Shown: one piece after another, positions 1 to 64,000 of the stretch
How positions within the stretch are numbered: the stretch's first letter is position 1
Layout of the letters: each line of letters begins with the position of its first letter
DNA from: Escherichia phage ukendt
Length of the DNA stretch: 64,000 nt
Sequence record: NC_052661.1
Direction: 5' to 3' (one strand)
Position numbers and translations under genes: made by a program
Notes under the pieces: model-generated
Told to the model about the DNA's origin: nothing
Database searches by the model: none
The model's input: the letters and a program-made list of their open reading frames with translations, nothing else

Positions 1-30
1 CGCTTTTAACAGTAATTTCTCTATGTATGA

Positions 31-360
31 TCACTTATCCTCCTCAAAATCTAAGAAAATAAAAATATTCACCTTTCCTTCAATCTCTTGTTCTAAAACA
101 AGATCGGCAAATTCTGCATAAGCTTTCTCTTCAACTTTTTCAATATGCTCTGCGGCATCTTTAAAAGGTGTATCCCCATCCACCTTTACTAATAAGAAAA
201 GAGATCGCATTTCGACGCTTTTACTGTTACGAGGAAGGAAATCTACAGCTTCAACAATTCTCCAACCCAAATAGCCAGGAGTTTTATGAATCTCCCCTAA
301 ATGCTTTTCTAAGATTTTACGACCCTCGTCGATAAGGGCTTGTTCTGTAGTAATTTCCAT
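31..360 (-). CDS. hypothetical acidic protein (109 aa)
   Basis: ORF with SD GAGGAGG upstream of ATG at 360; co-directional with early block; no motif recognised. Confidence 0.5.
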   Translation of the reverse strand: MEITTEQALIDEGRKILEKHLGEIHKTPGYLGWRIVEAVDFLPRNSKSVEMRSLFLLVKVDGDTPFKDAAEHIEKVEEKAYAEFADLVLEQEIEGKVNIFIFLDFEEDK

Positions 361-370
361 TCCTTCCTCC

Positions 371-961
371 TCAAATTATTAACGAAACCGCATGACTAAA
401 TTTTGGTTCAGATATAACCTCTGCTACAGTCACATATGTATCGTGCAGCCAAAAAGATTCTACTCTACAAACACAAATACCGTTGATAATGAAATCTACA
501 CAGGCTTTATTATTTTCGCACACTTGTTGTCTATAAACAACCCCTAAAGAGTCATAAAGTGATCTCACTGTTGCTACCATTTCATCTGTTTCATCTTCGT
601 GCGAAACAAAGAAAACGAATACAGACAAGTTGTTAGCGAAAGTACTGCTATTCTCTACTTCAACCGACTTACAAGGTAAAAAGGAGTAATATTTACCGTT
701 AGGTATCAATTTCGCCTCAACCTGGTTAAGTATGCTTTGAGATGGTTTTGTTACATAAAAAAGATTTTCTGTTGGGTTTTCAACATTACTCCTTACTATG
801 CAACGAGTGGGGTTCGAAGGATCAAAAACATGATCGAAATCGACACACACAGGTAAGTTAACAACTTTAAACTTTTTGCTAAGAATGCTTACTGCGGTAA
901 AAATCAAACCAGCGTTTATTTTGCCAGTGAAAGTTGAACGCATAACTACTCCTCGGATCAT
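371..961 (-). CDS. hypothetical protein (196 aa)
   Basis: long ORF, tight packing with neighbours; no motif recognised. Confidence 0.5.
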   Translation of the reverse strand: MIRGVVMRSTFTGKINAGLIFTAVSILSKKFKVVNLPVCVDFDHVFDPSNPTRCIVRSNVENPTENLFYVTKPSQSILNQVEAKLIPNGKYYSFLPCKSVEVENSSTFANNLSVFVFFVSHEDETDEMVATVRSLYDSLGVVYRQQVCENNKACVDFIINGICVCRVESFWLHDTYVTVAEVISEPKFSHAVSLII

Positions 962-1152
962 TCTACCAAAGAGAATTCCGCCTCTTCCAGGTAGATTACA
1001 GACCTTGTTGCATGATATTTAACGCTCCAGAAATTACCTTCGCGCCGTAAAAGTATCTCATTCACATCAAGATTGCTTAGAAAAACCATATAACTTAAAG
1101 CTTGTTGACGCGTTGAGAATTGTTTCTCTAAAAGTTCTTCTCCGCTCTGCAT
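958..1152 (-). CDS. hypothetical protein (64 aa)
   Basis: SD TAAGGAGGG before ATG; 4-nt overlap with downstream gene. Confidence 0.45.
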   Translation of the reverse strand: MQSGEELLEKQFSTRQQALSYMVFLSNLDVNEILLRREGNFWSVKYHATRSVIYLEEAEFSLVE

Positions 1153-1198
1153 AATCCCTCCTTAAAAATACTCCCTCCGAGAAGGGAGTATAAGTATA

Positions 1199-1402
1199 TC
1201 ACGTAGTTGTTATGTTGTCTTCTTGGATACCAGAATCCACTTCTGCAAACATATCTTCTGCACTGTAATTATTTCCAGTCCAGCGTGATAGAAGGATAGC
1301 ACCAATCTCTTTTGCATGAGATTCAGACTCCGCATAAACGTTAGTCCCAGTGTCACCTTTTTTCTTTTCATGTGCATAAATGCAGTAATAATTGTAAGCC
1401 AT
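1199..1402 (-). CDS. hypothetical protein (67 aa)
   Basis: ORF in early operon; start abuts stop of upstream ORF. Confidence 0.4.
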   Translation of the reverse strand: MAYNYYCIYAHEKKKGDTGTNVYAESESHAKEIGAILLSRWTGNNYSAEDMFAEVDSGIQEDNITTT

Positions 1403-1638
1403 TAGTCTTCCCAGTCATTGTCCTCGGTAGAGTGAACCAAAGCTCGCACGATGCCGCCATAGTCTACTGCTTGGTTTGCAGCATGTTCGGCATAAACTTC
1501 AATAGCTTTTTTGAAGAAAAGAGCAGTAGCTGCTTCAATATTATCCATTTCACCCTCTACATCAGTAGAAAGTGAAAGGTTGAGGCTTTCATCTACTTCA
1601 TCAAAATCAATAGCCACTGTCATAATTAGTTTACCCAT
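1402..1638 (-). CDS. hypothetical highly acidic protein (78 aa)
   Basis: ORF; D/E-rich composition. Confidence 0.45.
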   Translation of the reverse strand: MGKLIMTVAIDFDEVDESLNLSLSTDVEGEMDNIEAATALFFKKAIEVYAEHAANQAVDYGGIVRALVHSTEDNDWED

Positions 1639-1650
1639 AGTTCACACTCC

Positions 1651-2160
1651 TTAAACAAAATAAAATGGTTGAGAGAGGCCCAAACGATTCTTTGGGTCGT
1701 ATACATACCAAGCGTATGCTGTCTTATCTGTTCCACCTGCAACAAACGAAGGCCGTTCTGAAAGAACTATAAGGTTTGTCGGTGGATTCTTTTGATGGAA
1801 CTCTCGTCGTTTCTTTGACTCCAAGAAGCCCAACCGAAGAAGATAAATACAAACATCCGCCTCTTTTAAGCTCTTTTCCAAGAACTCCATTGCTAACTTA
1901 AATGGAGGGTTTGTGATTATAATGTCGGGACGATTTTCCCACTCGTGACTAAAATAATCCTTACCTTCTTCAAGTTCACAATATTCTGAACCTTCAGGAA
2001 AATGGCGATAAATCGCTTCAGCTTCACCTCTGCAAGGTTCTGCAAAAACCCAACCTTCTTCCTTTAGATTTTTGAAATCTATAACACTAAACAAACTATT
2101 GATTGCTTTTTGCGGTGTAGGATAATAATCGCTCGTTGGGCGATCATAATCTAATGCCAT
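1651..2160 (-). CDS. putative small DNA N6-adenine methyltransferase (phage Dam-like)
   Basis: motif IIITNPPF (NPPF/DPPY class) in a 169-aa protein; no clear FxGxG motif seen. Confidence 0.45.
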   Translation of the reverse strand: MALDYDRPTSDYYPTPQKAINSLFSVIDFKNLKEEGWVFAEPCRGEAEAIYRHFPEGSEYCELEEGKDYFSHEWENRPDIIITNPPFKLAMEFLEKSLKEADVCIYLLRLGFLESKKRREFHQKNPPTNLIVLSERPSFVAGGTDKTAYAWYVYDPKNRLGLSQPFYFV

Positions 2161-2578
2161 CTAAAATCTCCTCTTTTGTAATATTATCCAACTCTTTAAA
2201 AGATGAAATCTCGTTTAATAATCCTATTTGATCAGCCTCTAGAGGATAAGTGTTTTTATCTGTTTTTCTAGACAGAATATCCTCAACAAACTTATCAATA
2301 GCCAAAGAAGAATCATAAAATTTTAAAAGTTGGTAATCCATAGGAGATATTTTGTCATCTCTTAGAAATATTTCTAACATGTTTTCAGGAGTATCGTGGT
2401 TTAGTTTATGTTCACCAAAAATATTAACTTCGTAAACATCTTTGCCAAACCAACGTTTCTTCTTTTCAACAGTATAGGTTTTTGCCACCAGACCATCTAA
2501 ACAGTTTCTTGCCCTCTTACATGTTTGACGGTAAGAGTGGATAGCGCCTTCAACAAACTTAGCAGGAACTTGTAACAT
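2144..2578 (-). CDS. hypothetical protein (144 aa)
   Basis: ORF with SD; no motif. Confidence 0.5.
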   Translation of the reverse strand: MLQVPAKFVEGAIHSYRQTCKRARNCLDGLVAKTYTVEKKKRWFGKDVYEVNIFGEHKLNHDTPENMLEIFLRDDKISPMDYQLLKFYDSSLAIDKFVEDILSRKTDKNTYPLEADQIGLLNEISSFKELDNITKEEILDGIRL

Positions 2579-2623
2579 TATTAATCTCCTATGTTTAAGA
2601 AATGCCCCCGAAGGGGCAGTTTG

Positions 2624-3316
2624 TTAAATAGCGGTTCCTTCGAAATCCGCCACATTTACGAGATTAATATTTTCAGATTTAGAAGTCAAGTTGTTTTCTG
2701 CAACAGATTTTTCTTCAGTATCCGCCTCGTTACCTGCCACGTTACGAGGTTCTTCTTCACCGTAGGGATTACCGAATTTCAAAAGATTGATCAATTCTTC
2801 TTTGGAGAAGTTTTCTAAATCATCGTCTGTTAATTCAATAATCTCGTCTTGTTCTTCAACAAATGTTTCACCACCAGAAAAAGCATCTCGCTTTTTAGCT
2901 ACTTCCATAGCTTGTTCTGGTGTTGCCCCTGCGTCAAGAGCAGCTAAAGCAAAGTCTGACCCACTTCCTACTGCATAATATTCTTCATCAATCGGATATG
3001 CACGTGTTGGGTTGTTACCTTCGTGCAGGAAAATACGCCCGTCTGGATGAACAACAAGTGCAATAAACTCTTCATCTTCTTTATCTGGATCAGAGTGAAT
3101 CATCAAACCAGGGACAGCATCACGTGCTGCTTCGCACTGTAGATTTTGTTCAAACCATTGAAAGAAAGAAAGCACGGAGGTCAGACGACCAGCACCACCT
3201 ACAAGGTAATCTCCAATTTTTCGGACCTTTTTGAAATTAATAGAATCTACACGTCCACCAAAAGTTACCTTACCGTCACTCAAAATCTTATTTTTGGTTG
3301 CAATAATTGTCGTCAC
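2624..3316 (-). CDS. HslV-like (proteasome beta-type) Ntn-hydrolase peptidase with acidic C-terminal tail
   Basis: N-terminus MTTIIA (Thr right after Met), [32 protein letters not shown] resembles HslV NVKKVRRL...[30 protein letters not shown]; extra ~60 aa D/E-rich tail. Confidence 0.7.
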   Translation of the reverse strand: [230 protein letters not shown]

Positions 3317-3819
3317 TATTCTTCCTCCTCTGTTAATGTTTTAAGAACCGCTTTCCCGCCATTCACATATTTGCAGATGTATTCTATCGCACGTAGTGTC
3401 TCTTTGTCAACAAAAATTTGATCAGACGTTGCGAGCGGGTTATTAAGAAGATCACTACAATCACGAACAAGCAGTGCTTTCTTATTAAACAAATTACTTA
3501 AGAACAGTAACTTCGCCTCTTCTTCTGTTATGTGCAGAAGGCTAGGATCGGAGCCAGCTATTCCTATTATACAATCAAACAAGCTTTCTTTACTATCAGA
3601 AAGTTCTTGAAAATGGTTTAAAAGCCAATCTTCTCCTAGACACCAACATTTAAACATTTCCAGCTTATCTCGGAGGGTCATATTCTCTAAAGTAAGAGCA
3701 ATCTCTTTTTCAATATGGTTTACACAAATTTGACGAAATTCGTTAGGTTTTACGAGTCCCGTTTGATAGCACTCATCTATACCGCTTCTTCCGATAGCTA
3801 TTGTTGCTACACCCATCAA
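3316..3819 (-). CDS. hypothetical protein (167 aa)
   Basis: ORF; stop overlaps start of HslV-like gene. Confidence 0.5.
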   Translation of the reverse strand: MMGVATIAIGRSGIDECYQTGLVKPNEFRQICVNHIEKEIALTLENMTLRDKLEMFKCWCLGEDWLLNHFQELSDSKESLFDCIIGIAGSDPSLLHITEEEAKLLFLSNLFNKKALLVRDCSDLLNNPLATSDQIFVDKETLRAIEYICKYVNGGKAVLKTLTEEEE

Positions 3820-3851
3820 TCCTCCTTATAAATGGCTTCCCTGCCACGTTA

Positions 3852-4610
3852 TTAAATAAACACTTCAGTAATCAGTTTAGACAAACGTCCACGTTTATTA
3901 TCGTCCGTTGTCAGTTCAACATATCCAATAAAATCTACAATTGGCTCACGAACACCTTCTTCATTCTCTGGATATAAAAGTTCCAAAATTTGATGCAGAC
4001 CATTGCTACGTTTTTTAATTGCATATGTCTGGCGAACATCGCCTAATACAATAACATGCGTATTAATACCTGCACGTTCAATAAGAAGTTTAAGTGTTTC
4101 TGTTGACATAAGTTGTGCTTCGTCAATAATGACGATTGTATTATCCAGGGTAGCCCCCAACAAATAGTTAGGAATATTCAATTCGATCTTACCTGATCCA
4201 ATATCGTTTTCCAATTTGTTAGCTGTCATGAATTGCTGGAAAATACGTTTTGTAGATTCATAGTGTGCTGCTAGTTTATCTGTTTTATCCCCAGACAAGA
4301 AACCAATCTGGTCATCTCCGACTTCAGTAGGGTTCTTGATAAAAAGTAGTTTACGGAAGTCTCCTGAACGAAGCATCTGCAAAGCTTTCCATAAAGCAAC
4401 AGAGGTTTTACCAGTCCCTGCCGGAGCATTTACAACAGTCAGATCATTCCAAATCATGCTTTGAACAATCTTATTTTGGTCCCCTTCAGGCATAAATTCA
4501 TCTAAACGGTAATCGTCATTACCTACCGCTTTTGCTGCATAACGGCTTTCAATCTTTGCTGAATTAGCCAGTTTCTGCCGTTGTGTTTTAGCTGCGGTTT
4601 TATTTCCCAT
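3852..4610 (-). CDS. phoH: PhoH-like ATPase
   Basis: Walker A NAPAGTGKTSVAL and PhoH-like layout; start moved to internal ATG at 4610 (SD AAGGAG 8 nt upstream); the track's longer ORF to 4661 overlaps the lysozyme gene. Confidence 0.75.
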   Translation of the reverse strand: MGNKTAAKTQRQKLANSAKIESRYAAKAVGNDDYRLDEFMPEGDQNKIVQSMIWNDLTVVNAPAGTGKTSVALWKALQMLRSGDFRKLLFIKNPTEVGDDQIGFLSGDKTDKLAAHYESTKRIFQQFMTANKLENDIGSGKIELNIPNYLLGATLDNTIVIIDEAQLMSTETLKLLIERAGINTHVIVLGDVRQTYAIKKRSNGLHQILELLYPENEEGVREPIVDFIGYVELTTDDNKRGRLSKLITEVFI

Positions 4611-4628
4611 AGTAGCACTCCTTTTAGA

Positions 4629-4644
4629 AGGGGCCGAAGCCCCT
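4629..4644 (-). repeat. GC hairpin AGGGGC-UUCG-GCCCCU (UUCG tetraloop on transcript), copy 1
   Basis: identical 16-mer also at 10797..10812; lies between lysozyme stop and PhoH start. Confidence 0.6.
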
Positions 4645-4647
4645 TTA

Positions 4648-5148
4648 TTAGTTGTAAGCATCTAAAGTTCCAGAAGTCAGAACTTTAATTACTCGTTCAG
4701 CACGGTTTGGCGTCTGGCTATACCATCGGCTTTTACGCATGTTTTTACCTGCTTGAGTATAATATGCATTGCTGATTAAAGTCAAGCTATTTTTAAACCC
4801 TTCAGCACCTTTTAACCCCAACTGGAAAACCATGTTGATTATTCCCAATTTACGAGTATCACTCACCTTATCATAGATTGGTGATAAGATAGCACTGTTT
4901 TTTATGTCTCTCTTCACTTTTGCAACATCGTCAGCAAAGATTTGACGGGCTTCTTTTTCTGTGATAACTCCATTGGTCTTACGACCAAGGAGATTATCTA
5001 AGATTTGAATAGCCTTTGCTTTATCTTTTATTTTAGTCAGAAGGTGTCCTATGCCGACTGTCCAATAACCAAGATGATCTTGGTAAACAGTAAGCTTCAG
5101 TCCTTCATCGACTCGTAGCATATCAAACTCATCTACTACTTTAGCCAT
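4648..5148 (-). CDS. endolysin, T4 lysozyme family (GH24)
   Basis: MLRVDEGLKLTVYQDHLGYWTVGIGHLL...NMVFQLG...KSRWYSQTPNRAERV is collinear with T4 lysozyme ([28 protein letters not shown]...NMVFQMG...KSRWYNQTPNRAKRV). Confidence 0.85.
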   Translation of the reverse strand: MAKVVDEFDMLRVDEGLKLTVYQDHLGYWTVGIGHLLTKIKDKAKAIQILDNLLGRKTNGVITEKEARQIFADDVAKVKRDIKNSAILSPIYDKVSDTRKLGIINMVFQLGLKGAEGFKNSLTLISNAYYTQAGKNMRKSRWYSQTPNRAERVIKVLTSGTLDAYN

Positions 5149-5155
5149 TTACTTC

Positions 5156-5305
5156 CTATTCGTCGTCTCCTACTCCGTGATCCAACTCATTAAACAACAG
5201 ATGTTCTGGAGAAGTTTCACGTTTTGGTTTCGTTTTCTTTATGTTGGACTTCAGCTCATTTGCCAAAGCACGAGAAAAGATCTTACGTTTCTGTTTACTT
5301 TTCAT
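5156..5305 (-). CDS. small basic protein (49 aa)
   Basis: ORF below the track size cutoff; SD GGAG 8 nt before ATG; K/R-rich. Confidence 0.4.
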   Translation of the reverse strand: MKSKQKRKIFSRALANELKSNIKKTKPKRETSPEHLLFNELDHGVGDDE

Positions 5306-5310
5306 AATTG

Positions 5311-5571
5311 TTACTCCGCAATTTGAGCCATGAGATCACGCAGTTCGGTAAAACCGCCTACGTATGTTACCTCCCCGTTCACTTCAGACAGAATTTGTGG
5401 AAATGTGCGTGGAGGAACTCCGGTAAGATCAACAACTGTTTTAGTCATTGATTCTAAATCGTAGTCTTGGTCAAGACTTAAATATTCAAACTGTTTATTG
5501 CGCATGGTTAATAGTTGTTTTGACATTTCGCAAAATTGACAGTTAGGTTTACCAAAAATTACAAATTCCAT
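5311..5571 (-). CDS. glutaredoxin/NrdH-like redoxin
   Basis: N-terminal CxxC active site (GKPNCQFCE), 86 aa, adjacent to RNR genes. Confidence 0.65.
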   Translation of the reverse strand: MEFVIFGKPNCQFCEMSKQLLTMRNKQFEYLSLDQDYDLESMTKTVVDLTGVPPRTFPQILSEVNGEVTYVGGFTELRDLMAQIAE

Positions 5572-6413
5572 TACCTCTCCTTATTAAGTAATACTGCTAA
5601 AGACCGTTCAATACCTTTATTTAAATCTGATTTTGTAAGATAGTGACTGGTTACTAATTGTGACTTCACCGGACGTGCTGCTGGAGCATTATAGGTTGAA
5701 GCTGATACCGCCGATATCTTAACAGGTTCTGGCATCTGTGTCAAGATCTTTTCCGCAAACTCCGCCCAAGAAATAAGATGGCTTCCTGCAAAATGGTAAG
5801 TCTTAACAGACCTTGACCAACCTGTTTTTAATACTTCAAAAATAGCTTCTGCTAAATCTGGAGCATATGTTGGACAAGAGAACTGATCAGCAACAATAAT
5901 AAAATCACGTTGTCCATCATTATAGCGAGACAACATGGTTTTTAGAAAGTTATTTCCAAATTCGCTATATACCGAGGCTGTTCGAATAATATATGCATTT
6001 GGGTTAACTCCTCGCACCATTTTTTCACCAAGTTCTTTCGTATACCCATAATTGTTTATTGGGTTAGGTGTAGTATCTTCAAAAATAGGATGAGAATAAT
6101 TAAAAATATAGTCTGTAGAAATATGCACAAAATCAATTTTAAGTTTACTGCACACTGCTGCAATGTTTGCAGGGCCGTAGGCATTAACAGCCAAAGCAGT
6201 AGCAAAATCATGTTCTGCTTTATCTACAGCCGTATAAGCAGCGCAATTAATAACACCATCTACATAATCTTCAATAATAGCGTTGCGCACGGCTTCAAAA
6301 TTTGTAATATCTACACGTTCTTTAGGATAAATTAAAGATACGTTTGAAGGAGCCACTTTACGTAAAGCTTGTCCCAGTTGTCCATTACCACCCAATACCA
6401 GATATGTTAGCAT
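5571..6413 (-). CDS. rmlD: dTDP-4-dehydrorhamnose reductase (RmlD-like)
   Basis: Rossmann start [17 protein letters not shown], ~280 aa, last gene of rml operon. Confidence 0.75.
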   Translation of the reverse strand: MLTYLVLGGNGQLGQALRKVAPSNVSLIYPKERVDITNFEAVRNAIIEDYVDGVINCAAYTAVDKAEHDFATALAVNAYGPANIAAVCSKLKIDFVHISTDYIFNYSHPIFEDTTPNPINNYGYTKELGEKMVRGVNPNAYIIRTASVYSEFGNNFLKTMLSRYNDGQRDFIIVADQFSCPTYAPDLAEAIFEVLKTGWSRSVKTYHFAGSHLISWAEFAEKILTQMPEPVKISAVSASTYNAPAARPVKSQLVTSHYLTKSDLNKGIERSLAVLLNKER

Positions 6414-6973
6414 ACACCCTCACTACGTAGCTGTTGAAAAGACTTAGCCATTGCATCTTTTGTTGATAAGATAGGTTTAAAATCTTCGTCAAAAATCATA
6501 TCGAAGCCCCAATCAATCCCTATATCAGGATCATCCCAACGTAAACTTTGCTCGCTGGAAGGGTCGTATGGAGTTGTGCATTTGTATTCGAAGATAGCAT
6601 CCATACTCAAGACTATAAAGCCATGTGCCAAACCAGGTGGAAGCCAGAACTGTGTATGGTGTCGTGCACGAAGAACAACACCGTCCCAAGCACCGTAAGT
6701 TGGACTGTCTTTACGTAAGTCTACAGCGAAATCCAATACTTCACCACTTACACAACGAACAAGCTTGCCTTGTGGATTATTTGTTTGGAAGTGCATTCCT
6801 CGCAAAACACCGAAGTTTGATTTAGACATGTTATCTTGAACGAAAGTTTGTTTACCAATAATATCTTCGTATTTTTGTTCATTGTATGTTTCTAAAAAGA
6901 AACCACGATCATCTTTATAAACGTCTGGTTTGATAATTACCGCACCTTCGATTTTTGTTTTTTCTACTTTCAT
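6407..6973 (-). CDS. rmlC: dTDP-4-dehydrorhamnose 3,5-epimerase (RmlC-like cupin)
   Basis: [10 protein letters not shown]...GMHFQ...[11 protein letters not shown]...YGAWDGVVL epimerase signature; start set at internal ATG 6973 (SD GGAGAG; ATGA overlap with rmlA stop). Confidence 0.75.
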
Positions 6974-7848
6974 TTTCTCTCCGCTAATTTGAGTAGGTAT
7001 TGCCCGTACTCTGTTTTCTTCAGTGAGTTTCCATGGTACACCAAAGTCTCTAAAGAAATCCACCCTTTTTTGAAAGCAATTTCTTCCAGGCACGCAATCT
7101 TCAATCCTTGGCAGTTCTCAATAGTCTGCACGAATTGACCAGCTTCCATCAGACTGGCGTGTGTTCCTGTGTCAAGCCAAGTAAATCCTCGTCCGAGAAC
7201 TTCTACTTGTAACTTCCTGTCTTCGAGGTAGCTGCGATTGATATCTGTGATCTCCAGTTCTCCACGCGAGGAAGGGGTTACTTCTAGTGCGCGTTGAACA
7301 ACAGAATTATCATAGAAATACAAACCTGTGACAGCATAATCTGATTTAGGATTTTCAGGTTTCTCTTCAATAGAAATAGCTTGACGATTACTCCCAAATT
7401 CAACCACGCCGAATCGTTCAGGATCTTTCACCAAATACCCAAAGATACAAGCTCCGCCCCAAACATCTACCATCTCACTGGCATTAATCAGTAGTTTACC
7501 AAAGCTTTGTCCGAAGAATAGGTTGTCACCTAAAATAAGAGCAACAGAGTCTTCTCCGATAAAATCTTTACCGATGATGAAAGCCTCCGCAAGACCTCGT
7601 GGCTCGGATTGGATTGCGTAAGTGAGTTTTATCCCAAACATAGACCCATCTCCGAGAAGATACTTAAAGTCTTCCTGATCGCCTGGTGTGGTGATGATTA
7701 AGATATCTTTAATGTCAGCCAACATCAATACCGATAAAGGGTAGTAGATCATGGGTTTGTCATACACAGGGAGCAATTGCTTGCTCACACTGCGTGTTAC
7801 CGGATGAAGGCGGGTTCCACTTCCTCCCGCCAAAATAATACCTTTCAT
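6970..7848 (-). CDS. rmlA: glucose-1-phosphate thymidylyltransferase (RmlA)
   Basis: [18 protein letters not shown] nucleotidyltransferase signature, 292 aa. Confidence 0.85.
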
Positions 7849-7856
7849 AACCCTCC

Positions 7857-8849
7857 TTAAATCTTCTCACTCCACCATTGAGGGTTGTTTAAGTACCATT
7901 CAATCGTTGAGTAGAGATCTTGTTCAAATGTAGAGTTTGCACTCCAACCCAGTTCAGACTCTATTTTAGAAGGATTGATTTCATAACGCAAGTCATGTCC
8001 TTTACGATCTTCAACAAAAGTTATCAAGTTGGAAGAAGGGTAGGTTCCTGCTTCTGGATGTACAGCATCCATGTAGTCACAAACCATATAGATGATCTCC
8101 ATATTGGTTTTGGGATTACGTGTTCCAATATTATACGTTTGACCTGGTTCTCCACCTGTTGCCACTTGAAGAATAGCTCGCGCATGATCCTCCACAAAAA
8201 GCCAGTCTCGCACCTGATCGCCTTTACCATACACTGGAATCTTTTTATTCGTCAAGATACTTGTGATGATTTTTGGGATCAGCTTTTCTGGATGTTGATA
8301 AGGTCCAAAGTTATTGGAGCAGTTGGTTATCACAACAGGTAAGTCGTAGGTACGGTGCCAAGCTTTCACAAGATGGTCAGATGCTGCCTTAGACGCACTG
8401 TACGGGCTTGAAGGGGCATAAGCTGTCTCTTCGGTAAAAGGAACGCCAGAGTCTGCCATATCGCCGTACACTTCGTCTGTGGAGACGTGTACGAACATCT
8501 TCAGTTTATTCTTTGGGAGGAGCCTTGCAGCTTCCAATAAATTGTATGTACCAATAATATTGGAGTCGATGAAAGCTCGTGGATTCTTGATAGAATTATC
8601 CACATGACTCTCTGCCGCTAAGTGAATGATGAAATCGGGATTGCACTCTACTACTAAACTTTTGACCTGGGCTTCGTTTGCCAAATCTGTTATACTTAGT
8701 TTAGCGTGAGTGATATCGCCTACATTCTTAATGTCTGCTGCATAGCTCATCTTATCAACGACAAAAACTTCGTTATTGGGATCTTGACAAAGAGAGCGCA
8801 CCACGGCGCTCCCAATAAAACCAAGACCACCTGTTACCAGATAGCGCAT
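7857..8849 (-). CDS. rmlB: dTDP-glucose 4,6-dehydratase (RmlB)
   Basis: [21 protein letters not shown]-binding motif, SDR YxxxK (YSASKAAS), 330 aa. Confidence 0.85.
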
Positions 8850-8858
8850 ACGTTCTCC

Positions 8859-9185
8859 TTACCAGACGTTTTGTGATACTAACGTTTCAGTTTCAATATT
8901 ATACTTATTAAGTAGTTCAAAATAGACCTCATTTGCTTTTTTATTTAAGCTTGTGAGGTCTATGGCACAAGCACCACAACCGCTACACAGCTTGATACCG
9001 AAGACACAATCTTCAGGATCTGCATCATACCACGGGGAAATGTTTTCCAAGCCCAAACCTTCGCAGAGAAACCAATTAAAGTCCCCATCGAACTGGTCTT
9101 CGACTTGTGGATCGTCTCCAAATATTTCTTTCCATTTATCATATGGTGCACCCTGTAACATACGCCATTCGATATCAATACCCAT
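8859..9185 (-). CDS. hypothetical Cys-rich protein (108 aa)
   Basis: ORF; CSGCGAC cluster. Confidence 0.45.
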   Translation of the reverse strand: MGIDIEWRMLQGAPYDKWKEIFGDDPQVEDQFDGDFNWFLCEGLGLENISPWYDADPEDCVFGIKLCSGCGACAIDLTSLNKKANEVYFELLNKYNIETETLVSQNVW

Positions 9186-9339
9186 TTTTCATCTCCTCCT
9201 CTTCTTGAGCAGCTTTAATAATTGCTTCATAAATATCGTAAGCAATGCCTCCACAACATCTAGCTTCGAAAGCTATTGCTTCTGCAATGTGATCTGTTAA
9301 TTCTCGTGGAATGCGAACATACTCTTTTTCACTCTCCAT
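9175..9339 (-). CDS. small hypothetical protein (54 aa)
   Basis: hand-translated ORF MESEKEYVRIPRELTDH...; overlaps neighbours; below track cutoff. Confidence 0.3.
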   Translation of the reverse strand: MESEKEYVRIPRELTDHIAEAIAFEARCCGGIAYDIYEAIIKAAQEEEEMKNGY

Positions 9340-9481
9340 CTTCTACCTCCAACCCTTCTTTTTCAAAGATTACTACTCGTCCTTCACCATGACAATTCAG
9401 GCAAGGAAATGTTACCATAATCTCCACTTCCATTTGTCCAGTCCCACCACACACAGGACAAAAAATAAGTTTTTCAGCCAT
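9329..9481 (-). CDS. small zinc-ribbon protein (50 aa)
   Basis: hand-translated MAEKLIFCPVCGGTG...FPCLNCHGEG (CxxC...CxxC); TAATG overlap with upstream stop. Confidence 0.4.
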   Translation of the reverse strand: MAEKLIFCPVCGGTGQMEVEIMVTFPCLNCHGEGRVVIFEKEGLEVEDGE

Positions 9482-9690
9482 TATTCCTCCTTAATTATTT
9501 CAAACTTGGCAACACCATTTACAATAATATGACCACAAGACATAACTCCTAACCAAGGATCGCCGTTTTTCTTCAGGCGTTTACCGAATACATCACAAAA
9601 ACCATTCTTCATTTCGGAGGCTTCATAAGAAGCCCCTTTGTCAAAAACGTCTTTGAATGTGTCGATTATACCAACACATCTCAGAATCAT
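9481..9690 (-). CDS. hypothetical protein (69 aa)
   Basis: ORF directly downstream of nrdB. Confidence 0.45.
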   Translation of the reverse strand: MILRCVGIIDTFKDVFDKGASYEASEMKNGFCDVFGKRLKKNGDPWLGVMSCGHIIVNGVAKFEIIKEE

Positions 9691-10775
9691 TAGAAGTCAA
9701 GCTCCTCATCATCAGAAAGATCTTTGTTAGCTGAATTCAACTTGTAATTAGTTAACTGAATCTCTTGGGCTGCTGACTGAATCAAATCAGGATTCAACCA
9801 TTTTTCCATCCAAGCTAAAGGACTATGTTTAGGTGCTTTAAACTTGGCTTTCATTTTCAATCGACGATAAATAGGAGCAGCATTGAAATAAACCCACTGT
9901 TTAGACAATTCGGCGTTAAGACCTACAATAAAACGACCTTCACTAAACAGGTAGTCACACCACTGTTCCTCTTGTTCAACAACAGTGTCGAGGATCAAAG
10001 TCAACTCTTCAATATTGTCTTCGTAAATTTTACGCCAAATTGGGTCATGCATCAATGCATCAATTACAGCATAATCCATCTTAACATGCAAGATTTCATC
10101 TAGCATAATTTTCTGGATCAGTTTACAAGCCCCAACAAACAGTTGTTGTTCTGCCATAGCAAAAGTAGCAGAGAAGGAAGATATGAACTGAATACCTTCT
10201 AATCCAATCAGGGCTACCATCCCTTTAAGAATCAGCAATCGAAGTTCATCGTTAGCTTCAATCAATCCTAGAGCATACTTATGACCAGCTTCTTCCAACT
10301 GACCCATGATATCAGCAATGATACCCATACGATTGAAAATTTTATCATTAATCATAATCTGATTGATGACTTCAATTGGATCTGGAGTACATTGACGGAT
10401 TATTTCAGAATATGTTAACGCATGGAGAACTTCCATTTCACTCTGCTTCATCATCATAGCACAGGCTTCATTGTTACTCAAGAATGGAGAGAACAAAGTG
10501 ATGATTGATTTTGCAAGAGAATCATTTTCCCATTGGAACGATAAGTTTTTAATCATAACATCATAGTTGTTTTTAGAACAAGCTACGAAATCTTTACGTG
10601 TCTGATCCAGATTGACTTCATTCTCATCCCAATCTTGTGCTTTTTGAAGTTTGTAGAGTTTATGCATTTCTGGATAAGTTACGTTAACAGAATCAAAAAT
10701 CCCTAATTGTTCTCCTAAAAATACTGGATATTTTCCTGTTTTGTAAACTTCATTGTGTAAATTAATTGCTGCCAT
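9690..10775 (-). CDS. nrdB: ribonucleotide reductase class Ia small subunit
   Basis: 361 aa, immediately downstream of nrdA; typical size and helical composition. Confidence 0.85.
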   Translation of the reverse strand: MAAINLHNEVYKTGKYPVFLGEQLGIFDSVNVTYPEMHKLYKLQKAQDWDENEVNLDQTRKDFVACSKNNYDVMIKNLSFQWENDSLAKSIITLFSPFLSNNEACAMMMKQSEMEVLHALTYSEIIRQCTPDPIEVINQIMINDKIFNRMGIIADIMGQLEEAGHKYALGLIEANDELRLLILKGMVALIGLEGIQFISSFSATFAMAEQQLFVGACKLIQKIMLDEILHVKMDYAVIDALMHDPIWRKIYEDNIEELTLILDTVVEQEEQWCDYLFSEGRFIVGLNAELSKQWVYFNAAPIYRRLKMKAKFKAPKHSPLAWMEKWLNPDLIQSAAQEIQLTNYKLNSANKDLSDDEELDF

Positions 10776-10792
10776 TTAAAATTCTCCTCAAT

Positions 10793-10812
10793 AAAAAGGG
10801 GCCGAAGCCCCT
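10793..10812 (-). terminator. intrinsic terminator/attenuator between nrdA and nrdB (hairpin copy 2)
   Basis: minus-strand RNA AGGGGC-UUCG-GCCCCU followed by UUUUUA, then SD and nrdB ATG. Confidence 0.5.
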
Positions 10813-10819
10813 AGTTTCA

Positions 10820-13060
10820 TCACATCTTGCAAGCTTCACAACCACCATCAGAATCTTCTTGTGCTAAAGAATCTGCTGATTTTGTTCTACTATTAAGGTA
10901 ATACAATGACTTACCACCCAGTCTAGCAAAGTTCAAAATAAATTTCATCTCTTCTTTAACTGATAAACGTCCCCCTACCAATTTAGAATAATCTAACCAA
11001 GAATCACAAGAAATTCCTTGGTCCGTAAACTTGGTAAAGATACCATACATTTCTGCAAGATCTTTAGCCGGAGTATCCCAGGCGGACTGGTAAAACATTT
11101 TCAGTTTTTCATAGTCTGGAACAATAAATAATACACTACCTTTCTGACTTTGTTTATACATAATAGTATCACGAACAGGATACAGAGAGTTAGTAGTATT
11201 GCTTACCAAACTGCTGGACTCATTAGGTGCAATAGCAGCCAAGACACTGTTACGGATACCACCTTGTTCAATGATTTCAGCACGTAAGCCTTCCCAGTCC
11301 ATTTTAAGATCAAAATTACCGATACTGTCTACTGTTTTAGCATAAGTGTCAATTGGTAGCCAACCTTGAGGCCATTTGGTTTTATCGATCCATTCCGCAT
11401 TGCCTTTTTCCTTAGCCAGACGCAGAGAGGCTTTTGCCAACCAAAAGTAATGACGTTCTGCAAGTTCATGCATTAATTTTTTAGCATAAGCATCTGAATA
11501 ATTTACAAAATTACTTGCCAAGTAATGCGCTAAGTTTGTAATGCCTACACCAATAGATCTACGTGCTTTAGCAGTTATTTCGTTATGTTTAAATGGATAA
11601 TCCATTGTTTCAATAACGTTGTCAATTGTCAATACAGTGTAGTATGCAACATCCTCATATTCTTCAGGTAAGACACGACCAGCAACAATAGAAGATAAGA
11701 AGCATAAAGCCAATTCTTGATCTTCTGTATTCTCACCAGTAAAGAGATCCGGCATACTGTGGAAAGCTTTAGTTGGTAAGAAGATCTCTTGACACAGGTT
11801 TGATTGATACACCGTATCCAGGAAAGGTGTATGGTTGTTAACGTTGTCAGCAAAGAACATGTAAATACGTCCTGTTTCTGCACGTTGAACAATAATCTCT
11901 GTCAGAAGATCACGAGCCTTAACAAATTTTTTCTTAATGCGACGACGGCTTACTTTGTCATAAACTGCATCAAACTCTTCTTCACTTTTATACAAAGCTT
12001 CATAAAGTTCAGGAGCATCATCACAACTAACTAACATCCAGTCTTCGTTTTTTGCTGCTCGACGCAAGAACGAACGGTTAACAACAATAGAATAATCTAG
12101 TTTGTCTACTCGTTTATCTATAGGTGTTGTTGGATTCTTCAGTCGAATCAGATCGTCGAAGTCTGGTTCAAGTATGGTAAAGGTAACTGTAGCACTACCT
12201 CCACGGCTTGCTTGCTTCGAAGCTCCAACACTATCTTCCATCCATTTCAGATACGGAAGAAGACCACCATGAATAATACGATTATTCTTAACACCTTGAC
12301 CTGTGGCACGAGTTTGAAGATTAACACCAATACCTGCGTTATTCAACGTATACTCATGAGCTAAGTAATTAGCAATGGCTAAAGATTCTGCCGTATCGTC
12401 TGCACGGAATAAACAACAAGACGCACTTCCTTTGATTGGAGTTCGTAGAGTTGTCAGATACGGCGATGGCAGATTAATCTTAAGATCGCTAACATAAGTA
12501 TAAAGTTTTTTAATATCTTCTATACGGCGTTCTTTTGGTTGGATCTCCATAACCTTCATTGCGATACCAATGAAAAGAAACTGTGGAGACTCATGCACCA
12601 CATCGTTTACTGCATCTCGAATAAGATATTTATCTACCATCTGACGTAAAACAGAATAACCATAAGTTAGATTTTTATTATGCTTTACAATCTTACCGAT
12701 TTCTTTGATCTCTTCATCAGTATAATCCATTTTAGCCCAATGTCCACGTTCTACCATATCATGATAAAAGGTATTCAGTGAAGGGATACTGTGGTATCCC
12801 CCATGAGCCTGTTTGTAAATCATACCCAGAAGAAGCCTTCCTGCCATATCACTGTAAGCTTGTGTTTTCTTGTCAATACACGCTGCAATCATTGCTTTAT
12901 GCAGATCACGTGTAGACACACCGTCATAACACCGCTTCACAGCTTCTAATTCAATTTCAGACCAGTTTAGTTTACCTGCTGCAAATTCAGACCACTTGCG
13001 AAGTTTTTCTGGATTAAACTCCTCTGTCTTACCGTTAGATTTAGTTACAAAACGAATCAA
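10820..13060 (-). CDS. nrdA: ribonucleotide reductase class Ia large subunit
   Basis: 746 aa; N-terminal ATP-cone-like region; active-site SNLCQEI (NxCxE); C-terminal Cys pair CEACKM. Confidence 0.9.
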   Translation of the reverse strand: MIRFVTKSNGKTEEFNPEKLRKWSEFAAGKLNWSEIELEAVKRCYDGVSTRDLHKAMIAACIDKKTQAYSDMAGRLLLGMIYKQAHGGYHSIPSLNTFYHDMVERGHWAKMDYTDEEIKEIGKIVKHNKNLTYGYSVLRQMVDKYLIRDAVNDVVHESPQFLFIGIAMKVMEIQPKERRIEDIKKLYTYVSDLKINLPSPYLTTLRTPIKGSASCCLFRADDTAESLAIANYLAHEYTLNNAGIGVNLQTRATGQGVKNNRIIHGGLLPYLKWMEDSVGASKQASRGGSATVTFTILEPDFDDLIRLKNPTTPIDKRVDKLDYSIVVNRSFLRRAAKNEDWMLVSCDDAPELYEALYKSEEEFDAVYDKVSRRRIKKKFVKARDLLTEIIVQRAETGRIYMFFADNVNNHTPFLDTVYQSNLCQEIFLPTKAFHSMPDLFTGENTEDQELALCFLSSIVAGRVLPEEYEDVAYYTVLTIDNVIETMDYPFKHNEITAKARRSIGVGITNLAHYLASNFVNYSDAYAKKLMHELAERHYFWLAKASLRLAKEKGNAEWIDKTKWPQGWLPIDTYAKTVDSIGNFDLKMDWEGLRAEIIEQGGIRNSVLAAIAPNESSSLVSNTTNSLYPVRDTIMYKQSQKGSVLFIVPDYEKLKMFYQSAWDTPAKDLAEMYGIFTKFTDQGISCDSWLDYSKLVGGRLSVKEEMKFILNFARLGGKSLYYLNSRTKSADSLAQEDSDGGCEACKM

Positions 13061-13076
13061 CTTCTCCTCCCTATTA

Positions 13077-13331
13077 TTAATGCATATTCAAAACATCTAC
13101 ATCATAACCGAACTTCATTTCATTAAAAAGTCCATTAGCATATAGAAAACCTTCAAAATGAGTTATGTCATCAAACCCTTTTGCTTTTGCTCGACGGTCT
13201 GCTTCTTGTCTTTTAGGAGATAAACGTTTTGAAGTGTCTAGAATTACAGTTACATTACAACCAACAGTTTCATCAAAATAGACTTCGATTTCACAGCCTT
13301 CATATTTATTATCAGTCATTGTCCCTCTCAT
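13077..13331 (-). CDS. hypothetical protein (84 aa)
   Basis: ORF with start/stop overlap. Confidence 0.45.
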   Translation of the reverse strand: MRGTMTDNKYEGCEIEVYFDETVGCNVTVILDTSKRLSPKRQEADRRAKAKGFDDITHFEGFLYANGLFNEMKFGYDVDVLNMH

Positions 13332-13738
13332 TGATTAGTATCATCTGCTTTCGCAGGATCATAAGAGTTACCGAAATCATCCATCTTAATATGTGACGCA
13401 CCCCAACCTGTAAATTCTTCATCACCAAAATGAAAAATATCATTTTCTTGATAGATTCGTTTAAAACCACAATTAGGTGAAACAGGGAAAGTGAAAAGCG
13501 TTGTATTTGCAAACACTACTCGCTTATCGTTATTGCTTCGGATATTCACATTACGCTCAACAGAATAGTGTGAATCTTCAGCCATACCCAGCATTACAAG
13601 CGACGCTCTAATAACAGCATTTTGTTTCTCGTGTGGGATATTACCATTGTGTTTATTTGATTCTAGTTTCCAGATAGGGGTAGACATTACAGTAGACATG
13701 CTTACGGTAGCCCAAGTTGTAGTATTTACTAATGACAT
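13328..13738 (-). CDS. hypothetical protein (~136 aa)
   Basis: start set at internal ATG (SD AAGGAG); the track's GTG start at 13771 lies inside an upstream hairpin GGGAGGAGGTGAGTCCTCCC. Confidence 0.45.
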   Translation of the reverse strand: MSLVNTTTWATVSMSTVMSTPIWKLESNKHNGNIPHEKQNAVIRASLVMLGMAEDSHYSVERNVNIRSNNDKRVVFANTTLFTFPVSPNCGFKRIYQENDIFHFGDEEFTGWGASHIKMDDFGNSYDPAKADDTNQ

Positions 13739-13836
13739 ATTTTCTCCTTCATTTTGAATGGGAGGACTCACCTCCTCCCAGTATTGTGCTATATTATACT
13801 AAAACTAATACTAAAGTCAATAACTATTTAAACAGA

Positions 13837-14835
13837 TCACCATTTAGTATGATTTGTTAAAAGTTGACGATGTTGAATCCAGCCTTTGAAATTGCCAGAC
13901 CAAAACTTACCATTACGATCTACATGGGTAATACCTGGTTCCCAAGAGTTAAAATCCCAAGGAGCATTGATAAACAAATCTTCAAAACAGTTCTCTCCAT
14001 ATTGTTCGCATGTTTCTTGAATTGGAGTGGCTTGATGTTCAAACGGAGAAGCATGAACCTTGCGCCCAGTCAGCAAGCGACCATAGATATCTAAAGCTTT
14101 ATCTTTAGTTGCATTTAAACGACGATAGCTAACCTGTGCACAACATGAAGCTGAAATAGCTTTGGCTTCTTCCAAAGTAAGCACAACAACTTCTCCAGAT
14201 TCATCTTGAACGTAGTATCCACCAAAAACAAAATGATCGTCACCTTCTGTGCCAATATTATCGTAGAAATGGTCTACATAAGGTGTGTGCCATTGCCCTG
14301 GTTTCAGAACTTCTGGTGTAGATCCTTCATACTCTTTGTGCATCTCTTTAGCCAAAGCTTCGATAGTAGGATCGGCTTCTTTGTCATCACGTAGCCACCA
14401 GAAATTTTCATATTCTGTTGCTGTCAGAACTGTTTTAATTCGTTGGAAAGGTTCCAGAAGACGGTTTGCAACTTGTTTGTGGTACCCTGCCAAAGAGAAT
14501 TCTTCTGCAAAACGTGCTGCACTAAGCGCGGCAAGATCCCACCACTCTTGAGCAGTATAACCTGCATCAATAAGAGCGTCATGATCAACACCTTTATCCT
14601 GCATACCAGGTTGGTTAGCCCCAAAACGATAAGGACGAGCAGGTTGATTTCGCACCATTTCAATCAGTGTTTTAACAGGTATAGCACGGCTAGAAGCAGC
14701 ATTACGACTGAACAGGCGGTGAGTCATCAATTCTGAATGAATAATACGTGGATATTCTAGTTCAAAAGTTACAATCTCTTTTCCGTCTTCAGTGATGGAA
14801 TGCGCAATAATACTAGCCGAAATCTGTTTTGTCAT
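13837..14835 (-). CDS. ThyX-like flavin-dependent thymidylate synthase homologue (extended)
   Basis: MTHRLFSRNAASSR matches the ThyX (R)HRxxSxxxxSxR motif; 332 aa is ~80-100 aa longer than typical ThyX. Confidence 0.55.
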   Translation of the reverse strand: MTKQISASIIAHSITEDGKEIVTFELEYPRIIHSELMTHRLFSRNAASSRAIPVKTLIEMVRNQPARPYRFGANQPGMQDKGVDHDALIDAGYTAQEWWDLAALSAARFAEEFSLAGYHKQVANRLLEPFQRIKTVLTATEYENFWWLRDDKEADPTIEALAKEMHKEYEGSTPEVLKPGQWHTPYVDHFYDNIGTEGDDHFVFGGYYVQDESGEVVVLTLEEAKAISASCCAQVSYRRLNATKDKALDIYGRLLTGRKVHASPFEHQATPIQETCEQYGENCFEDLFINAPWDFNSWEPGITHVDRNGKFWSGNFKGWIQHRQLLTNHTKW

Positions 14836-14844
14836 TTTTTCTCC

Positions 14845-15453
14845 TTAGTTTTTAAAATTGTTCAAAGTGTTAAAAACATCCAAACATGTTAGCCACTGAT
14901 CTTCTAAACCTGTGATCACAACATTTGGTTTTTTCTTTAGTTCTTCTAGATGGTTATCTTTATAAGGCGTATTAAAATATATTTTAACCACTTCATCTGG
15001 AAAATATAGTAGGTTATCAGCCCTGTCATCTATTGCTATATCACAAGGCAATAAGTATTTTTCTTTCGTAGCAAAAAAGCCGTTACCAGATCCTTTGCTA
15101 AAATCAATCGTATCTAACGTTCTTAAAACATGCTTATGTTTAGAACTTAAGTGACCACCTTTTGTCACACTTGCGATCAAAAGATTGCTACCTTTCCTTG
15201 AAACATACTTTAAGAAATCTGGCATACCTGGAACAAAACCCATTGTATCATAGAGATGAGGATTATCCAGAAATCCGTAAGGATCTATATTGAACTCCTC
15301 CCTGAAACCAGGAAAGTAGTTGGTAAGATCATAGTCTGCATTTTTTGTGAATGTGTCTATCTTAACACCAAGTCCACTAATCTTATTCAACCATTCTAAC
15401 CAAGCAATATCTAATGGAGCCACAACTAAATCCCAATCACATACTATCTGCAT
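14845..15453 (-). CDS. HAD-superfamily phosphatase, probable 5'(3')-deoxyribonucleotidase
   Basis: N-terminal DxD nucleophile (VCDWDLV) and later IAIDDRADN (motif IV-like). Confidence 0.45.
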   Translation of the reverse strand: MQIVCDWDLVVAPLDIAWLEWLNKISGLGVKIDTFTKNADYDLTNYFPGFREEFNIDPYGFLDNPHLYDTMGFVPGMPDFLKYVSRKGSNLLIASVTKGGHLSSKHKHVLRTLDTIDFSKGSGNGFFATKEKYLLPCDIAIDDRADNLLYFPDEVVKIYFNTPYKDNHLEELKKKPNVVITGLEDQWLTCLDVFNTLNNFKN

Positions 15454-15489
15454 AAAACCTCCTCTCTCTTTTAGTATAGTTATCTTATA

Positions 15490-16065
15490 CTAACTTTCAA
15501 TTTCCTGCAATAGGATTTTGACTATTTGTTTACGGCGTTTTGCTACTGTGCTTTCAGGTTCTATTTTACGCTTCTTCAGCCACGCTTTATCTTTCTTAGC
15601 TCTACACAAAGCTATCGCTTCTTTTTCAGCTTTTGCTTCTTCAAAAGATATGTCTTGCTTGTCTGCATAAGCAAGAATAGAGTTGCACAATTTACAAACC
15701 ATTCGCAAATCTTCTTCTTTCACATAGATCAAACGGAAAACAAAAAGGGGAATATCCTCAAAACATTGAAGTTGTTTTGCTGCGTGAATATGATCCACTT
15801 GGAAGTCTTTCATTCCTCCTTTATGTCCACATATTTCGCACTCACAATTCCAAACTTGTTTTGGTTTTCCAGTTTTCTTGTCTATCATTACATTGCCGTC
15901 TTTATCTACACGATCAACTTTAAAACGCCTTGCATTGATAACCTTAATTTTATTAGGGTGTCTCATCCATGCTTTTCTAAAACATCCCCTAAGATAAGTA
16001 TAAAATTCAGCTTGTGTTTTCCAGGGTGTTCCTTCACCCCACATTATTTTTGGTTCACCTGCCAA
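15490..16065 (-). CDS. HNH endonuclease (free-standing, homing-type)
   Basis: CECEICGHK...VDHIHA...CKLCN (Cys/His HNH pattern); TTG start. Confidence 0.55.
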   Translation of the reverse strand: MAGEPKIMWGEGTPWKTQAEFYTYLRGCFRKAWMRHPNKIKVINARRFKVDRVDKDGNVMIDKKTGKPKQVWNCECEICGHKGGMKDFQVDHIHAAKQLQCFEDIPLFVFRLIYVKEEDLRMVCKLCNSILAYADKQDISFEEAKAEKEAIALCRAKKDKAWLKKRKIEPESTVAKRRKQIVKILLQEIES

Positions 16066-16111
16066 TATTGCTCACCTTTTTAGCTGTATATTCCCCTGGT
16101 GGGATATTATG

Positions 16112-16144
16112 TTTAAAAAACAAAAGGCGGTCTAACCCCGCCTT
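16112..16144 (-). terminator. intrinsic terminator (minus strand)
   Basis: 7-bp stem AAGGCGG/CCGCCTT, 7-nt loop, U-tract in transcript orientation. Confidence 0.5.
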
Positions 16145-16232
16145 GCACATTGTTTCTGGAATAGTCAAAGTTAGTAAAAGTTTATCACCTTTTCGGTTGA
16201 ATATTTTATAAACTTCTCCTGCTCCATATTGT

Positions 16233-16634
16233 TTAGTATTGCTCGCCACTAATACGTTCCTTAAGTTGTTTAATAGCTTCAACTGCATCTACATAAGAAG
16301 AGTTATACATGTGTTTCAGTGCCACTCGGATTAAAGGATCTTTTGTGAAGAAATCAATAAGAAGCATAGCTTGATCATGTTTAGCTGCATTTGTCATAGA
16401 TGGATAATTTTCACGAACCATATACGTGTTATTTTGCATAAGGGTTCTTTCTAGTTCAATACAATGAATAGCTTTATCTAGGTTAATCTGACGTTCACCT
16501 TTAATACGTGTTGCATATTTTGCCAATTTGCAAAAACAAGGTGTGCCACCAACCAAATAAGCTAGTTCAATAGGTTGCATTGCCATTTTTGTGTAGTGAT
16601 CACCGTCAACCTGATTATCAAAAGCATTAGACAT
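16233..16634 (-). CDS. hypothetical protein (133 aa)
   Basis: ORF; motifs GDHY, QPIEL; function unknown. Confidence 0.5.
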   Translation of the reverse strand: MSNAFDNQVDGDHYTKMAMQPIELAYLVGGTPCFCKLAKYATRIKGERQINLDKAIHCIELERTLMQNNTYMVRENYPSMTNAAKHDQAMLLIDFFTKDPLIRVALKHMYNSSYVDAVEAIKQLKERISGEQY

Positions 16635-16854
16635 AATTTTCCTCCTGAATTCCTACTGCGCCTTCTTCTGGGTAGTCTGTATAATAAGCTACCCTACCTT
16701 GATAGATAACATCACCATCATTATTGTAGATTGCTGTATCTTCTTGAATTGTTATTTCAACATCAAGTAAATCTGGGTCTTTCTCGATGGTATAGTTCAA
16801 ACCTAACATTTCAAACAGTTCGAAAATTTCGTTACCTGTTAATGTAATGCTCAT
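16627..16854 (-). CDS. hypothetical protein (75 aa)
   Basis: start set at ATG 16854 with SD AAGGAGG; the track's GTG start 16890 lies in the promoter region. Confidence 0.45.
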   Translation of the reverse strand: MSITLTGNEIFELFEMLGLNYTIEKDPDLLDVEITIQEDTAIYNNDGDVIYQGRVAYYTDYPEEGAVGIQEENYV

Positions 16855-16881
16855 ATTTCCTCCTTTTATTGTGGTTAGCAG

Positions 16882-16910
16882 AGTATACACTAATATAAAA
16901 TTTTTGTCAA
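16882..16910 (-). promoter_or_regulatory. sigma70-like promoter TTGACA-N17-TATACT (minus strand)
   Basis: read on reverse complement: aTTGACAaaaattttatattagtgTATACT. Confidence 0.45.
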
Positions 16911-16911
16911 T

Positions 16912-16934
16912 AAAAAAGGGAGCAATAAGCTCCC
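16912..16934 (-). terminator. intrinsic terminator (minus strand)
   Basis: hairpin GGGAGC-aataa-GCTCCC followed by U6 on minus-strand transcript. Confidence 0.55.
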
Positions 16935-16940
16935 TGATTA

Positions 16941-17900
16941 TTAGATTCCAATGATAGTTGCTGCTCGTTTATCCTTGGATCTGGTGTTTGCTCTACTACG
17001 TGACAAACCTCCGCAAGATTCACAACGAATGATATCGAAAGAACTTACCGCAGTGTGGTATTGTTTACCAGTAACAACGTGAACGTGATCACTGCCACAA
17101 CGAGAACAACGGACCTTCTCATCTGGGTAATAAGCGGATAAGTTAGGATGCTGCGGAATCCACGGAAGGATTTTCATATACAAATCACGGAGTGAAACAA
17201 CATCACCATCATTGTAAATCTGCATACGTTCAAAAGCATCACGATCACCTTCACAACATGCTTTCCATAAAGGGAACCCCTCGTTATCCAGTTTTTCACT
17301 TTCTGTTTCGAAATATGCTCCCATTTCTTTAAGGGAGTTGGAAGGAAGTGCAAATTGTTTCTTAGCTGCCTTCAATGTATCAACAACTACATAATTAGAA
17401 GGAGGAGCCATATCGTGATATGCAAATCGTTGGTTAATGTATGCACGGTCAAACTTATATCCGTTGTGTGCCACAACTACATCTGCCTCATTCAGAAGGT
17501 TCCAAAGATCTTGGCAAAGCTCCCAATCATCTGTATGATCAATATCAAAAAGAGGATAAGAAGACAAGTTCTTACCTTCTACCTCACCAGTATACAGGTC
17601 AGCAGAAGAGTAAGATAACAAATAACCCCTACGAATTACTTGATCTGGAGAAATGAAGGCTTTGAATCGACGGAAAGTATATGCAATCTCTGGTGCAGTT
17701 TCAACATCAATAATTTTAATAACTGGTTGTTTCTTTTTAACTGGCTCTTGTTTACTTGCTCCAAATCGTGCAAGGAAATCGTTCACTGTGCTTTTTCTTG
17801 TTGGACTACCTAAAACAATTGCTGCAATATTGCGAGAAGACATACCCTCTGCACTCATACTAAGGATATCTGCTTTCTGCTCTTCTGTTAATCTGCTCAC
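16941..17900 (-). CDS. DEDD-family 3'-5' exonuclease with N-terminal HTH and C-terminal zinc ribbon
   Basis: Exo I IIDVETAP, Exo II VVAHNGYKFD, Exo III YNDGDVVSLRDLY; N-terminal HTH-like LSMSAEGMSSRNIAAIV; CSRCGSDH...CESCGG. Confidence 0.55.
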   Translation of the reverse strand: MSRLTEEQKADILSMSAEGMSSRNIAAIVLGSPTRKSTVNDFLARFGASKQEPVKKKQPVIKIIDVETAPEIAYTFRRFKAFISPDQVIRRGYLLSYSSADLYTGEVEGKNLSSYPLFDIDHTDDWELCQDLWNLLNEADVVVAHNGYKFDRAYINQRFAYHDMAPPSNYVVVDTLKAAKKQFALPSNSLKEMGAYFETESEKLDNEGFPLWKACCEGDRDAFERMQIYNDGDVVSLRDLYMKILPWIPQHPNLSAYYPDEKVRCSRCGSDHVHVVTGKQYHTAVSSFDIIRCESCGGLSRSRANTRSKDKRAATIIGI

Positions 17901-18586
17901 TCTGCCTCCTGTTGCGAGATGTATGACTGAAGCATACTCTCAAATGTTGTATCGTCATTATCCCAGCGTTTCATGTATACCAACTGGAAAATTGTTTCTA
18001 TCCATTCATCTGTTGTCATATGGACTTCTTCTCCATCCCAAGAAGTAAAATTAACACCATCTGGGAACCATGAGTAGTAAGTATCTTTAACTGTTTGGAA
18101 AAGTTCTGCTTGAGTTTTACAAGCTGAAAGAAGATTAAAACAAGTAATATCTCCGAACTTAATATCAAAATCTTGATAAGGTCGGATACTATCTGTTTTA
18201 TCTCCCATTAGCATCTGATATGCTAACCAGTAACTGCCCCAACCTTTAACTTCTTTCTTTTTACCTTTATCTACGATCCATATATCGCCAATAGACTCGT
18301 CAATAAGAATTATATCTGGATTTTTAAATACTCCATCCTCTTTGTAGAAATTAAAAAGGATACTAGGAGTATGTAAACTATCTTTATCTATAGACACTAC
18401 GATATAAGAAAATTTACCCGTCCTTTTATAATCTTTATAACCTTGGAAACCATACTTCTCTAACTCATCATCAGCTTCTATTACAGTAACAACATCACCA
18501 TTGTGGAACTCCACAAGATAATCTTTGGTTTCTGAAAGCTGAAGTGGTTTGATATCTAATCGTTCAGATTTATATTCTACAGGCAT
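17897..18586 (-). CDS. hypothetical nuclease-like protein (229 aa from ATG; frame stays open a further 147 codons upstream)
   Basis: ORF from track; IDKDS, ILIDESIGD, LMGDKTDSI acidic motifs; see finding on the start-less extension. Confidence 0.5.
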   Translation of the reverse strand: MPVEYKSERLDIKPLQLSETKDYLVEFHNGDVVTVIEADDELEKYGFQGYKDYKRTGKFSYIVVSIDKDSLHTPSILFNFYKEDGVFKNPDIILIDESIGDIWIVDKGKKKEVKGWGSYWLAYQMLMGDKTDSIRPYQDFDIKFGDITCFNLLSACKTQAELFQTVKDTYYSWFPDGVNFTSWDGEEVHMTTDEWIETIFQLVYMKRWDNDDTTFESMLQSYISQQEAE

Positions 18587-19027
18587 TTTGAAGGCGTGTC
18601 TGAAAGTTTTTCCTACGCCAATAACTCCGCAATATTTTTCTAAACGTAGATGTTTTAGAATACCTAAGACTTTTGTTTTAGCTGCTTGGAAGGTGTGTCC
18701 GATATCTTCTGGCGGGTATTGCTTATCAATGATTTCGAACTCTTCCTTTGTGAAGGGACGTTTGTTTTTGGAGGCTCTTTCTGCATTTGTATCTCCTAGC
18801 CAACCTCCAATTTTAGTCTTGCTTTTACCCCAAAACTCTGTCTTATTTTTAAATTCCTTTTGAGCACCTGAAGGGATGTGCTTCGCAATGATTGTTCTTT
18901 TCTCTAATGCAGACGCTGCTTGGAAAGCGATCTGATCATAATCAATTGCAGCTATTGTTTCTTCGTTGACATATAAATGAAGATCTTCAGGTTTAATTAA
19001 AATATAACCGCTAATATTTCCCCCTAA
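18587..19027 (-). other. in-frame open extension (147 codons) with no ATG/GTG/TTG
   Basis: hand translation LGGNISGYILIKPEDLHLYVNEETIAAIDYDQ...YCGVIGVGKTFRHAFK runs without a stop into the ATG at 18586; bounded upstream by the in-frame TAA of ORF 19028..19237. Confidence 0.5.
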
Positions 19028-19237
19028 TTATTCATCGTCATCCTCTGTTGAGAATGTTTTAGTATACGGACATTGACGACTTTTCGGGATTGCTATAACT
19101 TCATCTTGGTTAGCGTTAGAATAGTAACAATATTTTGTATTGCCATTAACTTCAGAATCAGACAAGATTAAAGTAATTTGACCTGCTGCTACTGTGAAAC
19201 TAAAAGCTAAAAGAATGACTGTTAGAATCTTTTTCAT
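19028..19237 (-). CDS. small secreted/lipoprotein-like protein (69 aa)
   Basis: signal-peptide-like MKKILTVILLAFSFTVAAGQ; SD GGAGG; directly downstream of a terminator. Confidence 0.55.
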   Translation of the reverse strand: MKKILTVILLAFSFTVAAGQITLILSDSEVNGNTKYCYYSNANQDEVIAIPKSRQCPYTKTFSTEDDDE

Positions 19238-19247
19238 AACGCCTCCT

Positions 19248-19276
19248 AAAAAGCCTACCTCATTAAGTAGGTAGGC
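19248..19276 (-). terminator. intrinsic terminator (minus strand)
   Basis: 8-bp stem GCCTACCT/AGGTAGGC, 8-nt loop, followed by UUUUUA on minus-strand transcript. Confidence 0.55.
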
Positions 19277-19309
19277 ATAGTATCATAACTAATCCCGCAA
19301 GTCAAGAAC

Positions 19310-20188
19310 TTATTTAAGGATTGTTGCTTTGGTTAAATCTTCCATCAGACCTCGAATCTCATTGAAGCACAGAAGGACTGAAGCTTCAATACTGCCTTCT
19401 TCGTCTGCAAAATATTTCGGAAAACGTAGTTTAGAAAGTTTAAACTCTTTATCCACTACAAAATCTACAACACCGTCATATTCAAGACCGATTGCAACAA
19501 CATCTTTACCATCTTCTTTTAGTTCGACAGCTTTAGACTCGTATAGGGATTCTTTACTCCAAACAACAACGCCCTCGCTATCCTCCATTTTGATATAATT
19601 TCCTAGAGTAATACGATCTGCTTCGTGATTCTCCAGCAATTCACCAAAACCTTTTACAATAGCTTCTTCGTGCACACTAAAACCTACCGAAGGGAAAGTC
19701 CCCAGAACGGAACGGAGGAAAGAAGTAATCTCTTCTGCAACCTTTTTACTTCCATTAAGAACATAAAGAAGATTCGTAGTTTTATCCAAGACAACATAGT
19801 TAAAGAAATCTTCAGGTTCTGTTTCAGGCAATAGTGCAAATTCAATATCTTCTTTCATTGCTTTGACTACTTCTTTATCGACATAAAACTCTTTACCCTC
19901 GCTCTCCATATCCTGACGCATTTCTTCTAGACGTTCATTCAGAATACGTTTAACTTTCTTTTTATCTACCTTCTTCACAGATTGACCTACATTAAGCAGT
20001 TCAAGATCTGAAAACTCTTTTACAAATTTGGAGTCATCTTCGAAACGAACAAGACCGATAGTGTGTGACTGGGAGCCTTCTGCTGTTACAAATTCCAGAG
20101 GAATATCTGTAATGTTGTTAAGGGATGCTACAGAAGCATTGTCACCAACAACCATAGGCAGAGCGGATTTAAAAGATTTTACAAACAT
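19310..20188 (-). CDS. hypothetical protein (292 aa), possibly RdgC-like
   Basis: ORF; weak overall resemblance to recombination-associated RdgC; not verified. Confidence 0.45.
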   Translation of the reverse strand: MFVKSFKSALPMVVGDNASVASLNNITDIPLEFVTAEGSQSHTIGLVRFEDDSKFVKEFSDLELLNVGQSVKKVDKKKVKRILNERLEEMRQDMESEGKEFYVDKEVVKAMKEDIEFALLPETEPEDFFNYVVLDKTTNLLYVLNGSKKVAEEITSFLRSVLGTFPSVGFSVHEEAIVKGFGELLENHEADRITLGNYIKMEDSEGVVVWSKESLYESKAVELKEDGKDVVAIGLEYDGVVDFVVDKEFKLSKLRFPKYFADEEGSIEASVLLCFNEIRGLMEDLTKATILK

Positions 20189-20244
20189 GTTTCCTCCTAT
20201 TTAATACATCTCACATTACCGCCCGTAAAGGGCGGCTTACAACA

Positions 20245-20970
20245 TTACTTGTTAATAATACCTGCAATATTAGGTTTGACAAAGGTCGATGGTTTCATGA
20301 TCTTACCTTTATCATCAAAGAACACATACACTTTCTGTTTTTCATTATAAACAGCATGAACACCAGTGTATGCCCCTTCTGGACGATTGGCATTTCGTTC
20401 TTCAATTGCAGCGCATTCTTGTGCAATGGCTGAATCGATATCCGAAGTTTTCCAAGTTTTCAGCAACTGTTGTTTAGTTGGATACTTGGAATCATTACTT
20501 TTCAATACCTCTTTAATAACTTTCTTTTCTGGATATTTTGAACGGATTAGAGTGTCACGAGACATACGCATAATACCAGCAGCCATTAGTGCCATTTGAA
20601 CTGGCTCTGTAAATGTTTGTTCCAAAGCATCAAAATCAGTATACACAGTTGGAGTAAAAACATCGCCTACAGCATAGTCCAAGAAATTCATCGTATGTTC
20701 TTCACCAAAGAACATGTAAGTCAGATAACTGGATACTACAAAAATATCTGCTGCTGCGTCCAAGAGTTCTACATGATCGTTTACTTTCGCGGCTGTTTCA
20801 TACTCTTTAAGTTCTTCACGAACGAATCCGATTTGGGACATAAATAGCTCTTGAGTGAATTCAGGTTGTTCACCACCTCGTGCTTTGGCATTCCAATCAA
20901 TCACGTGCTTTGCTGCATTTTTGAAAAATTCAGTATCGAATTTAATATCTTTAAAAAAATTCTCGATCAT
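20245..20970 (-). CDS. MazG-like nucleoside triphosphate pyrophosphohydrolase domain protein
   Basis: REELKEYETAAK...VELLDAAADIFVV resembles the MazG ExxE...ExxD motif. Confidence 0.45.
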   Translation of the reverse strand: MIENFFKDIKFDTEFFKNAAKHVIDWNAKARGGEQPEFTQELFMSQIGFVREELKEYETAAKVNDHVELLDAAADIFVVSSYLTYMFFGEEHTMNFLDYAVGDVFTPTVYTDFDALEQTFTEPVQMALMAAGIMRMSRDTLIRSKYPEKKVIKEVLKSNDSKYPTKQQLLKTWKTSDIDSAIAQECAAIEERNANRPEGAYTGVHAVYNEKQKVYVFFDDKGKIMKPSTFVKPNIAGIINK

Positions 20971-20979
20971 TATAACTCC

Positions 20980-21162
20980 TTATTTAAAATAGCTTTCTAG
21001 AAAGTTGCTAATATTTACTACAGTCTCACCCATGTAAATTCCTGCGAAACCGAAAACAAGCATACGTGGAATATTGAAATACCATTTATCCGCTGGAAAA
21101 GATGCCAGAATTACAATAGCAATTGCTATCAGCATCATAAGAATTGTTGCTAAAATTATCAT
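20980..21162 (-). CDS. small membrane protein (60 aa)
   Basis: start at internal ATG with SD GGAGG; ATGA overlap with upstream ORF; two hydrophobic segments. Confidence 0.4.
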   Translation of the reverse strand: MIILATILMMLIAIAIVILASFPADKWYFNIPRMLVFGFAGIYMGETVVNISNFLESYFK

Positions 21163-21353
21163 AAAAATGCCTCCAGGTATTTTGAACAATGATAAGCTAA
21201 GAAACAAGAAACTACCGCATACCCAACTCCAGACATACATGAATCAATCACAACACATACGGTTCTTTTCTTTGAATTCTTAGGAAAGTTTTCCGAAGCA
21301 TTCATACAATAAAAAGAAAGCACACTGAAAACAATTAAAATGGCTAAGAACAT
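21159..21353 (-). CDS. small membrane protein (64 aa)
   Basis: hydrophobic N-terminus MFLAILIVFSVLSFY. Confidence 0.4.
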   Translation of the reverse strand: MFLAILIVFSVLSFYCMNASENFPKNSKKRTVCVVIDSCMSGVGYAVVSCFLAYHCSKYLEAFL

Positions 21354-21362
21354 TTTTCCTCC

Positions 21363-22490
21363 TTACTCTGCTGGTTCCCAAGTGCCTGGGATCATTTCTC
21401 GAATACGAACACCAACAGGTTTTGTTGGAATACCTTCATCTGAAAATTCTTCATACTCTATTTCAACGAACTGATTAATCAAGGTAGAAGCATTCTCTGC
21501 TTTACGATAATTGATAGTCTCATGAGCATCTTTACGCATTAAGAATTCGACTACTTTACCATTTTCCATCTCACCTGTCAACACTCCATCACCATTTTTA
21601 TCACTTTTTGAATTTGTTACTTTAACTTCAAGGGTGTGGCGAGGCTTACGTTTAATAACGTCATAAGAACGTTTATCAAATTCGTAAACTCCGTTAGCAT
21701 TACGATATACTACACCTTCAGCTTTCTCAAGTAAAGCTTTTTCATAGAAAGCATCAAACTGTTCTTGGTTTTCAATATACTCTGTATGAACTACGCAAAT
21801 AAGCTCGTCAAGACCATAATCTTCAACTACTGCCTTAAGAGCAGCAAGAACATCAACACGTTTTTCAAACGGTAGATCTGGAACTGGAATATCATATACG
21901 TAATAATTCAGCAAAGGTGTATTTGCATTATGCTTCTTCCAGGCACTGTTAATTTGTTGCAGACTAAGGACACCTAACCCAGCAAACACTTCACCATCAA
22001 GAGGATGACCAACAACTTCACTAATAAAGTTTGGAATACCTTTCCAATGAGGTGGCAGGTTATACACTTCCCCAGCTTTTGATAAACACTCTCCTTTCAT
22101 GTTAATCATAGAACGTAACCCGTTCAGTTTGTATTGTGCATAACCAGGGAACACAACCCTTTCAGGATAATCTTTATAATCCTGGCATTTCATTGGTGTG
22201 GAAGGAACATGGTTTTCAGCTTCTTCTTTTGTTTTATAATAGCCATTCTTTAACTGTTTTGTCCATTTGGCAAAAGCTTCAAGTTCAGCTTGTTCTTCCG
22301 GTGTTGTTTCATTGGAACGACCAATGTTTTTTGCTTCTGCTGTATAAGATTTTTCTGTGATTTTTCCACCTACTCTTCCATGAGCTACAGTAACAACTGC
22401 ACCATCTGTATACACTGTCCACTGTTTAAGTTTTCCTTTTGAATCTTTACCATACAGCGTTTGATTTGTTTGTTGCATCAGTCCTCCCAT
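21363..22490 (-). CDS. ATP-dependent polynucleotide ligase (covalent nucleotidyltransferase; RNA- or DNA-ligase)
   Basis: motif I YKLNGLR (KxNG), motif III LDGEVF, motif IV EGVVYR, motif V DVIKRK; 375 aa. Confidence 0.6.
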   Translation of the reverse strand: MGGLMQQTNQTLYGKDSKGKLKQWTVYTDGAVVTVAHGRVGGKITEKSYTAEAKNIGRSNETTPEEQAELEAFAKWTKQLKNGYYKTKEEAENHVPSTPMKCQDYKDYPERVVFPGYAQYKLNGLRSMINMKGECLSKAGEVYNLPPHWKGIPNFISEVVGHPLDGEVFAGLGVLSLQQINSAWKKHNANTPLLNYYVYDIPVPDLPFEKRVDVLAALKAVVEDYGLDELICVVHTEYIENQEQFDAFYEKALLEKAEGVVYRNANGVYEFDKRSYDVIKRKPRHTLEVKVTNSKSDKNGDGVLTGEMENGKVVEFLMRKDAHETINYRKAENASTLINQFVEIEYEEFSDEGIPTKPVGVRIREMIPGTWEPAE

Positions 22491-22699
22491 TTAAAAACTG
22501 AAATTTTCAATCTATTACACACTTCATCCAAATCTGCGTCGAGTAACGTTGTAGATGTTGCCAATATGTAATCAATGCTTGTGAAACCTTGTCCTTTGGC
22601 ATAGTCAAGCATATCTTCATACATATCTTCAAGATCACCGTCATCAAAAGTAGCTAGAAAATCCTCGTCTCCGCTACGAACATAAAATGCAGTACTCAT
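22478..22699 (-). CDS. hypothetical highly acidic protein (73 aa)
   Basis: ORF; D/E-rich. Confidence 0.45.
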   Translation of the reverse strand: MSTAFYVRSGDEDFLATFDDGDLEDMYEDMLDYAKGQGFTSIDYILATSTTLLDADLDEVCNRLKISVFKWED

Positions 22700-22887
22700 T
22701 CTTCTTCATCCCAAGATTCAAAAGCACAACAATCATCGGTTTCTATAATACCAACACGTCCGCAGGTATTGCAAGTGATTTTATCCCCGTAGAATAAATA
22801 ATTTTTATCACCCTCTGTGTTTACAGTTATGTCATTACTACCACAAGGGCAAGTCAGCCAACCAACAACAACGATATCTTTTTTCAT
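22696..22887 (-). CDS. small zinc-ribbon protein (63 aa)
   Basis: CPCG...CNTCG Cys pairs. Confidence 0.45.
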   Translation of the reverse strand: MKKDIVVVGWLTCPCGSNDITVNTEGDKNYLFYGDKITCNTCGRVGIIETDDCCAFESWDEEE

Positions 22888-22896
22888 AATCCCTCC

Positions 22897-23223
22897 TTAA
22901 GCGTTAAGTTCGTTGTTGAGTTCGTAAATCTCTTCTTGAAGAGCATCAATCTCTTCCTCCAAACGGGAGATCTCTTCTCTTAGATATACCATTTCGGATT
23001 CTTTCTCTTCTAATTCATTTTCAAATTTTACTTTATTAGCCTCATTTTCATAATGCAGTTCAGCGTAATCATCACGCATTTGTTCAATAAGATGAATCAG
23101 AGACAAGATATAATTGTCTCCCGTTTCATCACGCCACTCTTCACCGTGACGGAGAACGGTAATTCGTCCAGTATCTTCATCTAAAATTGTCTCATATTTA
23201 CGATCATCTGTATAAATCTGCAT
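22897..23223 (-). CDS. coiled-coil protein (108 aa)
   Basis: heptad-like EEISRLEEEIDALQEEIYELNNE. Confidence 0.45.
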   Translation of the reverse strand: MQIYTDDRKYETILDEDTGRITVLRHGEEWRDETGDNYILSLIHLIEQMRDDYAELHYENEANKVKFENELEEKESEMVYLREEISRLEEEIDALQEEIYELNNELNA

Positions 23224-23232
23224 TATTTCTCC

Positions 23233-23637
23233 TTATTGAAGTTTAAGTGAACCACGAAGACGTTTCTCTTGCTGATCACGGATATATTGTGGAACCTCGT
23301 GAATTGAATCATTACCGTGCCTATTTTCAACAACTAAAGAGATAACTTGATAACCAAACTCTTCAGCAAGAGCTAGATAAGGTTTAAGTTCTTTCTCTGT
23401 GGTTGAAGTATTAGAAACAATAATCTTGTTAAGATTAGATGCCATAGCATCACGAACAATACCCTGACACCATGCGTGTGCTTTACCTACATTTTCTGGC
23501 TTCCAATCGTAAACACCACTCTCTGTGTAATGATATTGATCTGCCTCACAGATAGGCCAATAACCTTCAGAAATAATTTCTGCTACTGTAGATTTACCAG
23601 CACCTGAAACGCCACGTAAAATGATAAGTTGTTTCAT
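23233..23637 (-). CDS. polynucleotide 5'-kinase (Pnk-type P-loop kinase domain)
   Basis: P-loop GVSGAGKST; KIIVSNTSTTEKE parallels T4 Pnkp kinase VIISDTNLNPERR; TAATG overlap with ligase stop. Confidence 0.65.
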   Translation of the reverse strand: MKQLIILRGVSGAGKSTVAEIISEGYWPICEADQYHYTESGVYDWKPENVGKAHAWCQGIVRDAMASNLNKIIVSNTSTTEKELKPYLALAEEFGYQVISLVVENRHGNDSIHEVPQYIRDQQEKRLRGSLKLQ

Positions 23638-24570
23638 TTATCCTCCAAAAAAGTTTTCGATTTTTTCACGTCGCTCTTGCTGATTTAAAGCAGCCCATTG
23701 AATCTTCGTAAAATTATTTCGAATCCATTCTAACAAAGCGTAATATTCTTCGTCAACCATTTGTTTGGCATTTTTTGGATTATCCCAAATCAGATCCCAC
23801 TTTTTATCTCCACCGCGCATAAGAAACTTCTTAGTAAGATAGTGTGGTGATTTAATTTTTAAAAGTAAGTTGAACGGATAGTTTGTTTCACGAACTACAA
23901 ACCCTTCGTGTTTACAATGTTTAGACATTTCAACAACATCTGAAAACTTAACCATTGGATGAACTTCAGGACGCTTAAATTTGGTGACAGAAGCAATTCC
24001 ATCAAGAGCACCTTCAGGTAACATAAAACTTGTCCCATCAGGATTTTGAATTCTGGCACCAATTAAGTATGCACCTGGTTCTTCTTCGACAATATGCGGA
24101 TCAGAAGGATCACAGATTTCAAAAAGGAAAGTTGCTTTTGCGCTCTCTGTCCATTTGATGAAATGTTCTATGTCATCACACTCTGAAACAATATGATTCT
24201 TTGCAATACTTGCAAAATCTGATTCAAGGCTTCCTGTTGTCGATACAATAAGTTGACCTTTATATACACCTACAGAGGCCATAAAACCATTTACTTTACG
24301 AACCACATCTACAAGTTCATCCGCTGGTAGATCTGTGCCATTCTCAAAACGATTAAAAATCTTAGTGAAAGGCCAAATAACAACATTGTCATCAGCATCA
24401 ACAACGATTCCGCGACATTCTAGAAGACGAGAATCAATGCTCCATAAGTTATCCCAGAAAACTTTGTTCTTATACTTAAGAACAGATAGACCAGAATACT
24501 CTCCTTCTTTATATGTTTTCTTATGAACTAAACCTTTTTCAACCAAATCGTCGCAATTAAATTTAGTCAC
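23638..24570 (-). CDS. RNA ligase, Rnl1 family
   Basis: LLECRGIVVDADDN vs T4 Rnl1 ALECRGIMFEMDGE; motif I RKVNGFMASV vs TKEDGSLVST; PFTKIFN vs PMEKFFN; GTG start. Confidence 0.75.
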   Translation of the reverse strand: MTKFNCDDLVEKGLVHKKTYKEGEYSGLSVLKYKNKVFWDNLWSIDSRLLECRGIVVDADDNVVIWPFTKIFNRFENGTDLPADELVDVVRKVNGFMASVGVYKGQLIVSTTGSLESDFASIAKNHIVSECDDIEHFIKWTESAKATFLFEICDPSDPHIVEEEPGAYLIGARIQNPDGTSFMLPEGALDGIASVTKFKRPEVHPMVKFSDVVEMSKHCKHEGFVVRETNYPFNLLLKIKSPHYLTKKFLMRGGDKKWDLIWDNPKNAKQMVDEEYYALLEWIRNNFTKIQWAALNQQERREKIENFFGG

Positions 24571-24571
24571 A

Positions 24572-25123
24572 TTACTCTCCTTTGATTATTTTGTGATGGT
24601 CTACAGTCACGATATCTCGTTTACTCATCATAGAAATTATCTCATCAAAATGCAAGATTTTTCCGTGTGCATCCCAACCCACATCTAACATTTTACCATA
24701 AGCTTCATCAGGGAAAGATCCGTGGGAATGCCCATGTAGCATGATTGATCCACGACCTTGTTTATTCCAGGAGGCAATAGGGTAATGACTTAAGACGAAG
24801 AACAGCTTCTGGTATTTCACTTCGTCATAATACACCACTTCGCCATACTCTGCAAGCACTTCTCGGTGTTTGCTGTAGTCATGGTTCCCAACACAGTAGG
24901 TGATATCTCCTTGGAGACGGGAAGCAATTTTACGGGTATCTTCTTCAGTTCCGAAACAGAAGTCGCCCAAATGCCACATCTTAACACCAGGAGTAGTAGC
25001 ACATTTGTTCCATGCTTCGATCAAGGCTTCTGTCATGTGGTCCATATCTTCCCACGGACGATATTCAGGAGCAAACTCTCGAATACGTTTATGCATAAAA
25101 TGCAAATCGCTTGTAATAAACAT
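24572..25123 (-). CDS. calcineurin-like metallophosphoesterase (candidate RNA 2',3'-phosphoesterase)
   Basis: SDLHF (DxH), LGDF (GD), GNHDY (GNHD), LHGHSHG; 183 aa; separated from ligase stop by 1 nt. Confidence 0.7.
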   Translation of the reverse strand: MFITSDLHFMHKRIREFAPEYRPWEDMDHMTEALIEAWNKCATTPGVKMWHLGDFCFGTEEDTRKIASRLQGDITYCVGNHDYSKHREVLAEYGEVVYYDEVKYQKLFFVLSHYPIASWNKQGRGSIMLHGHSHGSFPDEAYGKMLDVGWDAHGKILHFDEIISMMSKRDIVTVDHHKIIKGE

Positions 25124-25479
25124 TAGTATAATCCCTCGCTAAATAATTCATGATCGTGACCATTACGCTCATGGTCGATCTGGTCAGCATTTTCCGCGAT
25201 GATGTAAGCATCCGCACGACTCCACCAATTGTAATACTGATCGATAAAGCCTTGATTATCTGGTGTGCACAAAGTTTTGTTGATTACACCTGCTTCTTTC
25301 AACACGTTTAACTGTGCATATAGTACAGGATTTGCATGTCGAACACAAGGAATAATTAACTCTTCACCATTATTCAAAATATACTTATTTGCAGCACAGA
25401 CGATAACACGTTGCGCATAATGACCCTCACCCATCCAGGTAAGAGGTTGGTAACAAATATTGTTTTCAATACCACTCAT
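25123..25479 (-). CDS. hypothetical protein (118 aa)
   Basis: ORF with SD GAGGAGGA. Confidence 0.5.
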   Translation of the reverse strand: MSGIENNICYQPLTWMGEGHYAQRVIVCAANKYILNNGEELIIPCVRHANPVLYAQLNVLKEAGVINKTLCTPDNQGFIDQYYNWWSRADAYIIAENADQIDHERNGHDHELFSEGLY

Positions 25480-25485
25480 TGTTTC

Positions 25486-25629
25486 CTAATCCTCCTCTCT
25501 TAAGTTATCCTCGAAAAAACTAGTGTCTGGAAGTAAAAGATCATTACTTGTGTCGGGCCAATCCTCTTCTTCTCGGTAGATAAAGTAACCTTCGTCCTCT
25601 TCTTGTTCCGACCAAACCGAATGATGCAT
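25486..25629 (-). CDS. small acidic protein (47 aa)
   Basis: hand-translated MHHSVWSEQEEDEGYF...; SD AAGGAGAG. Confidence 0.35.
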   Translation of the reverse strand: MHHSVWSEQEEDEGYFIYREEEDWPDTSNDLLLPDTSFFEDNLREED

Positions 25630-25638
25630 GTTCTCTCC

Positions 25639-25995
25639 TTAATAGTGCACACGAATCATTTTAATACCATAACGCAGCATGGATTCTTTTGCAAGCATGA
25701 ATTTATCCCCAGCGGCGGGATTAGAAGTATGCACGAAAATGGTAGGTGAACCAAAGCAAGGTTTACCAAACGCCAAAAGTTCTTCCAGGCGCAGGAAAAC
25801 ATCATACCCATCTTGGTCAGAATCTTCACCCAAATCGTTGTCAAAATGCCACTCGTCTACAAAACGATAACCCTTCTGCACCTCGTTCATGTAGCGAGAG
25901 GCAAGAAGTTCCTGTGATGTTTTAAACCAGATTGCATCTGGACAACCATAATCTTTTGGATCACGTAAATCATCAAGCCAAATAATAGTACCCAT
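25639..25995 (-). CDS. hypothetical alpha/beta-type protein (118 aa)
   Basis: N-terminus MGTIIWLDDLRDP; sits next to the RNA-repair cassette; family not confirmed. Confidence 0.5.
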   Translation of the reverse strand: MGTIIWLDDLRDPKDYGCPDAIWFKTSQELLASRYMNEVQKGYRFVDEWHFDNDLGEDSDQDGYDVFLRLEELLAFGKPCFGSPTIFVHTSNPAAGDKFMLAKESMLRYGIKMIRVHY

Positions 25996-26005
25996 ATAAC
26001 CTCCT

Positions 26006-26476
26006 CTAAGCTGGCATGATTAAAAAAGAACTCTCCACTTCAAAATGCCAATCATCTACAAGCCCTGATTCCCAATCCTTCTCTTCATGGAAAGAGCAAA
26101 TCCAACGGTACATACCTGGCGGTGTATTCTCAACATCTTCTGGCAACCCATAATCCAAAGCTGTCTTACCGTTCTCGGTAAAACCAGGATGGAGATTAGG
26201 AGCTTTCAGTACAGAAACCATACCTCCAACATCTACAGCCACGATCCACTCTGTCATGTATGGGCTGTCATATTGAGGCTCATCAGAACCTACCTCAACA
26301 GCCTCTGTGCGTAAGATGATAATAGCCTGCTCTGTGATTGGGGCTTTGACAATATACCCGTGATCCTCAAAAAGATCGATAACCTCGAACTCATCGCCGT
26401 TTTCGATACCATAGCTCTTATTCAAAGAGATAAACTTCGGGTTATCATCGTAAGCTTTAGTTACTTTAATTTTCAT
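26006..26476 (-). CDS. hypothetical protein (156 aa)
   Basis: ORF in early block. Confidence 0.5.
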   Translation of the reverse strand: MKIKVTKAYDDNPKFISLNKSYGIENGDEFEVIDLFEDHGYIVKAPITEQAIIILRTEAVEVGSDEPQYDSPYMTEWIVAVDVGGMVSVLKAPNLHPGFTENGKTALDYGLPEDVENTPPGMYRWICSFHEEKDWESGLVDDWHFEVESSFLIMPA

Positions 26477-26697
26477 TTTTCCTCCTTCACTTTAACCTCA
26501 AATTCTACAGGCTTACCCTCAATGTAAAAACACTGATACTCTGCCTTATCATCCTCATCACGAGGCCAAGTTACCAAGGAGTTATAGCAATCTTCTGGTG
26601 CTTTGAAGATGGTTTTAGTCTCCACAGTAACATTCCCATTAAGTGTTGCCAATACCACCCACCCAGCTACAGGGATCATAGTGCCTCCACTTTCCAC
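26473..26697 (-). CDS. hypothetical protein (74 aa)
   Basis: ORF; 4-nt overlap. Confidence 0.4.
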   Translation of the reverse strand: MESGGTMIPVAGWVVLATLNGNVTVETKTIFKAPEDCYNSLVTWPRDEDDKAEYQCFYIEGKPVEFEVKVKEEK

Positions 26698-26858
26698 GTT
26701 TTACCCTTATCAACCAAGGTCTTTGCTACAGCATACTCCTTCCCATTAACAATGAAATAATAAACTATAAAAGATTTTCCGATTGTTACTGTCTTAGTAA
26801 CCTCTACGCGTTTAACACCTTGCATGTATTTCGCCTTACCGGAATAAAGTAAAATCAT
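26676..26858 (-). CDS. hypothetical protein (60 aa)
   Basis: ORF; overlaps neighbours. Confidence 0.35.
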   Translation of the reverse strand: MILLYSGKAKYMQGVKRVEVTKTVTIGKSFIVYYFIVNGKEYAVAKTLVDKGKTWKVEAL

Positions 26859-27136
26859 TTTGCATTCCTCTTATTATTGATAACATCCATAGCAGTATAT
26901 GGTTTATTAGTGCCATGATACTCCAGAATCATTGGAGAGCCTTCTTGCACTACTTCAAAAATACCATAAACAGAACTTTCAGCAAATACCATTTGCTTCG
27001 TGCCTTCATCGTTTACAACGAGAGAAAACTTCTTGCCTGTCCCGTTGAGGATCTCGTATTTCTTGCCAGCAGTGAATAATCCAGAGTACCACTCGTTATC
27101 TGTTGCTTTTACACACTTCAGGAAAGTCTTGATCAT
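26855..27136 (-). CDS. hypothetical protein (93 aa)
   Basis: ORF. Confidence 0.45.
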   Translation of the reverse strand: MIKTFLKCVKATDNEWYSGLFTAGKKYEILNGTGKKFSLVVNDEGTKQMVFAESSVYGIFEVVQEGSPMILEYHGTNKPYTAMDVINNKRNAK

Positions 27137-27486
27137 TTCTTTTTGCTCCTCTTTTTAGATTTCTCATACAAACCTAACACAGCCGCCTCTTTTGCACAAG
27201 TAGGAACTGAAGTCATTCCTCTTCGTTTTGCTTCTGGTAGTTGCAAAGTCCATATTCCCCACCAATAAATTTGGTCTGCCGTGAGTGGTTCAGCCATTGG
27301 ATCTGCCTCCTGCTCCTCAAGACGTTGCAACGCTTCTTCAATCTTCTCGATTGGTGTGTCAAAGACGAATGCCTCCGTATCAAATTTATCTTTCTTAGGA
27401 ACTGATTTGGCTACTTTGAGAACCTCGTTTTTCGGTTTCTTAGTAACGTTCTTTGGCTTTGATAACTTCTTCGGTGTTTTCGCCAC
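27133..27486 (-). CDS. lysine-rich putative nucleic-acid-binding protein (117 aa)
   Basis: K-rich N- and C-termini (MAKTPKKLSKPKNVTKKPK...KKRSKKK). Confidence 0.45.
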   Translation of the reverse strand: MAKTPKKLSKPKNVTKKPKNEVLKVAKSVPKKDKFDTEAFVFDTPIEKIEEALQRLEEQEADPMAEPLTADQIYWWGIWTLQLPEAKRRGMTSVPTCAKEAAVLGLYEKSKKRSKKK

Positions 27487-27679
27487 TTACTACCTCCATA
27501 CGATCTAAAAAGTCATTCACAAATCTCCAGTAACGTTGACCTGTTCTAAGATCTTCATAGATAACCACAGGATCAAACACTTTAGATATTCCGGCAGGTT
27601 TTGGAAATTCCACTACCGTATATAAACCACCTTTTGCTACACAAGAATAGGTTACGCCTGTAATTGGATAGTTGCTCAT
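27440..27679 (-). CDS. hypothetical protein (79 aa)
   Basis: ORF. Confidence 0.4.
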   Translation of the reverse strand: MSNYPITGVTYSCVAKGGLYTVVEFPKPAGISKVFDPVVIYEDLRTGQRYWRFVNDFLDRMEVVSGENTEEVIKAKERY

Positions 27680-27870
27680 TTCTTTACGTACTCCATGATT
27701 GGGGTATGGTCGCCAGTAAGTGTAACACGGCTGTAGGACACATCTTGTGTCTTCAGTGTATCAATCCACTCTAAGAAGTGTTCTTTCGCTTCTGTGTAGT
27801 TCTGTGTGCCTTTAACAACGTGTATACCATCTAGAGTTACACGGAATACCATTTGAATAACGTCTTTCAT
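27676..27870 (-). CDS. hypothetical protein (64 aa)
   Basis: ORF. Confidence 0.4.
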   Translation of the reverse strand: MKDVIQMVFRVTLDGIHVVKGTQNYTEAKEHFLEWIDTLKTQDVSYSRVTLTGDHTPIMEYVKK

Positions 27871-27983
27871 TTCTTACCTCCTTTGTTGTCAAAATAACTT
27901 ACCAGAACATCGTGAACCACACACATGGCAAAAATCAGAACAATTGTTGTCAGGACTGGATTCTCACTAATTAGTGCTATCAT
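27867..27983 (-). CDS. small membrane protein (38 aa)
   Basis: internal ATG with SD GGAGGTGG; single hydrophobic helix; the longer track ORF would overlap the upstream gene by ~100 nt. Confidence 0.3.
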   Translation of the reverse strand: MIALISENPVLTTIVLIFAMCVVHDVLVSYFDNKGGKK

Positions 27984-28290
27984 CTTTAACCACCTCCAAT
28001 TGCCTTTCGAGTTTGACTTTGTTTGAGAACTGATAATGACACAACTTACATTGCATGTCAACAATCTGATCGTGATTTAACCCTACAATTTTAACTTCCT
28101 TTGCACCATCCCATTCCAAATACTCAAAGCCATCCAAATGATTACTCTTGTCCAACAGGAATGCTATCTGCTGCCATTCAATCTGAATATCATTTAAATG
28201 ATATGCTGCACAGAAGATATCCTCATAGTAAAAGACGACCATTGTCATTGCTTCGTCCAGTACAACTACCTCTTGTCTTGTAAATCTCAT
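27967..28290 (-). CDS. hypothetical protein (107 aa), first gene of minus-strand block
   Basis: SD GGAGG before ATG at 28290. Confidence 0.45.
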   Translation of the reverse strand: MRFTRQEVVVLDEAMTMVVFYYEDIFCAAYHLNDIQIEWQQIAFLLDKSNHLDGFEYLEWDGAKEVKIVGLNHDQIVDMQCKLCHYQFSNKVKLERQLEVVKDDSTN

Positions 28291-28334
28291 TCTAGCCTCC
28301 TAAACGCGTCTCTGACGCACTTTTTATATATAAG

Positions 28335-28363
28335 ATGATAAATCACCTTACCTAGTAAGTAAA
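28335..28363 (-). promoter_or_regulatory. candidate early promoter TTTACT-N17-TATCAT (minus strand)
   Basis: read on reverse complement upstream of the 28290 start; a small hairpin (GCGTC-TCT-GACGC, ~28306..28318) lies in the 5'UTR. Confidence 0.35.
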
Positions 28364-28542
28364 CTTGCTCTACGAGCCTCTTATGAAGCTTATGTTATAG
28401 GCTATACTATTGCTACCTGTTTAAGCAAGGTTTTTGCACACAGAAAATAATTTTTAATAAAACTCTTGACTTTTGTGTTCGAAGTATGCTACCCTAGAAA
28501 TCTATTAACGAGCGAAGCGAGTTAAGGTTTTAGGTTGTTGAT

Positions 28543-28656
28543 GTAGTACTCTGTACTCAAGTACTGTACTCCGTACTAGATTAATAATTATTAAATATTA
28601 ATAATAAATAATTATTAGATCTAACAAACAGGTACAGTGTATCAGAACTGGTACGT
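28543..28656. repeat. GTAC(T) direct-repeat cluster flanking a 40-bp A/T-only tract (candidate origin or regulatory hub)
   Basis: five GTACT copies in tagtactctgtactcaagtactgtactccgtactag, then a pure A/T tract, then further GTAC motifs (ggtacagtg...ggtacgtacag). Confidence 0.5.
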
Positions 28657-28711
28657 ACAGATCAACTTCTATCAATTAAAAAATAAAATAATAAATTATT
28701 ATAAATAATAC

Positions 28712-28740
28712 TTGATCTATAGATCAGTATGAAGTATAGT
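28712..28740 (+). promoter_or_regulatory. promoter TTGATC-N17-TATAGT overlapping the palindrome GATCTATAGATC
   Basis: ttgatctatagatcagtatgaagTATAGT; perfect 12-bp palindrome with two GATC sites at 28714..28725. Confidence 0.45.
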
Positions 28741-28772
28741 ACGGAACATCTTAACAAGAATGGAGGTGTGCA

Positions 28773-28958
28773 ATGATTAGTGAGAATCCGTGCAAATGGC
28801 ATCATGTGCCTATTAAAGATTGTATGTCTTGTAATCCACGTTCTATTTATAACATTGCATCTTATGATGATGACAATGTGTTAGACGATGATGAAGGCTG
28901 GGAGGATTTAGATTGGACTGGTTATGAAACCAAAAAGGATAAAATTATTCCTAGTTGA
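28773..28958 (+). CDS. hypothetical Cys-containing protein (61 aa)
   Basis: SD GGAGG before ATG; first plus-strand gene. Confidence 0.5.
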   Translation: MISENPCKWHHVPIKDCMSCNPRSIYNIASYDDDNVLDDDEGWEDLDWTGYETKKDKIIPS

Positions 28959-28995
28959 CTTAAGATATCCTTCGTGCTAAACTAGAAATGAGGAG

Positions 28996-29247
28996 ATGCC
29001 GATCACTCCCCATTTGGGGTTCGAAGGATATATGCAAAATAGCTTTTATTTTAGGTGCCGTGCTTGTAATAGGCATTTGACAAACCACTCCAGACGTGAT
29101 AAAAATGGAGTCATCAAGGAATCAGACCTCTGTTCTATTTGCACAGGTTTGGCTTTTGATGATAGTCCCGAAAGGGTTTATCAGCATCAATGTATAACAG
29201 ACGTTCTCGTGTCAAACTTGGTAGAGGACGAACAACTAACAGATTAG
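28996..29247 (+). CDS. small zinc-finger protein
   Basis: CRACNRH...CSIC; start ambiguous (28996 or ATG 29032 with SD AAGGA). Confidence 0.45.
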   Translation: MPITPHLGFEGYMQNSFYFRCRACNRHLTNHSRRDKNGVIKESDLCSICTGLAFDDSPERVYQHQCITDVLVSNLVEDEQLTD

Positions 29248-29255
29248 GAGGAACA

Positions 29256-29504
29256 ATGTCTCTATTAGAAAAACACGTGTTTGAAGATGGTAACGGCAAT
29301 GCAGTTTTTCTTTTCCATCCAGAAAAATACACATCTGAAAACAATGGTACAACTTCTATTGTAATCACTAAAGATGTTAAAGTTATTGATTTCTTGGCTC
29401 TGATGCGAGAGATGGATCTTGAAATTAATACTTTTAACGCAGAAGCTTTGGTTGTTGCTCTTCTGGAAAAGAAAGATAGTGAAGAAGTAGCAGAATATGC
29501 TTAA
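29256..29504 (+). CDS. hypothetical protein (82 aa)
   Basis: start at internal ATG with SD AGGAGG (track ORF begins earlier at 29190). Confidence 0.5.
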   Translation: MSLLEKHVFEDGNGNAVFLFHPEKYTSENNGTTSIVITKDVKVIDFLALMREMDLEINTFNAEALVVALLEKKDSEEVAEYA

Positions 29505-29511
29505 ATAACTA

Positions 29512-29541
29512 TTGACAAACGTATCCTTCATATGTTAGGAT
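29512..29541 (+). promoter_or_regulatory. promoter TTGACA-N18-TAGGAT with extended TG
   Basis: ctaTTGACAaacgtatccttcatatgtTAGGAT; upstream of the tRNA array leader. Confidence 0.4.
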
Positions 29542-29751
29542 ACGTTCATCAAGTGTGGTAACAGGGTCGTTGACTTTTGTTAAGAGAGGCTTGCACTGCG
29601 GATAGTGTTAGAGACTACTTCTTCAGAGGTTAGCTACCAAAGAGGAAAAGGAATAGTCTCGGCTCAAGAACTTTTACGCTGAAAGTTGGGCTTGGTCTTA
29701 GAGAATGTAGCGGTTCTCTACAATCGTCAGCGTCTCTGTTACCACATTTAT

Positions 29752-29826
29752 GGCCCTGTAGCTCAATGGGAGAGCTGTCGGCTCATAACCGATAGGTAGC
29801 TGGATCGAAACCAGCCAGGGCCACCA
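29752..29826 (+). tRNA. tRNA-Met/Ile2 (anticodon CAT)
   Basis: manual cloverleaf: acceptor GGCCCTG/CAGGGCC, D-stem GCTC/GAGC, anticodon loop CTCATAA, encoded CCA; acceptor resembles tRNA-Ile2. Confidence 0.75.
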
Positions 29827-29828
29827 AC

Positions 29829-29903
29829 GTCTTTATGGTGTAATGGATAGCACAGGAGTCTTCTAAACTCTTAGTCAAGGTTCGATTCCTTGTAAAGACA
29901 CCA
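29829..29903 (+). tRNA. tRNA-Arg (anticodon TCT)
   Basis: acceptor GTCTTTA/TAAAGAC, anticodon loop CTTCTAA, T-arm CAAGG-TTCGATT-CCTTG, CCA. Confidence 0.75.
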
Positions 29904-30099
29904 GAACATTTTAACATGAATTAGCTCAAGTGATTTGAACCCACTACTGATCATGGTGGCAGAGAATGAGGTAAGTATGTCAGACATTATAAACAAAGGC
30001 CACGGTTATATTAGAAGACATAAATGCTCGAAGAGCACCGTTCGCTGAGAACGGGGGTTGGTGGAGTCACCATTCATGGTAAAATGTTTTAAAAAACTA

Positions 30100-30128
30100 T
30101 TGACAACTAACACTATTTTATGTTAGAT
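30100..30128 (+). promoter_or_regulatory. promoter TTGACA-N18-TAGATT with extended TG
   Basis: ctaTTGACAactaacactattttatgtTAGATT; upstream of the tRNA-Ser genes. Confidence 0.45.
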
Positions 30129-30137
30129 TATAAGCAT

Positions 30138-30228
30138 GGAAGGGCAAATCGACGTGGCGACGAAAACGGTCTTGAAAACCGCCGAGCTTGAAAGAGCCTT
30201 GGGAGTTCGACTCTCCCTCCTTCCGCCA
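30138..30228 (+). tRNA. tRNA-Ser (anticodon TGA), class II
   Basis: anticodon arm ACGGT-CTTGAAA-ACCGC and long variable arm as in E. coli tRNA-Ser(UGA); 3' end TCCTTCC-G-CCA; D-region irregular. Confidence 0.6.
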
Positions 30229-30232
30229 GATT

Positions 30233-30318
30233 GGTAGATTGGTGAAATGGTAGCCACGACAGTTTGCTAAACTGTAGTCGGAAACGGCGTGTAGGTTCGA
30301 GTCCTACATCTACCGCCA
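30233..30318 (+). tRNA. tRNA-Ser (anticodon GCT), class II
   Basis: acceptor GGTAGAT/ATCTACC, anticodon arm ACAGT-TTGCTAA-ACTGT, long variable arm, G73, CCA. Confidence 0.75.
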
Positions 30319-30448
30319 AGTTCTTTTTAATGTAGCTTACTTTAGCAGAGTAAATCTTCGGCAAGTGGCGGTAACCACTTTACCGATACCTCATAGTTAG
30401 TGGTGTGAACACTGGCTATTTTAAAAAGAATTTAAATATTAGTATTTA

Positions 30449-30536
30449 GGTGAGTTAATTCCGTAGGGGTAGCGGGGCAGACTGTAAATCTGTTATCATT
30501 GCGATTCGGGTGGTTCGACTCCATCACTCACCACCA
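30449..30536 (+). tRNA. tRNA-Tyr (anticodon GTA), class II
   Basis: acceptor GGTGAGT/ACTCACC, anticodon arm GCAGA-CTGTAAA-TCTGT (as E. coli tRNA-Tyr), long variable arm, A73, CCA. Confidence 0.7.
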
Positions 30537-30542
30537 AATTAA

Positions 30543-30628
30543 GATGAGTTGGCTGAATGGTTTAAGCGGCGGACTGTTAATCCGTGTTCGAAAGAACAAT
30601 ATAGGTTCGAATCCTATACTCATCGCCA
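30543..30628 (+). tRNA. class-II (Ser-type) tRNA with anticodon GTT (Asn codons)
   Basis: acceptor GATGAGT/ACTCATC, 3-bp D-stem GCT/AGC, anticodon arm GCGGA-CTGTTAA-TCCGT, 15-nt variable hairpin GTTC-GAAA-GAAC, T-arm ATAGG-TTCGAAT-CCTAT, G73, CCA. Confidence 0.6.
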
Positions 30629-30635
30629 GAATTAT

Positions 30636-30712
30636 GGACTTGTAGAGTTAAGGTAAACCCCCAGTCGCCAATAGGCTTCTGGAATTGCAGGTATCGAATC
30701 CTGCCGAGTCCC
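30636..30712 (+). pseudogene. degenerate tRNA-like element
   Basis: acceptor-like GGACTTG/CGAGTCC and T-arm-like GCAGG-TATCGAAT-CCTGC, but no canonical anticodon arm and no CCA. Confidence 0.25.
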
Positions 30713-30718
30713 AGCATT

Positions 30719-30793
30719 GCTCCTATAGTATAATGGCTATTACAACGGTTTTGTAATCCGTGGATCTCTGTTCGATTCAGTGTGGGAGCACCA
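30719..30793 (+). tRNA. tRNA-Thr (anticodon TGT)
   Basis: acceptor GCTCCTA/TGGGAGC, anticodon loop TTTGTAA, T-loop TTCGATT, CCA; T.T mismatches in anticodon and T stems. Confidence 0.5.
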
Positions 30794-31065
30794 ACACAAC
30801 ATTAAGAGCACTGTGATTGATCGTCGTATCCTGTGCACAAGGTCTGCTCGAAAGACAGTGTTCTTAGTATTGTGTTGATCACAAAAAGAGTCACCCGAAA
30901 CTTGACCGGAGTAGGGTTGGATGGGGCAAAATGAGAAGCGGCTCTCCCATCGACAGCAACGAAGAATAATATTTGACTTTGGTTTTGTATTATTTAAGTT
31001 AGCTTACCGAACGTAGGGCTAGTCACCCAACGGGATACTCGTCACTGTCCCAATCAATAAAAGTC

Positions 31066-31095
31066 TTGACAACAAATAGTAAAATGTAGTATAGT
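31066..31095 (+). promoter_or_regulatory. promoter TTGACA-N18-TATAGT
   Basis: cTTGACAacaaatagtaaaatgtagTATAGT, ~12 nt before tRNA-Gly. Confidence 0.45.
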
Positions 31096-31106
31096 AAAGA
31101 TATAGG

Positions 31107-31180
31107 GCGTTCTTGGTGTAGCGGTAGCATTCCGTCCTTCCAAGTCGGCGGCACGAGTTCGATCCTCGTAGAACGCTCCA
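31107..31180 (+). tRNA. tRNA-Gly (anticodon TCC)
   Basis: acceptor GCGTTCT/AGAACGC, anticodon loop CTTCCAA, T-arm ACGAG-TTCGATC-CTCGT, CCA. Confidence 0.6.
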
Positions 31181-31277
31181 AATTATTTAATAAAGGGTTG
31201 CCAGAAAACTTTCTCTTTTACTCATGGTTTTCTCCTTCTCTCACACTTCTTCTGGTTGCCCTTCATTAAATGATTTT

Positions 31278-31353
31278 TGGTTTGTAGTGTAGTCCGGTAG
31301 CACACGACACTTTGACTGTCGTAGGTTTGGTTCAAATCCAGACAGACCAGCCA
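31278..31353 (+). tRNA. tRNA-Gln (anticodon TTG)
   Basis: U1-A72 acceptor TGGTTTG/CAGACCA (as in E. coli tRNA-Gln), anticodon arm CGACA-CTTTGAC-TGTCG, G73, CCA. Confidence 0.7.
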
Positions 31354-31358
31354 TATAA

Positions 31359-31435
31359 CGGAATTTAGCTCAGTTTGGTAGAGTGTACGCTTTGGGAGCG
31401 TATTGTCGCAGGTTCGAATCCTGCAATTCCGACCA
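31359..31435 (+). tRNA. tRNA-Pro (anticodon TGG)
   Basis: acceptor CGGAATT/AATTCCG, D-arm TAGCTCAGTTTGGTAGAG, anticodon arm TACGC-TTTGGGA-GCGTA, T-arm GCAGG-TTCGAAT-CCTGC, CCA. Confidence 0.8.
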
Positions 31436-31441
31436 ATTAAA

Positions 31442-31515
31442 TGTTTCGTAGTTCAATGGTAGAACCCACGACTGATAATCGTGAGACACAAGTTCGATTC
31501 TTGTCGAAACAACCA
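31442..31515 (+). tRNA. tRNA-Ile (anticodon GAT)
   Basis: acceptor TGTTTCG/CGAAACA, anticodon arm CACGA-CTGATAA-TCGTG, T-arm ACAAG-TTCGATT-CTTGT, CCA. Confidence 0.75.
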
Positions 31516-31517
31516 GT

Positions 31518-31587
31518 TTCCCGTTAGACTTACAGGATAAGAGTTCCACAGCTTATTGTGATGCTGGTTCGAATCCAGCACGGGATA
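31518..31587 (+). pseudogene. degenerate tRNA-like element
   Basis: good T-arm GCTGG-TTCGAAT-CCAGC and D-arm-like region, but short aberrant anticodon arm, 1-72 mismatch and no CCA. Confidence 0.25.
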
Positions 31588-31593
31588 CATAAT

Positions 31594-31672
31594 AGCGGGA
31601 TAGAGGAGTCTGGTCGTCCTCGCCAGTTTCATATGCTGGAGATCATTGGTTCAAATCCGATTCCCGCCTCCA
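31594..31672 (+). tRNA. tRNA-Met (anticodon CAT), 1-72 mismatched
   Basis: acceptor AGCGGGA/TCCCGCC (A1.C72), D-stem GAGG/CCTC, anticodon arm CCAGT-TTCATAT-GCTGG, T-loop TTCAAAT, CCA. Confidence 0.6.
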
Positions 31673-31787
31673 AATATCGCTTGCCAGCGGTATCTTTGAA
31701 GACCTTGCCTGGTTCCTTCTAAGATGGAGGGGTGCGACTCCTTAACGCACAATTATAATAAAGCATTTCAAATTAACAGTATTTATT

Positions 31788-31810
31788 AGCCTCCTTATTG
31801 GAGGCTTTTT
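31788..31810 (+). terminator. intrinsic terminator closing the tRNA array
   Basis: AGCCTCC-ttatt-GGAGGCT followed by TTTTT. Confidence 0.7.
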
Positions 31811-31829
31811 GCTATCTATTGAATAAAAC

Positions 31830-31858
31830 TTGACTTATTATTTTTTATATGTTAAGAT
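31830..31858 (+). promoter_or_regulatory. promoter TTGACT-N17-TAAGAT
   Basis: TTGACTtattattttttatatgtTAAGAT, ~20 nt before SD of gene 31880. Confidence 0.5.
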
Positions 31859-31879
31859 AAAGTTTAGGAGGATTTTATT

Positions 31880-32176
31880 ATGCCTAAACTAAAACGTGGT
31901 CGTGGAAGACCAACAGCCGAAATGCAACAGATCTACGCAATGGATGCGGCGCAAGCAAGTGTAAAAGAATTATTTGCAGAGCATTATTTAGAAGCTATGC
32001 GATATATTGTTGAACTTGTTAATGATAAGGATGCAGCAAAACCTCTCCGCTTCCAAGCAGCTAAAGCTATTAAAGAGCAAGTAGAAGAATGGTTAGAAGA
32101 ACATTATGAAGCTATGGAAGAAGAAACCCCTGCCGTGCAGAATACAGATGACGTTCCTAAAAAGATCGTAATCTAA
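31880..32176 (+). CDS. putative DNA-binding protein with AT-hook-like RGRGRP (small-terminase candidate)
   Basis: SD AGGAGGA; N-terminal KLKRGRGRPTAE; monocistronic between terminators. Confidence 0.5.
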   Translation: MPKLKRGRGRPTAEMQQIYAMDAAQASVKELFAEHYLEAMRYIVELVNDKDAAKPLRFQAAKAIKEQVEEWLEEHYEAMEEETPAVQNTDDVPKKIVI

Positions 32177-32225
32177 TCCCTCTCCTCTCTTGGGGCTTTG
32201 CCCCTCCTCCTTGTTATTTTTAACA

Positions 32226-32254
32226 CCCCTCTCCGAAAGGTTAGGGGCTTTTTT
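32226..32254 (+). terminator. intrinsic terminator
   Basis: CCCCT...AGGGG hairpin followed by CTTTTTTATTTTT; a smaller GGGGC-ttt-GCCCC hairpin precedes it at ~32192..32204. Confidence 0.45.
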
Positions 32255-32265
32255 ATTTTTAATGC

Positions 32266-32295
32266 TTGCAATTGTATATCATTTTGTGATAAGAT
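32266..32295 (+). promoter_or_regulatory. promoter TTGCAA-N18-TAAGAT with extended TG
   Basis: TTGCAAttgtatatcattttgtgaTAAGAT. Confidence 0.4.
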
Positions 32296-32316
32296 CAGAT
32301 ATGAGGAGGATAAAAT

Positions 32317-32487
32317 ATGCGCAATTTTGTAGTTAAAAATGATTTTAACCGTTCTTCTTATCATAAAGATAAAAAGAATGATTACACACGGGTTTGGAAC
32401 TTGGAGGAAGAACTTTATGATGACAGAGAAGACTTGGGAAGAGATCCTAGCGGAGGCTCAACCAATGGAAGTGAAGAAGATAGTTAA
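32317..32487 (+). CDS. small charged protein (56 aa), uncertain
   Basis: ATG with SD GAGGAGGA; overlaps the alternative ORF 32417..32554 in another frame. Confidence 0.3.
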   Translation: MRNFVVKNDFNRSSYHKDKKNDYTRVWNLEEELYDDREDLGRDPSGGSTNGSEEDS

Positions 32488-32554
32488 CAACGCCCCTTCT
32501 CTTCCTAAAATAAAATTTTATGAGGAAGTAGAAGATAATGAATCTAAAGACTAA
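32417..32554 (+). CDS. small protein (45 aa), uncertain
   Basis: ATG with SD GGAGGAAG; same frame as track ORF 32339..32554. Confidence 0.3.
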   Translation: MMTEKTWEEILAEAQPMEVKKIVNNAPSLPKIKFYEEVEDNESKD

Positions 32555-32930
32555 AACTGTATTAAGTTTTGTTTTAATTGTTGTTCTTATTCTTGCCGGA
32601 ATGTTTGCTTATAACAAGATACGTGAGTCTGGCTACAAAGATGGTGTTGCCTATCAAACGCAAGTATATCAAGCAGCCCAAGCAAAAGCAAAACAAGATT
32701 TCGATGTTCTTCAAAAAAGAGCGGATGAAGAAAGAGCATTATTAAATACTCAAATAAACAACTTGTCTAAAAACAATGCACAATTAAAAGCAGATTTAGA
32801 GAAGAAGAAACAAACGATCAATGAGGATACAACGAATTATGCAAAAACTAATTCTGGCAGTATGTCTTGCTTTGCCCCTAATGATGACGGGTTGTTCATC
32901 ATCAACAAAAGTTTCCCCAGTTCTTATTGA
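32538..32930 (+). CDS. i-spanin (Rz-like inner-membrane spanin)
   Basis: N-terminal TM VLSFVLIVVLILAGMFAY then coiled-coil periplasmic domain; o-spanin gene overlaps in another frame. Confidence 0.6.
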   Translation: MNLKTKTVLSFVLIVVLILAGMFAYNKIRESGYKDGVAYQTQVYQAAQAKAKQDFDVLQKRADEERALLNTQINNLSKNNAQLKADLEKKKQTINEDTTNYAKTNSGSMSCFAPNDDGLFIINKSFPSSY

Positions 32931-33165
32931 TGAGTGTAAGGCCGTAGCAATAGAAAAGGTTAAAGGTCCAGATTCGGACTTGATGGATAAAGTATCGACA
33001 CCTGTGCCATACACTAAAAATCAAATTGCAAAAGGGGTTAGTAGATCTGAAGTTGTCAACAACCAAACTCAAAACAATGCTCTTTGGGAGCAAGATAGAC
33101 GAAAGGTTTTAGGTTTACAAGCATATATTAAAACACTGCAAGAAAAAGGTATTATTGCTGAATAA
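32821..33165 (+). CDS. o-spanin (Rz1-like outer-membrane lipoprotein)
   Basis: signal peptide plus lipobox LALPLMMTGC; starts inside the i-spanin gene and extends beyond it; start may be the ATG at 32839. Confidence 0.6.
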   Translation: MRIQRIMQKLILAVCLALPLMMTGCSSSTKVSPVLIDECKAVAIEKVKGPDSDLMDKVSTPVPYTKNQIAKGVSRSEVVNNQTQNNALWEQDRRKVLGLQAYIKTLQEKGIIAE

Positions 33166-33174
33166 GGAGGGAAT

Positions 33175-35250
33175 GTGGCAAAGAAAAAGGCAGCAGGTAG
33201 TTTAGCTGGAGTAGATATTGAAGTAAAGGCTCAACCAGGTAAACAGACTCTTGCAATGGATTTAATGCCAGAAGTTATGATTTATGGTGGTGCCGCTGGA
33301 TGTGTTTCTGCTGAAACGGAATATCTTACAAAAGATGGTTGGAGACAGATTAGTGAATATTCGGGAGAAGATATTTACCAATACAACCCTAAGAATAAGC
33401 GTTTAGAATTGGTAACACCTTACTTTGTAGAATACGATTTAAATGGAGATAATCTATACAGAATAACAAATGGTGTAGGATTGTTCCAAGAACTTAGTAT
33501 GGAACACCGTTTTGTATTCTATAAGAAAAAGAAATCAAAGAAACATTTCGAGATTCTTGTAGGAGATCTTATTGCATTACAGCAAATAGGAAAACCCCTG
33601 CAAGGTTATGTAGAAAATCCATTCGGTAAACGTGTTCCTTTTAACATACCTGGTAAAAAGAGCACTTACTTAAAAATACACGAGGTTATTTCAACAGATG
33701 ATAAGAAATATTGTTTTGAGACTCCAAGCAGCTATATTGTCTTTAGACGTGGCGATCACTGCTTCGTTACTGGGAATAGCGGCAAGTCTCGTCTGCTATT
33801 GCTGAAAGCTTTAAAATACGCCTACAAAGACCCTTTGTTTGGTGGAATACTTTTCCGTAAGAACACCACTGCTCACCGTAAACCAGGTGGTCTGTTTACA
33901 GAAGCAAAACGTTTGTATCTTCCTTTACAACCGCACGTAAAAGAAAGTACAATGGATATCATTTTTGAAGCCACTGGCGGTGGAACCCTCAAATTTGACC
34001 ATTTGGAAAACGATAACGTAACCGCAGAAACAAACCATCAGGGTACACAGTATTCAATGGTAGGTTTTGACGAGTTAACCCACTTCACACAGTATGAAAT
34101 GCTCTATCTTCTGGGACGTATGCGTTCAGAATCAGAAACAAGCTTCATGTTGTGCACATGTAACCCCGATGCAGATAGTTGGGTTTTGAATTGGGTACTA
34201 CCTTATCTCGATGAGGGCGGTTATCCTAGAGAAGATATGTGTGGTAAACAAAAATATTTCATCATTGTTAACGATGAACCTGTTTTTGCTGACACACCTG
34301 AAGAACTGAAAGAAAAATATCCAGAAAACTGTTTCATGGAAAACCCTAATACAGGGGAGACAGTTATTATTGAACCACAAACTTTCGTATTTATCGGTGG
34401 GACAATATTTGATAACCCAGAATTGATTAGGCTTAACCCTAATTATTTAGCACAGCTTAAATCACAAACAGCAATCAAAAGAGCACAACTCTTGGACGGC
34501 TGTTGGTTTGCACGTATACAGAAAGAGTCTTTCTTCCAACGTGAATGGTTGCATAAGATATCTTATAAAGATGTTCCTAATAATCTTAAACTAATGCGAG
34601 CATGGGATAAAGCTGTTTCAGTTCCTACAGAAACTTATCGTTATCCAGACTATACAACATCTGTCAAAATGGGTAAAGACCAAGATGGTAATATCTACAT
34701 CTTTGGTGACTATGATTATGATGCTGTGGATGAGAAAAGTAAAATTTTCGGAAGGTTTCGAAGATTACCTGGGGAAAGGGATAACCTGATTCTAAATCAA
34801 TGTAAGATTGATGGACCAGAAGTTACAGTAGTTCTTCCTAAAGACCCATCTGGTGCTGGGACAATAGAATATACAGAGTCTGCAAAGAAACTTATTCTAG
34901 AGGGTTTTGTTGTTAAACCGGATGCTATGCCAGGTAACAAGAAAAAGCTTCAGCGTTTTATGCCTTTTAGTAGTGCGTGTCAAAACGGTTTTGTTTATAT
35001 TGTTGAAGATTCTTTCCCTAATGTGGAAACTTTAACCCACTTTTATAAAGAATTGGAATCTTTCAATGGTGAAAGATCTACAGCCACTATTAAAGATGAC
35101 ATTCCCGATGCTGCTGCTTCTTGTTTCAATACTCTGTCAAAAGAGAATACTTTCAAAGCAGTAGCTATCCCTGCAACAACAAATGCTCCTACAGGATACA
35201 GTAGAATGAACAGCGGATTTCACCAACCGTATAGTGTCCGTAAAAGATAA
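33175..35250 (+). CDS. terL: terminase large subunit (intein-containing precursor)
   Basis: GTG start with SD; N-extein ...IYGGAAG and C-extein SGKSRLL... rebuild Walker A GAAGSGKS; 691-aa precursor directly upstream of portal. Confidence 0.8.
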   Translation: MAKKKAAGSLAGVDIEVKAQPGKQTLAMDLMPEVMIYGGAAGCVSAETEYLTKDGWRQISEYSGEDIYQYNPKNKRLELVTPYFVEYDLNGDNLYRITNGVGLFQELSMEHRFVFYKKKKSKKHFEILVGDLIALQQIGKPLQGYVENPFGKRVPFNIPGKKSTYLKIHEVISTDDKKYCFETPSSYIVFRRGDHCFVTGNSGKSRLLLLKALKYAYKDPLFGGILFRKNTTAHRKPGGLFTEAKRLYLPLQPHVKESTMDIIFEATGGGTLKFDHLENDNVTAETNHQGTQYSMVGFDELTHFTQYEMLYLLGRMRSESETSFMLCTCNPDADSWVLNWVLPYLDEGGYPREDMCGKQKYFIIVNDEPVFADTPEELKEKYPENCFMENPNTGETVIIEPQTFVFIGGTIFDNPELIRLNPNYLAQLKSQTAIKRAQLLDGCWFARIQKESFFQREWLHKISYKDVPNNLKLMRAWDKAVSVPTETYRYPDYTTSVKMGKDQDGNIYIFGDYDYDAVDEKSKIFGRFRRLPGERDNLILNQCKIDGPEVTVVLPKDPSGAGTIEYTESAKKLILEGFVVKPDAMPGNKKKLQRFMPFSSACQNGFVYIVEDSFPNVETLTHFYKELESFNGERSTATIKDDIPDAAASCFNTLSKENTFKAVAIPATTNAPTGYSRMNSGFHQPYSVRKR
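33301..33777 (+). mobile_element. mini-intein (159 aa) in the terminase Walker A motif
   Basis: starts CVSAETEYLTKDGW (block A: Cys1, ...ET.YLT.DG), ends ...HCFVTGN followed by +1 Ser; removal restores the P-loop; no homing-endonuclease domain. Confidence 0.65.
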
Positions 35251-35253
35251 TTG

Positions 35254-35282
35254 TTGACAAAAGTCACTTTAAAGTGTATTAT
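35254..35282 (+). promoter_or_regulatory. promoter TTGACA-N17-TATTAT with extended TG
   Basis: gtTTGACAaaagtcactttaaagtgTATTAT after terL stop. Confidence 0.45.
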
Positions 35283-35351
35283 AACTAGATAGGTGAGGTT
35301 GTATATAATACAGCCTTGCCTTAACGATTTTATACCTGACTGGAGGAACAA

Positions 35352-36917
35352 GTGTCAACAGGAAAAAGAACGTACACTAAAAAGTCAGAATACTGGGACA
35401 AAGGTGCTGCAAATAAAGCTGCTCTCTCTCCAACAAAAGAGGCAGAGAAAGAGAAAACGTTACTCCTGTCACCTGAAATAGGAACGATCGGATTAAACTC
35501 AATCAAAGCATTTACGAATTTCATGCAACCTTATGAGACTCGTTTCCCAGAATGTATTCGCACTTTTAAAGAGATGGGTGAAGACCCTGATGTAGCTACT
35601 GCTCTTGACGCTACATATATCTTTGTAGATAGAGCATTCTTTGATTTCAAGATAAAATACAATGTAAACTCGGCAAAGTCAAGAAAAGCTGCTAAGTTTA
35701 TTGATTACATGTTACGCAATATGCAAGCCCCTCTACGTCAATATGTTAGATCACTTTTGACATATAAGCAATATGGTTTTGCATTCGCAGAGAAAGTTTA
35801 TGAGTTGGATGAAGATCCTAAAAGTCCTTACTTTGGGTATTGGCGATTGACCAAACTGGCTTTTAGACCACAAGACACTCTTCACATGGCTCAACCTTTT
35901 ACATATTCGGCAGACGGACGTTCTATTCTATCTGTTAACCAGAATATCACCAATACGATGTTAGCTCCAGGTAATACAACTTTAGAAACTGGTATTAAAG
36001 AAATTCCTTTCAGTAAAGTTTTATTTGTTGGTAGTAACATTACAGAGAATAACCCACTAGGAGTTAGTCCGCTTTTAGCTGTATATCGTAGCTGGCGTGA
36101 AAAATCTCTTATTCAGGAATTTGAGGTTATTGGGGTATCTAAAGATTTAGGTGGTATGCCAGTTCTTAAGGTTCCAAGTGACATTCTAAACAGAGCATCT
36201 TTAGATCCTGCTGGGGATGAAGCACAATCTCTTCGAGTTCTCCAAGCCAACATCGCTAACCTGCACTCTGGTGAGCAAGCCTACATGGTATTGCCTTCAG
36301 ACGTTTATGAAGGCACAGTGATGCGTCAATACGATCTTGTATTCCAAGGTGTTGATGGCACGGGTAAACAGTTTGACACTCAAGCACTAATCAAACAACG
36401 CAAGCTAGATATTTATAACCGCTTTGGTGCGGGTGTGTTGATTATGGGTGATGGTGATGCAGGAAGTTTTGCGCTTTCTGACAACAAACAAACACTATTG
36501 TCTCATTTTATTGAGCGAGATGTAGATATTGTTGTAGAAGCTATAAACTCTCAACTGATCCCTCAAACACTACGACTAAACAATATCTTCCTTTCTGATG
36601 AAGATATGCCTAAGTTTGTCAGTGGTGAAATGGGTGATCCTGATATTGAAGTAAATGCTAAAGCTATTCAGCAGTTGGTAGCCTCTGGTGCAATACCTTT
36701 AACACCAGAAGTTATTAACGAGTTCCTTGAAAAAATTGGTTTTGAATATCGTATCCCTGACGATATTGTTGCCAATAAAGAGAAATTCTTTGAATTCATG
36801 GATAACTACATGCCTGACAAAACTTCACGATCAGGAGATGGTTTAGCTACAGCGGGAACTGGAACGTCTGATACTGTTTCTGCTTTAGATCCTTCAGCAC
36901 AAAACCTGTCGAATTAA
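35352..36917 (+). CDS. portal protein (putative)
   Basis: 521 aa, GTG start with SD GGAGGA, directly after terL; assigned by position and size. Confidence 0.55.
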   Translation: MSTGKRTYTKKSEYWDKGAANKAALSPTKEAEKEKTLLLSPEIGTIGLNSIKAFTNFMQPYETRFPECIRTFKEMGEDPDVATALDATYIFVDRAFFDFKIKYNVNSAKSRKAAKFIDYMLRNMQAPLRQYVRSLLTYKQYGFAFAEKVYELDEDPKSPYFGYWRLTKLAFRPQDTLHMAQPFTYSADGRSILSVNQNITNTMLAPGNTTLETGIKEIPFSKVLFVGSNITENNPLGVSPLLAVYRSWREKSLIQEFEVIGVSKDLGGMPVLKVPSDILNRASLDPAGDEAQSLRVLQANIANLHSGEQAYMVLPSDVYEGTVMRQYDLVFQGVDGTGKQFDTQALIKQRKLDIYNRFGAGVLIMGDGDAGSFALSDNKQTLLSHFIERDVDIVVEAINSQLIPQTLRLNNIFLSDEDMPKFVSGEMGDPDIEVNAKAIQQLVASGAIPLTPEVINEFLEKIGFEYRIPDDIVANKEKFFEFMDNYMPDKTSRSGDGLATAGTGTSDTVSALDPSAQNLSN

Positions 36918-36945
36918 AAATATTTAATATTTTTTAATTTTTCTA

Positions 36946-36974
36946 TTGACAAAACAACAAATATCCTGTAGACT
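36946..36974 (+). promoter_or_regulatory. promoter TTGACA-N17-TAGACT
   Basis: ctaTTGACAaaacaacaaatatcctgTAGACT. Confidence 0.45.
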
Positions 36975-37010
36975 AAGATTTATGGGATATCTGTTTTTAA
37001 GAGGTTTCAA

Positions 37011-37490
37011 ATGGAACTCAATAAAGATACACTGTGGGAACTCTTCAAAACCTTCGCTGGTTTTAAAGAGAATTCTGAATCCCAACAAGATTCTATACCA
37101 TCTCAAAAACCTGAAACTCTAGTCAAACAAAATAAATTTGATGAAGAAAAGATGCAGGTTATTGAGGTCTTGTATTGTCCACCTGAAGAAGACGATCTCC
37201 ACGGAGAGCGCATGTCTGATTTGGAAATCAGGAAGATGGTTGACAACTTCAATGAGAATATTACCAATATTAGTGGTAATCTTGGTCACATGAAGAACAC
37301 CGATAAGTTTTCTCCAATTAAAGCTTGGGTAAATGAAGTCGATTGTTACATTGGTGACGAACTCGTTGTGGAAGGAACTCCCCTCGTTAAAATCCAATTC
37401 AACGACCCTGAATTATATCAAGCTCGTAAAGACGGCGTTCTTAAAGGTTTGAGTATAGGCGCAATGGGCGTTAAAGTCAAGAAGGACTAA
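37011..37490 (+). CDS. head morphogenesis protein (possible prohead protease)
   Basis: 159 aa between portal and scaffold; no catalytic motif confirmed. Confidence 0.35.
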   Translation: MELNKDTLWELFKTFAGFKENSESQQDSIPSQKPETLVKQNKFDEEKMQVIEVLYCPPEEDDLHGERMSDLEIRKMVDNFNENITNISGNLGHMKNTDKFSPIKAWVNEVDCYIGDELVVEGTPLVKIQFNDPELYQARKDGVLKGLSIGAMGVKVKKD

Positions 37491-37492
37491 TC

Positions 37493-38608
37493 GTGGCAAA
37501 TACATATTTAACTAACGTAGACTTTTCTGGAAAAGCTACGGAAGAGTCACTAGGTGCTCATATTGCTTACACTTTTGATTTTCAAGGTGGAGCGGCATCT
37601 GGTTATAATACCCCCCTTTTATTTAAGTCAGACGGATCTCCAGACATAACTTTTGAAAAGTTAGAAGCTCTCACTAAAATGGGAGAAGATGTTACAGAGT
37701 TACGTAAAAGCTATATTCAACAAGTGATGGATCGCATTTCTGAAAAAGTGCGTGAAAAATTTGAAGCTGGTTGGGATTGGGTTTACGTTATTGATGCTGA
37801 CTTCGATGCGAACGTTGCAATTTTCTGTTCAGATAACGGTATGTTCTCTGTTGGCTTTAAAGTTGACGGACTGAATATTGAAGTTGAAGAGGTTGCTAAA
37901 CCTGTTGTTCGTGTTACTGATTATCAAGTTGTTGATGGTGATGTAATGATCTCCATTGATTTCTTTGAGGACGTTTTAGACGATGCTTTGAGTAATCTCG
38001 TTAAGAGTTCCTTGAAACAAAGTCAAGTTAAAGATTATTTAGTGAAAGCTCACGCTAAAGCTAATACAAACTCTGTGGATGCAGAGGCTAACCCCGCAGG
38101 TGATAAATCTGCAAACACAACTGGAATCAATAAAGGAGAAACCCCTTTGGAAAATATCAACAAAGAAGAATTCCTGAAATCTGCTGAATTCCAAGAACTG
38201 ATGAAAGCACAAATCGCTGAAGCTGTAGAAAAAGCAGCCGCAGATGCACGTGCAGCCGCAGAACTTGAAGCACAGGAAAAAATCGCTAAGGCAGAACAGG
38301 AAGCAGAAGAACTTCGTAAAGCTGAACAAGCTCGTATCGAAGAAGAATATACAACTGTTGTTAAATCCTATTCTTTCGTAGAAGAAGACAAAGTTGAAGC
38401 TCTCGTTAAATATCTGGTAGACAATAAAGATATCGCTGAAACTATCGTCAAAGCATTCGAAAAAGCACGTGCAGAAGTGGACGCAGTTAAGAAAGAATTT
38501 GGAACAGAACGTGGTGTTGACGTGATCAATACTCAACCTGTAGCTAAATCTTCTTCTGAACTGATTAGTCAGAAAGCTGCTGAACTTAAAAAAGCCCAGA
38601 AACAATAA
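37493..38608 (+). CDS. scaffolding protein (putative)
   Basis: GTG start; Ala/Glu-rich coiled-coil region AAADARAAAELEAQEKIAKAEQEAEELRKAEQARIEEE; position before decoration/capsid genes. Confidence 0.5.
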   Translation: MANTYLTNVDFSGKATEESLGAHIAYTFDFQGGAASGYNTPLLFKSDGSPDITFEKLEALTKMGEDVTELRKSYIQQVMDRISEKVREKFEAGWDWVYVIDADFDANVAIFCSDNGMFSVGFKVDGLNIEVEEVAKPVVRVTDYQVVDGDVMISIDFFEDVLDDALSNLVKSSLKQSQVKDYLVKAHAKANTNSVDAEANPAGDKSANTTGINKGETPLENINKEEFLKSAEFQELMKAQIAEAVEKAAADARAAAELEAQEKIAKAEQEAEELRKAEQARIEEEYTTVVKSYSFVEEDKVEALVKYLVDNKDIAETIVKAFEKARAEVDAVKKEFGTERGVDVINTQPVAKSSSELISQKAAELKKAQKQ

Positions 38609-38627
38609 TCTTAGGAGATTAAATTAA

Positions 38628-39026
38628 ATGGCTAAAGGAATTACTTTATCTAACTCTCGCCAGGAATTCGGACACCTGGTTCTGGGTGGAGTGTTTAGCT
38701 CTGACCTTGGACACTGTGTACGTGAAGTTAACCTGGTTAAAACAGCAACCATGAAAATTGGTTCTATCCTGAAAGCTGACAACACTGAAGCTGCTAAAGC
38801 TGAAGCTGCCGATGCTGCTAAAGTTCTGATTTGGACTGATGCTCTGTTCGGTATTGACGATGTAGCAGTAGGTGACACTTTCACCGCAGTTGTTGGCGTA
38901 CGTGATCTTACTCTGAACCGCTTTGCAGTATACTACAAAGATGGCTCCCTGGTAGATGACGCTGGCGTAGCAGCACTGGAAACACATGATCTGAAACTGA
39001 CCGAAAAAGTCGTTTTCACTTCTTAA
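38628..39026 (+). CDS. head decoration protein (lambda gpD-like)
   Basis: 132 aa just upstream of capsid gene; VLIWTDALFGIDDVAVGDTFTAVV resembles gpD from memory; host-optimal codons (ctg, cgt, ggt). Confidence 0.5.
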   Translation: MAKGITLSNSRQEFGHLVLGGVFSSDLGHCVREVNLVKTATMKIGSILKADNTEAAKAEAADAAKVLIWTDALFGIDDVAVGDTFTAVVGVRDLTLNRFAVYYKDGSLVDDAGVAALETHDLKLTEKVVFTS

Positions 39027-39047
39027 TTTTAATAGGAGATTAATATA

Positions 39048-40049
39048 ATGCCAGCAGTAATTTTAGATCAGGTTGTAGATTTCAGCCCTATGATCGAACT
39101 TCAGGATTCCCCTGATACACTGATTGCCAGCCTGAATCTGTTCAGTGTTGACTATCATTCAACTACCGCTATTGAAATCGGTAAAGAAAAAGCTGAAGAT
39201 GCTCTGATCTCCGCTCGTGAGCGTGGTGGTGAGCGTAACTTCCTGACCATGAAAAATCCAGAACTGAAAGCGTTCCGCATTCCGTTCTTCCCTCTGGATA
39301 AAAACATCAAAGCTCAAGATATTCAATCTTTCCGTAGCTTTGCAATGGCAGGAATCAATGACTCTCTGCGCACAGACGCTGAAGTTGTTAACCGCTATAT
39401 GTCCCAGATTCTGCGTGATGTAGCAAAAACCAAAGAAAAAATCTTTGCAGAAGCAGTTATGGGTCGTGCCTATAACGGCGTAGGTGGTGCAGCTAACTCT
39501 GCATACAACTGGTATACCGAATGGGGTGCTACCCAGAAATCTGTTGCTGTAGACTTTGCTTCTACCACTGTTTCTCCAGCAGCCACTATCGAACAAGAAG
39601 CTCGTGCTTACATCATCGATACTAAACAAGATGGCTCTACCGCTACCCGTATCGTAGCTCTGTGCTCTCGTGAATTTTTCGCATCTCTGGTTAACTCTCC
39701 ATTTGTTCGCCAGGCGTATCAGTATTTCCAGGGAACTCCTAACCTTCTGCGTGACCGCCTTAGCGGTAACATGGATGTTCAGGTGTTCGAATGGAACGGT
39801 GTAACTTACATTGAAGATATCCACGGTAACATCCCTGCTGGTGAAGCATATGTTCTGCCTATGGGTATCGAAGGTATGTTCCAGGCGCACTACGCTCCTG
39901 CGGATACTCCAGAACTGGCTAACACCCAGGCTCGTGAACTGTATACCTTCATGATCAGCCAGCACCGCACTATTCAGCTTCAGTCTGAATTCTCGCTGCT
40001 CGCAGTTAACACCCGTCCAGAACTGGTAGTTAAACTGACTACGGCTTAA
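39048..40049 (+). CDS. major capsid protein (lambda gpE-like)
   Basis: 333 aa, host-optimal codon usage, followed by a terminator; C-terminal LANTQARELYTFMISQ resembles lambda gpE LGNTQARGLRTYGCIQ (from memory). Confidence 0.7.
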   Translation: MPAVILDQVVDFSPMIELQDSPDTLIASLNLFSVDYHSTTAIEIGKEKAEDALISARERGGERNFLTMKNPELKAFRIPFFPLDKNIKAQDIQSFRSFAMAGINDSLRTDAEVVNRYMSQILRDVAKTKEKIFAEAVMGRAYNGVGGAANSAYNWYTEWGATQKSVAVDFASTTVSPAATIEQEARAYIIDTKQDGSTATRIVALCSREFFASLVNSPFVRQAYQYFQGTPNLLRDRLSGNMDVQVFEWNGVTYIEDIHGNIPAGEAYVLPMGIEGMFQAHYAPADTPELANTQARELYTFMISQHRTIQLQSEFSLLAVNTRPELVVKLTTA

Positions 40050-40069
40050 TAGAACTCTGTTAAGATTAG

Positions 40070-40097
40070 AGGCTCGTCCGTGATGGGCGAGCCTTTT
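40070..40097 (+). terminator. intrinsic terminator after capsid gene
   Basis: AGGCTCGTCC-gtgat-GGGCGAGCCT followed by TTTTCTGTTT. Confidence 0.55.
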
Positions 40098-40133
40098 CTG
40101 TTTACAATAAGAGTTTACAACGAGGAGATTGAT

Positions 40134-40478
40134 ATGTCAAACCCAGAATTGAAACGTTACTTTAGTTATCACGAAATGATTCGTGATTTCGAATCGCTTT
40201 CACCACTGATCGATGCTGATAAAACATTAGTATCTGCGCCACCAATGTCTTTCTATCTGAAAGATGGTCGTATTGCATTAGGTGGAAACTTCATTCACTT
40301 CCTCACGCGTTTGAGAGAAGAAACAGGTATTCTTGTGCATCCTTTTGCAAGTGAAGAACACATGGGTTACTATCTTGTAAGTTACGAAGACTATGCACCT
40401 GTAAAAATCAAAGAAGAAGTTTTAAAAGTAGAAGCGGTAGACACTCCAGCTAAAAAACGTTCCCTTCGTAAAAAATAA
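40134..40478 (+). CDS. hypothetical head/neck protein (115 aa)
   Basis: start at ATG with SD GAGGAG; the track's upstream ATG lies inside the terminator hairpin. Confidence 0.45.
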   Translation: MSNPELKRYFSYHEMIRDFESLSPLIDADKTLVSAPPMSFYLKDGRIALGGNFIHFLTRLREETGILVHPFASEEHMGYYLVSYEDYAPVKIKEEVLKVEAVDTPAKKRSLRKK

Positions 40479-40487
40479 GGTGGGCTT

Positions 40488-41036
40488 ATGCTGAATGCGG
40501 TAGAGTTGGCACCACTGATCCGAATTCTTGTTTATAACCCTTCTCAAGAAGTATTGCCAGATGTGATGCTGATTCAGATCATCCAAACTTGGATTGATAT
40601 TATAGGGAATGAAGATAAGGATAAGTGTGCAGTATTGTGGAACAGCTTGATTTCTGTTTTAGAGTATTTATGGAACAACGATGTTCTTAACAACAGTACT
40701 CAAACAGGAGGAGCTATGTCCCGCAGAGAAAAGATGGGTGAAGTCGAAGTTGAAGTTAAATTTAACAACGGTCAAGTCACTTATAAATCTCCGTGGGAAG
40801 ATATCTATCATAACTATTTAAATGGTCTTATGGTGATCCCTGGGTGCACGGCAGGACGAGGAGCAACCAGCAAAGTTCTTATTGGCGGTGTGGATGCTCG
40901 TGAGATTGATCGAGTAAACAGCGATCCTAACTCTGTAAATGGTCTTGGTAATGTTGCAAGTGTTGATCGTAATACACGCAACGTTAATTATTTGCGAAAT
41001 TATGGACCTGTTTCTTTTTATCGTAGGGACAAATAA
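40488..41036 (+). CDS. putative head-tail connector/neck protein
   Basis: 182 aa, position between head and tail modules. Confidence 0.4.
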   Translation: MLNAVELAPLIRILVYNPSQEVLPDVMLIQIIQTWIDIIGNEDKDKCAVLWNSLISVLEYLWNNDVLNNSTQTGGAMSRREKMGEVEVEVKFNNGQVTYKSPWEDIYHNYLNGLMVIPGCTAGRGATSKVLIGGVDAREIDRVNSDPNSVNGLGNVASVDRNTRNVNYLRNYGPVSFYRRDK

Positions 41037-41524
41037 TGGAAAGTGAGATCTTACCAGGTGACGATACAGATTGGGAAACCATTATCAAAAAGATGATGGA
41101 CCTTGAACAAGTTCAAATCGAAGCTGGTTTTTTAACAAACAAAAGGCATCCTGAATCAGATCTCACTATTCCTGCAATAGCAGCTATTCAACAATATGGT
41201 AATGAAACAAATAACATACCTGCTCGCCCTTTTATAACAGATGGTGCTGTTATCTCACAGAACGATATCGCTAAAAAGATGAAGCAGGTTTTTTCAAATT
41301 ACCTAATGAACAATGTTGGGTTGGCTGTTTTTGAGCCTATAGCGAGAGCCTCTAGAGAAGGAATAGCTCAAGCGATTGCAATGCAACGTTATCGTCCTTT
41401 ATCTCCTGTGACAATTAAGATACGACAAGATAAAGGCAACTATTCTAATCATATCTTAATAGATACGGCATATATGATAAATGCAATCGAAACAAAAATC
41501 ACAAAAAGCAAGTCTAAAAAATAA
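41036..41524 (+). CDS. putative head completion/neck protein
   Basis: 162 aa, ATGA overlap with upstream gene. Confidence 0.4.
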   Translation: MESEILPGDDTDWETIIKKMMDLEQVQIEAGFLTNKRHPESDLTIPAIAAIQQYGNETNNIPARPFITDGAVISQNDIAKKMKQVFSNYLMNNVGLAVFEPIARASREGIAQAIAMQRYRPLSPVTIKIRQDKGNYSNHILIDTAYMINAIETKITKSKSKK

Positions 41525-41525
41525 C

Positions 41526-41554
41526 TTGCATAAACTTTGTTTTTGATGTATACT
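41526..41554 (+). promoter_or_regulatory. promoter TTGCAT-N17-TATACT
   Basis: cTTGCATaaactttgtttttgatgTATACT; overlaps the track's TTG start at 41537, favouring the GTG start at 41570. Confidence 0.5.
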
Positions 41555-41569
41555 AAAAAGGAGATACAA

Positions 41570-41986
41570 GTGTTACTAGATCAATTTACTCTCCTTGATC
41601 TAACTGAATACCAAGGTCGTAGACGAGTCTACAAAGAGGCAGTTGATTCAGTTATTGCTAACTTAGACAGTAGTGTAGAGTATGAACCATTTACTATTGA
41701 AGCAGCAAGCTTACAACCGATATCTGGTAAAACACTGAATGCACTACCTGAAGGTTACAGATCTAAGGCTCAATATAGTTTCTGGACTAAAACAGAAATG
41801 AAGGGGTTACAACAAGGAACAGAACAGTTATCAGATCAGATATTGATAGATGGTAAATGGTATTCTGTTTATTCCCTTAAGGATTGGACCAGAACATCTT
41901 TCTTAGTCCATCATCACTGTGTTGCAATATTAGACGATCAAAACAACTCCTGGTCTTATGGAACAGAAGGAGGAAACTTTGGCTAA
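41570..41986 (+). CDS. hypothetical neck/tail protein
   Basis: GTG start with SD AAGGAG downstream of promoter. Confidence 0.4.
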   Translation: MLLDQFTLLDLTEYQGRRRVYKEAVDSVIANLDSSVEYEPFTIEAASLQPISGKTLNALPEGYRSKAQYSFWTKTEMKGLQQGTEQLSDQILIDGKWYSVYSLKDWTRTSFLVHHHCVAILDDQNNSWSYGTEGGNFG

Positions 41987-42617
41987 TATTTACCAACAAA
42001 TAGAAGCATACGAAAATGCCATCTACTTAAATATAGGTGGCTTCCTTCAAGAATTAGTGGGGTTGCCAGTCTATGTTATGGATAAGCCATTCATTAAACC
42101 GGATACTCCTTACCTAGCACTACGTATTATCACTTCCAGCGATTCTGGAGGTTGGTCTTACCGAAGCTCTATTCAAAATGATATGTATTCCTACGAGATG
42201 GATAATACCTACGAGATTGAACTTGTAGCCTATCGTGGAAGACCTACTACTTTGATGAGCTATGTTCTGGCTGCTCTCCGTGGTGCAGAGGAATTAAAAT
42301 ACAAACATCTCTATTCTAAAGGTCTTGGTTTTTTAGGAGCCTCCAATATAGCTCAAGCCAATACAATTGTAGACGGAGATAAGACTGAATTAAGAGCGCG
42401 TATGGTTATGACGTTCAACACTCGTATGAGTATTGAAGATATTGCTACTACACCAATAGAAGCAATCAACATGCACATCCGTTCATTCAGAGATAGTTAC
42501 AATGATCCTATCCCTTTAGATTTAATTCTAAACAGGGTTTATGCAATTACTTTGGTTCCAGGCGAATACTCGTCAGTTAATCAAAATGGATCATTATTTA
42601 ACAACCCTACCGAATAA
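41958..42617 (+). CDS. putative tail completion/terminator protein
   Basis: position just upstream of sheath; start may be TTG 41979 (SD AAGGAGG) rather than ATG 41958. Confidence 0.4.
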   Translation: MEQKEETLANIYQQIEAYENAIYLNIGGFLQELVGLPVYVMDKPFIKPDTPYLALRIITSSDSGGWSYRSSIQNDMYSYEMDNTYEIELVAYRGRPTTLMSYVLAALRGAEELKYKHLYSKGLGFLGASNIAQANTIVDGDKTELRARMVMTFNTRMSIEDIATTPIEAINMHIRSFRDSYNDPIPLDLILNRVYAITLVPGEYSSVNQNGSLFNNPTE

Positions 42618-42651
42618 ACTCATTGGAATTAAGTTTCTAACAGGAGCATAA

Positions 42652-44025
42652 ATGGCAACTTTTCGTGAAAAGGTAGCAACCGTAACTTTACTGTATGGTG
42701 CTACATCAATTCGTGAAACCCAGTTCGATATTCCCCTGATCCTTACAGGTCAGAACGTAACTGGCGAAGCGATTCAATATTACTCTTCTTCCGATGCACT
42801 TTTGGAAGCAGGTTATGGATTAAATGATCCAGCGTATATTATGGCAGTCAAACTGTTTAACGGTTTGTTCCCACCAGATCAAGTTATGGTTGGTAAGCGT
42901 GAAGTTACAAACTTTACTCTAACTCCAATCGTAGAAGATAGTACAACTTACACAATTACCATCAAAAATGGTACCAAGAAAAAAGAATTTAAATTCATTG
43001 CTGATGACACTGCAACTGCACAAGAGATTGTAGTTGGTCTGACTGAAATGATCAATGCAGATCTTGTTTATGGCCCACTGTTTACAGTAGCTAACAACGG
43101 CGCTGCAATGACTTTCACTCCAGTAGAAGGTAAGTTTGGTTCTATTGACAGCACAGGTTTCACTCAAGAAACTGTCTATGCTAATGCTATTACGGAAGAT
43201 ATCGCTGCTCTGCATGATATTGATAGTAGCTGGTTCTGGACCCTTTCAGATTCCCATGAAACAGAAGATGTTCTAGCTTTGGCTGCATGGGTAGAAGAGA
43301 ATGATAAAGTTTACTTCTTCTCTAGCTCTGAACCTGGAATTAAAACGAAAGCAGAAGATAACGTTCTGGAACGACTGAATGACCTCGGTTATAATAACAC
43401 TTGCTTTGCTTTGTGGATGACTGATGCAGATTCTGTATTCCCAGAAGCAGCAGTTGTTGGTGCAATCTGTTCTCGTCAACCTGGTTTAACTACTCTTCAC
43501 GGTAAAACACTGGTAGGTGTAGAGATCGAGAAACTGGATCAGACTTCGGAAAACAATATTGTTCAACAGAACGGTAACATCTATCGTAAAGAGCATGGAA
43601 CTCTGTTCTATCGTGATGGATTGATGGTTAGCGGTTTCTTTGTTGACTATGTTGTTCATGCTTTGTGGTTTAAAGCTCGCACAGAAGAATCACTGTTTAC
43701 ACTGTTTAAACAACAGTCTATGCTGGGTGGTGGTGTTCGTGCTACTTCAAACGGTCTAGCTTTGATTCGACAAGCTGTTCTGGCTAACCCGATCCAAGTA
43801 GGTATCCTCAACGGTTCCATCGCTAATGAAGTTGTTACTTCTGAAGAGACTGGTTTGCGTGTCGATCTGAAACCTATTGTTTATATTCCTTCTCGTGCCG
43901 ATATGACCGATGCGCAAATCAATGCTCGTCTGGTTGATGGGATGAAGATTGAATATGTTTACGCTGGCTTCTTCCATTACGTTAAAGTTCAGGTCAACGT
44001 CCTGACTAACCGTACTGCAAACTAA
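42652..44025 (+). CDS. tail sheath protein
   Basis: 457 aa directly upstream of 159-aa tube gene; sheath-tube-chaperone-tape-measure order. Confidence 0.7.
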   Translation: MATFREKVATVTLLYGATSIRETQFDIPLILTGQNVTGEAIQYYSSSDALLEAGYGLNDPAYIMAVKLFNGLFPPDQVMVGKREVTNFTLTPIVEDSTTYTITIKNGTKKKEFKFIADDTATAQEIVVGLTEMINADLVYGPLFTVANNGAAMTFTPVEGKFGSIDSTGFTQETVYANAITEDIAALHDIDSSWFWTLSDSHETEDVLALAAWVEENDKVYFFSSSEPGIKTKAEDNVLERLNDLGYNNTCFALWMTDADSVFPEAAVVGAICSRQPGLTTLHGKTLVGVEIEKLDQTSENNIVQQNGNIYRKEHGTLFYRDGLMVSGFFVDYVVHALWFKARTEESLFTLFKQQSMLGGGVRATSNGLALIRQAVLANPIQVGILNGSIANEVVTSEETGLRVDLKPIVYIPSRADMTDAQINARLVDGMKIEYVYAGFFHYVKVQVNVLTNRTAN

Positions 44026-44071
44026 TACGGCGGGGGTTAAGCCCCCGTTATCAAAATAAAGAGGATCTATA

Positions 44072-44551
44072 ATGGATAAAATGCTTACTGGCGTAATGGC
44101 CTACGACCCATCTCAAGTTATCCTTTCATTAGGTGGTTGGGAACCGTGGGGTTTTGCGGCTGATACTAAAATCGTTATTGCTAAATCTAACGATATTATC
44201 AACCCTTATTCAGGGACTGATGGGGACGTTTCATTAGCTTTGAGTCGTAACCGTTTGGGAACACTCACAATGTCTTTGCAACGCACATCTCCAGCTAACG
44301 AAGTACTTGCAACATATGCACAAACAATGTATTCTACTCGTCAAGTAGCATTCAGTGTTTACTTGGAAGACCCACGTGGCTATTACATTAGCACGATTGG
44401 ATGGATTCAAAGTCAGCCTGAAGATACTATTGGCGAAATGATTACAGAGAACCAATGGGTTATTGGTCTTAAAGATGCAAGCCTTCTGCGTAATGAAGTT
44501 GGTGTAGGTTTGAGCACCCTTAACTCAATCTCTGCTCTGACAATTCAATAA
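44072..44551 (+). CDS. tail tube protein
   Basis: 159 aa after sheath, followed by a strong terminator. Confidence 0.6.
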   Translation: MDKMLTGVMAYDPSQVILSLGGWEPWGFAADTKIVIAKSNDIINPYSGTDGDVSLALSRNRLGTLTMSLQRTSPANEVLATYAQTMYSTRQVAFSVYLEDPRGYYISTIGWIQSQPEDTIGEMITENQWVIGLKDASLLRNEVGVGLSTLNSISALTIQ

Positions 44552-44557
44552 TAAATA

Positions 44558-44578
44558 AAGGGCAGAAATGCCCTTTTT
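44558..44578 (+). terminator. intrinsic terminator after tube gene
   Basis: AAGGGCA-gaaa-TGCCCTT followed by TTTTT. Confidence 0.65.
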
Positions 44579-44596
44579 ATCATTAGAGAGGAAAAT

Positions 44597-45079
44597 ATGT
44601 CACAAGAACAAGATAACACAATTCAAAAATATGCTCGACCAGAAGAAGTAGTTGAGATTCCATTAGATGGAAACAGATCTGTTACTTTCCGTATTATGAA
44701 ATGGAGTCCATCTAAAGTGTTCGACAGGATTCCAGAATTAGGTAGTGTTCTGGTTGTTCCTATGACTATGTATAGCACAGCAACAATGTCCGCAGACGAA
44801 GACCTTGAGTCACGTATTGCTATGGCACTGATCCAACTTTTTGCAGGTTTGGAAGAAAAGAATTTAACTGTCTTTTTGCGTAAAATTTTAGATGAGGTTT
44901 ATACCCAAGACGGTTATAACGTTGCAGAAAATTTTGATGAATTATTTATGGCTCACCCAGAACTAGTGTTAGATCTTACTGCTAAAGTTCTGGAGGTAAA
45001 CTACGGCCCTTTTTTCAAACGAGGTTTCGGAAAACTGTTCACACAGCTTCAGGCGATGACGAGTTTAGCAGCAAATTAA
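44597..45079 (+). CDS. tail assembly chaperone (putative)
   Basis: 160 aa immediately upstream of tape measure gene. Confidence 0.45.
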   Translation: MSQEQDNTIQKYARPEEVVEIPLDGNRSVTFRIMKWSPSKVFDRIPELGSVLVVPMTMYSTATMSADEDLESRIAMALIQLFAGLEEKNLTVFLRKILDEVYTQDGYNVAENFDELFMAHPELVLDLTAKVLEVNYGPFFKRGFGKLFTQLQAMTSLAAN

Positions 45080-45126
45080 CACCTGCGATTGAACATGCTA
45101 TCGACACAGCAACGAAAACCCTTACT

Positions 45127-45345
45127 TTGAAGTGGTATGAGGTTATTCTTTGCAAAGTCGTTAAAGATACCTCGGAAACACTGAAAACATTAGATAACTA
45201 CGGTGTAGATTATCTTTTAAAACTATATGAGTATTTAACATACGAAGAGTATGTTGAAGCCATGTATGTTAAAGACACTTCAATAAAGAGAAAACATCAA
45301 AACCAGACAAATAAAATGTCAGATTTGTTTAAGAAACTTGTTTAA
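45127..45345 (+). CDS. possible second chaperone ORF / frameshift extension
   Basis: -1 frame relative to 44597..45079, open from 45070; TTG start without SD; no canonical slippery heptamer found. Confidence 0.3.
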   Translation: MKWYEVILCKVVKDTSETLKTLDNYGVDYLLKLYEYLTYEEYVEAMYVKDTSIKRKHQNQTNKMSDLFKKLV

Positions 45346-45365
45346 TCCAACACGAGGAACATACT

Positions 45366-47354
45366 TTGTTAGAAATTAACGCCTCCAGAATTAGTAACGT
45401 GGTTACGTTTAAGGTGGACAAGAACAGTCTCAAGGAAGCAAAAGATGCCGTGTTGAGTGTTCAGAAGTTTGCAAATAAAATGCAACCCACTATGAACATG
45501 ACCAAGTTTAGACAACAAATGAAAGAGATTGAACGTGAACTTAAGAAAGCTCAAACTCAAAGCCAAAAACCTATGCGAGCACCTACTCCCGCTGGAGCGG
45601 GTGCTCCTGTAGGTGGTTCTGGTAGACCTAGAACTCCTAAAACCCCACAAGGTAGAGAAGAAGAAAAAGCTCGTAAAGCGGCTGAACGCGAAGCTAAAGC
45701 AGCAGCACGTAGGGAAGACTTAGGTAATCTTCGTTTACAGAACTTTAACTATCGAGCAAGAGCATTTAGTAAAGCCAGTCCTGGAGCTATGCAAGAAGCT
45801 AGAGACGTTATGGGTAAAGCTGTAGAGCAATACAAAAAAGGTGAAATAACTCTTCAACGTATGAACCAAGCTCTTGCTCACCAGTTAGATGCTTTACGCA
45901 GATCTCATCGTGAAAAGAATGCTGAAATAGAAGATGAGGTTCGCGGTCGTCGCCGTATTCGTAGAGAGCTAGAAGCAGAAGCTAAAATGCGTATACGTAT
46001 GCGAAATCGTGAACTTAGGGATATAGAACGAAATCGTAAGCGTGAATTGGCACAACAAAAACGTGATCGTGATCGTAGATATGGACAACTAAAAGAAGGT
46101 GCAGCAGGTCTTAATCCACGCATGATTGCATCCTCTTTGATTGGTGCTGGGCTGTTTGCAGGTGGTTCTGTAGTTGGTAACACGTTGATGAATACTAACG
46201 AAAGAATTAAACTTGTAAGCCGTGGTGCTGAAAACGTTCAGACAAACGCCAACGCTATTTTGGCAATGACAGCTTGGGGTGAACAGAACGGTGTAGACTC
46301 TGCAAATATTATTAAATCAATAGATAATATTAAAGACGTTCGTGAACGTCTTGGTAATACAGTTTTAGCTGCAAAGTGGAATGAGAAAGAAGGGAAGTGG
46401 AAAGGCGGTGATAATGGCATAACTGACATTATGAACTTGTTTGGATGGAATCCAGAACAGCTTAAACCTTTACAGAACGATCCTTTAGCTTTTATTCAGG
46501 CTACTGTTAATGAAGGTGAGCGTCGAGGTATGAACTCTGCTCAAATAGGGCGACTTCTTGAAAACCTTGGTGATGACCTTATGCACTACCAACGTATGTT
46601 TAGTAAAAACGGCGAAGGGTATAATGAAGTATTGAAAATGCTTCAAAGAACAGGTGCAACATTAACTCAAGAACAAATAGATGCTTCTAAAGAGTTTACT
46701 CGTTTTGCTGCAACAGTTCAGCTTGTAGGTCAAGGTATGCAGAACCACTTCTTAGAGGGTTTTGTGAAAGCCTTACCTAAAGATGATTCTTGGTTGGATA
46801 ACGTTAAAGTGCTAGATCAGTTTGCCAAAGATTTAGGTGAAGAACTCGGTAAGACAACAGTTCAATTAGGAGGTTTTGCTAAAGAATTGGGAGATGGTTT
46901 CGGATCTTTTACCAATTGGCTTAAAGAAACATTCCCAGATACATTCGGAGACAACACAGATCCTAATAAATCTATGGCACAAAAAGCATACGAGGCAACG
47001 CAAAGTGGAGACAGCAATCCTGTAGCAGATTGGTTGTACAATTTAACAGGTATTGATACACAAGACATTGGTCGTATGTGGAGAGGAGAACAAACAAGGA
47101 CACGTGCTTTTGGATTTGGTAATCCTCTTGAAGATTTACGTGAATCAGCCTACACACCTAACGTAAGTTTGGCTCGTAATCAACCTGTTGTTGAGAATAC
47201 GGTAGCAATACCAAGTGATCTTATCAAAGTTACGATCAGCCCTTCTTCAGAGTTTGGAAATATTCTTGATGCAAGAATTCAAAATAGCGGAAATAGCATT
47301 TTCCAACGTTTGTCTCTTTCAACTCTAAGTGGACAATCTAACACTGGTGGTTAA
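45366..47354 (+). CDS. tail tape measure protein
   Basis: 662 aa, TTG start; highly charged helical region (RRRIRRELEAEAKMRIRMRNRELRDIERNRKRELAQQKRDRDRR), Gly-rich segments; position after chaperones. Confidence 0.65.
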   Translation: MLEINASRISNVVTFKVDKNSLKEAKDAVLSVQKFANKMQPTMNMTKFRQQMKEIERELKKAQTQSQKPMRAPTPAGAGAPVGGSGRPRTPKTPQGREEEKARKAAEREAKAAARREDLGNLRLQNFNYRARAFSKASPGAMQEARDVMGKAVEQYKKGEITLQRMNQALAHQLDALRRSHREKNAEIEDEVRGRRRIRRELEAEAKMRIRMRNRELRDIERNRKRELAQQKRDRDRRYGQLKEGAAGLNPRMIASSLIGAGLFAGGSVVGNTLMNTNERIKLVSRGAENVQTNANAILAMTAWGEQNGVDSANIIKSIDNIKDVRERLGNTVLAAKWNEKEGKWKGGDNGITDIMNLFGWNPEQLKPLQNDPLAFIQATVNEGERRGMNSAQIGRLLENLGDDLMHYQRMFSKNGEGYNEVLKMLQRTGATLTQEQIDASKEFTRFAATVQLVGQGMQNHFLEGFVKALPKDDSWLDNVKVLDQFAKDLGEELGKTTVQLGGFAKELGDGFGSFTNWLKETFPDTFGDNTDPNKSMAQKAYEATQSGDSNPVADWLYNLTGIDTQDIGRMWRGEQTRTRAFGFGNPLEDLRESAYTPNVSLARNQPVVENTVAIPSDLIKVTISPSSEFGNILDARIQNSGNSIFQRLSLSTLSGQSNTGG

Positions 47355-47361
47355 TAAAATA

Positions 47362-47383
47362 CCTCGCTTCGGCGGGGTTTTTT
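47362..47383 (+). terminator. intrinsic terminator after tape measure gene
   Basis: CCTCGC-ttcg-GCGGGG (UUCG tetraloop) followed by TTTTTT. Confidence 0.7.
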
Positions 47384-47391
47384 CGTTTCCC

Positions 47392-47421
47392 TTGACACGA
47401 AGTTTCTATATGTGTTACAAT
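47392..47421 (+). promoter_or_regulatory. promoter TTGACA-N18-TACAAT
   Basis: cTTGACAcgaagtttctatatgtgtTACAAT before baseplate genes. Confidence 0.5.
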
Positions 47422-47480
47422 AATCAATATGGGAAGATCTTGCATCTTCCTTTTGGCATTATCATTACTACGAGGTTATC

Positions 47481-48182
47481 ATGGCAGCAATGACTCCACA
47501 ACAGTCGGTGAGAGCCGTCTATAAGGCAGAACAGGAAATCAACTCTACCGAGAATAAAAATACCTCGGCATCTACTGTAAAGGGTGATAATGGTTTCTGC
47601 ATTTTAGCAAGTGTTTATAATAGTTCAAGTGATCAATACATTCAAAACTTTAAAGCAATTACTTTCGATTCAGTCCCTGAAATAGGTGTAACTCGTGAGG
47701 CAGATGTTACAAGTTTTCCAGTAGAATCAGGATCGGATGTAAGTGACCACGTTCAAATAAAAAACAACAGATTTAAACTTTCAGGTATAATTACCGAAAC
47801 ACCAATTCGGCTTATGCGAGATCAATTATACAGTGCAGGTGTAAATGGTGCAAGGATTTCTCAAGCAATAGAATATCTAGATCAAATATTTGAGTCAAGA
47901 CAACCAATAGTTCTTTTGACAGAACACAGAACTTTTGAAAATGTTATTCTCAAAGGTTATTCGTATGATTATAAATCTGAATTTGCTATGCAATTTGATT
48001 TAGAGTTTGAACAAATCCGTCTCGTTTCTAAGGCCACTACTAATGCTATTGCTGTAAAAACAGCACCAAATAAATCGACGGGTGGTGATGTGAAAGGTCA
48101 AGTTGCTTCGAATGGTCCTAAGTCAGATATTACAGTAAGAACGGCTGAAGCTACTAATACCCCAACAAACAACGGAGGTTAA
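47481..48182 (+). CDS. putative tail/baseplate assembly protein
   Basis: 233 aa, first gene of baseplate operon. Confidence 0.4.
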   Translation: MAAMTPQQSVRAVYKAEQEINSTENKNTSASTVKGDNGFCILASVYNSSSDQYIQNFKAITFDSVPEIGVTREADVTSFPVESGSDVSDHVQIKNNRFKLSGIITETPIRLMRDQLYSAGVNGARISQAIEYLDQIFESRQPIVLLTEHRTFENVILKGYSYDYKSEFAMQFDLEFEQIRLVSKATTNAIAVKTAPNKSTGGDVKGQVASNGPKSDITVRTAEATNTPTNNGG

Positions 48183-48184
48183 TA

Positions 48185-48598
48185 GTGACAACTTATTCTA
48201 AAACAACAAGGTCTACAAGTAATACAGGCTACAGTGCAGTTTATCTAGAGGACCATTCTACTTATTTTGCATGGTACCTGAAAACTGAAGAGTATCCTGA
48301 TCAAACATATACAGTTACATTGGATGGAGTTGATTATGACATTCGTTTAAGGTGGAACACTAGGGACGAGTCTTGGCAATGTCAGATTGGATTATCTGGA
48401 GATGATCCAAGTATAAGTTTCAAAGTTACAAATGGTTTAGATCTTCTTAAACCTTATAAATATCTTGAAAGTGTGCCAGATGGTCAATTGTATATAGTAG
48501 ATACAGTTAAGATTAATGGTCGTCCTGGGTATACAACTACAGGTCGAGATAAACGTTTTGTATTGGTTTATATTGATAACAAACCTAATCAGGCGTAA
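48185..48598 (+). CDS. putative baseplate protein
   Basis: 137 aa, GTG start. Confidence 0.4.
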   Translation: MTTYSKTTRSTSNTGYSAVYLEDHSTYFAWYLKTEEYPDQTYTVTLDGVDYDIRLRWNTRDESWQCQIGLSGDDPSISFKVTNGLDLLKPYKYLESVPDGQLYIVDTVKINGRPGYTTTGRDKRFVLVYIDNKPNQA

Positions 48599-48607
48599 GG
48601 AGATAAT

Positions 48608-49618
48608 ATGGCAGAAAGAGAGTATACAAAAGCTCCTGCCCCTAATTTAAACAGGGCATACAAATTATTAATTGGTTCTGCCACAAACACAATACAGAAG
48701 AGAACTAAGAACTCGGCATTTAAATCTACAGTAGATTTGGATACCAAGTTAGGAACAACAGAAAAATCCTCTTCTAATTTGTATTTGTTGCAAGACCATC
48801 AAATAACCTTCAGTATTAAGAAAGATAATAACAAAGATCCTAACCAAGCAGAGATTGTAGTTTATAACCTTTCGGATGATACTGTTAACTATATAAACCG
48901 TGGTATCCGAAATAACTTGGCTGTTGCTTTAGCGGTAGGATACGAAGGTGAAGAGTTGGTTATGGTCTTCAAAGGAACTATCCAGTGGGTTAGTGATACT
49001 TTTGACTCGGTAGACAGGAAAACCACTTTACACTGTTTGGATGGCGGTATTAACATTGCAGAAGCAAGAACAAGCCGCAGTTATCCAAAAGGAACTAAAA
49101 TCAAACGTGTTGTGACAGATTTGGTAAAGGATTTAGGAACTACAGAAGGTAATATACACGTAGATAATGATCAAACCTTATCCTCAGCAACAGCTATGTG
49201 TGGAAACACTTCACATTACCTAGAACATATTTGTAAAAGTATTGATCACAATGTGTCAATACAAGATGGATCTGTTTATGTCACTCCTCGTTCACAAATG
49301 TCTAGTGCACGTAGCGCCTACATTAGCCCTGAAACTGGTCTGATAGGAAGTCCAGAACCATTCCACAACGATATAAAACCTACTAAAAAAGTTACCAAGT
49401 CATCTAAGAAGGCAAAGAAACCTACAGATGGTGTTAAATTCAAATGCCAAATGAATGGTGCAATATTACCAGAAAAAACAATCTGGTTAAAAAGCCGAGA
49501 TTATGATGGTCCATTTAAAGTTGTTTCTGTTTCTCACAATGGTGATAAAGAGGGTAAAGAGTGGGTTACTGAGGTGGAGTGTGTATCCGTGTCTGAAATA
49601 ATGACTAAGGAGAAATAA
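48608..49618 (+). CDS. putative baseplate hub protein
   Basis: 336 aa directly upstream of spike gene. Confidence 0.45.
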   Translation: MAEREYTKAPAPNLNRAYKLLIGSATNTIQKRTKNSAFKSTVDLDTKLGTTEKSSSNLYLLQDHQITFSIKKDNNKDPNQAEIVVYNLSDDTVNYINRGIRNNLAVALAVGYEGEELVMVFKGTIQWVSDTFDSVDRKTTLHCLDGGINIAEARTSRSYPKGTKIKRVVTDLVKDLGTTEGNIHVDNDQTLSSATAMCGNTSHYLEHICKSIDHNVSIQDGSVYVTPRSQMSSARSAYISPETGLIGSPEPFHNDIKPTKKVTKSSKKAKKPTDGVKFKCQMNGAILPEKTIWLKSRDYDGPFKVVSVSHNGDKEGKEWVTEVECVSVSEIMTKEK

Positions 49619-50352
49619 TGGATGCATTGAATTTTGTCACAGCAATGCGTGGCTTAATGACAGAACAATTAGCAGAAGTCCATACAGCCTTGCCAGTCCG
49701 TGTGACTGGCGTTAATTATGGTGCTAAAACTGTCACTTTAGAATCTATTGTTAAAAACACACGATCTAGTGAAGATGAAATAGATTATCCTACTTTTGAA
49801 GATGTTCCTTTTATGGTTAATGGTGGGGGGACAGGAAGAATCTCATTCCCTATTAAAGCTGGTGATTTAGGAACTGTTATATTTTCTGAAAGAGATCCTT
49901 CTAATGCACTGCAAACTAGTGGAGAAACCTCTTCATCATCCACTTTTATGCAGCCTTGTGGATTATACCCTATTTGTTTTATTCCCAAAATAGCTACAGG
50001 AACAGATTCAACAGAAGCTGTAGATTCTGAAAAGGTAGTTATTTCTAATAACAAAAACACGTACGCTTCTTTCGACCCTACAGGTAATATTTCAATATGG
50101 AATAGTCAAGGGATGAAAATAGATATTACTACCTCTGGTATTACTATTACAGATGGCACAGGGACTTTGGATCTAAAAGGTGGTAATTTAACTTTCAAAG
50201 GCGGCGTAGCAGATATTAATGGTCTTAAAATAGATCAGAACGGTTTGATGACAGATGGTAATGGCATCGGATTCCATACTCACACACACACGGTTCGTAA
50301 CATTCAGAGCGGTAGCTCAAGTGCCGAGTCCTTAAAACCAACAGGAGCCTAA
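49618..50352 (+). CDS. baseplate central spike (gpV-like) with C-terminal HxHxHxH apex
   Basis: 244 aa; C-terminal GIGFHTHTHTVRNIQSG (metal-binding His repeat typical of spike tips). Confidence 0.6.
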   Translation: MDALNFVTAMRGLMTEQLAEVHTALPVRVTGVNYGAKTVTLESIVKNTRSSEDEIDYPTFEDVPFMVNGGGTGRISFPIKAGDLGTVIFSERDPSNALQTSGETSSSSTFMQPCGLYPICFIPKIATGTDSTEAVDSEKVVISNNKNTYASFDPTGNISIWNSQGMKIDITTSGITITDGTGTLDLKGGNLTFKGGVADINGLKIDQNGLMTDGNGIGFHTHTHTVRNIQSGSSSAESLKPTGA

Positions 50353-50353
50353 C

Positions 50354-50980
50354 ATGGGAATCCCTTTTGACTTAAAGCTTGGACCAAACAACGACCTCAT
50401 CATGGACGATGGGGATTTGGTCCTCACCACAACCAGAACAGAAATTGCAGCACAAACTCTTGGGATAACTCTGAACACGTATCGTGGAGAGTGGTTTTTA
50501 AATACTAACTTCGGTGTTCCTTACTTACAAGAGATTATTGGTGTTGCTAGAAAGAAAGATATTGTAGACAGAATATTTTTAGCGGAGATTGCCAAAAACG
50601 TTTACATAGATACAATAAACAGTTATAAATCTGCTTATGACATGGATCAACGTTATTACTCAATGACAGTTATGGTGACAGTTGGAGCAGATACAGTAAC
50701 ATCCGTATTCAATACTCAACCTTCTGAAGAGTTTATTTACCCTGAAGCTGGTGAAGACAATGCAGCGATCATTTGTGAAGCTTACAGTATTGTTGAGAAT
50801 TCGAATAGACTTTATCGCTTTATCAACTTTGTTGGTTTGCCACGTGATACCTACTCTACTTGGTGGAATGAATGGTCTACAGAGTCAGCAGGGGAAAGAA
50901 TCATGGTTAACGAAAAAGGTGATGCATTAGCTACAAACAATAATTTCGGTATAACAGCTATGACAGGAGTAGAAGAATAA
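50354..50980 (+). CDS. baseplate wedge protein (gp25/GpW-like domain, extended)
   Basis: N-terminal GDLVLTTTRTEIAAQTLGITLNTYRGEWFLNTNFGVP resembles gp25/W family. Confidence 0.55.
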   Translation: MGIPFDLKLGPNNDLIMDDGDLVLTTTRTEIAAQTLGITLNTYRGEWFLNTNFGVPYLQEIIGVARKKDIVDRIFLAEIAKNVYIDTINSYKSAYDMDQRYYSMTVMVTVGADTVTSVFNTQPSEEFIYPEAGEDNAAIICEAYSIVENSNRLYRFINFVGLPRDTYSTWWNEWSTESAGERIMVNEKGDALATNNNFGITAMTGVEE

Positions 50981-51453
50981 TGGCAGATTTAACTACGATC
51001 AAAGTTTCTGATCTTACACAAACAACCTCTGTATCTGATACAGATTTCTTTGTAACAGATCAGGCTGGAATAACAAAGAAGACTTCTTTGAAAGTGCTGT
51101 TGAGTGGTGCAGGGGTAACTAGAAACCGTTTAAATGCACGGGGAACAGTAACTAGCACCTTGGCATTAGATATTAGTTCAGCAGAATATTTTTCGGCAAC
51201 CTTATCTTCTGCAACGTGCACAATTAGTTTTACTAATATTCCAGTAGCAACGAATGCAGTTTTAAACTTTACTTTATCTTTGCGTCAAGGAAGTGGCGCA
51301 AATAAAGTCGTATGGCCTTCTTCTGTAAAATGGAGTTTTGGTCGTTCCCCAGTTTTGAGTTATCGTCAAGGTGCAACAGACACTTTTGAATTTATCAGTT
51401 ATGATAATGGTGCAACTTGGACAGGTAGCTTAGTTTTAGCAGGAGTTATTTAA
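50980..51453 (+). CDS. hypothetical tail protein (157 aa)
   Basis: ATGA overlap; Ser/Thr-rich beta-type composition. Confidence 0.4.
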   Translation: MADLTTIKVSDLTQTTSVSDTDFFVTDQAGITKKTSLKVLLSGAGVTRNRLNARGTVTSTLALDISSAEYFSATLSSATCTISFTNIPVATNAVLNFTLSLRQGSGANKVVWPSSVKWSFGRSPVLSYRQGATDTFEFISYDNGATWTGSLVLAGVI

Positions 51454-54329
51454 TGTCAAGAGTTAAGCACAATATTGACAACACGTTTCAGTTGATTGAA
51501 GGGTTGGTTCAGTTTTTGGAAAGAAATACTGGGCTTACCATAGATCCTACGGTTCAGCATTACATTATCAACCCACAAAACGTATTGGCGAACAACAGAC
51601 ACTTTATTAACTGGACAGCGCAGGAAGGGCAACCAAACGGTGACGCTACTACCGAAGGTCAATCTGTGCTTATCACTGGTTTTGCTTATGCATATTTGGC
51701 TACAGGGGATAAAAAATATCTTGAATCTGCCGAGAAGTATTGGCAAGCCTATATAGATCACTTCTTCGGGGGCCAACCTATTCCTGATCCTCCGGCTAAG
51801 TATCGTCCCAACTGGATCATCAATGGTAAAGAACCACGTTTAGCACATTACCCTCTCACAGATGATGGGTATCCTACGCACGGTGGGTTCAAAGGTAGCA
51901 TGATGACTTGGATTAACGGAAGGACTGTTATTCCTAAAGGTGCACCGCATTGGGGGGAATACTTAGATAAAGCTTGGTTTGCTTTCAATGGCAATCTTGG
52001 TTGGAACTCCGTTAACGCAACAGTTTATGCAACTAATCCAGATGGTTCAACCAACTGGAAAGAATATGGAGATCAGTGGGACGTTGAATGGATTATAGAT
52101 CGTCTAGGACGTAAAGTTGATTGGGATGGTAACATTTTATCTACAGGTCACAGCTTCGCAGAATATGGAACAGTGCAACTTAAAAATGCTTCTGTGAACG
52201 GTGATTATAAATTCAACTACGCTACATGCAACCCTGTAGAACACGGTGGATATCTGCTTAAGCGTAATGAGATGTGGCATAACCGTCCTGTAAACGTTCC
52301 GGTAGAGTTAGGTTATCAAGATAATGCTTCCGATGCTGAAACGTGGTGGTGTGATGCAAACTACTTGATGTATCAGATCACAGGAGAGAGAAAATACTGG
52401 CTTTGCTGGCAATCTTCTTTATTGTTGTGTCAAGACTACTCAAACATCGATATGTTTGATAAATTCTTCCGTAGATCTACGACAGCAATAATTCCTTTTA
52501 CAGATGGTATCTCTTATGATTACTCATACCCATCTACAGCAATACCTAAATATTCTCGTGACGAATTAGGATACACAGTAATTCGCCAAGATGTTGCAGC
52601 ACAAACAACTCTAGAACAACAGGCAGTTTGGTTCAGAGTGGATCAGAATTCAAAACTGCGTATTGAGTTTCAAGGTGTAGATGATGCAGGGGAAGGTGTT
52701 CTTTTCCGTCCAGAGTTAGAATTAAGCAAGACTAAGAGTGAAACAGACACAGTGACATATCGTTGTGGCTTACCTCTTGGTGCAGCTAATATGACTAAGA
52801 TGGATATACCTTTATCTAGTTTTATGCGCACTGAACCTCCTGGAGGTGGTGTATATATTATTGCTGAACCTAGAATAATTGTTGACTGGGGAAGCAATAC
52901 TGTGGTACAATATAAATATGCAACTGGTATTGCTGGGACAAATAGTGATCAGATAGTTTCTGCTAATATGGATTCAGATGGTGGTTTTACTATTGGATTT
53001 TGGTTAACACCAACTAAAACAGCTAATTTAAAATCTATTACGTATCGTTCATATGCAGATGATTTTAACATCACTATTACGGATTCCGCAGGTTGGAGAT
53101 GGTGGGCCATGTTAGAAAAAACAAATTCTGCATGGGTTACTAAAGCTTTAAGTCCTGCTGATTTCAAATTAAGCACTTGGCAACCTAATCACAATGACAC
53201 AGAGACAAAACCTTCGTCAATAAACCTGACTACTGTTGATCAGATCAACATTGCATTGGATTCTGAACCTGCAAATGGCTTGACAGGGGCAATCGACTTT
53301 TATTGCGTTAACGATATCCCATCTTTGTATTCTTCAGCCGCTGGCGATGATTACACAATGTATTTCAGGGTTACAGTTTCATCTGAAAATCCTTATACAG
53401 CAAAACTTGGAGATTGTACAATACTGGACTACAAACTTGACAGTTTGAATTATACTCCAGGAATCATTCCATTTTCCAATATTAGTGATCCTAACACAGC
53501 ATTATATGACGGTTGGCGTGGTATTCCTTACCCAGGTTATCAATACCCATCCTTATATTGTTTTAAAGGGAGAGATATTGACTGGGTTCGTATGAACAAC
53601 AGTATAGACTTTTTATATGATTCCCAAATGTGGTTTTATAATAAGTTTGCCCCTGTGATGCCTGGGCCAATGGCACAAGCTTATGTTTGGGATCGTTGGG
53701 ATGCTCATAAATACGGAAACAAGAATGAGTTCACAATGTATCATTGGAACGATAAAGCTTGGGATGGTTATGAAGCACGAGCATTCTTCTGTGCGTGTCA
53801 TACAGTATACGAACTGAAGCAACGAGGAGCAGAAGTTCCTGAAAAACTTTTAACAGTTTGTAAAAACTGGATCAATTATCTGAAGTGGTTCCAAGATAAC
53901 AACGAAGGAAGAACACCAACAATATTTTATCCCAACGGAGAAGTGGCTGCGCCTGTAGATGACTTTACAAGTCACATGTCTGCGCTCTTTATGGCGGGAT
54001 GTGCTATAATGGGGATGGCTGGATATGATTCAGAAATTCCTAACATTAAAATAGTAGCAGATCGCTGTTTTGAACTTATTCAGGAAAATTATATTGTTCT
54101 TGGTCCTAATCACGTTATGAATGGTTGTTGGAGTGCTGCTCCTAGACCAGACAGTGATAACGGAGTCTTCTTTGGCTTCCACGCCGGAGAGTTGTTACGT
54201 GGTTTTGGGTTGTATGCCTTATACAAAAAACTTAATCCCCAAAATGCATTACCTGTTTTGGATTCGAGCAATATTCCTGCACTTACTGTTTTGACAATGG
54301 CAAACATTAGTGTGGACGTTACCGAGTAA
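51453..54329 (+). CDS. large tail-associated protein (958 aa), possible glycoside-hydrolase-like
   Basis: Trp/Tyr-rich; QSVLITGFAYAYLATGDKKYLESAEKYWQ resembles alpha/alpha-toroid enzymes; unverified. Confidence 0.45.
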   Translation: MSRVKHNIDNTFQLIEGLVQFLERNTGLTIDPTVQHYIINPQNVLANNRHFINWTAQEGQPNGDATTEGQSVLITGFAYAYLATGDKKYLESAEKYWQAYIDHFFGGQPIPDPPAKYRPNWIINGKEPRLAHYPLTDDGYPTHGGFKGSMMTWINGRTVIPKGAPHWGEYLDKAWFAFNGNLGWNSVNATVYATNPDGSTNWKEYGDQWDVEWIIDRLGRKVDWDGNILSTGHSFAEYGTVQLKNASVNGDYKFNYATCNPVEHGGYLLKRNEMWHNRPVNVPVELGYQDNASDAETWWCDANYLMYQITGERKYWLCWQSSLLLCQDYSNIDMFDKFFRRSTTAIIPFTDGISYDYSYPSTAIPKYSRDELGYTVIRQDVAAQTTLEQQAVWFRVDQNSKLRIEFQGVDDAGEGVLFRPELELSKTKSETDTVTYRCGLPLGAANMTKMDIPLSSFMRTEPPGGGVYIIAEPRIIVDWGSNTVVQYKYATGIAGTNSDQIVSANMDSDGGFTIGFWLTPTKTANLKSITYRSYADDFNITITDSAGWRWWAMLEKTNSAWVTKALSPADFKLSTWQPNHNDTETKPSSINLTTVDQINIALDSEPANGLTGAIDFYCVNDIPSLYSSAAGDDYTMYFRVTVSSENPYTAKLGDCTILDYKLDSLNYTPGIIPFSNISDPNTALYDGWRGIPYPGYQYPSLYCFKGRDIDWVRMNNSIDFLYDSQMWFYNKFAPVMPGPMAQAYVWDRWDAHKYGNKNEFTMYHWNDKAWDGYEARAFFCACHTVYELKQRGAEVPEKLLTVCKNWINYLKWFQDNNEGRTPTIFYPNGEVAAPVDDFTSHMSALFMAGCAIMGMAGYDSEIPNIKIVADRCFELIQENYIVLGPNHVMNGCWSAAPRPDSDNGVFFGFHAGELLRGFGLYALYKKLNPQNALPVLDSSNIPALTVLTMANISVDVTE

Positions 54330-54337
54330 GGGGTAAA

Positions 54338-56491
54338 ATGAAACAAGCTATATTTACTGTCACGCGAGACAAGAGAGTAAATGCGAGTTCATTTAACTAC
54401 ACGACTGTTGACGGAACAGCAGTCGCTGGTAGAGATTATATTGCAAAATCGGGAACACTTGTGTTCCCTGATGATGCTGATTCTGCTACCATTGTGGTTG
54501 AAGTATTTGAACGACCAAAGAACTCAATAGATCTTAACTTCTCCCTCCAAGTTTCAGGGATTAGTCAAAATAATATGATGGTTGAAACAATCATCAATTG
54601 TATTATAACTACTATCCAAGAAAATACCACTCCAATAACTTGGACTACAAAAGACGTTAAAATGTTCTCTCCTATGTATTGGACAATAGATTCTCAAGCA
54701 ACGGAAAGTTGTTCTATTGTATCTCATGGAGACTCTTTTACTGCAAGATTTGTAAACAGAACAACAGCAGGTTTGGCAGGGGTTATCTGGAGCACAGTTG
54801 ACAAATATGACCATAAAGGTGTTGGGTATTTACCCCACACAGATTTAAGTTCAGAGAAACTTTGGTTTAAAATGGAAATTAGTCAAAACATGCCAGGTTT
54901 TAAAGAAGAACCTTTGGTGCCGACTTTGACTGTAACTCTCCTGGATAAAAGTGTTCATTATGTCAGTTTAGGATTCTACGCTTCAGATATTTCAGAAGAT
55001 GGTAAAACAGCTACAATCAAGTTAGATTTTGGTAATATCTTTTCTGGCCCTAATAATGATATTCCTTTGGATATGAGTGCTGTAGATAATATTTTCTTCT
55101 CTTTGATTACAGCAAGGTATGAAGAAATAGAAGAGATTGTACCTATTGCCAGTCTAGAGGCTTGGTTTACTTTCACTCTTCTTGAACCTACTTCTGGTTA
55201 CAGTATGATGAAAGTCAGCAACCTTGTCCAGCCTGAACATGATATTCGCATGTGCACATCTTATGATGATATGTATAACCTGACTCCAGAGAGAGTTATT
55301 TATAATACATATGCACTAGGTTATCGTGGAATGATTAACCATTATAACGGAATGTCTCACTATTATGAGTTCTCATGGAACGGAACATCTTGGGCTTTAA
55401 ATAGATCTGTTTTCCTGAATCCGGCTACAGAAGCTTGGCTTAACAGTTTCCATTCTATAGCTAATGAAAATGGCTACACAATAATGAACTCTTTGAGTTT
55501 TGAGTTGATGAGCACAGTTTGTCCTGTTGAATGGGTCCAGCATGATTGGAACGATGCTCTTGCAGCAACAGGGTATAAGCCTCCTAGTTACGTGTTGTCT
55601 CCAACTATTGACGAAGGCATGGAATATTTGCAAAATGTTATTAACAAAATAGCATCTATTTCTCAAGCTAATAACATTCCAGTCGTCATTCAAATTGGTG
55701 AACCTTGGTGGTGGTATAATACAGCAAGTAAAATGCCTTGTATATATGATTACACTACCAAACTGGCATTCAATACAGAAACAGGCTTATTTGCACAAGA
55801 TGCAGGAACAATAGATAATTATAAAACAGGAACGCCATTTGACGAATACTATGCATTTCTGTCTCGTAAACTAGGGTTAAGAGTTACAAAGTTTGCAACA
55901 GACACCAGAGCAACTTATCCTGGAGCTAAAGTAACATTGCTTCCGTTCTTACCATCAATTATCGGCAACGGTTTGATGGAGAAAGTTAACTTTCCGTCTG
56001 ATTACTACATTCCTGAAGCTTTTGATTTTTATTGTTCAGAATGTTACGACTGGCTTCTGGAAGGTAAAATGATGAAAGCATTCGATGCAATTACCATACC
56101 ACATGAAAAATTAGGTTTTGAATATTCTGATATTCACTATCTTTCGGGTTTTGTTCCAGATGCTACTCTTGCACCTTTGTATGGCTTCGATCCTGAATCA
56201 AACTACCGCACGTATCTTTGGAAAATGATTATAGGTAATATAGTGTTGAACGCCAATAAGTTTGACGGACTTACACAATATATATGGGCCTATCCTCAAA
56301 TAATGCATGATTCTATCACGGTAGTTAATTCTCAATCCCAAGTTTTCTATATGGGTAACGTGCCTTTGAACGTCTATTTACAGGATATCACTCTTAAACA
56401 GGCAAATGTTGAGATTGCCACCATAAGTGGAATTACATTAGCCACTAAATCTGGAGAAGATTTAGTAACAACACAAAAATTTTATATATAG
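54338..56491 (+). CDS. large tail-associated protein with N-terminal Calx-beta-like domain (717 aa)
   Basis: FTVTRD...SSFNYTTVDGTAVAGRDYIAKSGTLVFPDDADSATIVVEV matches Calx-beta pattern (T.DGTA.AG.DY....GTL.F). Confidence 0.5.
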   Translation: MKQAIFTVTRDKRVNASSFNYTTVDGTAVAGRDYIAKSGTLVFPDDADSATIVVEVFERPKNSIDLNFSLQVSGISQNNMMVETIINCIITTIQENTTPITWTTKDVKMFSPMYWTIDSQATESCSIVSHGDSFTARFVNRTTAGLAGVIWSTVDKYDHKGVGYLPHTDLSSEKLWFKMEISQNMPGFKEEPLVPTLTVTLLDKSVHYVSLGFYASDISEDGKTATIKLDFGNIFSGPNNDIPLDMSAVDNIFFSLITARYEEIEEIVPIASLEAWFTFTLLEPTSGYSMMKVSNLVQPEHDIRMCTSYDDMYNLTPERVIYNTYALGYRGMINHYNGMSHYYEFSWNGTSWALNRSVFLNPATEAWLNSFHSIANENGYTIMNSLSFELMSTVCPVEWVQHDWNDALAATGYKPPSYVLSPTIDEGMEYLQNVINKIASISQANNIPVVIQIGEPWWWYNTASKMPCIYDYTTKLAFNTETGLFAQDAGTIDNYKTGTPFDEYYAFLSRKLGLRVTKFATDTRATYPGAKVTLLPFLPSIIGNGLMEKVNFPSDYYIPEAFDFYCSECYDWLLEGKMMKAFDAITIPHEKLGFEYSDIHYLSGFVPDATLAPLYGFDPESNYRTYLWKMIIGNIVLNANKFDGLTQYIWAYPQIMHDSITVVNSQSQVFYMGNVPLNVYLQDITLKQANVEIATISGITLATKSGEDLVTTQKFYI

Positions 56492-56499
56492 GAGTAAAA

Positions 56500-58914
56500 A
56501 TGTCAACTACAATTACTAATTTACCCGAAACATCAAAAGTTAATGGTTCAGATTACCTGGTTTTAGATCAACCTGATAAAACTGTTAAAAGCACAGTTTC
56601 CAACTTTCTTGCTGACACTGGGGTGGTTTTAGCCACCCAGTTGAAAGATACAGATGGAGCAGATTTAATACAATCCTCAAATGGTAATACTGTTCAGGAA
56701 GAGTTGAATAACAATCTTCTTAATGATCGTGAACAGTGGCGTCGTAGTCTTGCTGAAGCAGGGCTAACACTGGTAAGCGGTAGCTTTGAGGAAGGCGCTA
56801 CAGTAAATAGTAAAACGGATGCTGTTTGGCACATTTCTGTTGGACAGTGTTATACATGGCATGGCGCTTTCCCTAAAACTGTTCCTGCTGACTCAACCCC
56901 TACATCAACCGGTGGTGTTGGTCCTAGTGCGTGGGTTAGTGTTGGTGATGCGAGTTTGCGGTCAATAGCTCAATATAGAGCCAATAACATCGAAGCGTTA
57001 AAATCATTGCCGCTTGCAGTTGGAGACATTGTTAATATTGCTGGATATTATGATGTTTTTGATGGAGCGCAGCATTACCGAGTGATTAGTGATGCAGATG
57101 ATGGAACAGGAGTTCAGCTCAATAATGGTTTATGGGCAAATATTATCATTAATGGCGATGCTTGTGTTGATTGGTTCGGGGCTAAAGGTGACGGTGTAGC
57201 TGATGATTGGTGGGCTATCAATAAAGCCATTAATGCTTCAATTTCTACCGCTTATCAGGGCGGTTGGTGGGAAACGTCAAGTAGAAACCCTAAATTTAAG
57301 GTGCATCTCAGTCGCCGCTCTTATCGTATTACTCGGCAAATACTACTACCTCCTTACATAGAGTTTTATGGTATGGGTTCGCGCTGGTATTTTTCTGGTG
57401 ATAATAATTCTCGCTTAATCCCTGATTTTGATAATCCGTTGCAATTCGCTGTGAAATCTGCTAGCTATATTGTTGAAACCGGTGAACTAGCACCTGAGGG
57501 GTGGTATTCTGGGGTGGTTTGGGTTGACCCAAAAAAACTAACGACTTGTCATGGTATTAAAACTTATGGATATAGCATCGAACCAACAAAACAAATTTTA
57601 GGCGGTATAAGACTGATAGCGAGCCCAATTTCTCATGTATATGATATATTCATAACAAATGTTGATTTTGGAGTTTTACTGAATTGTTCATGGGTGAGTA
57701 AGGTTGACGTTAAAACTCATCATAATAAATGTGGGGTTATGTCTAGTCATGATGGTAATAACACTCACGTGGATGGTTATTTTACAGGGACAGAAATCAA
57801 ACCGCTTGATGGTAATCCTTACCTCAACCCAATAGAGTCTTTAGACCCTACAACAGGGCTCCAAGACAAATCTATATCTGACCCAGACAGTAAAATAGGT
57901 GTGATTTTTTATTGGTCACAGGGGTCAACAAGTACGAATATGACGTGTGAGGGTAACACTATTTCGTTGGCTGTGGCTAAGGGTGGTGCTGATGTAAGGT
58001 GTTTATACTCAGAACGTAATTCAGATTGTACATTTACTGGGTACAGTTCACTAGTTACAATTGGTGAAATAACTGGCATTGGTGACGGTGGAACTTTTGA
58101 GCTTGGTGTAAATAATACTATTTCGTTAGACAAAGACACTCAGTATGGTGTCGCTAAACGATTTAAGTACGTGAGCGAGTGGGGTAATAAGATGTTTATG
58201 CCCTCTAGCTGGAAAGAATACACCAAAGGTTGTTTAGTTAAAGGATTTGATTATAGCGAAATTTTTGTAGATGCGATAAATGGAGATGACACTAATGTTG
58301 GTTCCAGTCTTTACCCTGTGAAAACTTTGGAGAGAGCTCTAACGCTTGTGAATTCAGTGTATACTACATCTAACTTGCTAAGCTCAGTGCCGAGGGATAG
58401 AGTAATAAAGTTAGTAGGCTCAGCAACATACTATCCAGACGGACAGCATAGGTTCATAGGTGGATCGTTGACAATTACAAAAGCTGATAACTCACGACCG
58501 ATTGTTAATTTATCAAAACCAATCCGAATTAACGACACATCTCTAGTATTTGAGGAAGTAAATTTAGTGCGACCAACAGATGACCACGGGAATGGTGAGA
58601 ATGGCGCAATTTTCCTTGAGGATGGGAGTAATGAAGTCAGATTGAAAAACTGTGATCTAAGTCTACAAAAATTCAGCTTCTTATATCCTACTTGGGGTTT
58701 TGCTGGAATATGTACCTTGGTGTTACACGGGGTTAGTGTTACTGGTGATTCAACAACAAGAATGATACAAACAGCTGATGGATATCATGATTTGCACTTG
58801 TTTAATGTAATTAGCTACGAGACAACTTACACTGGAGGAATAGAGTCAAGACTAGATAAAGGCTATGATATACCAGCAGATAGACGTGGTCATATATTGG
58901 GTGTATCAATATAA
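56500..58914 (+). CDS. tailspike/depolymerase with pectate-lyase-like beta-helix
   Basis: DACVDWFGAKGDGVADDWWAINKAINAS (FGAKGDG.TDD hallmark); N-terminal anchor-like MSTTITNLPETSKVNGSDYLVL; 804 aa. Confidence 0.6.
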   Translation: MSTTITNLPETSKVNGSDYLVLDQPDKTVKSTVSNFLADTGVVLATQLKDTDGADLIQSSNGNTVQEELNNNLLNDREQWRRSLAEAGLTLVSGSFEEGATVNSKTDAVWHISVGQCYTWHGAFPKTVPADSTPTSTGGVGPSAWVSVGDASLRSIAQYRANNIEALKSLPLAVGDIVNIAGYYDVFDGAQHYRVISDADDGTGVQLNNGLWANIIINGDACVDWFGAKGDGVADDWWAINKAINASISTAYQGGWWETSSRNPKFKVHLSRRSYRITRQILLPPYIEFYGMGSRWYFSGDNNSRLIPDFDNPLQFAVKSASYIVETGELAPEGWYSGVVWVDPKKLTTCHGIKTYGYSIEPTKQILGGIRLIASPISHVYDIFITNVDFGVLLNCSWVSKVDVKTHHNKCGVMSSHDGNNTHVDGYFTGTEIKPLDGNPYLNPIESLDPTTGLQDKSISDPDSKIGVIFYWSQGSTSTNMTCEGNTISLAVAKGGADVRCLYSERNSDCTFTGYSSLVTIGEITGIGDGGTFELGVNNTISLDKDTQYGVAKRFKYVSEWGNKMFMPSSWKEYTKGCLVKGFDYSEIFVDAINGDDTNVGSSLYPVKTLERALTLVNSVYTTSNLLSSVPRDRVIKLVGSATYYPDGQHRFIGGSLTITKADNSRPIVNLSKPIRINDTSLVFEEVNLVRPTDDHGNGENGAIFLEDGSNEVRLKNCDLSLQKFSFLYPTWGFAGICTLVLHGVSVTGDSTTRMIQTADGYHDLHLFNVISYETTYTGGIESRLDKGYDIPADRRGHILGVSI

Positions 58915-58936
58915 ATAATTGATATTATGCTTCATG

Positions 58937-58969
58937 GTAATTGTGGGTGAATCACTCACAATTACTTTT
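58937..58969 (+). terminator. intrinsic terminator after tailspike gene
   Basis: 9-bp stem GTAATTGTG/CACAATTAC, 11-nt loop, followed by TTTT. Confidence 0.55.
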
Positions 58970-59494
58970 AGGTACTACAGTTGATAATTCAGATTGATAC
59001 ATTGGATTAGCAGGTGCGTGTACTACTAGCACTTGAATTTTGATACATAAATCCGGCACCCTCCCTCACCCTCAACGCGCCCAATTGCCTCCATAGGAGG
59101 CTCATTACCTCCTTGTGGGCTTTGTTGTAGGCATGATTGCTGTTCAATATTTTAGGCACTAACCAGCCGACATTGTTGATGGAAATATAAACGTAAACAA
59201 CAATGCATATAACTCAGTTGTTGTGGCACTAAATTCTTACGTAGGTTATAGGTTGTTGTAAAACAAAACCCCGACTCGGCGGAGAATTATAAAGGTACTA
59301 TCATGGACTTCATTACGATTCAAACAAACTATGTCCTGCAAGCGCATGTCATCGCCATGTGATAAAATGATGAAAACATATCGTAGCAGGGTTAATCTTG
59401 TCTTTAGTTACTATCGTACTAACTCAAAGTGTTGTCACTACCACTGCAAGCCCCCTCCAAAGAGGGGCTTACTTAGAAAAACAAAGAGGTTTAT

Positions 59495-59803
59495 ATGAAC
59501 GAATTATTCTCACAAGGTGGTAAGGGTTCAACAGGAATCCTAACCAACAAGCAAGCAGTAGCCCGTCACTTTGGGGTTAAACAATCTGAGGTTGTTTACT
59601 TCTCAGTAGGTGCTCTGCTTACAGGTTACAAAGTCATCTATGACAAAGTGTCACAGAGGGCTTACTCATTACCTGCTGATATTGCCCCAGGTACTACTGC
59701 CATTAGTCTTAGTGCTGCTGTACTTGTGCATTCAGCGGGTTCTGTAGACCTTGGGGAATTAGCTATATCTCGTGATTTAAAAAGTAATGAGAACGCACTA
59801 TGA
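59495..59803 (+). CDS. hypothetical protein (102 aa)
   Basis: SD AAGAGG; preceded by GC hairpin at ~59450..59468. Confidence 0.45.
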   Translation: MNELFSQGGKGSTGILTNKQAVARHFGVKQSEVVYFSVGALLTGYKVIYDKVSQRAYSLPADIAPGTTAISLSAAVLVHSAGSVDLGELAISRDLKSNENAL

Positions 59804-60042
59804 GAAAATTTTTAATAGGTATGTTCTGTACATATCCTGATAATAAAGTCAGTTCTACTAAAGTCTGGAACGCTGTAGGCATGTCGGTTATGACAGGCAT
59901 GTTTATCTTTTTAGGAATAGAAAAAGAAATTCCTGAATGGATGGGTTGGGCTTTTGTTTTCATGATAACTCCTTCTCGCCTCATGAAAAATCTTATTGAT
60001 TTACGCTGGGGCAGATCACAATCTACCAAAGAGGATGACTAA
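59800..60042 (+). CDS. small membrane protein (80 aa)
   Basis: two hydrophobic segments and a charged C-terminus; ATGA overlaps on both sides. Confidence 0.4.
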   Translation: MRKFLIGMFCTYPDNKVSSTKVWNAVGMSVMTGMFIFLGIEKEIPEWMGWAFVFMITPSRLMKNLIDLRWGRSQSTKEDD

Positions 60043-61529
60043 TGGACGAATATGGTTTGACAGATGCGGGATTTGTAATCCCGACTTTTGACGATGTTTT
60101 AAACAACTACATGACAGCAGTAAAAAACACATTTGGTGCAGATGCAGCCACTTCGGAAGATACTGTGATCGGACAACTGTTTAGAATAATTGCATACACA
60201 GATTACACATTGTGGGAAGGTATGCAAGGGGTTTATAATACTCAAACACTGGATGGTGCAGAAGGTATTTATCTTGACGAAATCTTTTCTAAACGTGGTT
60301 TCTATCGAGCAGGGGCAGCAGCAAGTACAGGTTATGCCTATGTTAAGAGTAATAACAAAGCAGCTTGGACTTATGAGTTAGGCACAGATATTTACTTCAA
60401 CTCTGATAGTGATATGAACTACTATGTTAGCACACCAACTATGTTGAATGCTAAGATTGCAGCTTATCAAATTTCTCGTGCTAATGCAACTGCTACAGGT
60501 GTTCCAAATATTACTTTTTATGCACAAAGTGCGATAGATGGAGGACTAAACAGTAAAACACTTGCACCTGGTTCTTCTACATTTATAACCGATCTTGAAA
60601 CTTTTATCAAGGCGAATTTAACAGAAGCTGATCGTAGTCTTGTATTTTCTGATTCAGGTAACTTATCAATTGGTTTTACTTCTTTAACCAGTGATACTCC
60701 AGTGGGGCTGGTAACTCCTATTAAATTTTATGCTAGTGTTCCGGTTGGAACCAAGTGGAGTGAGATTCCGGTAGTTGCAGCAGAGAAAGGATACAATCCT
60801 GTTGGTGTGGAGTCTATTACAGGGATATCTTCTACCTTTACAGGTTATCTTGACAGTGGTAACTTTTATTCATTTTCTCCTGGTCGGGATGTTGAGACAG
60901 ACGCAGAATTCCGCTCTCGTTTCAATGACAACGTTGATGAAGCTAACGCAGGGACACGAGCAGCTATTGTGAAAGCTCTGTTACTTACAGATGGTGTTAC
61001 TAAGGTGAAGATTTATGATAACCCTACATTACATGATCAAGAACACGCTCCAGCTATGACTTTCCAGACTATAGTTTATGGTGGCAGTGCAGAAGAAATT
61101 GCAAATGTTATCTATAAAACCAAACCAATCAACACTTTGACACACGGAACAACAAACATAACTGTTACAACGGAAGACGGAGGACAAGAAATTATTCGTT
61201 TTTCTCCTGGTGCTTCTGCTACATATTCCGTAAAACTTGTTTATCAAACTGTCAACGGAACAACTTTAAGTGGAACAGAAAAACAAAACATTGTAGAAGC
61301 TTTACAAAACCTGCAAGCTTACTTTGAATTAGGTTCTTCAGTAACGAACGATCAAATCAAAGGTGTTATTTATGCAGCACTTGCTTTTGGACGCTTGACT
61401 TCTCTTCGTGTTTATGTTAAACTTAATACTGAGGATGACAGTAAATATACAGAGAATAATATAGTTCCTGCTTATAATGTTGTCCCTTCTTTTGACCTTG
61501 ATAACATTTCTTACGAGTATGGAGTGTAA
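60042..61529 (+). CDS. baseplate protein J-like
   Basis: 495 aa; N-terminal region DEIFSKRGFYRAGAAASTGYAY is J-like; followed by I-like, fibre and Tfa genes. Confidence 0.6.
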   Translation: MDEYGLTDAGFVIPTFDDVLNNYMTAVKNTFGADAATSEDTVIGQLFRIIAYTDYTLWEGMQGVYNTQTLDGAEGIYLDEIFSKRGFYRAGAAASTGYAYVKSNNKAAWTYELGTDIYFNSDSDMNYYVSTPTMLNAKIAAYQISRANATATGVPNITFYAQSAIDGGLNSKTLAPGSSTFITDLETFIKANLTEADRSLVFSDSGNLSIGFTSLTSDTPVGLVTPIKFYASVPVGTKWSEIPVVAAEKGYNPVGVESITGISSTFTGYLDSGNFYSFSPGRDVETDAEFRSRFNDNVDEANAGTRAAIVKALLLTDGVTKVKIYDNPTLHDQEHAPAMTFQTIVYGGSAEEIANVIYKTKPINTLTHGTTNITVTTEDGGQEIIRFSPGASATYSVKLVYQTVNGTTLSGTEKQNIVEALQNLQAYFELGSSVTNDQIKGVIYAALAFGRLTSLRVYVKLNTEDDSKYTENNIVPAYNVVPSFDLDNISYEYGV

Positions 61530-61531
61530 AA

Positions 61532-62161
61532 ATGGCAGTGAGTGTTGACCATGTAACAACTTGGGCCAGTATCAATGAAGACGTTAAAAACCTTCTGATT
61601 GAAGATTTTAAATCTTCTCCTAACATTGTCAAGCTCCTCTACATCGTATCCAGTGAAAAGCAAAAGATAGATCAGGCAATGATCTATCTTGCTAAACACC
61701 GCTTGATCTCCACAGCCACAGGCAAATACCTAGATATTTTAGGAGAAGAAATGGGGATTGAACGTAATGGCTCTGATGATGAAGAGTATAGAACAATATT
61801 AAAAATCAGGGCTTACCGCGTAGCCTCATCGGGGACTCGTGGTGACATAATTGATATCTTCGCCCGTTTCACAGGGACAGAGCGTGAAACGCTTAATACT
61901 TATGTAGGTTTGAATAAAACCTTTGACGTGTTTTTCTACAACCTGTGTCTTCAATCTGATCAAGCTTTAGAGCAGTTACTAAGTGTTTTCCCTATTATTA
62001 GTAGCTACCGTCTTGGAGCAAAAGCAGGATCAGCTTTTGGTTTTAGTTCTTATTATGCTACCAAACCGCCTCATGGTATTGGTGGTTTAGGTTCCCTGTA
62101 CATGGAATCTACTGGGGATGAAACAGGACGCATGTGTACGCTTCTCAAGCAAATAGATTAA
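61532..62161 (+). CDS. baseplate/tail protein I-like
   Basis: 209 aa downstream of J-like gene. Confidence 0.45.
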   Translation: MAVSVDHVTTWASINEDVKNLLIEDFKSSPNIVKLLYIVSSEKQKIDQAMIYLAKHRLISTATGKYLDILGEEMGIERNGSDDEEYRTILKIRAYRVASSGTRGDIIDIFARFTGTERETLNTYVGLNKTFDVFFYNLCLQSDQALEQLLSVFPIISSYRLGAKAGSAFGFSSYYATKPPHGIGGLGSLYMESTGDETGRMCTLLKQID

Positions 62162-62170
62162 GGAGTTTAA

Positions 62171-63202
62171 ATGGCGAAGCCAATATATTATCCTGACTGG
62201 GCTACACAAACTGTAACGCTCCCAGGAACTTTAAACACAAACAAAATTAGACCTAAAGAAACTATCCGCACAGTCGGTATGGACTATGGTCAGATCATGA
62301 CTTGCGAAGAAATGAACTGGATTCTTAATAATATCGGTTTGTGGATTCGTTATTTGGTTGATGATTTTATTCCTACTTTGCCTGATACTTACTTGCCTTT
62401 AGTGGGAACTAAGATTACAATGGCTGGTGATGCTACTGGTGAGGCTACTTGGAATGGTAATAAAGAAGTTATTTTATCTATACAAGTTCAAGATAACAGC
62501 CATAATCACTTATCGGCAAACATTACAGACGCTACTAGTTCAATAGTAAAACCAAATGTATTGGTAAAACGTGATGCAGGTGGTGCTATTTACGGTGGTG
62601 ATATTTATGTTAATGGCACTTCCACAACAGATCCTGCAACCCTGTTCTTCAAAAACTTTGCAGGACAAACAAATGGTGAGATTTCTGCCGAGTATCAAAC
62701 CGGAGGCCAGCTTTACATCTATCGTAGAAATCCTAGCACAGGTGGCGTTGCGGCTGGCGTTCGTTTATATGATGCTGGTTATGTTCTAATTGACAATCCA
62801 AGATCGAATAGTGGACAAGATACTTCAAACGGAAACGCTTTGGTCCGCTTAGATTATTTGAACTCTCGTTTAAGCTCTCTTCAAAATACATTACAAACAA
62901 ACATTAACAGTGTTCAAAATAATTTGAATAATGTTAATAGCAATTTAAATTCTCGTATTGATAATTTGCAAAACAGCTTACAAAGTCAGATAAACTCGCT
63001 TCAAAGTCAAGTGAATGCACGTGTAACGGCAGTTCGTATTAATGGACGTATTCAGTTAGGTGTATCAGAATCCCCTTACTATGCTGGTCACGTTATGACT
63101 GGTTGGGCTTTCGGTGATAAGAAAGAACTTCGTGGTGCTTCTTATTGGTCTGGTCCATTGCAGTACTATGTAAATGGTAGATGGGTAACAGTAAGCTACT
63201 AA
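62171..63202 (+). CDS. tail fibre protein
   Basis: 343 aa; repetitive N/S/Q-rich coiled coil NSVQNNLNNVNSNLNSRIDNLQNSLQSQINSLQSQVNAR. Confidence 0.55.
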   Translation: MAKPIYYPDWATQTVTLPGTLNTNKIRPKETIRTVGMDYGQIMTCEEMNWILNNIGLWIRYLVDDFIPTLPDTYLPLVGTKITMAGDATGEATWNGNKEVILSIQVQDNSHNHLSANITDATSSIVKPNVLVKRDAGGAIYGGDIYVNGTSTTDPATLFFKNFAGQTNGEISAEYQTGGQLYIYRRNPSTGGVAAGVRLYDAGYVLIDNPRSNSGQDTSNGNALVRLDYLNSRLSSLQNTLQTNINSVQNNLNNVNSNLNSRIDNLQNSLQSQINSLQSQVNARVTAVRINGRIQLGVSESPYYAGHVMTGWAFGDKKELRGASYWSGPLQYYVNGRWVTVSY

Positions 63203-63217
63203 GTAGGAGAATAAATA

Positions 63218-63757
63218 ATGAATATTGTTTACGATGGTTTTGAACTATATACTCCAGAACCTAATGAAGAGACGCTCTTTTTAATTGGTTTAGGGGTAGG
63301 ATTTTTAAGAGATTCCTCTGGCAGGGATTGGTATGATTTATCGAAAGAGTTAGATGCTAAGTATCCTGATGCATATTTTGTTAGTTTAAATACTGATAAC
63401 TTAGTCTTAGGTGTAGGGGAAGATGCAGTAGGATTATTCCCCCACAATATGCGTGTTGTTGTTACAGATAACGTTCCAAAAGGTATGGCTGAATACCCAA
63501 GACAATGGAGATATAATGGAACAACTTTTGAAAAACATAACACTTGGACGCAAGAAGATGTGGATACTACACTAGAGACAGAATTGACGTGGGCTGGAAA
63601 CCAAATAGGTGCTTTGACAGATTTGCAAGAGTTACAAGGTTTGTCAGAGGAACAAGAAAAATGGTTAAAAGCTGTTAAGTTATATCGAGCATCTTTAGTT
63701 TTGTTAGATCTGAAAGACTTGAACAACATTCAATGGCCCGATAGACCTACTCAGTAA
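63218..63757 (+). CDS. tail fibre assembly chaperone (Tfa-like)
   Basis: 179 aa immediately after fibre gene. Confidence 0.55.
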   Translation: MNIVYDGFELYTPEPNEETLFLIGLGVGFLRDSSGRDWYDLSKELDAKYPDAYFVSLNTDNLVLGVGEDAVGLFPHNMRVVVTDNVPKGMAEYPRQWRYNGTTFEKHNTWTQEDVDTTLETELTWAGNQIGALTDLQELQGLSEEQEKWLKAVKLYRASLVLLDLKDLNNIQWPDRPTQ

Positions 63758-63767
63758 GGGATACAGT

Positions 63768-64000
63768 ATGGAATTTCAAGAAGCATGGGGACTTGCCAAG
63801 GATGCAATCATCCCTTTAATCGGAGTCATCTGGTTCTTTTTCAAACAAAAAATGGATAAATTCGGCTCTGATCTTGAGGAAATGGAGGAGAAAAGTCGAG
63901 AGCTAGAGAAGAAGTTGGTCTTTGTTGAATCAACTTATGCAACTAAAGCCGAACTTACCCAGATGCTAAATCAAATTAACTCTACATTAATGGCAAATAA
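63768..64000 (+). CDS. membrane-anchored coiled-coil protein (partial, runs off window)
   Basis: SD AAGGGA; N-terminal TM AIIPLIGVIWFFF then coiled coil; no stop before window end. Confidence 0.4.
   Translation, partial: MEFQEAWGLAKDAIIPLIGVIWFFFKQKMDKFGSDLEEMEEKSRELEKKLVFVESTYATKAELTQMLNQINSTLMAN

What the first reader, a model, noticed from the sequence alone, without database searches (positions are those of the whole stretch)
28291..28772. Divergent control region with GTAC iterons, A/T-only tract and a GATC palindrome
The ~480-bp gap between the outward-facing minus- and plus-strand gene blocks holds five GTACT direct repeats at 7-8 bp spacing, a 40-bp tract of pure A/T, further GGTACAG/GGTACGTACAG motifs, and the perfect palindrome GATCTATAGATC overlapping a TTGATC-N17-TATAGT promoter. 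The combination resembles a replication origin (iterons plus unwinding element) or a regulatory hub; the two GATC sites could make the promoter methylation-sensitive, which is notable given the phage's own Dam-like methyltransferase.
Basis: seen in the sequence. Interest (0 to 1): 0.55.

Follow-up and report, generated by a model that had tools for sequence, protein, structure and literature searches.

The report
Divergent early-promoter hub with AT palindrome
This non-coding gap in an E. coli phage of the phAPEC8 group is most likely the control region from which two large gene blocks are transcribed in opposite directions; its "GTAC iterons" and A/T tract are the arms and centre of one 130-bp palindrome found only in this phage lineage, and a replication-start role is possible but unproven.

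Summary
All the described motifs are present and are far beyond chance. The window is a Phapecoctavirus (phAPEC8-like) genome. The gap lies 54.5 kb from the genome ends, so it is not a terminus.

Four elements are conserved across Stephanstirmvirinae genera:
- a rightward sigma-70 promoter, TTGACT-N18-TGcTACCCT;
- a promoter-proximal hairpin box, CGAGCG-N-AGCGAG, present three times per genome and in about 30 metagenomic instances;
- an A/T tract directly upstream of a second promoter;
- that second, gene-proximal promoter.

The five GTACT repeats, the 38-bp A/T run and the GGTACAG/GGTACGTACAG motifs are not iterons plus an unwinding element. Together they form one imperfect 130-bp palindrome (28537-28666), inserted only in Phapecoctavirus between the box and a conserved motif, TTAGATCTAACAAACA.

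This palindrome folds significantly better than shuffled sequence (z about -3.4). It also contains the least stable duplex of the whole 151-kb genome. GTAC is the most avoided tetramer in this phage, yet it is concentrated here.

The GATC palindrome is polymorphic within the genus and absent in other genera.

Best reading: an early-transcription and leader control region (confidence 0.6). A transcription-activated origin of the T4 oriF / T7 type remains a live rival (0.22). An iteron-and-initiator origin and Dam control are poorly supported.

The parts
28288..28300 (-). Start codon (28288-28290) and GGAGG ribosome-binding site (28296-28300) of the first gene of the leftward block (107 aa, PHROG 14390, function unknown).
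   Evidence: annotated as a CDS in relatives
28306..28318 (-). GCGTC-TCT-GACGC hairpin in the 5' leader of the leftward mRNA. Read on the + strand it looks like a terminator.
   Evidence: terminator-like site; DNA fold z -2.7; invariant in 11 relatives; kept in the phiWec clade
28335..28428 (-). Candidate leftward sigma-70 promoters. P(-)a: TTTACT-N17-TATCAT (28363-28335). P(-)b: TTGCTT-N16-TATAGC (28428-28401).
   Evidence: P(-)a (9 of 12 matches). P(-)b from reading the sequence and from a matching TGcTATAGT promoter at the homologous place in phiWec188. Both are inferred, not mapped.
28444..28462 (+). 19-bp pure A/T run at the UP-element position of P(+)1.
   Evidence: its position relative to the -35 hexamer read
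28466..28495 (+). P(+)1: -35 TTGACT (28466-28471), 18-bp spacer, extended -10 TGcTACCCT (28487-28495). The start site is expected near 28500-28504.
   Evidence: -35, TG and TACCCTA are invariant across five divergent phages (A2). It is one of three paralogous promoters in the genome.
28505..28525 (+). Promoter-proximal hairpin box: CGAGCG-A-AGCGAG (28509-28521), with TTAAC/GTTAA as an outer stem. The inner stem has tandem G.A pairs and a GNA loop.
   Evidence: The pattern occurs only three times in 151 kb, each 12 nt after a TACCCTA -10. There are 31 instances in promoter context from IMG/VR and metagenomes (about 30 distinct), with loops A, C, AT, AA or GG. Folds.
28522..28536 (+). TTAAGGT / AGGTT short repeats whose copy number varies between relatives.
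   Evidence: UP17 and Ro121lw carry 7 extra bases, anhysbys 9 extra bases
28537..28666 (.). 130-bp imperfect palindrome specific to Phapecoctavirus. The outer stem is GTTGAT/ATCAAC.
   Evidence: RNA MFE -34.5 kcal/mol, z -3.3. DNA z -3.6. The same long hairpin is predicted in 10 relatives. About the 10th most structured locus of the genome. Most of its left arm and apex fall in a gap in the other genera (A2).
28546..28577 (.).
   Evidence: absent from phiWec, KP13-26, L048 and L113
28577..28623 (.). A/T-rich palindrome at the apex of the long palindrome. It contains the 38-bp pure A/T run (28580-28617) and is flanked by TAGAT(C)TA words.
   Evidence: the repeat finder I2: 18-nt arms, 89% complementary. 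DNA hairpin z -4.2. Least stable 40- and 60-bp duplex of the genome. UP17 carries an insertion that makes the flank a perfect palindrome.
28615..28630 (+). TTAGATCTAACAAACA, a conserved leader motif that contains the GATC at 28618.
   Evidence: Invariant in 10 of 11 sampled relatives; UP17 has one substitution. Identical or one base different in the metagenomic leaders L048 and L113. TAGATCTA words are associated with all three promoter+box modules.
28631..28660 (.). GGTACAG and GGTACGTACAG words, forming the right arm of the palindrome. They pair with the GTACT array.
28674..28710 (+). Second pure A/T run (37 bp), directly upstream of P(+)2. Proposed to act like an UP element or curved DNA.
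   Evidence: An A/T-rich tract sits at the same place in phiWec, KP13-26, L048 and L113. Its length varies within the genus.
28712..28740 (+). P(+)2: TTGATC-N17-TATAGT, overlapping GATCTATAGATC (28714-28725). Most relatives have TACAGT as the -10.
   Evidence: 9 of 12 matches. The TTGA of the -35 is invariant across genera. The second GATC is lost in 5 of 11 relatives.
28762..28775 (+). GGAGG ribosome-binding site (28762-28766) and ATG (28773) of the first gene of the rightward block. The block runs from a 61-aa protein of unknown function through two more small ORFs, 10 tRNA genes and the terminase gene to the structural genes.

Best explanation
This is the main divergent early-transcription control region of a Phapecoctavirus genome.

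Shown:
- Two gene blocks, about 36 kb leftward and about 40 kb rightward, start here.
- The rightward promoter P(+)1 (TTGACT-N18-TGcTACCCT, with an A/T run at the UP position) is followed 12 nt later by a small hairpin box, CGAGCG-N-AGCGAG.
- This promoter+box module occurs three times per genome and is conserved across Stephanstirmvirinae genera and in metagenomic phages.
- A second promoter, P(+)2, sits 30 bp upstream of the first gene. An A/T tract directly upstream of it is also conserved across genera.
- Between the box and a conserved motif (TTAGATCTAACAAACA), Phapecoctavirus alone carries a 130-bp imperfect palindrome. The 'GTACT iterons' are its left arm, the GGTACAG/GGTACGTACAG words its right arm, and the 38-bp A/T run its apex.

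Inferred:
- Host sigma-70 RNA polymerase fires from P(+)1 and from the leftward promoter(s) at infection.
- The P(+)1 transcript begins with the box hairpin, a cis element read by a host or phage factor or acting as a 5'-end stabiliser.
- The transcript then folds the palindrome into one long AU-rich hairpin within a leader of about 270 nt.
- That hairpin could act as a processing, attenuation or stability element that sets how much P(+)1 transcription reaches the small ORFs, the tRNA cluster and the late genes.
- The two other A/T tracts work as UP-like elements.
- The GATC palindrome is an incidental, non-conserved part of the P(+)2 spacer.
For: Genome position: it is a strand-switch point, 54.5 kb from the 329-bp terminal repeat.

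Conserved promoter elements: the P(+)1 -35, the TG, TACCCTA, the box, the P(+)2 -35 and the ribosome-binding site are the invariant blocks in an alignment of five divergent phages with 62% mean identity (A2).

The promoter+box module:
- There are three paralogous modules per genome, and the box pattern is found nowhere else in 151 kb.
- There are 31 promoter-context instances elsewhere (about 30 distinct). Variation is confined to a G..A-closed loop, as expected for a hairpin.

The palindrome:
- All the odd motifs lie inside the predicted leader, and no ORF is present.
- The segment folds as a single hairpin better than shuffled sequence: RNA z -3.3, DNA z -3.6, whole leader z -3.4.
- The same fold is predicted in 10 relatives.
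- Most of the left arm and apex, including the whole GTACT array, fall in a gap in the other clades and genera.
- The other two modules are also followed by larger hairpins, and module C ranks among the most structured loci of the genome.

A/T tracts: tracts 0 and 2 end 2-4 bp before the -35 hexamers.

Precedent: the related phage rV5 is reported to have bidirectional promoters at such a junction (PMC3606486).
Against: - No transcription start has been mapped, and no transcriptome for this phage group was found.
- The generic promoter scan finds no more sites in this stretch than in shuffled sequence (9 found against 8.3 expected). The promoter calls therefore rest on conservation, not on the scan.
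- The RNA-level role of the palindrome is inferred from folding alone.
- The phiWec leader, which lacks the palindrome, does not fold significantly (z -1.6), so a long hairpin is not a conserved requirement.
- A control-region reading does not explain why GTAC, the most avoided tetramer, is used to build the arms.
- It also does not explain why the apex is the least stable DNA of the genome. That fact fits an origin at least as well.
Confidence: 0.6

Rival explanations
1. Transcription-activated replication origin of the T4 oriF/oriG or T7 primary-origin type. Transcription from P(+)1 runs into the A/T palindrome about 80 bp downstream. The DNA opens there as an R-loop or cruciform, and the phage primase-helicase and polymerase start bidirectional synthesis. 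This could coexist with the promoter function.
For: - The region has the least stable 40-, 60- and 200-bp duplex windows of the whole 151-kb genome, and the longest pure A/T run.
- It lies downstream of a strong, conserved promoter.
- It sits at a strand-switch point and at a local minimum of cumulative GC skew, so forks leaving it would move in the same direction as transcription of both blocks.
- The phage encodes a DnaB-like primase/helicase, a DNA polymerase, a ligase, and RdgC-like and UvrD-like proteins, but no annotated origin-binding initiator.
Against: - GC skew follows gene orientation at all four switch points, so it says nothing about replication. The same conclusion was drawn for rV5.
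- The A/T palindrome and GTAC arms are absent from the sister clade and from other genera, which keep the promoters. An essential origin would then have to lie elsewhere, or look different, in close relatives.
- The terminal repeat is equally A/T-rich at the 100-bp scale.
- No replication data exist for this phage group.
Confidence: 0.22
2. Iteron-type origin. A phage initiator binds the five GTACT repeats and melts the adjacent A/T tract, as at lambda ori or at plasmid and oriC origins.
For: There are direct repeats next to an A/T-only tract. One relaxed DnaA-box match lies at 28432.
Against: - The repeats are 5 bp long and spaced 7, 8, 5, 7. From established knowledge, iterons are about 17-22 bp and are phased with the helix.
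- They are better explained as one arm of a palindrome.
- They are missing in relatives that keep everything around them.
- The adjacent proteins are PHROG families of unknown function with no replication or DNA-binding domain.
- DnaA-box density is at background, and no IHF, Fis or 13-mer sites are found.
Confidence: 0.04
3. The GTAC words are protein or enzyme targets at the DNA level. One possibility is an operator array for a small phage repressor that binds short tandem sites, in the manner of MetJ or omega. Another is a cluster of sites for a lineage-specific GTAC-modifying enzyme, so that the methylation state sets promoter or origin activity.
For: - GTAC is the most avoided tetramer in this lineage only: O/E 0.32, against 0.90 in an E. 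coli sample and no avoidance in Klebsiella-phage relatives. The same lineage carries the cluster.
- In Schickermooser all 9 GTACs of the region are kept, while 11 of 43 elsewhere differ.
- GTAC sites change mostly to ATAC or GTAT between relatives.
- A nanopore-only assembly loses 55% of them, as would be expected for a modified motif.
- The phage has three putative DNA methyltransferases of unknown specificity.
Against: - No GTAC-specific enzyme or repressor has been identified.
- The 0-of-9 against 11-of-43 contrast is not significant on its own.
- KKP 3954 and BI-EHEC lose most of the array's GTACs. Those could be sequencing errors, or they could show that the sites are dispensable.
- phAPEC8 has lost one site and dw-ec lacks two repeats.
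Confidence: 0.1
4. Largely neutral spacer. Slippage and an inverted duplication in a tolerant non-coding leader produced the repeats and the palindrome, and they have no function of their own.
For: - The leader is plastic in copy number within the genus: TTAAGGT and AAGGTTTTA duplications, A/T tract 2 varying by -8 to +11 bp, and a 14-bp loss of two repeat units in dw-ec.
- The element is lineage-specific.
Against: - The array and the A/T palindrome are at least 99% identical to the window in 34 of 63 records and at least 95% identical in 56, although overall divergence within the genus is low.
- A tenfold local excess of the genome's most avoided word is hard to keep neutrally.
- UP17's insertion improves the palindrome rather than degrading it.
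Confidence: 0.08
5. Dam-methylation-sensitive promoter. The two GATCs in P(+)2 make it respond to the methylation state of incoming versus newly replicated DNA.
For: GATC overlaps the -35 hexamer and lies in the spacer. Four GATCs within 110 bp is unique in the window. The phiWec clade and L113 also have a GATC in the P(+)2 spacer.
Against: - The second GATC is GATT or AATC in 5 of 11 relatives.
- KP13-26 and L048 have no GATC at P(+)2.
- Genome-wide GATC is at expectation.
- No Dam-family methylase was found.
Confidence: 0.06

Closest known systems
Bidirectional early promoter regions of rV5-like and related large coliphages (rV5 genes 10/11 junction, PMC3606486)
   Same: A strand-switch gap carries back-to-back sigma-70 promoters, several with extended -10 elements. 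GC and AT skew change sign there because transcription changes direction.
   Different: Here the rightward leader is about 270 nt long. It carries a conserved hairpin box and a lineage-specific 130-bp palindrome, neither of which has been described for rV5.
Lambda PL-nutL-N leader and T7 early leader (A promoters, then RNase III site R0.3); from established knowledge
   Same: A strong early promoter is followed by a small conserved hairpin near the 5' end, then by a long imperfect hairpin before the first gene.
   Different: There is no sequence similarity to boxA/boxB or to T7 RNase III sites. No N-like or put-like factor has been identified, and processing is untested. The likeness of TTAGATCTAACAAACA to rrn boxA is a recollection only; the only match found in the region (3 mismatches, minus strand) lies elsewhere.
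T4 oriF(uvsY)/oriG and the T7 primary origin (promoter plus downstream A/T-rich unwinding element); from established knowledge
   Same: A promoter is followed within about 100 bp by the most easily melted DNA of the genome. No dedicated initiator gene is evident.
   Different: The promoter is a host sigma-70 early promoter, not a MotA-dependent or phage-polymerase promoter. The A/T element is a palindrome and is missing in sister clades. No replication data exist.
Lambda ori, plasmid and oriC-type origins (iterons plus A/T-rich DUE); from established knowledge
   Same: Direct repeats lie next to an A/T-only tract, and GATC sites are nearby.
   Different: The repeat unit is 5 bp with 5-8 bp spacing. 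No initiator gene is present. There is no excess of DnaA or IHF sites and there are no 13-mers. The repeats pair with a downstream arm.
Operator arrays of ribbon-helix-helix repressors (MetJ 8-bp metboxes, omega 7-bp heptads); from established knowledge
   Same: Short words with a palindromic core are repeated every 7-8 bp next to promoters.
   Different: One spacing is 5 bp. No such repressor has been identified, and the array lies 45-75 nt downstream of the predicted start site rather than over a promoter.

Membership tests
Divergent sigma-70 promoter / leader control region | It lies between outward-facing gene blocks and contains no coding sequence. | tested here: met
Divergent sigma-70 promoter / leader control region | It has -35 and -10 elements with proper spacing that are conserved more strongly than their surroundings. 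| tested here: met
   For P(+)1 and P(+)2, the hexamer cores are invariant in A2 at 62% mean identity. The leftward promoters are only consensus matches.
Divergent sigma-70 promoter / leader control region | Transcription start sites have been mapped. | not testable with these tools
   No transcriptome or 5'-end data for this phage group were found.
Iteron-type replication origin (lambda ori / plasmid / oriC) | It has an array of helically phased iterons of about 17-22 bp, bound by an initiator. | tested here: not met
   The words are 5 bp long, spaced 7, 8, 5, 7. They form one arm of a palindrome.
Iteron-type replication origin (lambda ori / plasmid / oriC) | An initiator gene is adjacent or contains the origin, and host-factor sites (DnaA, IHF) are present. 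| tested here: not met
   The flanking proteins are PHROG families of unknown function with no Pfam domain. One relaxed DnaA box is at background level, and there are no IHF, Fis or 13-mer matches.
Iteron-type replication origin (lambda ori / plasmid / oriC) | The repeats are conserved in relatives that share the locus. | tested here: not met
   They are absent in phiWec188/179, KP13-26, L048 and L113.
Promoter + DUE origin (T4 oriF/oriG, T7 primary origin) | A promoter directs transcription into an easily unwound A/T-rich element within about 100 bp. | tested here: met
   The -10 of P(+)1 ends at 28495 and the A/T run spans 28580-28617. This is the least stable 40- and 60-bp duplex of the genome.
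Promoter + DUE origin (T4 oriF/oriG, T7 primary origin) | Replication actually initiates at the site. | not testable with these tools
   GC skew only follows transcription. No marker-frequency data are available.
Dam-regulated promoter | GATC in the promoter core is conserved among relatives. | tested here: not met
   The second GATC is lost in 5 of 11 relatives. There is no GATC at P(+)2 in KP13-26 or L048.
Genome terminus / terminal repeat / pac site | It coincides with the physical ends of the packaged genome. | tested here: not met
   Schickermooser has a 329-bp exact terminal repeat at its record ends, and the region lies at 54.5 kb.
Any described RNA family (Rfam 15) | A covariance-model match is found at a permissive threshold. 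| tested here: not met
   Only a tRNA and chance snoRNA hits appear outside the region. Nothing is found in 28291-28772.

The most novel reading that the evidence does not exclude
The 130-bp palindrome, with GTAC-rich arms and an A/T centre, is a lineage-specific switch read through DNA modification. Phapecoctavirus DNA would be modified at GTAC by one of its three uncharacterised methyltransferases. That would explain the extreme GTAC avoidance, the GTAC-to-GTAT/ATAC decay and the GTAC miscalls in a nanopore-only assembly. The cluster of 8-10 GTACs around the genome's most meltable DNA would then couple origin firing, or read-through from the early promoter, to the modification state of incoming versus newly made DNA. 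Separately, the conserved promoter-proximal box would be a new cis element of the nut or put type for processive transcription of a tRNA-rich operon.
Probability: 0.1. Interest if true: 0.75.

Novelty: new variant of a known kind. Interest (0 to 1): 0.42.

Why it matters
Phapecoctaviruses are widely isolated therapeutic candidates, with more than 60 near-identical genomes on record. Even so, their transcription programme, replication origin and DNA modifications are uncharacterised.

This analysis turns a list of curious motifs into a testable map:
- two conserved promoters;
- a promoter-proximal hairpin box shared across a phage subfamily and absent from Rfam;
- one lineage-specific palindrome that is both the most meltable DNA of the genome and a hotspot of its most avoided tetramer.

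It also gives precise targets for start-site mapping, for deletion analysis and for testing whether GTAC is modified. The last point bears on restriction evasion and on the accuracy of nanopore-only phage assemblies.

Tried and rejected
1. Genome end, terminal repeat or pac site: rejected. The 329-bp terminal repeat of Schickermooser lies 54.5 kb away.

2. GC skew as origin evidence: rejected as uninformative. Minima and maxima fall at all four strand switches.

3. The 'natural 67-bp deletion' in phage nieznany as proof that the right arm is dispensable: rejected. The record's two ends overlap inside this region, and the other copy is intact, so this is an assembly artefact.

4. BI-EHEC and KKP 3954 substitutions as proof that the GTACT words are dispensable or covary: not used. 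BI-EHEC is a nanopore-only assembly and loses 55% of GTACs genome-wide. The apparent G-C to A-U compensation in the arms would arise automatically from such errors.

5. Known RNA family: none.

6. Small ORF in the leader: none credible.

7. A regulator encoded next to the region: the flanking proteins are all of unknown function.

8. GTACAGT as a phage-specific promoter word: rejected. There are only 8 sites, 3 of them in this region.

9. DnaA, IHF, Fis, 13-mer and boxA scans: at background or absent.

10. The first two IMG/VR pattern scans returned nothing because I mis-counted the spacers. The corrected pattern worked. About two thirds of the metagenome matches lacked promoter context and were discarded as probable chance hits.

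11. A conserved long hairpin in the phiWec leader: not found (z -1.6).
Full report
**Identity and context.** The window is a member of the genus Phapecoctavirus (phAPEC8-like myophages of E. coli, subfamily Stephanstirmvirinae). A total of 63 GenBank phage records match 28291-28772, 60 of them at 95-99% identity. The 482-bp gap separates two blocks. The leftward block starts at 28290 and holds small ORFs followed by RNA ligase, polynucleotide kinase, DNA ligase and nucleotide-metabolism genes. The rightward block starts at 28773 and holds three small ORFs, ten tRNA genes, the terminase gene and structural genes.

I assembled the whole genome of the relative Schickermooser. Its record ends carry a 329-bp exact direct repeat, matching the published 328-bp terminal repeat (PMC6563267). 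The region lies 54.5 kb inside the genome, so it is not a genome end or a packaging site. The genome has five co-oriented blocks and two divergent junctions. This one is 477 bp in Schickermooser. The other is only 117 bp.

**Check of the observation.** Every motif is present:
- GTACT lies at 28546, 28553, 28561, 28566 and 28573, spaced 7, 8, 5, 7.
- A pure A/T run of 38 bp spans 28580-28617. Further runs of 37 bp (28674-28710) and 19 bp (28444-28462) are also present.
- GGTACAG and GGTACGTACAG lie at 28631-28637 and 28650-28660.
- GATCTATAGATC lies at 28714-28725, inside TTGATC-N17-TATAGT.

These features are not chance:
- GTAC is the most under-represented of all 256 tetramers. Its O/E is 0.34 in the window and 0.32 in the whole genome, against 0.90 in a 50-kb E. 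coli K-12 sample.
- Nine of the window's 64 GTACs lie within 200 bp here.
- No other place in 151 kb reaches 5 GTACs per 120 bp.
- The 38-bp run is the longest A/T run of the genome.

**What is conserved.** I compared the window with the sister clade (phiWec188/179, PsgM04F; about 76% identity), with Klebsiella phage KP13-26 from another genus of the subfamily, and with two metagenomic relatives. The resulting alignment is A2. The invariant blocks are:
- the -35 TTGAC, the TG and the TACCCTA of a rightward promoter, P(+)1 (window 28466-28495);
- the sequence CGAGCG-N-AGCGAG, 12 nt downstream of that promoter;
- the TTGA of a second promoter, P(+)2 (28712-28740);
- the ribosome-binding site and the ATG.

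An A/T-rich tract directly upstream of P(+)2 is present in all five sequences. In the other four sequences, most of the palindrome's left arm and apex is unaligned, with the whole GTACT array in a gap. The array and the 38-bp A/T run are therefore specific to Phapecoctavirus in the strict sense.

**A promoter+box family.** I scanned the Schickermooser genome for extended -10 promoters. P(+)1 has two paralogues, on the minus strand at 128649 and 15108. They share TTGACTTTT, TGnTACCCTA and the box. The box pattern occurs only at these three places in 151 kb. The three highest densities of the word TAGAT in the genome fall in or just downstream of the transcribed regions that follow these three promoters. 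Four of the nine TAGATCTA palindromes of the genome lie within 350 bp of them.

A corrected pattern scan found the module in several distinct IMG/VR contigs of about 150 kb and in metagenomes. After filtering for promoter context, 31 instances remain (about 30 distinct). They have identical stems, and their loops are A, C, AT, AA or GG. Variation confined to a loop that always opens with G and closes with A fits a small hairpin (C-G, tandem G.A, G-C, C-G, then a GNA or GNNA loop) at about +8 to +22 of the transcript. In most instances a larger, variable hairpin follows it. Rfam has nothing at this position. This module is the strongest evidence that the core of the region is a transcription unit with a specific cis element.

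**What the 'iterons' and the A/T tract are.** The segment 28537-28666 is one imperfect palindrome. Its outer stem is GTTGAT/ATCAAC. The GTACT array pairs with the GGTACAG and GGTACGTACAG words. The A/T run is itself a palindrome of about 46 bp, flanked by TAGAT(C)TA, and forms the apex.
- It folds better than dinucleotide shuffles as RNA (z -3.3) and as DNA (z -3.6).
- In a genome-wide scan of 8,633 windows it ranks as about the tenth most structured locus after correction for G+C.
- The right arm runs into TTAGATCTAACAAACA (28615-28630). This motif is identical, or differs by one base, in the metagenomic leaders L048 and L113, where it lies only 25 nt after the box. The palindrome therefore looks like an insertion or inverted duplication between two conserved elements.
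- By nearest-neighbour energies, the region contains the least stable 40-, 60- and 200-bp duplex windows of the genome. At 100 bp the terminal repeat is slightly less stable.

**Variation within the genus.** Over 28500-28640, 34 of 63 records are at least 99% identical and 56 are at least 95% identical. Indels concentrate in the short AGGTT repeats and in A/T tract 2.

The GATC palindrome is not conserved. The second GATC is GATT in Schickermooser, UP17, KKP 3954 and nieznany, and AATC in phAPEC8. Other genera lack GATC at this promoter or place it differently.

Two pieces of apparent evidence had to be discarded:
- The 67-bp 'deletion' in nieznany is an assembly-end artefact.
- The many GTAC-to-ATAC/GTAT changes in BI-EHEC come from a nanopore-only assembly that loses 55% of all alignable GTACs, while no other tetramer exceeds 24%.

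**Tests of the origin idea.**
- Cumulative GC skew has minima at both divergent junctions and maxima at both convergent ones, so it only tracks transcription. The same was reported for rV5.
- The flanking proteins are of unknown function.
- There is one relaxed DnaA box, at background density, and no IHF, Fis or 13-mer matches.
- The words are too short and too irregularly spaced for iterons.
- An iteron-and-initiator origin is therefore poorly supported.
- A promoter-plus-DUE origin, as at T4 oriF/oriG or the T7 primary origin, fits the physical facts: a strong promoter, the most meltable DNA about 80 bp downstream, and no initiator gene. It cannot be excluded. Its main weakness is that the A/T palindrome is missing in close relatives that keep the promoters.

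**Most likely mechanism.** The following is inferred except where a call is cited.
- Host RNA polymerase starts at P(+)1 and at leftward promoter(s). The leftward candidates are TTTACT-N17-TATCAT at 28363-28335 and TTGCTT-N16-TATAGC at 28428-28401, which has a homologue in phiWec.
- The 19-bp and 37-bp A/T runs sit at UP-element positions of P(+)1 and P(+)2.
- The P(+)1 transcript opens with the conserved box hairpin. It then forms the long AU-rich hairpin within a leader of about 270 nt.
- That hairpin would be a substrate for processing, attenuation or stability control of read-through into the small ORFs, the untranslated tRNA cluster and the late genes.
- P(+)2 gives a short-leader transcript.
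- I put 0.6 on this control-region reading, 0.22 on an origin of the promoter-plus-DUE type (the two are not mutually exclusive), and small values on the other rivals.

**Comparison with known systems and novelty.**
- In what it is, the region is closest to the bidirectional early-promoter junctions described for rV5-like phages.
- In how it may work, it is closest to early leaders that combine a small 5' hairpin with a long hairpin (lambda PL-nutL-N, T7 A promoters-R0.3). Those likenesses are functional analogies, not sequence relationships.
- No paper on this region, on transcription starts or on the origin of this phage group was found.
- I rate it a new variant of a known kind, of moderate interest. 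The GTAC paradox and the unassigned box are the parts most worth an experiment.

Noticed in passing
whole window; relatives L015 (BI-EHEC), L023 (KKP 3954), Schickermooser L016-L019: GTAC is the most avoided tetramer of this phage (O/E 0.32-0.34). It is not avoided in an E. coli K-12 sample (0.90) or in Klebsiella-phage relatives (3.3-4.3 sites per kb). GTAC is also among the most frequently changed tetramers between close relatives, mostly to ATAC or GTAT. A nanopore-only assembly (BI-EHEC) loses 24 of 44 sites. This suggests restriction avoidance, or a modified and hypermutable GTAC.
   Followed up: partly
window 28466-28525; Schickermooser 128649(-) and 15108(-); loci L024-L031, L037-L128: A conserved promoter+box module: TTGACTTTT..TGnTACCCTA, 11-13 nt, then CGAGCG-(A/C/AT/AA/GG)-AGCGAG. 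It occurs three times per genome and in 31 promoter-context instances (about 30 distinct) from IMG/VR and metagenomes. Larger hairpins usually follow it. It is not in Rfam.
   Followed up: partly
window 28615-28630; L048 and L113: TTAGATCTAACA[A/G]ACA is shared, with at most one change, between this leader and those of divergent metagenomic phages. L048 carries a second copy, AGATCTAACATACA. TAGATCTA palindromes cluster downstream of all three promoter+box modules.
   Followed up: partly
window 1651-2160 (-); Schickermooser 20767-21450 (-) and 100304-101098 (-): There are three putative DNA methyltransferases of unknown specificity. One is a 169-aa ORF with an NPPF motif in the window. One is a 264-aa NPPF protein next to the DNA polymerase gene. 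One is a 227-aa protein with an FPPC motif (PHROG 757). None reaches a Pfam threshold, and none is of the Dam family.
   Followed up: partly
Schickermooser 138-147 kb (outside the window): A second promoter class: about ten TTGACA-N16-TGaTAAGAT promoters, each followed at about +10 by a conserved GC hairpin of the form GTAGGGCGG..CCGCC, placed in front of small early genes.
   Followed up: no
Schickermooser about 150530-150670 (-), just inside the right terminal repeat: This is the most stable 140-nt fold of the whole genome: -64.6 kcal/mol, about 7 SD below the G+C-corrected mean.
   Followed up: no
window 28522-28536: Copy number of the short TTAAGGT / AAGGTTTTA repeats varies between relatives. 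UP17 and Ro121lw carry 7 extra bases, and anhysbys 9.
   Followed up: yes
MN850598.1 (nieznany) record ends; L006 and L021: The two ends of this linear record overlap inside the region studied. One copy carries a 67-bp deletion (window 28637-28703) and the other is intact, so this is an assembly break or collapse at the A/T- and GTAC-rich repeats.
   Followed up: yes
window 28955-28983, 29077-29106, 29512-29541: Further strong sigma-70 promoters, two with extended -10 elements, lie in tandem between the small ORFs upstream of the tRNA cluster. TTGACT-N17-TGcTAAACTAGAAAT at 28955 shares the CTAGAAAT tail with P(+)1.
   Followed up: no
L003/L005 1897-2109 (phiWec clade): The sister clade has an extra 71-aa gene on the leftward strand, between the 107-aa gene and the control region. 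The GCGTC..GACGC hairpin then lies between two genes rather than in a 5' leader.
   Followed up: no
window 28515 and 28737: The window differs from the genus consensus at two functional-looking positions. The loop of the box is A where most relatives have C. The -10 of P(+)2 is TATAGT where most have TACAGT; this is closer to the consensus and removes one GTAC.
   Followed up: yes

What the first reader, a model, noticed from the sequence alone, without database searches (positions are those of the whole stretch)
29752..31672. Array of 12 tRNA genes with two degenerate tRNA-like elements and internal promoters
Manual folding gives tRNAs for Met/Ile2(CAT), Arg(TCT), Ser(TGA), Ser(GCT), Tyr(GTA), the GTT class-II tRNA, Thr(TGT), Gly(TCC), Gln(TTG), Pro(TGG), Ile(GAT) and a second Met(CAT) with an unpaired 1-72 position, all with encoded CCA. 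Most decode A/U-ending codons that are rare in GC-richer hosts. Two further elements (30636..30712, 31518..31587) keep T-arm and acceptor-like pairing but lack a normal anticodon arm and CCA. Internal TTGACA-type promoters (30100, 31066) and a strong terminator at 31788 frame the array. Next to an RNA-repair cassette the array could serve both codon supply and replacement of host-cleaved tRNAs.
Basis: seen in the sequence. Interest (0 to 1): 0.5.

Follow-up and report, generated by a model that had tools for sequence, protein, structure and literature searches.

The report
Phage tRNA island with tRNA mimics
This is the already-annotated 12-gene tRNA cluster of a phAPEC8-like E. coli phage; it mainly supplies tRNAs for codons the phage over-uses, but it also holds two conserved non-decoding tRNA look-alikes and an asparagine tRNA with an unusual extra arm, and no paper in the searched library discusses either.

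Summary
Window 29752-31672 (+) holds 12 tRNA genes, all with encoded CCA. ARAGORN, Rfam adds Tyr-GTA, and Ser-TGA is called by tRNAscan-SE in a 98%-identical GenBank record. The window is a Phapecoctavirus, and the same array is already annotated in deposited genomes.

- **Framing:** TTGACA-type promoter-like sites lie at 29512, 30100 and 31066. A terminator lies at 31788.
- **Codon supply:** this is well supported. The eight codons most over-used relative to E. coli are all read by seven of these tRNAs.
- **RNA repair:** a kinase, an Rnl1-type ligase, a phosphoesterase and a cREC protein lie 3.7-6.5 kb upstream.
- **Element 1 (30636-30712):** this is not decay debris. It is an orthologue of phage T5 'RNA3', sits 2-7 nt after tRNA-Asn in 27 of 31 loci, and its stems covary.
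- **Element 2 (31518-31587):** this belongs to a family shared with rV5-like phages and phiEB49.
- **The 86-nt GTT tRNA:** it has the host tRNA-Asn anticodon arm and G73. It also has a 4-bp GAAA-capped extra arm, an architecture found in hundreds of phage genomes.

The functions of the mimics and of the extra arm are untested. The whole is an ordinary island with some under-studied parts.

The parts
29512..29541 (+). Promoter-like site (TTGACA, 18 nt, TG-extended TAGGAT) upstream of the first tRNA
   Evidence: Consensus scan. It has the same tATTGACAA...TATGTTAGRAT layout as the 30100 site (read).
29752..29826 (+). tRNA with CAT anticodon, most likely tRNA-Ile2 (lysidine type, reads AUA)
   Evidence: ARAGORN. 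Rfam 64.5 bits. tRNAscan-SE labels it 'Ile-CAT' in ASO2A. It has C4:G69 and C5:G68 like E. coli ileX (the TilS determinants are from my own knowledge). AUA is 2.9-fold over-used.
29829..29903 (+). tRNA-Arg(TCT)
   Evidence: 66.3 bits. AGA is 3.6-fold and AGG 2.1-fold over-used.
30100..30129 (+). Internal promoter-like site (TTGACA, TG-extended -10)
   Evidence: The site is conserved in VEcB/UAB_1 ahead of their Ser-TGA (82% over 50 nt).
30138..30228 (+). tRNA-Ser(TGA), class II, with an atypical D region (one extra nucleotide before the D stem and an A.A pair)
   Evidence: Best Rfam match is tRNA-Sec at 37.4 bits, below the gathering score of 47. tRNAscan-SE calls it in ASO2A. It is homologous to VEcB and T5 Ser-UGA. 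MFE fold.
30233..30318 (+). tRNA-Ser(GCT), class II
   Evidence: 56 bits.
30449..30536 (+). tRNA-Tyr(GTA), class II, A73
   Evidence: Rfam 39 bits. Annotated tRNA-Tyr in ASO2A. Annotated tRNA-Tyr homologues at 77-93% identity in T4-like and rV5-like phages.
30543..30628 (+). 86-nt tRNA with GTT anticodon and a long variable arm (GTTC-GAAA-GAAC followed by 3 unpaired nt); most likely a functional tRNA-Asn
   Evidence: 62.1 bits. It shares 19 nt (positions 25-43, the whole anticodon arm) and G73 with E. coli tRNA-Asn. Family-wide covariation is shown.
30636..30712 (+). tRNA-like element 1: orthologue of phage T5 'RNA3'. It has a 7-bp acceptor, a 5-bp T stem, an 8-nt T loop (TATCGAAT), a conserved TAGAGTTAA..AAACC segment and an extended hairpin in place of an anticodon arm. 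It has no CCA.
   Evidence: Fold. Alignment with VEcB and T5 rna3. Covariation table. Position after tRNA-Asn. No Rfam tRNA match.
30719..30793 (+). tRNA-Thr(TGT)
   Evidence: 55.6 bits. ACA is 4.2-fold over-used. The anticodon stem reads U36-A-A-U-C-C41 (read).
31066..31095 (+). Internal promoter-like site (TTGACA, 18 nt, TATAGT; 11 of 12 matches)
31107..31180 (+). tRNA-Gly(TCC)
   Evidence: 56.1 bits. GGA is 2.2-fold over-used.
31278..31353 (+). tRNA-Gln(TTG)
   Evidence: 54.9 bits.
31359..31435 (+). tRNA-Pro(TGG)
   Evidence: 67.9 bits. CCT is 2.8-fold over-used.
31442..31515 (+). tRNA-Ile(GAT)
   Evidence: 72.2 bits.
31518..31587 (+). tRNA-like element 2: acceptor and T arm, an invariant D-like segment (CGTTAGRCTTAYAGGATAAGA), and a short hairpin (CACA/TGTG with a 6-nt loop) in place of the anticodon arm. 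The 3' end reads ACA, not CCA.
   Evidence: Fold. Nine-sequence alignment across three phage families. Distribution. No Rfam tRNA match.
31594..31672 (+). tRNA with CAT anticodon, A1.C72 mismatch, U73 and an 11-nt D loop; same family as the tRNA that T5's curated record annotates as initiator fMet
   Evidence: 47.2 bits. Alignment. The 1:72 position is mismatched in all three phages (A.C, U.C, U.U).
31788..31812 (+). Intrinsic terminator-like hairpin (7 bp, 5 of them G-C) followed by a T-run, closing the island
   Evidence: The equivalent site is annotated as a terminator in ASO2A.
23233..25995 (-). RNA heal-and-seal cassette on the opposite strand: P-loop kinase (23233-23637), Rnl1-type RNA ligase (23638-24570), calcineurin-like phosphoesterase (24572-25123) and a cREC cyclic-phosphate-processing domain protein (25639-25995)
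   Evidence: Pfam: PF13671 at 2.7e-10, PF09511 at 3.8e-15, PF12850 at 3.4e-5 (below its cut-off), PF20274 at 3.4e-13.

Best explanation
The region is the tRNA and small-RNA island of a Phapecoctavirus.

**Transcription and processing.** Three sigma-70-type promoter-like sites (29512, 30100, 31066) would drive polycistronic precursors that end at the terminator at 31788. Host RNase P and 3' exonucleases would cut these into 12 mature tRNAs, which need no CCA addition because all encode CCA. The processing steps are inferred from what is established for T4 and T5.

**Main function.** The island's main job is to top up the host tRNA pool for codons that this 39% G+C phage uses far more than E. 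coli does. The codon match is shown here.

**Likely second function.** A subset probably also serves as replacements that host tRNA-cleaving defences cannot easily remove: Thr-UGU, Asn-GUU and Tyr-GUA. They would work together with the nearby kinase, ligase and phosphoesterase repair genes. This is inferred from the literature.

**The GTT tRNA.** It most likely works as tRNA-Asn. It carries both known E. coli asparagine identity elements (GUU and G73) and an anticodon arm identical to the host's. Its short GNRA-capped extra arm is a selected, phage-typical addition whose role is unknown.

**The two extra elements.** They are non-decoding tRNA mimics kept by selection. They retain the acceptor/T-arm half that RNase P and other tRNA-handling proteins recognise, but they have no anticodon loop. 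My best guess, at about 0.35, is that they are released as stable tRNA-shaped RNAs that compete for or bind a tRNA-recognising factor. About 0.3 goes to the view that they merely serve as processing handles for their neighbours. About 0.2 goes to the view that they are slowly decaying relics.
For: - **tRNA calls:**
- **Identity of the phage:** 98-99% identical to AV126, ESCO13 and ASO2A, which carry the same annotated tRNAs.
- **Promoters and terminator:**. The 30100 promoter is conserved across genera.
- **Codon match:**. The top eight over-used codons are all covered by array tRNAs.
- **Repair genes:**
- **Host-identical Asn arm plus G73:**. Asn identity is the anticodon plus G73, and it can be transplanted onto another tRNA body (PMC9976931).
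- **Extra arm under selection:** 44 distinct arm sequences in 62 viral contigs. Of these, 39 have stems of 3-4 bp, 31 have GNRA loops and 34 have one of two fixed junction geometries. The same feature is seen in at least 10 phage genera.
- **Element 1:** double compensatory changes at 4 of 7 acceptor pairs and 4 of 5 T-stem pairs across three clades. It lies 2-7 nt after tRNA-Asn in 27 of 31 loci, whatever the type of that tRNA-Asn. Its T5 orthologue is annotated 'putative tRNA-like RNA' among eight stable RNAs of unknown function in the T5 tRNA cluster.
- **Element 2:** the D-like and T segments are invariant in nine sequences from three phage families, with covarying acceptor, T stem and hairpin.
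- **Counter-defence precedent:** PMC12409363 and the OLD tRNase preprint.
Against: - No expression, processing or charging data exist for this phage. Every step after the DNA sequence is inferred.
- The count of promoter-like sites is not above the shuffled expectation.
- The E. coli codon table was recalled from memory, not computed.
- The window's tRNA-Asn and tRNA-Thr keep the UAAUC|C sequence at the AriB cleavage site. Host tRNA-Asn, which has that site, is a weak AriB substrate, so resistance is not evident from sequence.
- In the PARIS paper a T5 relative's own tRNA-Asn did not protect it. I did not establish which type of tRNA-Asn that phage carries.
- The window copies of both mimics lack CCA, whereas the T5, rV5-like and phiEB49 copies have it. 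The hairpin loop of element 2 varies by indels within the genus. Both facts fit partial decay.
- Most long-arm Asn tRNAs (56 of 59) have no RNA3-like neighbour, so the two are not obligatorily coupled.
Confidence: 0.8

Rival explanations
1. The island is a plain codon-supply cluster. The two extra elements are tRNA pseudogenes on their way out, and the long arm on tRNA-Asn is a neutral insertion with no function.
For: - Codon supply alone explains seven of the 12 tRNAs.
- Both window elements have lost CCA, and the hairpin loop of element 2 changes length within the genus.
- phiEB49's copy of element 2 is still called a tRNA (Val-AAC) by ARAGORN, as expected if the family descends from a true tRNA.
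- Long-arm GTT tRNAs also occur sporadically in unrelated cellular genomes, which suggests that insertions at this site are tolerated.
Against: - Element 1 is conserved between Demerecviridae and Stephanstirmvirinae with many double compensatory stem changes and an invariant 14-nt segment. Decay would not preserve that.
- Element 2 keeps 21 invariant D-segment bases across three phage families.
- The Asn extra arm shows 44 different sequences with the same size, the same loop class and the same junction geometry. That is a signature of selection on shape.
Confidence: 0.2
2. The island is primarily a counter-defence arsenal. Its tRNAs exist to replace host tRNAs destroyed by anticodon-arm nucleases such as PARIS AriB, OLD, retron-associated nucleases and colicin-like toxins. 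The extra arm and the mimics are shields or decoys against those nucleases. Codon matching is secondary.
For: - Host Thr-UGU and Asn-GUU are AriB targets, and phage T5 Lys, Thr and Asn tRNAs together neutralise PARIS (PMC12409363).
- Viral Thr-UGU tRNAs rescue phages from the P2 OLD tRNase.
- Asn, element 1 and Thr are adjacent here. In VEcB the order is Lys-Tyr-Asn-element 1-Thr.
- Extra GNRA-capped hairpins also occur on phage Thr-UGU (about 97 T5-like records) and on a Lys-UUU. Lys, Thr and Asn are the three AriB targets.
- The PARIS authors suggest that some viral tRNAs may act as competitive inhibitors.
- The repair cassette lies nearby.
Against: - The strongest signal in the data is the codon match.
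- The window lacks Lys-UUU, which is the prime AriB target.
- The AriB site sequence is unchanged in the window's tRNA-Asn.
- Bas32's Thr-UGU, a strong OLD rescuer, is an ordinary 75-nt tRNA, so rescue does not require an extra arm.
- No cleavage data exist for any long-arm tRNA.
Confidence: 0.3
3. The GTT class-II tRNA is charged with serine, or with both serine and asparagine. It would then put serine at AAC/AAU codons as deliberate or tolerated mistranslation.
For: - Serine identity rests on the long variable arm, does not depend on the anticodon, and is helped by G73 (PMC9976931). The tRNA has a long arm and G73.
- Its arm (4 bp plus GAAA) is the same size as the arms of the phage's own Ser tRNAs.
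Against: - It carries the full known Asn identity set and a host-identical anticodon arm.
- It is the only GTT tRNA in this phage and in the other long-arm-carrying arrays examined here (CC31, JD18, Bas32, VEcB/UAB_1). Asn codons make up 5.7% of phage codons, so serine insertion would damage the phage's own proteins.
- The arm emerges with 0 unpaired 5' and 3 unpaired 3' nucleotides, unlike this phage's Ser-GCU (1 and 2), so its orientation probably differs (read; inference).
- Position 2:71 is A:U here, not the G:C that I recall as a SerRS determinant.
Confidence: 0.08

Closest known systems
Bacteriophage T5 tRNA region (24 tRNA genes plus stable RNAs RNAI, RNAIII, RNAIV, RNA1, RNA2, RNA2H, RNA3 and RNAX; GenBank NC_005859)
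   Same: - tRNA genes are interspersed with small stable RNAs, several of them annotated 'tRNA-like', and with multiple internal promoters.
- Element 1 is an orthologue of T5 RNA3 and keeps its place directly after tRNA-Asn.
- The second CAT tRNA matches T5's annotated fMet tRNA.
- The Ser-UGA tRNAs are homologous.
   Different: - The island is half the size and has no homing endonuclease genes inside it.
- tRNA-Asn is the long-arm type, whereas T5's is a 78-nt class-I tRNA with an altered anticodon stem.
- The window's RNA3-like copy has a longer hairpin and no CCA.
- No other window spacer matches a T5 stable RNA by BLAST.
Bacteriophage T4 tRNA cluster (8 tRNAs plus species 1 and 2 stable RNAs)
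   Same: - Seven of the eight T4 anticodons are present here: Gln-UUG, Gly-UCC, Pro-UGG, Ser-UGA, Thr-UGU, Ile-CAU and Arg-UCU (T4 list as in PMC4810235).
- tRNAs are tightly spaced, as in T4's dimeric precursors.
- Unexplained stable RNAs sit inside the cluster.
- The phage also encodes Rnl1-type ligase and kinase functions.
   Different: - Leu-UAA is absent.
- Ser-GCU, Tyr, Asn, Ile-GAU and an initiator-like tRNA are added.
- All tRNAs here encode CCA, whereas some T4 tRNAs need CCA added (my own knowledge).
- There is no sequence similarity to the T4 species 1 and 2 RNAs that I could test.
Class II (long variable arm) tRNAs: bacterial Leu, Ser, Tyr and Sec
   Same: The GTT tRNA has a base-paired extra arm between the anticodon stem and the T stem, a three-pair D stem with a non-standard G13.A22 pair, and G73 as in tRNA-Ser.
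   Different: - The anticodon is GUU, which belongs to an amino acid whose cellular tRNAs are class I.
- The arm is short (3-4 bp).
- Its junction geometry is 0/3 unpaired, which differs from that of the Ser-GCU tRNA in the same array.
Phage T5 tRNA variants that neutralise PARIS (PMC12409363)
   Same: The same anticodons (Thr-UGU, Asn-GUU) are carried by a virulent coliphage, so the same host targets could be bypassed.
   Different: - The T5 variants escape through base changes at or near the 40|41 cleavage site. The window's tRNA-Asn has the host sequence there and differs through an added arm instead.
- Lys-UUU is missing from the window.
- Nothing was tested for this phage.

Membership tests
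Canonical tRNA (Rfam RF00005 / ARAGORN cloverleaf) | Covariance-model score at or above the gathering score of 29 bits | tested here: met
   Eleven of 12 score 39-72 bits. Ser-TGA fails this test.
Canonical tRNA (Rfam RF00005 / ARAGORN cloverleaf) | The same test applied to Ser-TGA (30138-30228) | tested here: inconclusive
   There is no RF00005 hit at gathering. Its best match is the tRNA-Sec model at 37.4 bits, below 47, and ARAGORN is silent. However, tRNAscan-SE calls it in ASO2A, and it aligns with VEcB and T5 Ser-UGA.
Canonical tRNA (Rfam RF00005 / ARAGORN cloverleaf) | The same test applied to elements 1 and 2 | tested here: not met
   Neither gives an RF00005 match at E<=10 or an ARAGORN call. 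Neither has a 7-nt anticodon loop.
E. coli-type tRNA-Asn (for the GTT tRNA) | GUU anticodon and G73 discriminator, the transplantable identity set (PMC9976931) | tested here: met
   Both are present. The whole anticodon arm (positions 25-43) is identical to host tRNA-Asn.
E. coli-type tRNA-Asn (for the GTT tRNA) | Class-I body with a 5-nt variable loop | tested here: not met
   The variable region is 15 nt with a 4-bp stem and a GAAA loop.
E. coli-type tRNA-Asn (for the GTT tRNA) | Aminoacylation with asparagine by AsnRS | not testable with these tools
   This needs a charging assay.
tRNA-Ser (for the GTT tRNA) | Long variable arm plus G73, independent of the anticodon | tested here: met
   This is what makes serylation a formal possibility.
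tRNA-Ser (for the GTT tRNA) | Acceptor-stem determinants and Ser-type arm orientation | tested here: inconclusive
   Position 2:71 is A:U here and varies across the family. The junction geometry is 0/3, against 1/2 in this phage's Ser-GCU. The rules for SerRS are recalled from memory and were not checked here.
Phage T5 RNA3 family (for element 1) | The TAGAGTTAA(2-3 nt)AAACC segment, an 8-nt T loop (YATCRAAT), an acceptor plus T helix, and a position directly 3' of tRNA-Asn | tested here: met
Phage T5 RNA3 family (for element 1) | Encoded 3' ACCA, as in T5 | tested here: not met
   The window reads C-AGCA after the acceptor helix and VEcB reads A-ATAT.
Bacterial initiator tRNA-fMet (for the CAT tRNA at 31594) | Unpaired 1:72 | tested here: met
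   A1.C72 here, U.C in VEcB and U.U in T5's annotated fMet tRNA.
Bacterial initiator tRNA-fMet (for the CAT tRNA at 31594) | Three consecutive G:C pairs at the bottom of the anticodon stem | tested here: not met
   The stem is CCAGU/GCUGG (alignment 10). The requirement itself is from my own knowledge.
tRNA-Ile2 (lysidine) (for the CAT tRNA at 29752) | CAU anticodon with C4:G69 and C5:G68 | tested here: met
   Read. tRNAscan-SE labels it Ile-CAT in ASO2A. The TilS determinants are from my own knowledge. Modification cannot be tested here.
T4-type RNA heal-and-seal system | Rnl1-family ligase and a polynucleotide-kinase-type P-loop domain | tested here: met
   PF09511 at 56.8 bits and PF13671 at 41.1 bits, both above their cut-offs.
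T4-type RNA heal-and-seal system | End-healing phosphoesterase | tested here: inconclusive
   PF12850 scores 24.3 bits, below its cut-off of 27. A cREC cyclic-phosphate domain protein is also present (PF20274, 50.5 bits).

The most novel reading that the evidence does not exclude
The short GNRA-capped extra arm on phage tRNA-Asn(GUU) is an anti-defence device. Comparable extra hairpins on phage Thr(UGU) and Lys(UUU) would have the same role. The arm lets the phage keep a host-identical anticodon arm, so that AsnRS and the modification enzymes still work. At the same time it would sterically exclude host nucleases that cut the anticodon stem next to the variable region, such as PARIS AriB at 40|41 or related TOPRIM tRNases. 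The RNA3-like mimic that always rides behind tRNA-Asn would be a companion decoy or competitor for the same kind of factor.
Probability: 0.2. Interest if true: 0.75.

Novelty: new member of a known kind. Interest (0 to 1): 0.38.

Why it matters
The 12 tRNAs add nothing new. They are already annotated in near-identical genomes and behave as the codon-supply model predicts.

Three side results do matter, because they give concrete handles on open questions about why phages carry tRNAs.

1. One of T5's 'stable RNAs of unknown function' has covarying orthologues in an unrelated myovirus subfamily and is locked to tRNA-Asn. It is therefore functional and can be studied comparatively.
2. A second tRNA mimic family spans three phage families.
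3. A tRNA-Asn with an added arm occurs in hundreds of phage genomes, labelled simply 'tRNA-Asn'. Its shape is clearly under selection, yet no paper in the searched library mentions it.

Host tRNA-Asn and tRNA-Thr are now known targets of bacterial immune nucleases. These variants are therefore ready-made test substrates for how such nucleases recognise tRNA and how phages escape.

Tried and rejected
- **Ser-TGA as a selenocysteine or allo-tRNA.** This was prompted by the Rfam tRNA-Sec match. I rejected it because the anticodon is UGA (reading UCA), the helix lengths are 7/5, the score is below the gathering score, and the homologues are ordinary Ser tRNAs.
- **Element 2 as a plain tRNA-Val pseudogene.** This was prompted by phiEB49's annotation. 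I did not adopt it because the 'anticodon' AAC is not conserved, loop sizes run from 3 to 7 nt, and the D and T segments are invariant. Descent from a true tRNA remains likely.
- **BLAST of all window spacers against the T5 tRNA region, including its stable-RNA genes (L010)**. There was no match apart from short T-arm-like stretches. Only RNA3 is related to element 1, and that was found by alignment.
- **Searching E. coli genomes with the long-arm tRNA**. Nothing was found. I verified the host tRNA-Asn sequence separately.
- **The lead that strong OLD rescue by Bas32/Bas33 Thr tRNAs reflects an extra arm.** Bas32's Thr tRNA is a normal 75-nt tRNA, so this gives no support. I did not identify the Bas33 and Bas34 genomes.
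- **IMG/VR pattern scan for element 2**. It found only two contigs, so the family could not be widened there.
- **Five of the 33 IMG/VR hits for the element 1 motif** (L013, L019, L028, L035, L036). They lack a T arm and were discarded as chance matches.
- **RNAalifold on spacer 31181-31277**. The alignment put the closing stem out of register. The covariation I see there is by eye only.
- **Literature searches for a long-arm tRNA-Asn in phages**. They found nothing, but the library lacks most subscription journals, including the 1980s T5 tRNA papers.

Full report
**What the window is.** The 2.6 kb around the finding is 98-99% identical to many Escherichia phages of the genus Phapecoctavirus, such as AV126, ESCO13, ASO2A and phAPEC8. 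These are myoviruses of about 150 kb in the subfamily Stephanstirmvirinae. The core of the finding is therefore real and already on record.

**Check of the observation.**
- ARAGORN tRNAs.
- The Rfam tRNA model calls those 10 plus Tyr-GTA at 39-72 bits.
- Ser-TGA (30138-30228) is the one weak call. Its best match is the tRNA-Sec model at 37.4 bits, below that family's threshold. The cause is an odd D region, with one extra base before the D stem and an A.A pair. It is still called in ASO2A. It follows a promoter that is conserved in the sister genus. It also aligns with the Ser-UGA tRNAs of VEcB and T5. T5's record notes that its copy becomes an effective suppressor when the anticodon is changed.
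- All 12 genes encode CCA.
- The consensus scan finds perfect TTGACA sites at 29512, 30100 and 31066. It also finds the terminator at 31788. The overall number of promoter-like hits is no higher than in shuffled sequence, so these sites rest on their quality and, for 30100, on conservation.

**Codon supply.** I counted codons in 55 long ORFs of the window (15,895 codons, 38.7% G+C) and compared them with an E. coli K-12 table recalled from memory.
- The eight codons with the highest phage-to-host ratio are ACA (4.2), AGA (3.6), ATA (2.9), CCT (2.8), TCT (2.8), ACT (2.7), GGA (2.2) and AGG (2.1).
- All eight are read by array tRNAs: Thr-UGU, Arg-UCU, the first CAT tRNA read as Ile2, Pro-UGG, Ser-UGA and Gly-UCC.
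- Gln-UUG also fits, since CAA is 1.6-fold over-used.
- Tyr and Asn codons are moderately enriched (1.4-1.5 fold summed).
- Ser-GCU, Ile-GAU and Met are not enriched at all.

The codon-supply model thus explains seven of the 12 tRNAs well and the remaining five poorly.

**The two CAT tRNAs.**
- The first has C4:G69 and C5:G68 like E. coli ileX. tRNAscan-SE labels it Ile-CAT. It most likely reads AUA after lysidine modification.
- The second has A1.C72, U73 and an xGCGGG acceptor. It aligns with the tRNA that T5's curated record calls the initiator. The 1:72 position is a mismatch in all three phages compared, with different bases each time.
- The second lacks the three G:C pairs of bacterial initiators, so its role in initiation is possible but not established.

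**The RNA-repair neighbourhood.** Four genes lie on the opposite strand, 3.7-6.5 kb upstream:
- a P-loop kinase (PF13671);
- an Rnl1-type RNA ligase (PF09511);
- a calcineurin-like phosphoesterase, below Pfam's cut-off;
- a cREC cyclic-phosphate-processing domain protein (PF20274).

**Element 1 (30636-30712).**
- *Structure.* It folds as a 7-bp acceptor helix stacked on a 5-bp T stem with an 8-nt T loop. An extended hairpin stands where the anticodon arm would be.
- *Counterparts.* A counterpart sits at the same place, between Asn and Thr, in Justusliebigvirus. Phage T5's record annotates a 73-nt 'RNA3, putative tRNA-like RNA' immediately after its tRNA-Asn, and this aligns with element 1.
- *Covariation.* A motif scan of IMG/VR plus the loci already in hand gave 12 distinct variants in 31 loci, falling into three clades. 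Acceptor pairs 2-5 and T-stem pairs 1, 2, 3 and 5 show changes on both sides that keep the pair. The segment TAGAGTTAA..AAACC is invariant.
- *Linkage to tRNA-Asn.* In 27 of the 31 loci the element lies 2-7 nt after tRNA-Asn(GTT). In two of the other four (L012 and L020) ARAGORN called no Asn. In L025 the locus had no called upstream tRNA within the window examined. L015 dropped out of the structural parse because the locus ends inside the element. This holds whether that tRNA-Asn is T5's 78-nt class-I form or the 83-86-nt long-arm form.
- *The reverse does not hold.* Of 59 diverse long-arm Asn tRNAs in IMG/VR, only three are followed by the element.
- *3' end.* T5-type copies end in ACCA, and the window copy does not.

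**Element 2 (31518-31587).**
- BLAST finds it in the Phapecoctavirus records, in rV5-like phages at 80-84% identity, and in the siphovirus phiEB49, where it is annotated tRNA-Val.
- In a nine-sequence alignment, the 21-nt D-like segment and the T arm are invariant. The acceptor covaries at three positions, and the T stem changes G:C to A:T. The central hairpin keeps pairing while its loop runs from 3 to 7 nt.
- Only phiEB49 has a 7-nt loop.
- The rV5-like and phiEB49 copies encode CCA. The Phapecoctavirus copies read ACA or ACC.

Neither element matches the Rfam tRNA model even at E<=10. Both are best described as conserved, non-decoding tRNA mimics. What they do is unknown. I rank a trans-acting, tRNA-shaped ligand or competitor slightly above a mere processing handle, and both above a relic.

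**The GTT tRNA (30543-30628).**
- *Fold.* It is a clean class-II fold: a three-pair D stem with G13.A22, a standard anticodon arm, a 4-bp extra stem capped by GAAA, three unpaired bases, and then the T arm.
- *Relation to host tRNA-Asn.* I verified the host tRNA-Asn sequence against 5,425 E. coli genomes. The phage tRNA shares with it a 19-nt block covering positions 25-43, and also G73. According to the tRNA identity review, the anticodon plus G73 are the asparagine identity elements and can be transplanted onto another tRNA body. The same review says that serine identity rests on the long arm, ignores the anticodon and is helped by G73. A risk of serylation therefore exists on paper.
- *Why Asn is more likely.* I consider Asn charging far more likely. 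This is the only GTT tRNA in the phage, and in the other long-arm-carrying arrays examined. Asn codons are 5.7% of phage codons. The arm also leaves the core with a different junction geometry (0 unpaired 5', 3 unpaired 3') from the phage's own Ser-GCU (1 and 2).
- *Distribution.* BLAST gives 756 phage records, of which 577 match at full length with the Epseptimavirus copy as query. They include T5-like phages, Jiaodavirus, Karamvirus, Winklervirus, Alcyoneusvirus, Novosibvirus, Henunavirus and a Pseudomonas jumbo phage.
- *Selection on shape.* In IMG/VR, 62 hits carry 44 different arm sequences. Of those arms, 39 have 3-4 bp stems, 31 have GNRA loops, and 34 have one of two junction geometries. 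The shape is conserved while the sequence is free, which is the mark of selection.
- *Possible origin.* The Erwinia-phage copy looks like a host-type class-I tRNA-Asn with a hairpin inserted.
- *Not phage-only.* A scan of 185,579 species genomes gave 20 contigs. They include three Micromonosporaceae and several Saprospiraceae MAGs with their own kinds of arm.
- *T5 itself.* T5 has a class-I tRNA-Asn with an altered anticodon stem.

**Link to bacterial immunity.**
- A 2025 paper shows that the PARIS nuclease AriB cuts host Lys-UUU, Thr-UGU and, more weakly, Asn-GUU between positions 40 and 41. It also shows that T5's three counterparts together neutralise PARIS. That paper never mentions a variable arm.
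- A 2026 preprint shows that the P2 OLD protein is another TOPRIM tRNase, countered by viral Thr-UGU tRNAs.
- Here Asn, element 1 and Thr are adjacent. In VEcB, Lys and Tyr precede them.
- Extra GNRA-capped hairpins also occur on an 87-nt Thr-UGU in about 97 T5-like records. One also occurs in the D loop of an 87-nt Lys-UUU in an Erwinia phage.

This pattern suggests the extra hairpins could block such nucleases, but I have no direct support for that.
- The window's tRNA-Asn keeps the host sequence at the cut site.
- Bas32's strongly protective Thr tRNA is an ordinary 75-nt tRNA.
- A T5 relative's own tRNA-Asn failed to protect it in the PARIS study.

I therefore give this reading a probability of about 0.2.

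**Verdict.** The finding is correct in nearly every detail and describes an ordinary, already-annotated phage tRNA island of the T4/T5 kind. Its most useful contents are the parts that annotation ignores:
- two selected tRNA mimics, one of them an orthologue of a T5 stable RNA of unknown function;
- several conserved structured spacers;
- a selected long-arm tRNA-Asn architecture that no paper in the searched library mentions.

Noticed in passing
window 30319-30432 (+): The spacer after tRNA-Ser(GCT) is a conserved RNA of about 115 nt with three hairpins inside a 12-bp closing stem. It is also present in Justusliebigvirus and rV5-like phages, with five pairs changed on both sides. It is unannotated and has no Rfam match.
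   Followed up: partly
window 29904-30098 (+): The 195-nt spacer between Arg and the 30100 promoter folds into a multi-branch structure closed by a 17-bp stem (z = -3.75; none of 200 shuffles folds as well). No match was found among the fetched relatives outside Phapecoctavirus.
   Followed up: partly
window 30794-31062 (+): The 269-nt spacer between Thr and the 31066 promoter has no + strand ORF of 40 aa or more. It begins with a long near-perfect hairpin (30794-30875); z = -2.17. VEcB has a 107-aa ORF at the equivalent place.
   Followed up: partly
window 31181-31277 and 31673-31760 (+): The Gly-Gln spacer and the stretch after the last tRNA are conserved in VEcB/UAB_1. Each has an invariant core (for example GGAGGGGTGCGACTCCTTAACGCAC). 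The Gly-Gln spacer also has a closing stem that covaries by eye, although the automatic alignment misplaced it.
   Followed up: partly
L003 (phage VEcB) 904-1015, 1084-1170, 3600-3745: These are further odd tRNA-like stretches in the sister genus. One has an Arg-TCT-type anticodon arm, a T arm and an acceptor, but no D arm and a long variable region.
   Followed up: no
L011 and about 97 T5-like phage records; L054:78-164: An 87-nt tRNA-Thr(UGU) carries an extra GGA-GUAA-UCC arm. An 87-nt tRNA-Lys(UUU) carries a GCG-GAGA-CGC hairpin inside its D loop. Together with Asn, these are the three PARIS/AriB target anticodons.
   Followed up: partly
L056-L075 (cellular genome contigs): Long-arm GTT tRNAs occur in Micromonospora/Verrucosispora (90 nt, three species) and in Saprospiraceae MAGs (8-bp palindromic arm, two copies per contig). 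They also occur in Azoarcus, Devosia, Flavobacteriales and Nanoarchaeia assemblies. Two MAG copies (L068, L075) closely resemble phage types and may be phage contigs binned into MAGs.
   Followed up: partly
window 29752-29826 (+): The Ile2-like CAT tRNA has A instead of T at T-loop position 54 (GG-ATCGAAA-CC). This is unusual for a bacterial-type elongator tRNA.
   Followed up: no
window 25639-25995 (-), 21363-22490 (-), 19310-20188 (-): A cREC cyclic-phosphate-processing receiver domain protein sits next to the RNA ligase. Further upstream are a second ATP-dependent ligase (PF01068) and an RdgC-family protein.
   Followed up: partly
L001 (ASO2A) 7957-8051 against window 31353-31359: Many relatives carry an insertion of about 90 bp between Gln and Pro that this window lacks. 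VEcB has an HNH endonuclease gene at that junction, so the island is a hotspot for insertion and deletion.
   Followed up: no
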